Shown here: one piece after another, positions 1 to 30,249 of the stretch
Layout: each line of letters begins with the position of its first letter
Numbering within the stretch: the first letter of the stretch is position 1
Source of the DNA: a virus
Lineage: Duplodnaviria; Caudoviricetes
IMG/VR virus record: IMGVR_UViG_3300037424_000503
Location: 1-30,249 of that record
DNA length: 30,249 bases
Direction: 5' to 3' (one strand)
Position numbers and translations under genes: made by a program
Notes under the pieces: generated by a model
Databases searched by the model: none
Told to the model about the DNA's origin: nothing
The model's input: the letters and a program-made list of their open reading frames with translations, nothing else

Positions 1-1605
1 CTACAAAAGACGGTTGATGAATTTTCAATTAAGTGTCCAAATCTAATAGAAAGAGCATCAATAGTCCTGTGGCTCAGTAACTTACCACATATAATTCGTT
101 TACCAGATTTGTTTGGTAAACCATGCTACGTGGTCCATGCCGGGGTAGATACCAGATATCAAATAGATCAACAATCTCAAGAAACGTGCATATATATAAG
201 AGGAATAAATCCAAAAAACTACTTTGATGAAAGCTCTGGCATTTGGTATGATACTTTAGATGGGTCATATTATATATTGTCAGGTCACATAGGTTCATTT
301 AATGTTAATCCTGTCCCTTGGAACTTTGCTTTAGACAGAGGATGCGCTTCTGGAGGCAAACTTAGGGCAATGGTTATAGAAAATAATAAATATGAGATAA
401 TAGAAGTGGATGGATTTATGAGAAATTGTCAAATTCCAGAAGAATTCAGAATCCAAGAAGGAACAGACGGTGAACGATTAATAACTCCCGGATTTGCAGT
501 CTCCAATTCTGCGTGGAAGGCCAAAGAACATATTTGGTTGAGATCTTTACATATTGATAAAAATGATGAAGTCATTTCATGTGGTTTCAAAAAGTTTTTC
601 AATATAAACGAAGGCCCCAGAGAATTTCAGATAACGCAAGATAATTTGCTTGACCAGATAGATAGGGGTAAGCCATTGCTTGCGACTCTAAAGATAGACG
701 GTTCGCTTCTTATTCGTTTCGTACACAATGGAAAAGTTAGGTTCAGAACAAGGGGCTCAATGGAGGTTGGTCTAGATAATAAAGACGAGATAGATGTGTT
801 CCTAAAGGAATATCCGAAACTGGGCGACCCGACTTATTACCCAACTATGTCTTTATTATTTGAATGGACAAGCCCAAAAAATCAAATAGTTATAAAATAT
901 GATATACCAGAACTCACACTAGTAGGCGCTGTTCTTCACGGCAAGGGTATAAAATGGTACGATACTGAATTTGATTTAATAGATATTAATGGTCTTAAGA
1001 AAATATCAGGAGATACAGGAATATCCTGTGTCAAGCATTTTAATTTGAAAAACAGAGCAGATGTATTAGATCTAATAGAAAAACTTAAAACAGAAAAAGA
1101 GATTGAGGGTTATGTAATAAGAATGAATAATGACCAAGATATTGTTAAGGTTAAAAGTGATAATTATTTTATTCTTCATGCACTAAAATCGAATCTGAAT
1201 ACAGAATCTTTAATAGATCTTTTTTTATCATGGAATAAACCTGAATTTAAAGAATTTGAAGAAAGATTCATTGCATCCTATGATTATGAAACATGGGCGG
1301 TTGCGATGCCAGCAGTATCTTCTATTTATGATGGAATAAAAGTTGCTAACAGGATTCTCCTTCATATAGAAAATTTTGTTCTAGAATATCAAAACGGATT
1401 TTTAGAGGCTAAAACAAGAAAAGAGTTTGCTTTACTTGCGAAACAAAAATATTCTGGAGAAAAATTGTCAACCTGTTTTTCTATTTTGGATAAAAAACAA
1501 ATCAATAAAAATGCTTTCAAGACATGGGTGCTTCAGAATTGTAAACAGTACGAATTTAGTATGTTTAAAAAAGATATTCAACAAGATGAACTGGAAGATT
1601 CATAA
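1..1605 (+). CDS. 5'-truncated fusion: ApaH/Pnkp-type metallophosphoesterase (C-terminal half) + T4 Rnl1-type RNA ligase
   Basis: Frame 1 is open from base 1 (LQKTVDEF...WLSNLPH), upstream of the track start at 109. Phosphoesterase motifs VHAG, GH, LDRGCASGGKL. Ligase motifs FKKFFNINE, KIDGSL (motif I), FRTRGS, FEWTSPKNQIV, EGYV, KVKS. Confidence 0.85.
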   Translation, partial: LQKTVDEFSIKCPNLIERASIVLWLSNLPHIIRLPDLFGKPCYVVHAGVDTRYQIDQQSQETCIYIRGINPKNYFDESSGIWYDTLDGSYYILSGHIGSFNVNPVPWNFALDRGCASGGKLRAMVIENNKYEIIEVDGFMRNCQIPEEFRIQEGTDGERLITPGFAVSNSAWKAKEHIWLRSLHIDKNDEVISCGFKKFFNINEGPREFQITQDNLLDQIDRGKPLLATLKIDGSLLIRFVHNGKVRFRTRGSMEVGLDNKDEIDVFLKEYPKLGDPTYYPTMSLLFEWTSPKNQIVIKYDIPELTLVGAVLHGKGIKWYDTEFDLIDINGLKKISGDTGISCVKHFNLKNRADVLDLIEKLKTEKEIEGYVIRMNNDQDIVKVKSDNYFILHALKSNLNTESLIDLFLSWNKPEFKEFEERFIASYDYETWAVAMPAVSSIYDGIKVANRILLHIENFVLEYQNGFLEAKTRKEFALLAKQKYSGEKLSTCFSILDKKQINKNAFKTWVLQNCKQYEFSMFKKDIQQDELEDS

Positions 1606-1607
1606 AT

Positions 1608-1889
1608 ATGAAACCACAAATAAAAGAAGAAAAAGGAAGTTTATTAGAAAGATTAAATAGAATTTGGCAAGATACAGATTTAGATGGATGGGGATATTTG
1701 CCCAAGAATAAAACTATTATAATGGATTTCAAAGCTAATTTTTATGATGATTTAATTTTATTTATTAATAAATGGACAGATAAATCTAAAGAATTTTGTG
1801 AAAAATTAAATTGTAATAATTCTCCATTAACAATATATATGCATAAAGAAGATTATGAATTAGAGGATATTCAAAATGAAAACAACTGA
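1608..1889 (+). CDS. hypothetical protein
   Basis: 93 aa ORF, ATG 2 nt after the previous stop, overlaps the next start. Confidence 0.6.
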   Translation: MKPQIKEEKGSLLERLNRIWQDTDLDGWGYLPKNKTIIMDFKANFYDDLILFINKWTDKSKEFCEKLNCNNSPLTIYMHKEDYELEDIQNENN

Positions 1890-2175
1890 TGGGTATAATA
1901 TAATTAAAGGCAAATGGTATTATATAATAAGAGACAATAAAATTGTAAGGGAAAGATGTACATTCTACCGAAAATGGTCTAGTTATGCATATTTTCATAA
2001 ATCATATAGTTTCGAAACGACCATATCTGCAAAAGGAAAAGTTTATTTGCATAAGATAAATGCTCAAAAAAGATTATTAAAAATTTTAAAAGATGATGTT
2101 AAATTTCATAAGAACGAAATGAATAGATACTCAGATTTAACAGAAAATATTAAAAAGAAAATTGGTATAAAATGA
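1876..2175 (+). CDS. hypothetical protein (paralog of 2757-3107)
   Basis: 99 aa, ATGA overlap with the next gene; shared pattern T-x-D...I-x-K...Y...R-x-(R/K)-C and V...NA-x-K. Confidence 0.65.
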   Translation: MKTTDGYNIIKGKWYYIIRDNKIVRERCTFYRKWSSYAYFHKSYSFETTISAKGKVYLHKINAQKRLLKILKDDVKFHKNEMNRYSDLTENIKKKIGIK

Positions 2176-2363
2176 CTAAGAAAGATTTTATAGGATTAGC
2201 TAATACACTTAAACAGTGTCCAGAATTACATTACACAAAATATTTACTTAATATGGCTGATGATCTTGAAAAGAGACATCCAAAATTCAATAAACAATTA
2301 TGGCTTAGTTATATACGTGGTGAATGTGGGCTAAATGGCAGGAAGATAAAAAATGAAAAATGA
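2172..2363 (+). CDS. small conserved-looking phage protein
   Basis: MTKKDF..LA...MADDL....PKFN pattern resembles a recurrent small phage protein family; coupled to both neighbours. Confidence 0.65.
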   Translation: MTKKDFIGLANTLKQCPELHYTKYLLNMADDLEKRHPKFNKQLWLSYIRGECGLNGRKIKNEK

Positions 2364-2514
2364 AATTCTTCAATTGTCTTATATTGTGAATAATTCATGG
2401 AATATATTATTTTGGATTTACATTGCGATGATAATTATTTGGTTTTTGAGCCAAATATTAATGGTTGTTTGTTACAAAAAATATTTTCCGGGAAATAAAA
2501 ATGAAAACAGTTAA
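2353..2514 (+). CDS. small membrane protein (53 aa, absent from ORF track)
   Basis: Hand translation MKNEILQLSYIVNNSWNILFWIYIAMIIIWFLSQILMVVCYKKYFPGNKNENS*; one TM stretch; fills the gap between ORFs. Confidence 0.55.
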   Translation: MKNEILQLSYIVNNSWNILFWIYIAMIIIWFLSQILMVVCYKKYFPGNKNENS

Positions 2515-2755
2515 AAAACGTAATCCTATCATGAAATTCGGCAAATATACATTAAAATATAAACAAATTCTTTATGAAGATAGATATCTATTTCTTTATA
2601 ATGATAAATTTGAAATAGCTAGATTTACAGACATAAATTGCGCTAGAAAAATATTGATTAATTTTTACATAGATATTGTTGGCAAAGTAACTGAAAACTT
2701 TTATGACTTTTTCGATAAAATTGTTGAACACGATACTTATTTGGATAGGAACTAA
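2501..2755 (+). CDS. hypothetical protein
   Basis: Track ORF 2465-2755; ATG 2501 (MKTVKK) preferred over the TTG start. Confidence 0.55.
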   Translation: MKTVKKRNPIMKFGKYTLKYKQILYEDRYLFLYNDKFEIARFTDINCARKILINFYIDIVGKVTENFYDFFDKIVEHDTYLDRN

Positions 2756-2756
2756 A

Positions 2757-3107
2757 ATGAAAGAAAAATGTTTAAAAAATAACAAATTATTAACTGGTGA
2801 TAATGAAGAGATTGCTAAAAATAGATTTTATTTTGTGGTAACAATAAACGATGAAGTTATTAGAACAAAATGTATTTATATAAATAAACTTTTTGCTGAT
2901 TTAGGGATTAAAAATATAACGATATATTTTAAAGATTATGATTTTCCAATTTATCAACCAAGATTAAAATATGAAGTTTTTAGAAATTTTGATAATGCTT
3001 ATAAAAAAGCTTTAAGCAATATTAAATCTCAAAAAAGATTTTTAGATAAAAAACTTATAAAATTGCAAAATGTTAAAAAAACAGATTATGGAAGGAAAAC
3101 AAAATGA
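2757..3107 (+). CDS. hypothetical protein (paralog of 1876-2175)
   Basis: Track ORF 2703-3107; ATG 2757 lies 1 nt after the previous stop. Confidence 0.6.
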   Translation: MKEKCLKNNKLLTGDNEEIAKNRFYFVVTINDEVIRTKCIYINKLFADLGIKNITIYFKDYDFPIYQPRLKYEVFRNFDNAYKKALSNIKSQKRFLDKKLIKLQNVKKTDYGRKTK

Positions 3108-3215
3108 ATAATCTAATAGCTTTCTGGACGGGATATTATTTTTATTGGTATGTTTGGTATAATACTAATGTTTATAAATTCAATAATAGCTTTGGAGTTA
3201 AATAAACTTATATGA
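3104..3215 (+). pseudogene. possible frameshifted small membrane-protein gene
   Basis: The ATGA-coupled start at 3104 (MNNLIAFWTG) and the ATGA-coupled stop at 3213-3215 are in different frames. Removing 1 nt near 3134-3143 gives a hydrophobic 36 aa peptide. Confidence 0.35.
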
Positions 3216-3319
3216 GAATAAGTTGTAAAGAAAAATGGTGTTCATTTTGCATAGTTCTAACAACGATAGCTATTATAATTTATCTAGGTATTGTATCGTA
3301 TATGGAGATTATAAAATGA
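3212..3319 (+). CDS. small membrane protein (35 aa, absent from track)
   Basis: MRISCKEKWCSFCIVLTTIAIIIYLGIVSYMEIIK*; stop overlaps the next ATG (ATGA 3316-3319). Confidence 0.5.
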   Translation: MRISCKEKWCSFCIVLTTIAIIIYLGIVSYMEIIK

Positions 3320-3576
3320 CTAAATGCAAAAAACATCCAAAATATAAAGCAGTATATAAGCCAAGAGCGAAATGTCCAACATGTGAAGTAATCTTTAGAG
3401 AAAAAATTATTTCAATAATAGCAAAGAAGTTTCTTAATATAGACGATTCAAGCGTATACGATTGCTACAATTTGAGTGTTGACAATGTAAAATATGCTTT
3501 AGATCTTTCTTATAGACTAGGAAAGTTTGGGGTAAGTAATACTTTATTTAATGAATTTTGGGTAAATAAGGATTAG
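3316..3576 (+). CDS. hypothetical protein with CxxH...CxxC motif
   Basis: Track ORF 3235-3576; ATG 3316 gives MTKCKKHPKY...CPTC. Confidence 0.6.
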   Translation: MTKCKKHPKYKAVYKPRAKCPTCEVIFREKIISIIAKKFLNIDDSSVYDCYNLSVDNVKYALDLSYRLGKFGVSNTLFNEFWVNKD

Positions 3577-3579
3577 ATT

Positions 3580-3891
3580 ATGAAATTAAAATTAAAGAAG
3601 AATTCATCAATTAGAAAAAATGGACTTTATGATTTAGAAAAAATATTTGGGGACTGTGATGGTCATGGTTGTGGTTTTGGAGGAGAAGATATTTCATGGT
3701 ATCTTTCTAATTACAAAAAAAGCACCTACGATAGATTAGATATTTCTGAAGAAAATGGAAAAATTATTGTAAGCATTCAAAAAGTATATAATGATGATAT
3801 TACAGATCCAGAAGATTTAGATGTTAATGATATGCCAAAGAAATGGCAAAATAAATTTAATAAATTTGTTAAAGAACATTGTCTTAAATAA
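3580..3891 (+). CDS. hypothetical protein
   Basis: 103 aa with glycine-rich DGHGCGFGGED motif. Confidence 0.65.
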   Translation: MKLKLKKNSSIRKNGLYDLEKIFGDCDGHGCGFGGEDISWYLSNYKKSTYDRLDISEENGKIIVSIQKVYNDDITDPEDLDVNDMPKKWQNKFNKFVKEHCLK

Positions 3892-3900
3892 AGTGAAAAT

Positions 3901-3921
3901 GTATAAAATACAGGTATAAAA
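3901..3921 (+). promoter_or_regulatory. putative promoter (-10-like GTATAAAA twice)
   Basis: GTATAAAA at 3901-3908 and GGTATAAAA at 3913-3921, at the start of the only long intergenic gap; resembles GGTATAAT at 16681 and 25016. Confidence 0.4.
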
Positions 3922-3932
3922 CATAGTCTCTT

Positions 3933-4112
3933 AAAATTCGTTAGGTTGCGCAGGTTGAACGGTGGAACAAAAAGCTACAACGACACAAAAATGTCGGAAT
4001 AAGTCAATGGCGCAAATTTATGAATTTTCTGTGCCACTAGTTTGGCACACACTAGAACCAAAAGGGTTCTAGAACAAAACATAATTTGGTTTCGTAGTAA
4101 ATTTGGAAACCA
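3933..4112 (+). ncRNA. putative structured non-coding element (ncRNA or origin hairpins)
   Basis: 3933-3951 pairs with 4010-4028 (15 WC, 2 GU, 2 mismatches). Further hairpins at 3981-3996, 4030-4049 (7 bp), 4052-4072 (8 bp), 4087-4112 (7 bp). No credible ORF. Confidence 0.45.
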
Positions 4113-4210
4113 TTAAGAACCTAAGAAACCATTAAGGAAGGGAAACCTTAAGGGGGGTAGGGGGGTTATAGGAAGGGATAGATTAAGGAAGTTGAGGAAT
4201 TTAAGGAAAG
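4106..4210. repeat. purine/G-rich short direct-repeat tract
   Basis: GAAACCATTAAG at 4106-4117 and 4125-4136, GAAACCTTAAG at 4142-4152, TTAAGGAA at 4132, 4183 and 4201; G6-TA-G6 at 4152-4165. Confidence 0.7.
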
Positions 4211-4219
4211 AAAGTATAT

Positions 4220-4236
4220 GCATGACAGAGAATATT
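4220..4236 (+). repeat. direct repeat copy 1 (GCATGACAGAGAATATT)
   Basis: 16/17 identical to 4999-5015; the two copies flank the nuclease ORF. Confidence 0.75.
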
Positions 4237-4260
4237 AGTTTGTATAGTGTTGGTTAGACT

Positions 4261-4989
4261 ATGAAAAATAAATTAAGGTTTAGAGTAATAGGATACTCTA
4301 AAAGCAAAGATGATATTGTAGAATTAAAGAAATTTACTAGTAGAATTAAAGCAGAAAAGGGAATAGCCAAGTTTTTAAAAAATAAAAATCTTTCTGATCT
4401 AAAGATTCTTTCTGTTAAGGAAAAAATTCCAAAGATACAATTGGATAATATAATCTCATTTAATGACGATAAATTATTGAATGTACATTTTAAAATTAAA
4501 AATGATAAATACGAATTTTATTTCCGTGGCAGAAAATTTAAAAAAAGACAAACTGTAATAAGAGGTATAGAGTTTAAAGATATTAAAAATTTACAAATTG
4601 ATAACGATAAAAATAAAAGATTTCTTTTATTAAATAATCTATATTTAGAAGAATGGATATTGTCTAGCAGATTTTATTCTAGTAAAATAACTGATTCAGA
4701 AAAAATTATTATTGATATTTTGGATAAATTAAAAATAAAATATATGACACACCCTGTATTAGCACTAAATAAAACTAAATTTATAATTCCGGATTTTCTT
4801 TTAATGTCAAAAGAATTAGTTATATTAGAAATAGATGATTCATCTCATTTAGATAAAAAAGAAAAGGATAAAAATAGAGATGAAATGCTAAAAAATATAG
4901 GTTTTAAAGTTTTAAGAATAAAAAATAAAGACACAAGAGTTTATGGTGAAGAAAAAATGAAAAGTATATTAAATTCAAATACGTGCTGA
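4261..4989 (+). CDS. DUF559/Vsr-like (EDxHD-type) endonuclease with basic N-terminal region
   Basis: C-terminal TDSE...PDF...LEIDDSSH...DKNRDEML..IGFKVLRI.N pattern. Confidence 0.8.
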   Translation: MKNKLRFRVIGYSKSKDDIVELKKFTSRIKAEKGIAKFLKNKNLSDLKILSVKEKIPKIQLDNIISFNDDKLLNVHFKIKNDKYEFYFRGRKFKKRQTVIRGIEFKDIKNLQIDNDKNKRFLLLNNLYLEEWILSSRFYSSKITDSEKIIIDILDKLKIKYMTHPVLALNKTKFIIPDFLLMSKELVILEIDDSSHLDKKEKDKNRDEMLKNIGFKVLRIKNKDTRVYGEEKMKSILNSNTC

Positions 4990-4998
4990 TGCACGTTA

Positions 4999-5015
4999 GC
5001 ATGACAGAAAATATT
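4999..5015 (+). repeat. direct repeat copy 2 (GCATGACAGAAAATATT)
   Basis: See 4220-4236; preceded by the inverted repeat ACGTGC-TGAT-GCACGT at 4981-4996. Confidence 0.75.
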
Positions 5016-5135
5016 TTTTTGTTTGGATTAATTATGGCGAGTGATGAAACTTTTTATTTTTGGTGTTCTGTTATAGGTTTTATTTGTTGGGTGTTTTTAT
5101 TATTAATTTCTGATCGCGGTAAAGGTGTAAAATGA
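5001..5135 (+). CDS. small membrane protein (44 aa, absent from track)
   Basis: MTENIFLFGLIMASDETFYFWCSVIGFICWVFLLLISDRGKGVK*; stop overlaps ATG 5132. Confidence 0.55.
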   Translation: MTENIFLFGLIMASDETFYFWCSVIGFICWVFLLLISDRGKGVK

Positions 5136-5326
5136 AAAAATTATCTTCTAATTATAAAAGAAAAATAAAGATGATACCAGATCTTAGTAATCTAGATTTG
5201 ATTCAAGAATATCAGAGTTCGTCTTCTGATATAGATTATCATATGTCAGAAACCGGCTTACCTTGCGATGATATATTTCAATATAATATCGAATTAGAAG
5301 AAGAAATTCTTAGGAGAATGAATTAA
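5132..5326 (+). CDS. hypothetical protein
   Basis: 64 aa ORF with ATGA-coupled start. Confidence 0.6.
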   Translation: MKKLSSNYKRKIKMIPDLSNLDLIQEYQSSSSDIDYHMSETGLPCDDIFQYNIELEEEILRRMN

Positions 5327-5381
5327 ACGAGGGTAGAATAGATGCTTTCGAACAAATCTTAGAATTATTGGAAAATTGTTA

Positions 5382-5603
5382 ATGGAATGTTTTTTTTGTA
5401 AAGAAAAATTTAAAATTAATGATAAGATTTATAAAATTGTTCCGTGCTTCGTTTTATATGCGGAAACTTTAGAGTATAATCGTGTGAAAGAAGCTTTTGT
5501 ATGTCACGAAAATTGCTTATTAAAGAATAATAAGACAGAAAAAATTTGTAATGACGCCGTAGAGAGAAATAATATATTGGATTTATTGGTGAATAATGAA
5601 TAA
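5382..5603 (+). CDS. small zinc-binding protein
   Basis: CFFC...CHENC; ATG 5382 within track ORF 5376-5603; overlaps the start of the BrxL-like gene. Confidence 0.6.
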   Translation: MECFFCKEKFKINDKIYKIVPCFVLYAETLEYNRVKEAFVCHENCLLKNNKTEKICNDAVERNNILDLLVNNE

Positions 5604-6996
5604 TGTAAAAAATATATTTCCTGAAAATGGAGTAGTAATAAATAAATCTATTTCTAATAATTTTAGAAAGCTTCCAAATTTTGTATCAGATTATTTAGTT
5701 TCACAACTCGTTGATCCTACAAATCCTGAAATCGGAATTCAAAAAATAACTAAGATACTAGAAGAAAATTTTATAGATTCTGATAAAAAGGAATTAGTAA
5801 AAAGCAGGATAAAAGAACTAGGAAGATATTCTTTCTTGGGCAATATTAATTGTAGATTTGACCAGAATAAAAATGAATATTTTGCATCCGTAAATGTTCT
5901 AGAAGATAATAATATTAGGATAAGTCCTGATGTTTTAGAAAAATATGGTGATATACTCCTAACTACGGGATGTTATGGTAGCTTATTGGTAGCTTTTGAA
6001 CCATTTACTTTAACAAAAAAGAAGAATTATCCATTTATTATAATAGATTTCGTTCCTTTTCAGATAACAAATATAAACATAAATTCATATATAGAAAAAA
6101 GAAAAAACTTTTTAACTGATGAATGGATTGATATTATAATTAACAGTATTGGATTCAATCCAGAATATTTGACTAGAGAACAAAAATTATTGTATGTATG
6201 TAGGCTAACTCCTTTTGTAGAATCTAATCTTAATACTATAGAATTAGGGGGAACAGAAACTGCTAAGACACATATATACAGAAATCTTAGCCAATATGGT
6301 ATATTACTTTCTGGTTCTAATCCATCTATGGCAAGTCTCTTTTATAATAAACTAAGAAGAACAGTAGGAATTCTTTGCAAGAAAGACTGCGTTATATTCG
6401 ATGAGATATCTGGAACTAAATTTAATGATGAAGAACTAATAAATTCTCTAAAAGATTTTATGAATAGCGGAAAATTCTCAAGGGATAGAGTCGAATTAAC
6501 TTCTGGATGTTCTGTTGTATTTATAGGAAATATTGATACTGACACAAATAAACAAGAAGTTAAAAATTATTATCACCACCTATTTACACCACTACCAGTT
6601 AAGATAAGAAATGACAGGGCGTTTCTAGATAGGATTCACGGATTCTTACCGGGATGGAAACTACCAAGAATATCTGTGTCTAGCCTATCTTCAGATTATG
6701 GATTTATGGCAGATTATATAAGTGAAATATTTCACAGATTTCGGGACATAGATTATTCTGATATTATTAAATCGAAGATTAAATTTGATAATTCAAGTTT
6801 TAGAAATCAACAAGCCGTAACCAAACTTTGTTCCGCATTAATTAAAATAATCTATCCCGACAAAAATATAACGGATAGTGAATTAAATGAAATTCTCAAT
6901 ATTGCCATTGATCTAAGACAAAGAGTTATTGATCAATTGGGAATAATAGCACCAAGCGAATTCAAAGGAATTAAAATACAATGTTCAATACTATAG
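5596..6996 (+). CDS. brxL: BrxL-like AAA+/MCM-related ATPase lacking the Lon protease domain (TIGR02688-like)
   Basis: BrxL signatures: LPNFVSDYL, FLTDEWIDIIINSIGFNP, RLTPFVESNLNTIELG, SLFYN...VG, VIFDEI, LKDFMNSGKFSR, VFIGNI, AFLDRIHGFLPGWKLP, YGFMADYISEIFH, LRQRVIDQL. 466 aa; ends before any Lon domain. Confidence 0.85.
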   Translation: MNNVKNIFPENGVVINKSISNNFRKLPNFVSDYLVSQLVDPTNPEIGIQKITKILEENFIDSDKKELVKSRIKELGRYSFLGNINCRFDQNKNEYFASVNVLEDNNIRISPDVLEKYGDILLTTGCYGSLLVAFEPFTLTKKKNYPFIIIDFVPFQITNININSYIEKRKNFLTDEWIDIIINSIGFNPEYLTREQKLLYVCRLTPFVESNLNTIELGGTETAKTHIYRNLSQYGILLSGSNPSMASLFYNKLRRTVGILCKKDCVIFDEISGTKFNDEELINSLKDFMNSGKFSRDRVELTSGCSVVFIGNIDTDTNKQEVKNYYHHLFTPLPVKIRNDRAFLDRIHGFLPGWKLPRISVSSLSSDYGFMADYISEIFHRFRDIDYSDIIKSKIKFDNSSFRNQQAVTKLCSALIKIIYPDKNITDSELNEILNIAIDLRQRVIDQLGIIAPSEFKGIKIQCSIL

Positions 6997-7364
6997 AAGA
7001 TATTTGGAGAGATATTAAAGAATTTGAATTTAAGAATAGAATAAAACCTAATGTTATTTTTATTTCAAGAAAAAATAAAGCTCATTTTTTTCAACTAATT
7101 AATAGTGATTATTACTATTATTGCAACAGTTCTAATCCTCAAGACTTTAATAGATTTACACTATTTGGATTGTTGGTAAGGTTTACAGAATCATTAGATG
7201 AAGTAGATTATATAGCAGAATTTGATAAATCATCTTTTCAAAATTTTTATTTAGAATATTTTAATTGTCCACCACCAGAATATATTGCAAAAATGGTTCC
7301 TGAAAAACCCCGTTTATTACCAGAGAAAACAAAACAAAAGAAGAAAAGGAGAATTATTCTATGA
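6981..7364 (+). CDS. hypothetical protein
   Basis: 127 aa, overlaps both neighbours, basic C-terminus. Confidence 0.6.
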   Translation: MFNTIEDIWRDIKEFEFKNRIKPNVIFISRKNKAHFFQLINSDYYYYCNSSNPQDFNRFTLFGLLVRFTESLDEVDYIAEFDKSSFQNFYLEYFNCPPPEYIAKMVPEKPRLLPEKTKQKKKRRIIL

Positions 7365-7489
7365 GTAACAAAACATCTAATATAATTTGTATTGTGTTGA
7401 CATTTATATTTGTTGGTTGTATTTCGAGTATTTTATCTGCGACACCGGGTTGTCGAAGTATTATCAATGATATATCTGGATGGAGATAA
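7361..7489 (+). CDS. small membrane/secreted peptide (42 aa, absent from track)
   Basis: MSNKTSNIICIVLTFIFVGCISSILSATPGCRSIINDISGWR*; ATGA-coupled start. Confidence 0.5.
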   Translation: MSNKTSNIICIVLTFIFVGCISSILSATPGCRSIINDISGWR

Positions 7490-7491
7490 AA

Positions 7492-7671
7492 ATGATAGAA
7501 GTAAAAGATAATAAAATATCTGGAACAACAGATGAATTGTTAAAACTTAGAGATCAAATAAATTTTTTATTAAGGGAATCCAAAAAAGAAATTGAATGGC
7601 CATATCTTGGACATAATAATATTATTGAGATAAAAATAATAAACTCTGATTTACAAAGGAATTATACGTGA
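7492..7671 (+). CDS. hypothetical protein
   Basis: Track ORF 7480-7671; ATG 7492; GTGA overlap with the methyltransferase. Confidence 0.55.
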   Translation: MIEVKDNKISGTTDELLKLRDQINFLLRESKKEIEWPYLGHNNIIEIKIINSDLQRNYT

Positions 7672-8393
7672 GATATCTTGGAGGTAAGGCTAGGGTGTCA
7701 AAACCTCTTACTGATTTTTTAAAGTCAGTTCGTAAGACCAATCAAACATATGTTGAGCCGTTTGTGGGAGGCGGATCTGTAATAAGATTAATGGATGGAC
7801 AAAGAATAGCATCAGATTTTTGTCCATATTTAATTACGTTTTATAAACAATTACAAAATGGTTGGCTACCGCCAGAAATAATCTCTGAAGAAAGATATAA
7901 AGAATTAAAACAATTGTATAAAGAAACAGTTTGTAACGGTGAGATAGGATTCGCAATGTACTTCTGTTCTTTTGGTGGAAAAGCTTGGGGAGGATATGCG
8001 AGGGACAAGAAAGGTGTTGTTGATAATAGGCTGATTAATGGTCAATATAGAGATTCCGTTAAACTTCAAAAAGACATCAAAGATGTAACATTTATTTGTT
8101 ATGATTACGAAACATTATTTAAATGGCTAGAAGATATTAAATCTAAATGTTTAATTTATTGCGATCCTCCGTATAAAGGTACAACTGAATATAAAAATAA
8201 ATTTGATCATGTCAGATTCTGGAAAGTAATGAGAGAGTATTCAACCATACACGATATTTATATTAGTGAGTACGTAGCGCCAGAAGATTTTGAATGTGTC
8301 TGGAGCATAGAAAGAAAAACTAATTTGAATATTAAAAATGGTGGTAAGTCTAATAGAGTAGAGAAATTGTTTAAATATGAGGATAATAAATGA
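7668..8393 (+). CDS. DNA adenine methyltransferase (Dam/D12 class)
   Basis: RYLGGK N-terminus, SAM motif YVEPFVGGGSV, catalytic IYCDPPY, C-terminal EKLF. Confidence 0.9.
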   Translation: MRYLGGKARVSKPLTDFLKSVRKTNQTYVEPFVGGGSVIRLMDGQRIASDFCPYLITFYKQLQNGWLPPEIISEERYKELKQLYKETVCNGEIGFAMYFCSFGGKAWGGYARDKKGVVDNRLINGQYRDSVKLQKDIKDVTFICYDYETLFKWLEDIKSKCLIYCDPPYKGTTEYKNKFDHVRFWKVMREYSTIHDIYISEYVAPEDFECVWSIERKTNLNIKNGGKSNRVEKLFKYEDNK

Positions 8394-8587
8394 TATGTTC
8401 GAATAAAATAGTCCAAAATTATACTTCAAAAAAGATGAGAGAATATTATTTTAATTTAGAAACAATCATTTTAAAAGCAATAAAAGAAGATAAAAATACA
8501 GATAAAATAATGGTTCCGCGGTTTAATGAAACTTGGCTTGAGTATGTTTTGAAAGAAGAATTCCTTGATTTTGGAAAAGATATATGA
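8390..8587 (+). CDS. hypothetical protein
   Basis: 65 aa, ATGA overlaps at both ends. Confidence 0.6.
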   Translation: MICSNKIVQNYTSKKMREYYFNLETIILKAIKEDKNTDKIMVPRFNETWLEYVLKEEFLDFGKDI

Positions 8588-8796
8588 AAAAATATAGAGT
8601 CAGATATAGTGAAGTGTTAAATTATAGAGTAGACATTATTGCTAATAATCAAGAAGAGGCTAAAAAGACTTTAAAAAATATTTCTAAAGATAAAAGGTAT
8701 AGTCCAGAACTAATTTCTTCTAGTGGAGAATCCCTTGATTATATGATGGAAGTAGATGAAAATGGGGAAGATATAGAAGGGACAGATTGGTGTTAA
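8584..8796 (+). CDS. DpnD/PcfM-like small protein
   Basis: KKYRVRYSE...RVDIIANNQEEA pattern typical of this small phage family. Confidence 0.5.
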   Translation: MKKYRVRYSEVLNYRVDIIANNQEEAKKTLKNISKDKRYSPELISSSGESLDYMMEVDENGEDIEGTDWC

Positions 8797-8949
8797 ATGA
8801 AAAAAGTTAAATTGATATTAGAATATGAAATAGGCGAATATGATGAAGATGAAAGAATTTCTTCAGATCTAAAAGTTTGGGAAGAAGTATTACAACAATC
8901 TGATGTTCTTATCTGTGATATGAAAATATTGGAAGTGAGAATTGAATAA
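8797..8949 (+). CDS. small acidic protein (50 aa, absent from track)
   Basis: MKKVKLILEYEIGEYDEDERISSDLKVWEEVLQQSDVLICDMKILEVRIE*; abuts the previous stop, TAATG overlap with the next gene. Confidence 0.6.
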   Translation: MKKVKLILEYEIGEYDEDERISSDLKVWEEVLQQSDVLICDMKILEVRIE

Positions 8950-9308
8950 TGTTAAAGTTTGGAACATCTCCGTTTCTTGAATGTAGTTCTAAGGGGGATA
9001 GAAGATTTTCTGCTTTTTATGCTAGACTAAACGAATATGATGGTAGAAGCATAGAGGAGATTTATCAGGCGTCTAAAATGTTTGAAGATGGCAGTACGGG
9101 TTTTGGGTGGAGAGAGGCTAAGGGCCGTGAATGTGTTAATAAAGATCACGTTAAATGGTTATATTCTAAATTATGGGATCTTTATTTTGAAGAAAATCCT
9201 AATCTTTTAAAGATTATAAAACAATATGGTGGTTTTACAGACATTTTCGGGCAGAGTAACCACTGCTGTCAAGCTGAAGAGATTTGGAGAATTAGAAATG
9301 AAAGCTAA
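8949..9308 (+). CDS. NADAR-like protein (resembles DarT1-associated NADAR antitoxin family)
   Basis: FLECSSKG...FSAFYA...SIEEIYQASKMFEDG...W..Y...NP.L......GFTDIF.....CQA pattern. Confidence 0.6.
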   Translation: MLKFGTSPFLECSSKGDRRFSAFYARLNEYDGRSIEEIYQASKMFEDGSTGFGWREAKGRECVNKDHVKWLYSKLWDLYFEENPNLLKIIKQYGGFTDIFGQSNHCCQAEEIWRIRNES

Positions 9309-9513
9309 ACTTGATGTAGACATTCCCGACGAGTTAATAGATCAGAAGGTAAAAACTCTAACAAGAGAAAATACAAGATTAAAGAATGAAAATCTTAAAT
9401 TGAAGGATGAAATAAAAGCAAAGACAATAATTTCAGAAAGAGCTACCCGTATTATAGAAGCCATTAGAGAAGCTGGTGGATTTTGCGATGACGGTTGCTA
9501 CGGAGATCATTGA
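9298..9513 (+). CDS. coiled-coil hypothetical protein
   Basis: Track ORF 9226-9513; ATG 9298 (MKAKLDV); heptad pattern. Confidence 0.6.
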   Translation: MKAKLDVDIPDELIDQKVKTLTRENTRLKNENLKLKDEIKAKTIISERATRIIEAIREAGGFCDDGCYGDH

Positions 9514-9881
9514 TGAATTATAAAAAGATGTCTATTAAACAATTAGAAGACGAATTAGATCATATCAGGCATGTATTAATCAAAAAAAGAGAAGTATTTA
9601 AACGTAAAGAACTTATTAAATATGTTGGTTCATATTTTAAATATGTAAATTCATATTCTTGTCCAGAAAAAGATAGTGATTATTGGTGGATGTATTTATA
9701 TGTTAAGGGATTCAAAGAGGGTAATCTTGTTTGTTTCTCTTTTCAAAAAGATAAATACGGTAAAATTGTTATTAATCCACATGATTATATCTACCAGATA
9801 GATAGTTTATATGTGAAATGCGATAAAAAAGAATTTGATAAAGAATTTAATAATATAAAGAAAGAATTACGTAATGGATAA
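9513..9881 (+). CDS. hypothetical protein
   Basis: Track ORF 9495-9881; TGATG-coupled ATG at 9513. Confidence 0.65.
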   Translation: MNYKKMSIKQLEDELDHIRHVLIKKREVFKRKELIKYVGSYFKYVNSYSCPEKDSDYWWMYLYVKGFKEGNLVCFSFQKDKYGKIVINPHDYIYQIDSLYVKCDKKEFDKEFNNIKKELRNG

Positions 9882-10134
9882 TATTTGTTATATATGTAAC
9901 AAGAATCCCGGAATAGAATGTCCGGGAAGAAGACCCGATGAAAGAACTAAATGTAAGGAATGTTTATATAAATATATGGTTTCAGGGAACATAGAAGACG
10001 CTATTTATCGATTAAATTGTATAAATAATTTGGTTCAAGACGATAATATTGATTATGCGAGAAGGTTGGTTGAATCGTTTAAACAATTCGATGAATACGC
10101 TTGGAAGTTTTATTCTAGTCTGTTGAATTATTAA
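9874..10134 (+). CDS. hypothetical protein with CxxC...CxxC
   Basis: CYIC...CKEC. Confidence 0.6.
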   Translation: MDNICYICNKNPGIECPGRRPDERTKCKECLYKYMVSGNIEDAIYRLNCINNLVQDDNIDYARRLVESFKQFDEYAWKFYSSLLNY

Positions 10135-10145
10135 GGGGCAATATA

Positions 10146-10430
10146 ATGAAATGTACATATTATGTGGCGCAAGAAATGGCAATGGCACCCGGTATAGTTA
10201 AAGAATGGCCAGAAATTATTAAACATCCAAAAAGCAAAAATGGAAGACTTAAGAAAATTGACATTGAAAATATTGATTTGTTTAAAGCTTATAAACTATG
10301 TTTTCAATTATTGTCTATAAAACAAAAAATACAAATATTAGAAGCTTTGCAAAAATTAAAAAATGGGGTAATATTAACTAATTTAATAGAAAGTGATCTC
10401 TTGGAGAACAAGACAAATGCAAAATTATGA
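10146..10430 (+). CDS. hypothetical protein
   Basis: 94 aa; AAGGGG upstream could be an RBS. Confidence 0.6.
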   Translation: MKCTYYVAQEMAMAPGIVKEWPEIIKHPKSKNGRLKKIDIENIDLFKAYKLCFQLLSIKQKIQILEALQKLKNGVILTNLIESDLLENKTNAKL

Positions 10431-10605
10431 AATTGAATCAAAATTATCTGATTTAGAAAGAAAATTTTTTTCTATGAATCATTCTATACAACAAATAAAT
10501 AAATCTTTAGAAAGTATAAAAAATTCTATCCAAGAAATAGATTCCAGAATTGATTCTGTTAGAGATAGAATAGAAAGAAGCGGAAGGGATTTAATAGGAC
10601 TATAA
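10417..10605 (+). CDS. short coiled-coil protein
   Basis: Track ORF 10393-10605; ATG 10417; strong heptads (SIQQINKSLESIKNSIQEIDSRIDSVRD). Confidence 0.6.
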   Translation: MQNYEIESKLSDLERKFFSMNHSIQQINKSLESIKNSIQEIDSRIDSVRDRIERSGRDLIGL

Positions 10606-11196
10606 ATGAAAAATAGAAAAACAATATTTCTTGACATGGACGGTGTGTTAGTAGATATTTTTACTGGAATAGAAAAACGATTTAACTTGAATAAGGGGTT
10701 TCTAACCAGCAAACCGTATCCTTGTCTTCCAAATTCCCCCGACATAGCTATTAAATTATTAATGACAGAAGAAGATTTTTGGTCGAAGAAAGCAAATAGC
10801 ATAAGTTTTTGGGAAAATTTACCAAAATATTCTTGGTCAGATGCCATAATAATAGCTTGTTTAATAGCTGATACAGAAGACGTTTTTATTTTAACATCCC
10901 CATCAAAGACCTGTACGTCTTGCTCTAGCGGAAAAGTAGCTTGGCTAAATAGGTATTATCCGTATTTTGTATCTAAGGGGAAAATTATTATAGCTACTAA
11001 AAAGGATTTGCTTGCAAATAAAAAATGTATACTTATTGATGATACAATTAAAAAATGTGAACGTTTTCGTAACGCTGGTGGTGAAGCGATACTTTTCCCA
11101 CATAATTATAATAAAAACTATTTTTCCCCCAAAGAAAGGGGTATTCATCAACCTAAAAATGTAAATGAAGTCATAGACATGATAAGGGGGTTATAA
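10606..11196 (+). CDS. HAD-family 5'(3')-deoxyribonucleotidase (NT5C-like)
   Basis: FLDMDGVL motif I, ILTSP, GKVAWL, LIDD motif IV. Confidence 0.85.
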   Translation: MKNRKTIFLDMDGVLVDIFTGIEKRFNLNKGFLTSKPYPCLPNSPDIAIKLLMTEEDFWSKKANSISFWENLPKYSWSDAIIIACLIADTEDVFILTSPSKTCTSCSSGKVAWLNRYYPYFVSKGKIIIATKKDLLANKKCILIDDTIKKCERFRNAGGEAILFPHNYNKNYFSPKERGIHQPKNVNEVIDMIRGL

Positions 11197-11577
11197 ATGG
11201 AATTTTTAGATAAAGTCAAGCAATTATCTCAATTAAATTCTGAAGTTTTAGAGTATCTTAAACCATTTATGGAAATATATAAAAAATATGAAACTGGACT
11301 TGCTAATCGTAACTGCATTACAGAAATAAAAATAGAAGATGGTCTAGTATATCTTGTCGGCGAAGAATGGTATTGTGGTGGTACTGATTATCATGGTAAT
11401 AGTTTTAATCCAGAGTTATTTAGTAAAGACTTACAATACTTTGAAGACCATTTGATTTCAGAAAGAAATAAAAAATTAGAACAAGAAAGACTTAAGAAAG
11501 AAGAAAATGAAAGACAGGCCGAAGAGTATCAAAGAAAACAATACGAATTGTTAAAGAAAAAATTTGAAAAGGAATGA
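11197..11577 (+). CDS. hypothetical protein with C-terminal charged helix
   Basis: 126 aa ending QYELLKKKFEKE; abuts the previous stop. Confidence 0.7.
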   Translation: MEFLDKVKQLSQLNSEVLEYLKPFMEIYKKYETGLANRNCITEIKIEDGLVYLVGEEWYCGGTDYHGNSFNPELFSKDLQYFEDHLISERNKKLEQERLKKEENERQAEEYQRKQYELLKKKFEKE

Positions 11578-11870
11578 CAATGCACGAAAATACAAAGATA
11601 GCTATTGTGGTAATATTGATTTTTTCATTTATTTTTACTATTGTTGGATATTTAGGATATCATCTAAGATATGAACAAATGCATCAATGCCAATATTATT
11701 ATCCCTATCAAATTATATCAGGTAGTATAGTAACTGGTGGTAATATATTTAGCTCATATCCAATATACTCAATATGTGTTAAAGGGAAAAGAAAAAATCT
11801 GGATGAAGAATGCACTCTTTCTATAAGAGTAACCGAACAAAAATACAATGAATGGATAGAGGGAAATTAA
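11574..11870 (+). CDS. membrane-anchored hypothetical protein
   Basis: N-terminal TM segment IAIVVILIFSFIFTIVGYLGY. Confidence 0.65.
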   Translation: MTMHENTKIAIVVILIFSFIFTIVGYLGYHLRYEQMHQCQYYYPYQIISGSIVTGGNIFSSYPIYSICVKGKRKNLDEECTLSIRVTEQKYNEWIEGN

Positions 11871-11872
11871 GA

Positions 11873-12823
11873 ATGAGCGTTCATGAATGTCCAGTAATCA
11901 AAATTAAATTAGAGCCGCATCCTGATGCCAATTCATTGAGTCTTGTTAGATATGAAAATTATGTACTAGTAGTGAAAACTTCTCAATGGAAAGATGGTGA
12001 TCTTGCGGTTCATATTCCTGAAGATTACGTTTGCCCCGATACAGAGCAATTTGCATTTCTTGGAACCAGCAAAAGAATAAAACCAAGAAAATTTAGAGGT
12101 ATTTATTCTGATGGAATTTTAATTAAAGCGCCAGACGGGTTAAGTGTGGGGCAAAATGCTATGGAAGCACTTGGGATTAAAAGATATGATCCAGAAATTG
12201 AAATATCATTCAATGACGATAATGAGTCTGGACCTAGCGGCAACTGGCCTAAGTATGATGTAGAAGGTTATAAGAAATATGGGGATTGGTTTAATCCGAA
12301 TGAATTAGTCGTAGCCACAGAAAAGATTCATGGCGCTTCTGCTAGGTTCTTATTCCAAGACAATAGGACTTGGTGTGGATCAAGAACGAATTGGAAAAAA
12401 CAATCGGACAAAGACCCTTGGTGGAAAGCTTTGCATCAGAATCCTTGGATAGAATCTTGGTGTCGGGCGAATCCGGGGTATGCACTGTACGGTGAGATAT
12501 TTGGACGAGTACAAAATCTAAAATATGGTTGTGAACCGAATCAAATAAGGTTTGCTATATTCGATATAAGACACGATAGGATTTGGATAAATCATGATGA
12601 AGCAAGAGATATGGGTCGCGGACTATTTTGGGTTCCAGAAATATATAGGGGTCCATTAGATCTTAATAGAATTTCCGAACTAATAGAATGCGATAGCGTA
12701 GTAGGTGGTAAGGATCATGTCATGGAAGGTTGCGTTATAAAGCCATTAATAGAAAGAGAATCATATAGTGGCGATAGAATTCAACTTAAACTTATAAGTA
12801 GGAGATATTTTAGTGAGAAGTAA
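11873..12823 (+). CDS. RNA ligase, DRB0094/Rnl2-like family with N-terminal OB domain
   Basis: N-terminal HPDANSL...GDLAVHIPED...RGIYSDG; ligase motifs TEKIHGAS, YGEIFG, FDI, EGCV, KLIS..Y. ATG 11873 within track ORF 11852. Confidence 0.88.
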   Translation: MSVHECPVIKIKLEPHPDANSLSLVRYENYVLVVKTSQWKDGDLAVHIPEDYVCPDTEQFAFLGTSKRIKPRKFRGIYSDGILIKAPDGLSVGQNAMEALGIKRYDPEIEISFNDDNESGPSGNWPKYDVEGYKKYGDWFNPNELVVATEKIHGASARFLFQDNRTWCGSRTNWKKQSDKDPWWKALHQNPWIESWCRANPGYALYGEIFGRVQNLKYGCEPNQIRFAIFDIRHDRIWINHDEARDMGRGLFWVPEIYRGPLDLNRISELIECDSVVGGKDHVMEGCVIKPLIERESYSGDRIQLKLISRRYFSEK

Positions 12824-13031
12824 TGAATTAGATTACAAGATTGAAGAAGCGCCGTGTAAGCAATGTGGTAAAATGTATTCAAGATGGAAATTAAATTACT
12901 CACAAATATGTTATAAATGCGAAGATGAAAATATTCCATATAATAACTCAAAAGAATGTAGAACTTCAAATTTATTGTCAAGACCTTTTATATATATTGG
13001 AGAACTTGCACTCAGGATTTTGAGTAAATAA
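12813..13031 (+). CDS. small CxxC...CxxC protein
   Basis: CKQC...CYKC; fills the gap between ligase and HNH gene. Confidence 0.5.
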   Translation: MRSNELDYKIEEAPCKQCGKMYSRWKLNYSQICYKCEDENIPYNNSKECRTSNLLSRPFIYIGELALRILSK

Positions 13032-13034
13032 GTT

Positions 13035-13670
13035 ATGGGAAAATTTATCGACTTAAAAGATAAAAGATTCGGTAAATTATTGGTTTTATCTTTAAGAGAC
13101 AAAAATATAAATGGTGCAATTACTTGGTTGTGTTTATGTGATTGCGGCAATCAAAAAATAATATGTGGTACAAGTCTTAGGATTGGTAAAACTAAAAGTT
13201 GTGGATGCGTAGGTTTGCAAAAACTTGAAATTGGTAGAATGAATTCCGTTACTCATGGGCATAGGCGTAATGGTCATACATCAAAAATATATTATATATG
13301 GGCAGGAATAATACAAAGGTGTACCAACCAAAATTATAAATACTATAAAGATTATGGCGGAAGAGGAATTAGAGTTTGTGAAAGATGGTTAAAGTTTGAG
13401 AATTTCTATAAAGATGTTGGAGATCCTCCAGAAAAATTAACTATTGACCGAATAAATAATGATGGTGATTATGAACCATCCAATTGGAGATGGGCTACAC
13501 AAAAGGATCAATGCAGAAATCAAAGAACAAATCTTATAATAACTTATAATAATCAAGGTAAATGTTTATCTGAATGGGCCGAAATATATGGTATAAAATA
13601 CGGAACATTGTGGAACAGAGTAGTAAAACTGAAATGGGATTTTGAAAAGGCTATTAGGAGAATTAAATGA
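13035..13670 (+). CDS. free-standing HNH-type homing endonuclease
   Basis: RFGKLLV...WLCLCDCG...SCGC; YGGRGIRVCERW..FENF; TIDRINNDGDYEPSNWRWAT...NQR. Confidence 0.85.
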   Translation: MGKFIDLKDKRFGKLLVLSLRDKNINGAITWLCLCDCGNQKIICGTSLRIGKTKSCGCVGLQKLEIGRMNSVTHGHRRNGHTSKIYYIWAGIIQRCTNQNYKYYKDYGGRGIRVCERWLKFENFYKDVGDPPEKLTIDRINNDGDYEPSNWRWATQKDQCRNQRTNLIITYNNQGKCLSEWAEIYGIKYGTLWNRVVKLKWDFEKAIRRIK

Positions 13671-14500
13671 CAGATTTTATAACGGAGCCAATGGTGAAAC
13701 TCATAAGCCGTCCGGTCGTAGATATAGACGGACTAACATCATTTTTAGATGCGCATGATGTCTCTTGGCCTGAATTTCAAAAGAAATTGGACAGCAACCT
13801 AGATCTCGGCGACCGTGATGCAGAATATATTCCGGAAATGGCCGGTAGGGTTTGTTATATGAGTTTTCCAAAAAAGGATGGTGAATCCAAGGGAAGAACC
13901 CACGAAGAACATATCAAACATCTTATAGAAATAGGACACTTTTCTTGTGTAGAGCACTGCAACTTTGGATTTGTGTTATGGAATATCTCAAGATCTTTAA
14001 CACATGAATTAGTAAGACATAGACTTGCTAGTTATTCACAATTATCACAAAGATATGTTGATAGTAGTGAAGTTAAATTTATAATTCCCCCGGCGATTCA
14101 AGAATTAGAGAAGCAAAATCCAAATCATCCAGTTATAAATAAATGGAAAGAATCTTGTTTAAATTCGAGATTATTATATGAAGAAATAACAGAAAGTTTA
14201 TCTGAATTATATAAAGATATTCCTGATAAAACTGAAAAAAGAAAGAAGGCGAGAGAAGCCGCTAGGTCTGTGCTTCCTAATGCTACAGAAACAAAAATTT
14301 TTGTTACAATGAATACACGTTCATTACGACATTTTTTGTCTCTCCGTGCAAACGCCGCAGCGGATAGAGAAATAAGATTATTAGCTGTAAAAATATATAA
14401 AATTATGCAACAGGAATTTCCTTTGTTAATGCATGGTATTGATCTGATTAAATTACCAGACGGAACAGAAGCTGTACAAAATTCTTTTAGGGAGACATAA
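13667..14500 (+). CDS. thyX: FAD-dependent thymidylate synthase
   Basis: AGRVCY, GHFSCVEH, THELVRHRLASYSQLSQRY (RHRx7S motif), AREAARSVLPNATET, LR...AADREIR. Confidence 0.96.
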   Translation: MTDFITEPMVKLISRPVVDIDGLTSFLDAHDVSWPEFQKKLDSNLDLGDRDAEYIPEMAGRVCYMSFPKKDGESKGRTHEEHIKHLIEIGHFSCVEHCNFGFVLWNISRSLTHELVRHRLASYSQLSQRYVDSSEVKFIIPPAIQELEKQNPNHPVINKWKESCLNSRLLYEEITESLSELYKDIPDKTEKRKKAREAARSVLPNATETKIFVTMNTRSLRHFLSLRANAAADREIRLLAVKIYKIMQQEFPLLMHGIDLIKLPDGTEAVQNSFRET

Positions 14501-14757
14501 TGGATTCTGTATTTTATGAATGCGGTTGTTATAGTCCTGAGCACACCCTGAAATTCGTCTATGACGAAATAGATAGAGAACTATATACAGAAATATACCT
14601 GTGTCAGTATAAAAGGTTTTACCAAAGAGTTTGGTGTGCTATAAAATATATATTTGGTTACAAATGTAAGTATGGCGATTTCGATTGTTTTACTTTTAAG
14701 ACAGAAGATTTATCAAAATTTAGGGATATGATAAGTGAATTATGCAAAGAAGAATAA
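14500..14757 (+). CDS. conserved-looking phage hypothetical protein
   Basis: ECGCYSPEH...AIKYIFGYKCKYG; TAATG-coupled to thyX. Confidence 0.7.
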   Translation: MDSVFYECGCYSPEHTLKFVYDEIDRELYTEIYLCQYKRFYQRVWCAIKYIFGYKCKYGDFDCFTFKTEDLSKFRDMISELCKEE

Positions 14758-15227
14758 CTAGCTCGTATTACAATTACTATTATAAAAATAAAGTTAGACT
14801 TATTAATAAGATCATATCAAAATTTCGTTACAAAAATCAAGAAGAATTAATGTCTATAGGTAAGATTGAATTATTGTATTCTATGATCCATTTTGATAAA
14901 ACATTAGCCTCATTTAATACATATCTTTTTCAAAGAATTTATGGAAATATTCTTAGATTTATAAGAGATGAAAAAGAATGGTGTAAAAATATAGATATGG
15001 ATTTGAATACTATCAAAAATAAATCACATGATATTTCTAATACGATTTTAATAAAAGAAATTTTATCGTCGCTGTCAGAAAGAGAAAGAAAAATTCTAGA
15101 ATTATATTATCTTGAAAATAATACATTGAGGGAAATATCAGATAAATTAGATTTATCAACAAACTGTATATTCATTAATAAAATTAAAGCTTTAAAAAGA
15201 ATAAAGGAGACGTTCGATTGTCTTTAA
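14742..15227 (+). CDS. sigma-70-family RNA polymerase sigma factor (regions 2 and 4 only)
   Basis: Region 2-like EELMSIG..ELL.SM..FD...SFNTY...RI.G.I; region 4 LSERERKILELYY....TLREIS..L.LS.......KALKRIK. Confidence 0.8.
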   Translation: MQRRITSSYYNYYYKNKVRLINKIISKFRYKNQEELMSIGKIELLYSMIHFDKTLASFNTYLFQRIYGNILRFIRDEKEWCKNIDMDLNTIKNKSHDISNTILIKEILSSLSERERKILELYYLENNTLREISDKLDLSTNCIFINKIKALKRIKETFDCL

Positions 15228-15421
15228 TAGAAAAAATATTTAATAATTTAAATAAAATTCTCAATAATTCAAAAGCTTTTATAAGAAAGGATGGAGATAA
15301 AAGCAAACCATATTGCGTGTATAGTGAACAAAGCGGTAAGAATTTCGGATGCTATTCTACAAGAGAAGGTGCTGAAGAAAGACTTAAAGAAATAAAAATG
15401 TTTAAACACATAAAGAAATAG
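15218..15421 (+). CDS. small phage protein
   Basis: IRKDG...YCVYSE.SGKNFGCY.T...AEERL..I..FK pattern, recurrent in phage proteins; TTG start uncertain. Confidence 0.6.
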   Translation: MSLIEKIFNNLNKILNNSKAFIRKDGDKSKPYCVYSEQSGKNFGCYSTREGAEERLKEIKMFKHIKK

Positions 15422-15431
15422 GAGAATAAAA

Positions 15432-15875
15432 ATGATAAATAAGATTTTATGTCTTTCTTTGTTAATGTCTATGTTGTATGTGACTGGATGCAATTCACGC
15501 CCTGTTAAAAAAATTGTTGTTCAGGCTGCTACGACATATATAGTGGAAAATAATCCAGAACAAATAGCTTTTGTAGTAAAACAAATAGTCAAAATAGCCG
15601 TAAAAGAAATAGAACCATCTAAAGAAGAAATAGCTAAAGCTGTAGAATTTATTAATGAATGTAAAACTATAGCCAATGATCCGAAACAATATAGTATTAA
15701 CAAACTTAAGGAATTGGCACAAAAATTACCAGATAATAAAACTAAGCTTATTGCTATAACTTTTATAGATTTCGCAGAAAGATATGTTAATTTTATAGAT
15801 AAAAGTCCAAATGCGCGCAAGATAATGATAATTGTTTGTGACGCTGCGTTGGAGGTTCTGAATAATGAAAAATAG
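15432..15875 (+). CDS. putative lipoprotein
   Basis: Signal peptide MINKILCLSLLMSMLY followed by lipobox VTG-C; AGGAG upstream. Confidence 0.7.
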   Translation: MINKILCLSLLMSMLYVTGCNSRPVKKIVVQAATTYIVENNPEQIAFVVKQIVKIAVKEIEPSKEEIAKAVEFINECKTIANDPKQYSINKLKELAQKLPDNKTKLIAITFIDFAERYVNFIDKSPNARKIMIIVCDAALEVLNNEK

Positions 15876-16680
15876 ATTTCTTTCATTATATTTAATTGTT
15901 ATTTCTATTGTTTCAATACCAGTTTTATTGGTAACGTTAATACATGACACTAAAAATGCGTTAAATAAACCAATTGTAAAAAATATTTCGAAAACAAATA
16001 TAGAATTACAAAAAGAACAAATGATAGAAACAACAGTAAGAATATCGACACCAGATAATATATTTGGTTCTGGCACAATAATTAAAAAAGAACAAATAGC
16101 GTCTAACGTATATAGATATTTTATTATAACAGCAAAACATGTAACATCCGATAGACTTGTTGTAGGGGATTTAAAAATCGATAGTATAACAGGAGATGTA
16201 AGCAGGGATTTAAAAGAAGAAAAATTTCAAATTTTTATATTTGATGAATGCGGTAATATTATAGACTCTTTAAAAGCACAATTTTTAGATGAGACAAGTG
16301 ATTATGATTTAGATTGTGGACTGCTGTATTTTGATTCAGAAAATATATATCCAGTAGCAAATATTGCTACCAATGAAATATTGTTAAATCTTGATATATT
16401 ACAAGATGTTTATGCTGTTGGTTGTCCTTTAAAACACATACCAATAATAACAACCGGGACTATTTGTGAATTTAATGAAGAACAAAATTATATATTATCA
16501 ACAACAAACATAGCATTCGGATCAAGCGGCGGTGGTCTCTTTATAAAACAAGGAGATAAATATTATTTAATTGGAATTCTATTTCAAATAGAAGGTTATC
16601 GCAATAATTTATTTAGTTTTCTCACTCGTTCATGTCCAATTAAATCTTTGGATTTATTTCTAACAAAAAATGGAATTTAA
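15865..16680 (+). CDS. membrane-anchored trypsin-like serine protease
   Basis: N-terminal TM; GSGTII, ITAKHV (His), DLDCGLL (Asp), FGSSGGGLF (Ser). Confidence 0.88.
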   Translation: MKNRFLSLYLIVISIVSIPVLLVTLIHDTKNALNKPIVKNISKTNIELQKEQMIETTVRISTPDNIFGSGTIIKKEQIASNVYRYFIITAKHVTSDRLVVGDLKIDSITGDVSRDLKEEKFQIFIFDECGNIIDSLKAQFLDETSDYDLDCGLLYFDSENIYPVANIATNEILLNLDILQDVYAVGCPLKHIPIITTGTICEFNEEQNYILSTTNIAFGSSGGGLFIKQGDKYYLIGILFQIEGYRNNLFSFLTRSCPIKSLDLFLTKNGI

Positions 16681-16696
16681 GGTATAATATAATATG
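16681..16696 (+). promoter_or_regulatory. putative leaderless promoter GGTATAAT-N5-ATG
   Basis: GGTATAATATAATATG; 15/16 identical to 25016-25031. Confidence 0.55.
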
Positions 16697-17209
16697 GAAA
16701 GAATTTGTTGGGACGAATATTTCATGATACTTACGCTAGTGACTCGAATTCGTAGTAAAGACCCTAGTACAAAATGTGGGTGCATCCTTGTTGACAAAAG
16801 AAATAGATTAATAGGCGCTGGTTATAATGGCCATGCTCGCGGCGTAGATTTTAATAAGATGCCGCAAGAAAGACCCGCTAAATACGAAACTATAATTCAT
16901 GCAGAAAATAATGCATTACTAAATAGTACGGGAAACTTAGATGGTGCTACGGCTTATGTTTCTGGACCACCATGTAATCATTGTTGGGCGCAATTGATTC
17001 AATCGGGTATAAAAAGAGTTGTGTATGGTCCAGTTATAACATCTAAAGATGGTGCTTATGCAAATTCTAAAGTAGACTCATTACCAAAAGTGGTCGAAGA
17101 TATGCTTGATGGTCAAAATATTGAAGTTGTTAGATGGAAACCCGCTAATTTGAAACTAATAATTAACGAATTAGATAATTTAAAAGGTCTTATTTCCAAT
17201 AATGAGTAA
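16694..17209 (+). CDS. dCMP deaminase
   Basis: WDEYFM, RSKDPSTKCG, GYNG, HAENNA, PCNHC. Confidence 0.93.
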   Translation: MERICWDEYFMILTLVTRIRSKDPSTKCGCILVDKRNRLIGAGYNGHARGVDFNKMPQERPAKYETIIHAENNALLNSTGNLDGATAYVSGPPCNHCWAQLIQSGIKRVVYGPVITSKDGAYANSKVDSLPKVVEDMLDGQNIEVVRWKPANLKLIINELDNLKGLISNNE

Positions 17210-17843
17210 TTTATTAATAAATAGAAATCATTGGTCTTCTGAAGATTTAATTGAATTACAAAAATTATATTCAAGTAAAAGCCATTCAGAATTAGCTATT
17301 TATTTTAATAGATCATTAGGCGGAATAAAACAAAAGATAAAAGATTTAAATCTTCCACCAAAGAAACGTCACTGTGAACAATGGACTAAAGAAGAAGATA
17401 ATTTAATACAAATTTTATATAAACAAAAATTATCAATAAAAGATATAGCTAAAAAATTAAATAGAACCCCAATATCAGTCAGATTAAGAGCAAACAAGAA
17501 ATTAAGTATTTTCAAAAGCGATATTCATTTACAAGAAAATTTTAGATCAAAAAATTTTTATACTTCATTAAAAGATACTTTATGTAGAAAAACATCTGGT
17601 TCAAAATGTTGTTTATGTGATTACTACCTATTCATAGATTTGCACCATATAGATGGTAACAGAAAAAATCATGATATAGGCAATATAGCATCTCTATGTC
17701 CAAATCATCACAGAGAAGTAGAAAGGGGTATGCATAAAAACATACAATTGTATTGTATTTGGTGGAGAATATATTCAGATAGATCAATAAGCCCATATTT
17801 TGATAATAAAAGCCTAGTTAATAACTCTTTAGGAAAACACTAA
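17202..17843 (+). CDS. HNH endonuclease with two N-terminal Myb/SANT-like HTH repeats
   Basis: WSSEDL..L...Y and WTKEED..I...Y...IAKKLNRT..SV repeats; CCLC...LHHIDGNRKNH...N...LCPNHH. Confidence 0.8.
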   Translation: MSNLLINRNHWSSEDLIELQKLYSSKSHSELAIYFNRSLGGIKQKIKDLNLPPKKRHCEQWTKEEDNLIQILYKQKLSIKDIAKKLNRTPISVRLRANKKLSIFKSDIHLQENFRSKNFYTSLKDTLCRKTSGSKCCLCDYYLFIDLHHIDGNRKNHDIGNIASLCPNHHREVERGMHKNIQLYCIWWRIYSDRSISPYFDNKSLVNNSLGKH

Positions 17844-19604
17844 ATGAATCCATATAATCCTCAAGGATTTTCATTACAAATATTTAAAGATAGGTATGCA
17901 ATACACGAAAATGAATCTTTCAAAGAAGCATGTAGAAGAGTATCTTGTTTTGTATCAAGTGCTGAAGATGGAGAAAAAATAAAACATTTCGAAGAAAGAT
18001 TTTTTGGAATTTTAAATACAAATAGATTTAGCCCCGGTGGAAGAATTTGGAGGGGTGCTGGACGTAAAAAGTCTGCTATGTTGAATTGTTTTGTATGTCC
18101 AGCAGAAGATAGCAGAGAGGGATGGGGCACTCTATTAAGTGATGTTACCGTCATAAGTGGATTGGGTGGTGGTATAGGGATATCTTATAATAATATAAGG
18201 CCAAGAGGTACAGAAATAAAAGGAACTGGCGGCATCGCAACGGGTGCTGTATCATTAATGAAAATAGTTAACGGAGTTTGTAATGAATTAAGAGAAGGTG
18301 GTGGAAGACGATCAGCATTAATGTTTTGTTTATCATATGACCATCCGGACATAGAAGAATTTTTACACGTTAAGCTTGACAAAAAAGAACTTAATAACGC
18401 CAATATAAGTATATTAGTAGATAACGATTTTTTCGATATGGTCAAAAAAAACGAAGATATAGAATTAAAATGGCAAGGTAAAGTAGTAAAAACAATTAAG
18501 GCAAAATGGCTATACGATAAGGCTGTAGAAAATTCATTAATAACAGGAGATCCGGGGTTTTTAAATATAGGTAATGCGGAAGAATATAATAATTTATATT
18601 ATTGTAGAAATTTTACGTCAACAAACCCATGCGGTGAACAATTTTTAGCACCATATTCTGTTTGTTGCCTTGGGAATATTGTTTTGTCTTCTCATGTAAC
18701 AAAAGATGGAGAAATAGATTGGTCTTTATTAGATGATACAATAAGGTTGGGTGTGAGATTCCTTGATAATGTTTTAGATAAAAATGAATTTCCATTACCA
18801 GTAATAAAAGATTTTTCTCAAAAAGAAAGAAGAATAGGGCTTGGTGTTATGGGTTTACATGACATACTACTTAAAATGGGTGTCAAGTATTCTTCTGAAA
18901 AAGCTTTAGAAATAACTGATTCATTAATGAATTTCATAAAGAAAAAAGCATATGAAGCTAGCATATTTCTTGCTGTAGAAAAAGGCCAATTTCCAATCTT
19001 GGATAGAAATAGATTTGTAGAAAGTGGTTTTTGTAAAAAATCATTGACGGCTAGTATTAGAAAAAAGATTCTAGAATATGGTATAAGAAATTGTTTTATA
19101 CTAACTTGTCCACCAACAGGAACAACAAGTATAGTGGCTGGATGTAGTTCTGGACTAGAACCCATGTTCGCACCAGTGTATAAAAGAAATTATAATACGC
19201 ACAAAGATTTCCATTCAGAAATGACAAATCAATCAAGTGAAGTAGTAGTACATCCATTATTAAAAGAATTTATAGAATCTGGAAAAGATTATTCTCATTT
19301 TGAAGGTGCGCATGAGATAACTCCAGAACAGCATTGTAGAATTCAGGAAGTATGTCAGAAACACATAGACAGTGCTGTAAGTAAAACTATAAATCTTCCA
19401 TCTACGGCAACATCACAAGATTTATCAGAAATAATTTTGAAACATATAAAAAATTTAAAGGGAATGACGATATACAGAGATGGTAGCAAAGGTGAAAGCC
19501 CAATTATGCCATTGAAATTAGAGGAAGCTAAAGAACATTTGGATAAATGTAAGGTAGAACAAGTCGATAATTCATGTCCGGGAGGCAAATGTAATCTTGA
19601 ATAA
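17844..19604 (+). CDS. nrdJ: ribonucleotide reductase, probably class II (adenosylcobalamin-dependent)
   Basis: FSPGGR, NCF, GGGIG, RRSALM, TNPCGEQ, CCLG, RRIGLG, PPTGTTS, SKTINL, YRDGS, C-terminal CPGGKC; 586 aa, no ATP cone, no beta-subunit gene in the window. Confidence 0.9.
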   Translation: MNPYNPQGFSLQIFKDRYAIHENESFKEACRRVSCFVSSAEDGEKIKHFEERFFGILNTNRFSPGGRIWRGAGRKKSAMLNCFVCPAEDSREGWGTLLSDVTVISGLGGGIGISYNNIRPRGTEIKGTGGIATGAVSLMKIVNGVCNELREGGGRRSALMFCLSYDHPDIEEFLHVKLDKKELNNANISILVDNDFFDMVKKNEDIELKWQGKVVKTIKAKWLYDKAVENSLITGDPGFLNIGNAEEYNNLYYCRNFTSTNPCGEQFLAPYSVCCLGNIVLSSHVTKDGEIDWSLLDDTIRLGVRFLDNVLDKNEFPLPVIKDFSQKERRIGLGVMGLHDILLKMGVKYSSEKALEITDSLMNFIKKKAYEASIFLAVEKGQFPILDRNRFVESGFCKKSLTASIRKKILEYGIRNCFILTCPPTGTTSIVAGCSSGLEPMFAPVYKRNYNTHKDFHSEMTNQSSEVVVHPLLKEFIESGKDYSHFEGAHEITPEQHCRIQEVCQKHIDSAVSKTINLPSTATSQDLSEIILKHIKNLKGMTIYRDGSKGESPIMPLKLEEAKEHLDKCKVEQVDNSCPGGKCNLE

Positions 19605-20775
19605 CGAACGAAAAAATTTACAAGAAGCAATGGATGCAGTAACTAAATACGGATCTATAGCTTCCGCAGCTAAAGAACTTGGTATTCCAAGGAAAACATT
19701 AAGTGGTAGATACAACAAGGCTCTAGACAAGGGTTTTGTGTCCGGCGCACCGATGCTTAGTCCAGATCAAGAAATAGGACTTGACTCTAAATTAAAATCT
19801 ATTTCCAAAGAAAAGAGAGAATTACAGAAAAAATACGATGAATTATTAAAAATTTATGATCAGGCAAAAAATCAAAATTCTGTTATAGAACAGTTTTCTA
19901 AAAATATAAATTTAATAGAAACAGAGAAAATTTATATAGAAAAAGATAGTGAAAAAAGCGAAAGTACAGCAATTATCTTGTGTTCCGATTTGCACTATGA
20001 AGAAGTTGTCGAATCAGATAAAATAGACGGATTAAATGAATATAATACAGATATATCAAAAAAGAGATTTAATAAATTATTTCAAAATAGTTTAAAATTA
20101 ATAGAAATGTGTAGAAGTTCTTCTAATATAGAGAAATTGGTCTTGTGGCTTGGTGGGGATTTTCTAACGGGATATATTCATGATGAAAATATCCAAAATA
20201 ATTCTCTTTCTCCAATAGAAGCCTGTATAGATATATATAGTATGTGTATTTCGGCAATAGATTTCCTCGTAGAAAATGGATCTTTCAGAGAAATAATAAT
20301 CCCAACCAGTGTCGGCAATCATGCTAGAACAGTTAAAAAAATGCCATCTACTATGATAACAGAAAATAGCTATGAGTGGCTTTTATATAATTTTCTATCT
20401 AATCATTATTCTAGATCTGAAGTTGTAAAATTCAAATTATCTCGCGGGTATTTTAATTGGCTTGATATATATGGATATCCAATCAGATTCCATCACGGAC
20501 ATTATGTAAAATATCAGGGTGGTATATCTGGGCTATCTCTTCCATTAAATAAAAGTATCCACATGTGGAACGATGCAAAACCAGCTTACATAGATTGTAT
20601 AGGGCATTGGCACCAAAGATTATCTGGGAAAAATCATTTAGTAAATGGCAGCATTATAGGATATAATGGATATGCACAAAGTATAAAAGCGCAATTTGAA
20701 AAACCACAACAAACATTATTTTTAATGCACAATAAATATGGTAGAACAGTAGAAATGCCAATTTTTGTTGAGTAG
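19597..20775 (+). CDS. HTH + coiled coil + calcineurin-like metallophosphoesterase
   Basis: GSIASAAKELGIPRKTL HTH; SDLH, GGD, GNH, HHGH, GHWH metal-binding motifs; TTG start. Confidence 0.85.
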   Translation: MNNERKNLQEAMDAVTKYGSIASAAKELGIPRKTLSGRYNKALDKGFVSGAPMLSPDQEIGLDSKLKSISKEKRELQKKYDELLKIYDQAKNQNSVIEQFSKNINLIETEKIYIEKDSEKSESTAIILCSDLHYEEVVESDKIDGLNEYNTDISKKRFNKLFQNSLKLIEMCRSSSNIEKLVLWLGGDFLTGYIHDENIQNNSLSPIEACIDIYSMCISAIDFLVENGSFREIIIPTSVGNHARTVKKMPSTMITENSYEWLLYNFLSNHYSRSEVVKFKLSRGYFNWLDIYGYPIRFHHGHYVKYQGGISGLSLPLNKSIHMWNDAKPAYIDCIGHWHQRLSGKNHLVNGSIIGYNGYAQSIKAQFEKPQQTLFLMHNKYGRTVEMPIFVE

Positions 20776-20779
20776 GAAT

Positions 20780-21466
20780 ATGAAATTTATAAATTTACAG
20801 AATAAAATATTCGGAAGATGGACGGTGGTTGAAAGACGTGGTAAAATAAGAAAAGAACCGGCTTGGTTTTGCAGGTGCGATTGTGGAAATGAAAAAGTAA
20901 TTTCAGGGACAGTTTTAAGAGAAGGGCAAAGTAAAAGTTGCGGTTGTTTTAGATCTGAAAAATTAACTAAACATGGCATGTCATATTCTAGAACGTATAG
21001 AATATGGAAATACATGGTGCAACGATGCACCAACCCGAAAACAGCAAGATATAAGGATTATGGTGGAAGAATCACAGTTTGTGAAAGATGGTTAAAATTC
21101 GAAAATTTCTTGGAGGATATGGGAGAGTGTCCAAATGGATTAACTCTGGATAGAATAGAAAATAATCAAGGATACTATAAAGAAAATTGCCGTTGGGCTA
21201 CTAACGAACAACAATCTTTTAATAAAAGAAACACTATTAAAATATTTTATAATGGTAAAGGTTGGTGTCGAACAGAATTAGCAAAACAATTTAATTTAAG
21301 GCCAGAAACTCTTAAAAACAGACTTGATAGAGGTATGTCGATAGAAGAAGCGTTAAATACCCCGCTCCCAAAACAATCAAGAAAAATAAAATGTAATAAA
21401 AATTCAGATGAATTATCTTTCCCAATCAAAAATACTAACCTATTATGGAAATTTGTTAATGCCTAA
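20780..21466 (+). CDS. free-standing HNH-type homing endonuclease (paralog of 13035-13670)
   Basis: FGRWTV...WFCRCDCG...SCGC...HGMS; YGGRITVCERW..FENF; TLDRIENNQGY.KENCRWAT. ATG 20780 within track ORF 20765. Confidence 0.85.
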   Translation: MKFINLQNKIFGRWTVVERRGKIRKEPAWFCRCDCGNEKVISGTVLREGQSKSCGCFRSEKLTKHGMSYSRTYRIWKYMVQRCTNPKTARYKDYGGRITVCERWLKFENFLEDMGECPNGLTLDRIENNQGYYKENCRWATNEQQSFNKRNTIKIFYNGKGWCRTELAKQFNLRPETLKNRLDRGMSIEEALNTPLPKQSRKIKCNKNSDELSFPIKNTNLLWKFVNA

Positions 21467-22178
21467 TTTCAATATAGTAACTTTCTGTTCCAAAAATTAT
21501 TACCCCAGACTACTGAAAACCATAAATTCTTGGTATAATCAATCTTATATAAAAAATATATTTGTTTATACAGATTTCTTAATAACTCAAAATAGTGATA
21601 AAATAATTTATAAAAAACTATTTGAAGAGTCAGAAGATTTCGGAGAAAATTGTTCTCGAAAAGCTTTATCTATTCAGAATTTTTTAAGAAGTAATTTCGA
21701 TAATGCATTGTTTCTTGATGTAGATTGTATGATAATAAAAGATTTAAATTCTTTATTTGATGAATCCTTTGATATTGCTGTTACAATTTATCCGGAAATC
21801 AAAATCAAATATCAAACCAATAATATAAGTTCGGGTTTCATTGCATTTAAAAATTCTATAAATACTGGCCATATAATAGATTCATGGGTAAATATACAAG
21901 ATAAATCTTGTAAAGAAAGTCCGTGCAGAGATCAAAAGTCTCTTTCAGAAACAATTTCTAAAATAATAAAAGACAAACAATTTAAAATAAAATTATTGAA
22001 TTCTAACATATGGAATTCACATCCAAGCACAGGAAATATTGGACATATTAAAGAATGGTATAAAAGAATCTCTGAAAACAAACCCCACCTGCTCCACTTT
22101 TCGTCTGGCTCAATCGATCACCAAGAAATAATTGATGAAGCGTTATATTGTTTGGAGAATGTTAAGAATGTTGAATGA
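21459..22178 (+). CDS. GT-A fold glycosyltransferase (nucleotide-diphospho-sugar transferase-like)
   Basis: LFLDVDC (DxD), ISSGFI, DQKSL, WN, LLHF pattern; ATG 21459 within track ORF 21408. Confidence 0.75.
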   Translation: MPNFNIVTFCSKNYYPRLLKTINSWYNQSYIKNIFVYTDFLITQNSDKIIYKKLFEESEDFGENCSRKALSIQNFLRSNFDNALFLDVDCMIIKDLNSLFDESFDIAVTIYPEIKIKYQTNNISSGFIAFKNSINTGHIIDSWVNIQDKSCKESPCRDQKSLSETISKIIKDKQFKIKLLNSNIWNSHPSTGNIGHIKEWYKRISENKPHLLHFSSGSIDHQEIIDEALYCLENVKNVE

Positions 22179-22389
22179 TATATTTCATAATAATAGCCTT
22201 CAAGATATAGAAGAAATGGCTCACGACTTATATGAATGTATGTGTCCGAATCTTATGGTATTACTTGGTAAAATAGGAAAAGAGCATCCAAATAACCCTC
22301 TTACTTTGATGAAAGTTGACGGAGAAACATATTCTGCAATGTTAATTTTTGCCAATCATATATTAAATAAATTGAGAGAATCAAAATAA
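22168..22389 (+). CDS. hypothetical protein
   Basis: Track ORF 22132-22389; ATG 22168; TAATG overlap with the next gene. Confidence 0.55.
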   Translation: MLNDIFHNNSLQDIEEMAHDLYECMCPNLMVLLGKIGKEHPNNPLTLMKVDGETYSAMLIFANHILNKLRESK

Positions 22390-22913
22390 TGTTAAATTGC
22401 TGTAGAAATGAAGATGAATGCAATTGCGAATGTCATGGGAATGATAATATAATGCATTGTGCTCCCTGTTGTTATAAATGTCCATTTTGTGAAATTAATA
22501 TTCCAACATATGTGTTCGATCATCATAAAGAAAAATGTAGTTCTAAAAAAACAATAATTTTCGATAAAATTGGTATAGTTGGTTCAAGAACATTCAATGA
22601 TTATTTATTTATGAAACAAATACTAGATAGATTTTTCCCATGCAATAAGATAATAAGCGGTGGCGCTAAAGGTGCAGATTCTTTGGCTGCTAAATATGCA
22701 AAAGAAAGCAATATTGAATTAAAAGAATTTTTACCAGACTGGAATAGATATGGAAAGAGTGCTGGTTTTAAAAGAAATAAACAAATAGTTGATGCATCTG
22801 ATATAATTGTAGCATTTTGGGATGGCGAGTCTAGGGGAACAGCAAATACCATATCTTTAGCACACGAACAAAATAAAACTGTTTATAGATATTGGCCAAA
22901 GGATAATTTATGA
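22389..22913 (+). CDS. SLOG-family (DUF2493/YspA-like) protein with Cys/His-rich N-terminus
   Basis: IGIVGSRTF, IISGGAKGADSLA, PDW..YGKSAG.KRN, VAFWDG.SRGT; the first 50 aa contain 11 Cys. Confidence 0.85.
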   Translation: MLNCCRNEDECNCECHGNDNIMHCAPCCYKCPFCEINIPTYVFDHHKEKCSSKKTIIFDKIGIVGSRTFNDYLFMKQILDRFFPCNKIISGGAKGADSLAAKYAKESNIELKEFLPDWNRYGKSAGFKRNKQIVDASDIIVAFWDGESRGTANTISLAHEQNKTVYRYWPKDNL

Positions 22914-23146
22914 GTGAAGCAAGTAAGAGTCACATGACGTGCAGAGTTTGTAATAATGATATTAATACAATAAGACTTCTATGGACAGATTATTATCCAG
23001 AGGGTCATAGGTATTATGATGATCATGTTTGTTTGGAATGCGGAGCATATGCAAGTCAGCCCGGTTCTAGCCTGTGTGAAGAATCTCTTGTAGAGTATAG
23101 GAAGAAGTATATGAAAATTATTAAAGGCAACAAATGTCAAAATTAG
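22910..23146 (+). CDS. small zinc-ribbon protein
   Basis: CRVC...CLECG. Confidence 0.6.
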   Translation: MSEASKSHMTCRVCNNDINTIRLLWTDYYPEGHRYYDDHVCLECGAYASQPGSSLCEESLVEYRKKYMKIIKGNKCQN

Positions 23147-24060
23147 AAATTCAATTTGCGTGGTCAGAGAGTCGTGTCAAAACTTTAAGAGAATGCGCTA
23201 GAAAATATTACATCAATTACTTCCTAAGTTGGGAAGGATGGATAGGAAATGCGTCTCAAGAAAAAAAACAAGCTTATAGATTAAAAAATCTTACAACGTT
23301 TCCAATGTTTGTTGGAACAGTAGTTCATACTGTTATAGAAGACGCTATAAAAGAATTTAGAAGAACGGACAAGTGGCCTTCACTCTCCGATTCTCAAGAA
23401 GAAGTTGTTAGACTTTTGAGAAAGGGGTGGAAGGAATCATCAAATAAAGAATGGATGAAGGAGGCTAAAAAGACAAATTTCTTTGAACATTATTATAACG
23501 AAATACCCCCAAAAAAGAAACTCGAAGATTACAAATTTAAAGCATTAAGATGTATAAGTGCTTTTTATAAATGTTATATTTTCGATCTTATGTCGTCGTT
23601 AAATGACGATGACTGGATTGAGGCAGAAGAATTCCAAAAGTTTTTCTTGAAAGATGGCGAAGAAGTCTCCGTGAAGCTTGACTGCGCTTTCAGGCACGAC
23701 GGAAAAGTATATATTATTGATTGGAAGACTGGAAAACCCAACAAAGACATAGTAGACCAAGTAGTAACGTATAGTATGTATGCTATCAAAAAGGGTTGGG
23801 TTAAGGATGTTTCGGACATAATCATTATTCCGGTATTTCTTTCGTCTTTCGATGATGATCCAACGGCATCTCTGCCTATACTGGAGATAACTCAAAAGCA
23901 AATAACTAGGCAGGTTACAATTATAAAGAAGGAATATCCCATTTTGGTTGATGCATTTGGCCACAAAGATGATGAAGATTATTTTGAAAAAACTCCAAAT
24001 ACAAATAGATGTAGGTATTGTTCATTTAAAGAAATATGTTTCCCGAATGGAATCAAATAG
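23134..24060 (+). CDS. Cas4/AddB-like PD-(D/E)XK exonuclease with predicted Fe-S cysteines
   Basis: SESR...ECARKYY, GTVVH, KLD, IIDWKTG, Q...Y, C-terminal CRYCSFKEIC. Confidence 0.88.
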   Translation: MSKLEIQFAWSESRVKTLRECARKYYINYFLSWEGWIGNASQEKKQAYRLKNLTTFPMFVGTVVHTVIEDAIKEFRRTDKWPSLSDSQEEVVRLLRKGWKESSNKEWMKEAKKTNFFEHYYNEIPPKKKLEDYKFKALRCISAFYKCYIFDLMSSLNDDDWIEAEEFQKFFLKDGEEVSVKLDCAFRHDGKVYIIDWKTGKPNKDIVDQVVTYSMYAIKKGWVKDVSDIIIIPVFLSSFDDDPTASLPILEITQKQITRQVTIIKKEYPILVDAFGHKDDEDYFEKTPNTNRCRYCSFKEICFPNGIK

Positions 24061-24479
24061 TGGAAGTAATATTGCGTTGCGATGGCGGCATAAGACAAGG
24101 AAGAATGGCATTAGGTTATTTGGCATTTAATCCTAATAATGAAAATGAAATTTATTTTCAGGGTTCTAAAAGATGTGGTTCTAACGGCACGTCAAACGTC
24201 GCAGAGTACAGAGCATTGATAGAAGGTTTAGATAGATGCGTTAAAGAACAAGTTAAGATTGTTCATATAATTCTTGATTCGCAATTAGTAGTAAAACAAG
24301 TAAATGGGAGTTTTAAAGTTACTAATCTCGAATTAAAAAAACACATGGATAAAGTTGTTGAACTTCTTAATAATTTTCAAGATTATAGTATAAAATGGGA
24401 GCCAAGAAGCCATAATAAATTGGCAGATAGATTAGTGAATAATGTGTTCGAGGGTAAAAAAGATGCAAAAAAATCTTAA
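24060..24479 (+). CDS. ribonuclease HI family protein
   Basis: CDGG, TSNVAEYRAL, DSQLVVKQVNG, PRSHNKLADRL; GTG 24060 overlaps the previous TAG (track start 24036). Confidence 0.9.
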   Translation: MEVILRCDGGIRQGRMALGYLAFNPNNENEIYFQGSKRCGSNGTSNVAEYRALIEGLDRCVKEQVKIVHIILDSQLVVKQVNGSFKVTNLELKKHMDKVVELLNNFQDYSIKWEPRSHNKLADRLVNNVFEGKKDAKKS

Positions 24480-25011
24480 CTTTTGGTGTTTACAATTTGT
24501 AACATTATGTGTGGTGTTACTGACCGGACCAAAGGCATTAATGATAATTGGATGTGTTGGTAAAGATGCTGTTAAAGCAGAAGCAAGAATTGCAACCGTA
24601 GAAGGAAATCTAAATAGTTTAGAAAAAATTGTTGATGCAAAAGTAGATATACAACAACTAGATAAAATAGAACAAAATTTACTAAAATTAGATAAAACAG
24701 TTAATAATTCTGGCGTTATTAAATATAGTGGTGCCGGTTGGGTTGTTATAGGCATGAGTGTTATGGCCCTAATGTTCATGATAGTAATAACTGGACTAAT
24801 AAAATTCTATCTAAAATCAAGAGATAGAACTAATCTCCTCTCTTTGGTTACAAAAGCTATAAGTAAAGTTGACTCAAATACACAAACAAAAATAAAGGAA
24901 ATGATAGAACACGAAACATCGAATGGTGGTCCCTTTGATGTCAAGCACAAAAAAATGTTATCGGACTTTACTCATCGAAATGGCACATTCATAAAAAACA
25001 AAAAAACGTAA
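24463..25011 (+). CDS. membrane protein (hydrophobic N-terminus, coiled coil, second TM)
   Basis: Track ORF 24442; ATG 24463; TM segment GWVVIGMSVMALMFMIVITGLI. Confidence 0.65.
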   Translation: MQKNLNFWCLQFVTLCVVLLTGPKALMIIGCVGKDAVKAEARIATVEGNLNSLEKIVDAKVDIQQLDKIEQNLLKLDKTVNNSGVIKYSGAGWVVIGMSVMALMFMIVITGLIKFYLKSRDRTNLLSLVTKAISKVDSNTQTKIKEMIEHETSNGGPFDVKHKKMLSDFTHRNGTFIKNKKT

Positions 25012-25015
25012 ATCG

Positions 25016-25031
25016 GGTATAATCTAATATG
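25016..25031 (+). promoter_or_regulatory. putative leaderless promoter GGTATAAT-N5-ATG
   Basis: GGTATAATCTAATATG; 15/16 identical to 16681-16696. Confidence 0.55.
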
Positions 25032-25211
25032 GCACAATTTATTGAATATAATCCGAATTGCAAATATTGTAAAGGTACTGGAATAGTACAATTAGCTACT
25101 TCTAGTAAACCTTGTTTAGATTGCAAAAAAGAAATTTTTTATACCGATAAGACAACTGATGATATTGATAATTTGATTATAATGGATCAAGATTTTGGAC
25201 AAAGTATATGA
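25029..25211 (+). CDS. small zinc-finger protein (CxxCxGxG)
   Basis: CKYCKGTG...CLDC. Confidence 0.65.
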   Translation: MAQFIEYNPNCKYCKGTGIVQLATSSKPCLDCKKEIFYTDKTTDDIDNLIIMDQDFGQSI

Positions 25212-25537
25212 TAAATTTTACAAACGACAATAATAAGGAACGTGAATTTCTTGGGCTAAAGGATTATCCCATTAAAAGTATTTGCTGCAAAACGTGTAGT
25301 ATCAATCTTGTAGATTTTCAGATAACAAAATCTAATGAGGATCTTGTTGAAGAAAACTTAAATCCAATAACTACAAACATATCAATAATATGCAATGAAT
25401 GCAATTATAAAGAAACAATAAAAATAAGGGGTCAATTTTATGTTGGTGCGGGACAAGAAAATGTTGCGATAGATATAATAGAGAGTGTTGATTATTCTGA
25501 TAAATCGAGTTTAATAATTTTGGCCAAGTTGAAATAA
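25208..25537 (+). CDS. hypothetical protein with two CxxC motifs
   Basis: CKTC...CNEC; ATGA-coupled start. Confidence 0.65.
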   Translation: MINFTNDNNKEREFLGLKDYPIKSICCKTCSINLVDFQITKSNEDLVEENLNPITTNISIICNECNYKETIKIRGQFYVGAGQENVAIDIIESVDYSDKSSLIILAKLK

Positions 25538-25538
25538 A

Positions 25539-25850
25539 ATGAAAAAATTGGATGTTAATATAGATATAAATGGAACTCCATTTAAAAATAATAAAAATTA
25601 TTCTAATGATAAATGGTTTGCACAAAAAATAGGAGACTCCCATTGGGTGATGGCGTCCACCGAGGGATTTCTTTTTAATCCATTGGATTTAAGCGATAAT
25701 ATCAATAAAATAGATAAGGAGAGAGGTAGACCTTTTTATTCTTTACAAAAATGTAATTATACTTGTTATAAATATTACGTAAATTTTCTTAGAAGTAAAC
25801 AAAGAACAAATTTAGTTTTGGCGGAAAGAAGCTTTAGAGAAAGATATTAA
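25539..25850 (+). CDS. hypothetical protein
   Basis: 103 aa, 1 nt gaps on both sides. Confidence 0.7.
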   Translation: MKKLDVNIDINGTPFKNNKNYSNDKWFAQKIGDSHWVMASTEGFLFNPLDLSDNINKIDKERGRPFYSLQKCNYTCYKYYVNFLRSKQRTNLVLAERSFRERY

Positions 25851-25851
25851 A

Positions 25852-26271
25852 ATGAAGAAACAAGATTTAATTTCGTTAAATAAACAAGAAGATATGATGG
25901 GATTATATTTTATTGCAAAATTATCTAATGGCGAGACAGTATATCAAGATAATAGGAAGAATGATAGACACGCATGGCTTAGACTTAATGATTTTTTAAA
26001 AGCTAATCCAGAATTAAAAATTATTTCTTTAGAAATTATTAAGAAAAATGGGAAAATGTATAAAAGTCCAGAAAATCAAAGTGGATATTGTTTTGGCCTT
26101 AAAAAGACTAAAGTATATCTTGCTCCGGGTGGTGAAATGGATTCTGTTTGTTATGGTCACTATGATGGAGAATTTTGTTATATCACTTGGTTAAATAGTA
26201 ATGGCAAAGTTGTTTCACGAGAAAAAAGAACAAAACAGGGGGCAGGATTTTTCCTAATTTGTAATGAATAA
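25852..26271 (+). CDS. hypothetical protein
   Basis: 139 aa; LSNGETVYQD...AWLRL. Confidence 0.7.
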   Translation: MKKQDLISLNKQEDMMGLYFIAKLSNGETVYQDNRKNDRHAWLRLNDFLKANPELKIISLEIIKKNGKMYKSPENQSGYCFGLKKTKVYLAPGGEMDSVCYGHYDGEFCYITWLNSNGKVVSREKRTKQGAGFFLICNE

Positions 26272-26740
26272 AATATATAAATCGCCAACAACTCCCGGTC
26301 TCGATATAGATTTTAGAAATTACATTATTGAATTGGTATGTTTAAATTTGGACAAAAAATTAGGTCCGAAATTTTGGAAGAGTAATACATATTGGTCTAG
26401 TAAATACAAAAGAGAGATAAGAGGATTTTCTAACCTGATTTCTTCTTTTAATTCACCAGTAAATGAAGATATTAAAGTAAATTTATTGGAACAACCATTA
26501 GCCAAAAAGATACTAATTCAAATAATCAAAAAAATGAATATAAAATCTCTTTCTGCAAAAAAGACTATCGATAGAATAGTTTTGAACACAAAAAAAATTT
26601 ATATGAGTGAAATATTAGAAAGATATAATGAAAAAGAATCAGAAGAAATTAAAATAGATATGAATAAAAATTCTAAATTTATAGATGTAGTAAAAAAGAA
26701 TAAAAGATCTTCAATAAGGCAGATAGAAAATAATGGCTAA
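26264..26740 (+). CDS. hypothetical protein upstream of recA
   Basis: 158 aa; YIIELVC...PKFW...W..KYKREI; overlaps the recA start. Confidence 0.7.
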   Translation: MNKIYKSPTTPGLDIDFRNYIIELVCLNLDKKLGPKFWKSNTYWSSKYKREIRGFSNLISSFNSPVNEDIKVNLLEQPLAKKILIQIIKKMNIKSLSAKKTIDRIVLNTKKIYMSEILERYNEKESEEIKIDMNKNSKFIDVVKKNKRSSIRQIENNG

Positions 26741-27767
26741 AAAGAAAAATATAGAGAACGAAAGTTTCGGAGAATTCATAGATAGACAATATGGTAAAGG
26801 GGTTCTTATTTCGGGAAATGATATAGTAGAAAGAAAGAGAGAAGTTTTACCAACAATACTTTCTTTGGATCTAGCATTATCTGGTGGAATGCCATTTGGA
26901 ATAACTGCATTAATTTCTGGTAAACCCAAAGTTGGAAAAACGTCTATATGTCTTCAAATATTAAAAAATGCAATTGATCATAATAAGCCAGCATATTATT
27001 TTGATATAGAAAGAAGATGTTCTAAATCTTTGTTAAATACTATACAGGGATTAGATCCATTAAAAATTAACATAATAAAATCAACAGAAGAAAAAAATCT
27101 TAATGCTGAAGATTATCTTAATATTCTTGAAAGAACTATAAAAGATAATAAAAATGCCGTAATAGTAGTCGATTCTTTAGCTATGTTAAGCACAATGGCA
27201 GAACAAGCAGAAGTAATCGGATCGAATAAAGACATGAGCGGTCCTCCAAAATTGTTATCTGCTTTTTTTAGAAGAACACAACAAGTTATAGATAATAATA
27301 ATATAATATTAATATTTATATCTCAATTAATAACCAATAGAGATCCTAATGGTAAAAAATATATTGAAAAAGGTGGAATGGGAATACAATACGCAACAAG
27401 CGTTTGGCTAAATTGTACTTGGGCCAAAATTTGGGAAAAAGATCCTAATACTAATGCTCCATTGGGGCAGGACGTACAAATACAGGTTGTGTGTTCCGCA
27501 TTGGGTCCACCATTCTTGCCCTGTAGCGTTCCAATTAGATATGGAAGTGGTCCAGATATAGTAAAGGATGTTGTTATAAATGCAGAAAATGTTGGATTGA
27601 TACAAAGGGCTGGCGCTTGGTATTCTTTGCCTATGTTCAAAGACGAAAAAGATGAGCCAATTAAACTTCAAGGTATTGATAAAATTTGTGAATATTTAAA
27701 TCTAAATAAAGATAAATTAGAACAGCTAGATAAAAATATAAGGGAAATGTTAATCCCTAAAATATAA
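26733..27767 (+). CDS. recA: RecA/UvsX-like recombinase
   Basis: PT..SLDLALSGGMP.G, Walker A GKPKVGKTS, Walker B VIVVDS, FISQ, GG..I.Y, GLIQRAGAWY. Confidence 0.92.
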   Translation: MAKKKNIENESFGEFIDRQYGKGVLISGNDIVERKREVLPTILSLDLALSGGMPFGITALISGKPKVGKTSICLQILKNAIDHNKPAYYFDIERRCSKSLLNTIQGLDPLKINIIKSTEEKNLNAEDYLNILERTIKDNKNAVIVVDSLAMLSTMAEQAEVIGSNKDMSGPPKLLSAFFRRTQQVIDNNNIILIFISQLITNRDPNGKKYIEKGGMGIQYATSVWLNCTWAKIWEKDPNTNAPLGQDVQIQVVCSALGPPFLPCSVPIRYGSGPDIVKDVVINAENVGLIQRAGAWYSLPMFKDEKDEPIKLQGIDKICEYLNLNKDKLEQLDKNIREMLIPKI

Positions 27768-28126
27768 TGAAAATAGAACTATTGAATGGATTATATGAAG
27801 ATATAAATCTCAAAAAGTACATGATAAAGAAGGATGGATATTGTAAATCAAAATTTCAGGAAGAAATTAGAAATCAATTAATAAAAAAATATCCGAATGA
27901 TACAATATGTGAAGAGGTTTATATAAAGGGGGAAAATTTTTTCCTAGACTTTTTTATTCCTTCTCTTGGGCTTGTTGTAGAGGCTAATGGAGACCAACAT
28001 AAAAAACATATAAAATTTTTCCATAAAACAAAAAGAGAATTTAATGAACAACTTGACAAAGATCAGCGTAAAAGAAATTGGTGCGTATTGAATAATTTTA
28101 AGATAATAGAGATTTACAATGAATAA
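27767..28126 (+). CDS. DUF559/Vsr-like endonuclease
   Basis: SKFQ...EE...LDFFIP...VEANGDQH...FFH...D..KR.WC..N. Confidence 0.8.
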   Translation: MKIELLNGLYEDINLKKYMIKKDGYCKSKFQEEIRNQLIKKYPNDTICEEVYIKGENFFLDFFIPSLGLVVEANGDQHKKHIKFFHKTKREFNEQLDKDQRKRNWCVLNNFKIIEIYNE

Positions 28127-28535
28127 TTTTAAGGCAGAATATAAGAAATATAACGACGAACTTTTGCAATGGGAAAAATCTATTTGTATTCCCAATAAGG
28201 AACCAGATAGAAATAGGGTAGAAGAAATATTATCATATACCGTAGAACAAATAAGAGAACAGGAAACAATGATATTGGCAGAACATGCTTTTACAATATC
28301 TCAATATCTAATATTTCTTCAAAAGAAAAGCAATGAATGCGATACATATTTAAAATGGATAAAAAATAACAATTCTAAATTTTTTGGAGACGATAAAGCA
28401 ATGGCTGGTAGAATGGCAAACAAAGTAGAATTAAGACAATCAAGAATAGCCTATTTGTCACGAAGAATAGAGTTTTATTGTCAAGCCATACAAAATATAA
28501 TTAGACAGCGTAACATGGAGTATAAAAATGGCTAA
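28119..28535 (+). CDS. helical hypothetical protein
   Basis: 138 aa, amphipathic helical pattern, lies between recA and dnaB. Confidence 0.7.
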   Translation: MNNFKAEYKKYNDELLQWEKSICIPNKEPDRNRVEEILSYTVEQIREQETMILAEHAFTISQYLIFLQKKSNECDTYLKWIKNNNSKFFGDDKAMAGRMANKVELRQSRIAYLSRRIEFYCQAIQNIIRQRNMEYKNG

Positions 28536-29079
28536 TGCTATAGAGAAAATAAAATTGGGCTTATGTAATCAAGATTTATTTGAAATATCTGAAGGATATG
28601 AATTATTAACTGGTGAAAAAATAGAAATTAAAAAAAATAATGAGATAGTAACCAAAGAACAAATCTTATCAACAATAGAATTTTTATACGAGGTTTATAA
28701 AAATTATCACGGACATATATTAGTCCCCGCAATAAAAGAATTAGAAAAAAGAAAATCAAAAAAAGAAAAATCAATTCCCAAACCACCACCGGCCCCAGAA
28801 AATGAAACGACAACAAAAGGGGAACCAATTCCTTCTCAGTCTAATAAAACAAGTATTTTTGGCAATAAGACTAATTTTATAACAGAAGAAGTTTCTAATG
28901 AAGAAATAGAAAAAATAAGAAAAAAGTGCAAGTTAAAAGAAAGAAGACCCCCAACAGAAATATTTACCAGAACTTGTTCGTCTTGCAACCATACCTTTAA
29001 AAGTTATATGCCAGAATCTGATGATATAGGCCAAAAATGTGATAATTGTATAAAAGATGCAATCAAAAATGCAAAATAA
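28528..29079 (+). CDS. hypothetical protein with Pro-rich linker and C-terminal zinc ribbon
   Basis: PKPPPAP linker; CSSC...CDNC. Confidence 0.7.
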   Translation: MANAIEKIKLGLCNQDLFEISEGYELLTGEKIEIKKNNEIVTKEQILSTIEFLYEVYKNYHGHILVPAIKELEKRKSKKEKSIPKPPPAPENETTTKGEPIPSQSNKTSIFGNKTNFITEEVSNEEIEKIRKKCKLKERRPPTEIFTRTCSSCNHTFKSYMPESDDIGQKCDNCIKDAIKNAK

Positions 29080-30249
29080 AAGCCCATTAAGTGATGCTGG
29101 ACTAGAAAGATCTGTCTTATCTGGTATATTGAATAATGGATCTAATCTTTTTATAGACATAGAAGATATATTGGAGACTAAGGATTTTCATTATACCATA
29201 AATCAAAAAATATTTTCTATAATTAAGCATTTGGTTCATGAAAAAGATATTGAAAAATTTGACGTTCCCACTATTTTAGCCGGAGCTAAATTTATTGATT
29301 GCGATAAGTTTAGCACAGACGATAAGGCGTCTGAATATTTGGAAGCCTTATTTGATGGTTCTCCGACAGAGGAAAATACTAAATCTATAGCTATTTGTAT
29401 ATATAAATTGTCTTTAGCAAGACAAGCCAACAAATGTATATCAGAAATATCTAATGATTTAAACAATATTAATGGAAGCGAAAAAATAGATGACATAATT
29501 AAAAAAATAGAAGAACCAATATTTTTGTTTACAAGTAAATTGGGTCAAAATAATAACGATTTAGTTGACATACATGAAAATTTAGTTGAAAGATTGCAAC
29601 AAGTATCAAAAGAACCAAAAGATATTGTTGGTTTACCAACCGGATTTCCTAATTGGGATAACTGTATTGGTGGTGGATTAAGAAGAGGAACAGTTAATGT
29701 TATTGGGGCGAGAGCAAAAGTTGGCAAAAGCCATTTATGTTTAAACGTCGCAAAAAATATAGGCGAATTGAATATTCCAGTTCTTTATTTGGATACAGAA
29801 ATGAATCAGGCAGAACAACAAGATAGACTTACTTCTCTTGTTTCTGGTGTTGATTTTAATCTTATAGAAACTGGAAAATTTTCTATTATGGAAGAAGAAA
29901 ATAAAGCGGTTTGGGGATGTGTGGAAAATGTTAAAAAAATGCCAATAATTCACACTAATATAGCGGGATTTTCAATAGAACAAGTATTATCATTGACTAG
30001 AAAATGGTTATTAAAAAATGTTGGTTTAGATGATGGCGGATTAGCGAAACCATGTCTCGTAATTTATGATTATCTTAAATTAATGAATTCGGATGATCTT
30101 AAAGGAAATATGCAAGAAACACAACTATTGGGTTTTTTAATAACGGCGTTGCATAATTTTGCGGTTAAATATGGAATTCCAATTTTGGCAACCGTTCAAT
30201 TGAATAGAGATGGAGTAGAAAAAGAAGGACCTGAAGTAATATCTGGATC
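29069..30249 (+). CDS. dnaB: DnaB-like replicative helicase (3'-truncated, absent from track)
   Basis: Hand translation from ATG 29069: MQNKSPLSDAGLERSVLSGIL...GLPTGFPNWD..IGGGLRRG...GARAKVGKS (Walker A)...YLDTEM...IYDYLKL...VQLNRDG; runs off the window end. Confidence 0.92.
   Translation, partial: MQNKSPLSDAGLERSVLSGILNNGSNLFIDIEDILETKDFHYTINQKIFSIIKHLVHEKDIEKFDVPTILAGAKFIDCDKFSTDDKASEYLEALFDGSPTEENTKSIAICIYKLSLARQANKCISEISNDLNNINGSEKIDDIIKKIEEPIFLFTSKLGQNNNDLVDIHENLVERLQQVSKEPKDIVGLPTGFPNWDNCIGGGLRRGTVNVIGARAKVGKSHLCLNVAKNIGELNIPVLYLDTEMNQAEQQDRLTSLVSGVDFNLIETGKFSIMEEENKAVWGCVENVKKMPIIHTNIAGFSIEQVLSLTRKWLLKNVGLDDGGLAKPCLVIYDYLKLMNSDDLKGNMQETQLLGFLITALHNFAVKYGIPILATVQLNRDGVEKEGPEVISG

Follow-up and report, generated by a model that had tools for sequence, protein, structure and literature searches.

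We find that positions 3931-4030 of the window, a 30-kb piece (30,249 nucleotides) of an A+T-rich phage genome estimated to be 18% complete, hold a real, conserved and uncatalogued module of a likely + strand RNA, as judged from comparison with related phages. The module is very probably the retained 5' module of an element of 550-580 nt, the core of which has been swapped in this phage. On this reading, a large phage RNA absent from the catalogues now has a defined 5' boundary and one separable domain, and the locus shows domain swapping in nature: a nuclease cassette with an origin-like G tract has taken the place of the core, and the two ends are retained. The module lies in the gap at 3891-4261, which is indeed the only long gene-free gap, being the sole one of more than 200 nt between open reading frames (ORFs) of at least 55 aa, and which precedes a 242-aa DUF559 gene. 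Other genes in the window code for two RNA ligases, a BrxL-like ATPase, a thymidylate synthase, a sigma factor (14742-15227), a ribonucleotide reductase, an RNase H, a RecA/UvsX protein and HNH proteins.

The conserved 5' module

Two syntenic phage records, L001 and L002, were retrieved with the BrxL protein and showed best-segment identities of 91% and 73%, respectively. A third relative with 64% identity, L321, was retrieved by a BrxL alignment search. The comparison of the 5' module rests on three sequences, those of the window, L001 and L002. The module is composed of an A/U-rich outer stem, a near-invariant core duplex and a three-way junction. The core duplex (TTGCGC-AG-GTTGA / TCAAT-G-GCGCAA) keeps 11 of its 11 pairs in all three sequences, with 20 of the 22 bases invariant, and 21 of the 22 bases are identical between window and L002, compared to 36% identity at the four-fold sites of BrxL. 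On the window branch, we counted 0 changes in 25 core columns versus 10 in 58 four-fold sites. The changes fit a + strand RNA only: one G-U pair is invariant, and changes from G-C to G-U and from A-U to G-U keep the pairing. The module is predicted to fold on its own, and as DNA its fold is poor (z -1.6 and -1.4). Thus, the original prediction of a conserved + strand structure of the single-stranded type, belonging to no catalogued family, appears to hold for 3931-4030.

Two small hairpins are enclosed by the core. Inner hairpin 1 (3962-3978, + strand, pair probability 0.9) has a AACAAAAAG loop that is identical to that of L001 in 9 of 9 bases, with three of four pairs kept, one compensatory, and it is weak in L002. 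Inner hairpin 2 (3981-3996, + strand, pair probability 0.98) has a CAAAAA loop and three of five pairs kept in L001, two compensatory, and at its place L002 has a different strong hairpin. Between window and L001, 14 of 15 bases are identical in the inner loops versus 8 of 18 in the inner stems (Fisher p 0.004), the stems showing three compensatory and three broken pairs, and both hairpins are better paired in the window copy than in L001. Covariation between the syntenic gaps, suggested earlier as a check, was found in part. On a model of the whole module, 83.9% of 87 cells were paired and 6 pairs had changed on both sides, which exceeds nearly all shuffles (1-3/500) and all slid controls, for a model that is the window's own fold applied to three related sequences. 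RNAalifold on the three sequences retained 20 outer and core pairs only, with 1 double change. The covariation is therefore weak, since there are only three sequences.

The region that had originally been singled out, 3901-4112, is longer than the module, and its described helices were all recovered in both the minimum free energy and the centroid folds. These comprise the long stem 3933-3951/4010-4028, with 15 Watson-Crick pairs, 2 G-U pairs and 2 mismatches, its inner extension 3954-3958/4004-4008, and the downstream hairpins 4030-4049, 4052-4072 and 4087-4112. The folding energy was better than that of dinucleotide shuffles (-54.3 versus -37.3 +/- 4.0 kcal/mol, z -4.31, 0 of 200 as good), as had been expected of a structured RNA, and the 150-nt windows covering the gap ranked 1st and 4th by z among 201 non-overlapping windows of the contig. 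The reverse strand of 3901-4112 folds almost equally well (z -3.95), and the long-stem domain alone reaches z -2.8 on the + strand and -2.05 on the - strand. Most of the fold signal is supplied by the three downstream hairpins, which are strand-symmetric, with z -5.9 as RNA on the + strand and, as DNA, -5.9 and -5.8 on the two strands. The region does not form one unit, as had been assumed: 3931-4030 is common to the relatives, and the three hairpins are found only in the window, without a significant match in the L001 and L002 elements. The repeated CAAAA motif, part of the original description, does occur at 3968, 3986, 4059 and 4075, but only two of the four copies lie wholly in loops, the copy at 4059 starting within a stem and that at 4075 forming a linker. 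The CAAAA count is no higher than in shuffles, since four copies in 212 nt were matched by 8% of 2000 shuffles and by 46 of 1502 contig windows. Nor are these loops conserved as far as L002, in which 5 of 9 and 3 of 6 loop bases remain.

No fourth sequence of the element was found in any of the wider searches of viral, metagenome and genome sets. One exact and gapped pattern scan for further homologues of the module gave 0 loci, and other pattern scans gave 120 loci (from 43 of the 64 parts into which the viral collection is divided), 82 loci, 88 metagenome loci and 5 genome loci. A search of the pattern-scan loci with nhmmer gave nothing but copies of L001 and L002, and 213 pattern loci listed later contained 185 distinct matches, most of them inside long ORFs. 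One candidate locus, L278, was set aside after inspection. In 45 chosen sources, a covariance model recovered nothing beyond the three sequences it had been trained on, the next best match having an E value of 0.14. Among annotated phages and plasmids there was no useful match to the element, and our literature searches found no published description of it. The core motif is absent from six supplementary files of Fremin et al. 2023 (PMC10690425), a study with three further files that may list candidate RNAs.

Replacement of the element core

L001 and L002 lack the DUF559 gene, and at its place they carry a conserved non-coding element of 548 and 578 nt, respectively, which is bounded by the 5' module and a 3' hairpin. 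The cores of the two elements are identical in 311 of 409 positions, compared to 40% at the four-fold sites of BrxL. A profile of the element, searched with nhmmer, has just two matches in the window, 3893-4030 and 4968-5008 (E 6e-9 for the 3' match), thus the window keeps both ends, with 944 other bases between them. The conserved 3' block (4975-5005) contains the hairpin ACGTGC/GCACGT (4981-4996) and is identical in 28 of 32 columns in all three sequences. In L001 and L002, the 5' strand of the module is predicted to pair with the 3' end of the element, and a 9-bp long-range helix within the element carries one compensatory change, so that the relatives' element is probably one RNA molecule. 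The window is devoid of the 3' pairing partner of the module, as there is no GCGC in 4031-5100. In the more distant L321 the whole element is missing at this place.

Inside the element, an ORF starting with MHDKE and preceded by a Shine-Dalgarno-like site opens in both L001 (8917-9183, 88 aa) and L002 (8615-8926, 103 aa). We treated the conservation of the element as nucleotide-level and not coding, because this ORF has no PHROG match and the conserved blocks are read in different frames. The first codons of the ORF persist in the window at 4218, where the ATGCATGACA block (4218-4238, + strand) opens a 6-codon ORF. This block is a probable, if weak, candidate for a remnant of the relatives' element; when 4142-4233 was aligned to the start of the relatives' core, the alignment was equalled by 9 and 6 of 200 shuffles. 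A direct repeat flanking the nuclease gene (4220 and 4999) was dropped from consideration, given that the relatives' element contains a counterpart of the 4218 block.

The nuclease gene (4261-4989, + strand, 242 aa, 21% G+C, Vsr-like, Pfam DUF559 E 5e-10) sits between the two retained ends, and its stop codon falls in the loop region of the 4981-4996 hairpin. Its protein contains the motif EIDDSSH of the DUF559 type, and PDF..E.D...H aligns with 3hrl_A (E 0.31). A single close relative (P0002) was present among 183 matches, no locus with a relative was found in viral contigs, and a DUF559 homologue was present in 0 of 3 partial records of the related phages. The gene is optional and intergenic among the relatives and codes for a nuclease domain with catalytic residues, which makes it likely, from its predicted protein and position, that it is a free-standing homing endonuclease. 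A fixed partnership between the RNA and this nuclease, one of the suggestions made originally, is unlikely, as both relatives carry the module without a DUF559 homologue.

The replacement begins with the three perfect hairpins (4030-4112). These are followed on the + strand by short direct repeats (4106-4151), with GAAACCATTAAG present twice along with two variants, which look iteron-like and may act as such, and by a G6-TA-G6 tract (4149-4168) within a purine-rich run (4113-4216, 75% purine). The tract is the only one of its kind in the window, the pattern does not occur in G001, and the tract is missing at this place in both relatives (G001 and G002). The highest G-minus-C 100-nt windows of the contig are at the G tract, and the GC skew shows no switch at the locus. 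The 20-mer of the tract recurs in 18 other viral loci (L003-L020), from unrelated phages. Its complement lies inside ORFs of 219-335 aa in 12 of the 18 loci, and 8 of these 12 ORFs were tested, four near-copies being left out; 8 of 8 matched initiator, O-like, DnaD-like or primosomal families. The remaining 6 of 18 loci are outside long ORFs, five of them, by eye, near small-terminase-like ORFs. In the initiator genes the C run is on the A-rich coding strand, a purine context opposite to that of the window. The 20-mer is also the complement of the teleost mitochondrial CSB-2 as given in Table 4 of PMC3739747. For the human CSB II, a hybrid G-quadruplex stabilizes the primer R-loop, according to PMC3488243.

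A possible origin-priming transcript and its alternatives

Upstream of the module, a promoter-like TTGTCT-17 nt-TATAAA (3879-3908, + strand), read by eye, is identical in L001; its TATAAAA part (3902-3908) is invariant in all three sequences and its -35 part is changed in L002. The motif GGTATAAA (3913-3920, + strand), which had been proposed as the promoter, is present as described, but it is not kept in L001, and the invariant TATAAAA sits upstream of it. TTGTCT-17-TATAAA thus appears the likelier promoter, in which case the 5' end of the transcript would be near 3914. GTATAAA occurs in 18 copies on the + strand, 2 of them between genes, which is no enrichment (p 0.32). A sigma-70 scan reported no + strand site, TTGTCT-17-TATAAA included, and there was no terminator-like site in 3700-4400. 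An extended -10 match, TGGTATAAT, lies at 3155-3165, ahead of the two genes that precede the gap, and could feed read-through transcripts into the element.

As the leading candidate for a function, which we put forward tentatively, the module and the replaced core would form the head of a + strand transcript that primes DNA replication via an R-loop at the G tract. Transcription would start near 3914 from TTGTCT-17-TATAAA, the folded module and the hairpins would keep the 5' part of the RNA off the template, and the G run would stall the polymerase and hold the RNA-DNA hybrid, as at the mitochondrial CSB II or ColE1. The RNase H, helicase, primase and polymerase of the phage itself could then use the RNA 3' end. 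A protein may bind to the invariant core and to the A-rich loops, and the nuclease would be a selfish passenger that spread this allele. An origin primer RNA had been among the original suggestions, and this idea gains indirect support from the G tract at 4149-4168, beyond the coordinates considered at that time. As in R-loop origins, a G-rich tract is found on the non-template strand downstream of a consensus-like promoter match and a folded leader; the tract is not conserved at the locus in the relatives. In favor of priming are also the RNase H and RecA/UvsX genes in the window, and a helicase, primase, two-piece polymerase and SSB in G001, as found in a scan of 67 of its 90 proteins of at least 140 aa. 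Of note, the DNA polymerase of G001 (phrog_405) is encoded by two ORFs (78878-81196 and 94890-96647) that are 14 kb apart, possibly a split gene. Two initiator families had no match in four of four partial records of the group, while a control record did match, and there was no initiator ORF at the locus on either strand; the records of the phage group are 4-77% complete, and an initiator gene may be out of view.

Against priming stand the lack of the whole element in L321, the skew without a switch, the reversed purine context and the incompleteness of the genomes. Since the relatives have no G tract, priming cannot be a shared function unless the core of the relatives does so otherwise. Furthermore, the replacement may be recent, and a conserved module is therefore compatible with a dead one. 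A broader and highly doubtful version would be that replication in this phage group begins with no initiator protein, at an exchangeable RNA origin made up of the invariant module and either an ornate core of 420-460 nt or a core of hairpins, repeats and G-quadruplex, and that the second origin type is propagated by the homing-type nuclease, which cleaves the first. If priming is true, it would represent a replication start for large phages that have their own replisome and no recognizable initiator. If it is false, the locus would exemplify how a selfish nuclease can oust a gene for a non-coding RNA.

It is also conceivable, although unlikely, that the module and the incoming hairpins are the 5' leader of the DUF559 mRNA, closing the start codon on long transcripts, and that a gene-proximal promoter, such as the promoter-like ATGACA-15-TATAGT (4222-4248, by eye), gives a short translatable mRNA. 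When 3914-4275 was folded, 3922-3929 paired with 4256-4263 over the ATG with a probability of 0.7-0.99. An 8-bp perfect helix over the ATG arose in 3.1% of 2000 shuffles, and 11 of 276 genes in these phages have one; T4 homing endonucleases provide a precedent, as set out in sections of PMC2988022. However, the ATG is also predicted to be paired when the 5' strand is removed (starts at 3926-4250), so the effect is unspecific, L001 conserves the 5' strand 3922-3929 despite lacking the nuclease, and the repeats and G tract are left unexplained. We also consider it improbable that the module is a relic, in which case a homing-type nuclease cassette would recently have destroyed a large RNA gene, leaving two functionless recombination flanks. 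That the core is gone, with nhmmer matches confined to 3893-4030 and 4968-5008, that L321 lacks the element, that the nuclease gene has a low G+C content and ends inside the conserved hairpin, and that the module has its 3' pairing partner in L001 and L002 and not in the window would all fit such a course of events. Yet the inner hairpins of the window are better paired than those of L001, the 25 core columns contain 0 changes, and a bare nuclease gene would have no use for the three perfect hairpins or for so rare a G tract.

Two other explanations are less likely than priming, leader or relic. The sponge of the original prediction, an independent small RNA (about 120-200 nt) whose A-rich loops would sequester an RNA-binding protein of host or phage, would agree with the higher identity of loops (14/15) than stems (8/18) between window and L001 and with a module that folds by itself, but we regard it as distinctly unlikely given the lack of a terminator-like site in 3700-4400, the different loops of L002, the CAAAA count that is not above that of shuffles, and loops without GGA for CsrA-type binding. 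Finally, the gap could act as DNA only, with palindromes bound by proteins, or single-strand hairpins that belong to an origin or a site of recombination, and no RNA that matters. The three downstream hairpins, perfectly Watson-Crick paired and equal as DNA on both strands, and the repeats and G tract, which are DNA-type signals, would suit this, whereas the 5' module is poor as DNA and depends on + strand G-U pairs, making a DNA-only role very improbable.

Comparison with known RNA families and mobile nucleases

In agreement with the original assessment that the RNA is neither a tRNA nor a tmRNA, ARAGORN found 0 genes in the window. The Rfam 15 covariance models gave 0 hits at the gathering threshold in the window, L001 and L002, and E-value searches of the same three sequences gave only eukaryotic chance matches with E 0.95 or worse. 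The families covered included 6S, SRP, Y RNA, riboswitches, ROOL and GOLLD (RF03087 and RF02032, respectively), OLE, HEARO and group I and II introns. A group I intron was rejected, as there was neither an Rfam hit nor an interrupted gene. Retron msr-msd RNAs have a terminal inverted repeat around msr hairpins and a long msd hairpin; the stem found here encloses only 58 nt with two short hairpins, RVT_1 was absent from four of four partial records, while controls matched, and a retron was rejected as well. RNAs that sponge CsrA/RsmA carry repeated GGA in hairpin loops, and this candidate was likewise discarded, none of the three GGA (3964, 3996 and 4105) being centered in a loop.

Like ROOL and GOLLD, as far as these are described in parts of PMC12286853, the element is long, gene-free, conserved, multi-stemmed and apparently dispensable, it belongs to a tRNA-carrying phage group, and its full form in L001 and L002 is of ROOL size. 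Unlike them, it has no Rfam match, in G001 about 33 kb separate it from the closest tRNA, and the window keeps only the 100-nt module and the 3' hairpin.

Replication from the origins of T4 and from ColE1 RNA II is primed by transcription. The locus resembles these origins and CSB II in having a promoter-like site, a folded 5' region, two G runs on the transcribed-like strand and an RNase H gene nearby, and differs from ColE1 in that an equivalent of the antisense RNA I was not seen. R-loop priming has been established for ColE1 and T4, as outlined in sections of PMC5333043. The tract is the exact complement of the teleost CSB-2, and no homology was apparent beyond the tract, which we take as convergence. 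The same 20-mer with adjoining short repeats also occurs in origin regions inside phage initiator genes (O-like and DnaD-like; PHROGs 186, 678, 2514 and others), unlike which the tract of the window is intergenic and has the opposite purine context.

The nuclease gene resembles T4 seg and mob genes in its optional intergenic position and the possible sequestration of its start codon, as these genes are portrayed in parts of PMC2988022. With the Vsr-like EDxHD family (I-Bth0305I, in the portions of PMC3239194 that deal with it) it shares a Vsr-like C-terminal domain and a variable N-terminus. Unlike that family, it has the motif EIDDSSH, and instead of lying inside an intron it has taken the place of a non-coding element's core.

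Several neighboring features deserve mention. The BrxL-like ATPase (5596-6996) is a stand-alone protein with BrxL_N and ATPase domains and no Lon domain, kept in all three relatives; it is a homologue of a BREX component in a lytic-type phage, with a best match of 32% among annotated phages. The RNA ligases are encoded at 109-1605 and 11852-12823, with an L001 counterpart at 5644-7566. In the relatives, the first of them has 630-640 aa and fuses a phosphoesterase to Rnl1; the start of the window truncates it, and L321 has a different nuclease-like ORF ahead of a shorter ligase ORF. A gene similar to the DarT1-associated NADAR antitoxin (8949-9308, Pfam E 3e-8), possibly for counter-defence, is also present in L002. 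Elsewhere in the window, folds with z -2.9 to -3.2 were found in the 150-nt windows 1-150, 29251-29400 and 29701-29850, the last two being located where the genes switch to the minus strand.
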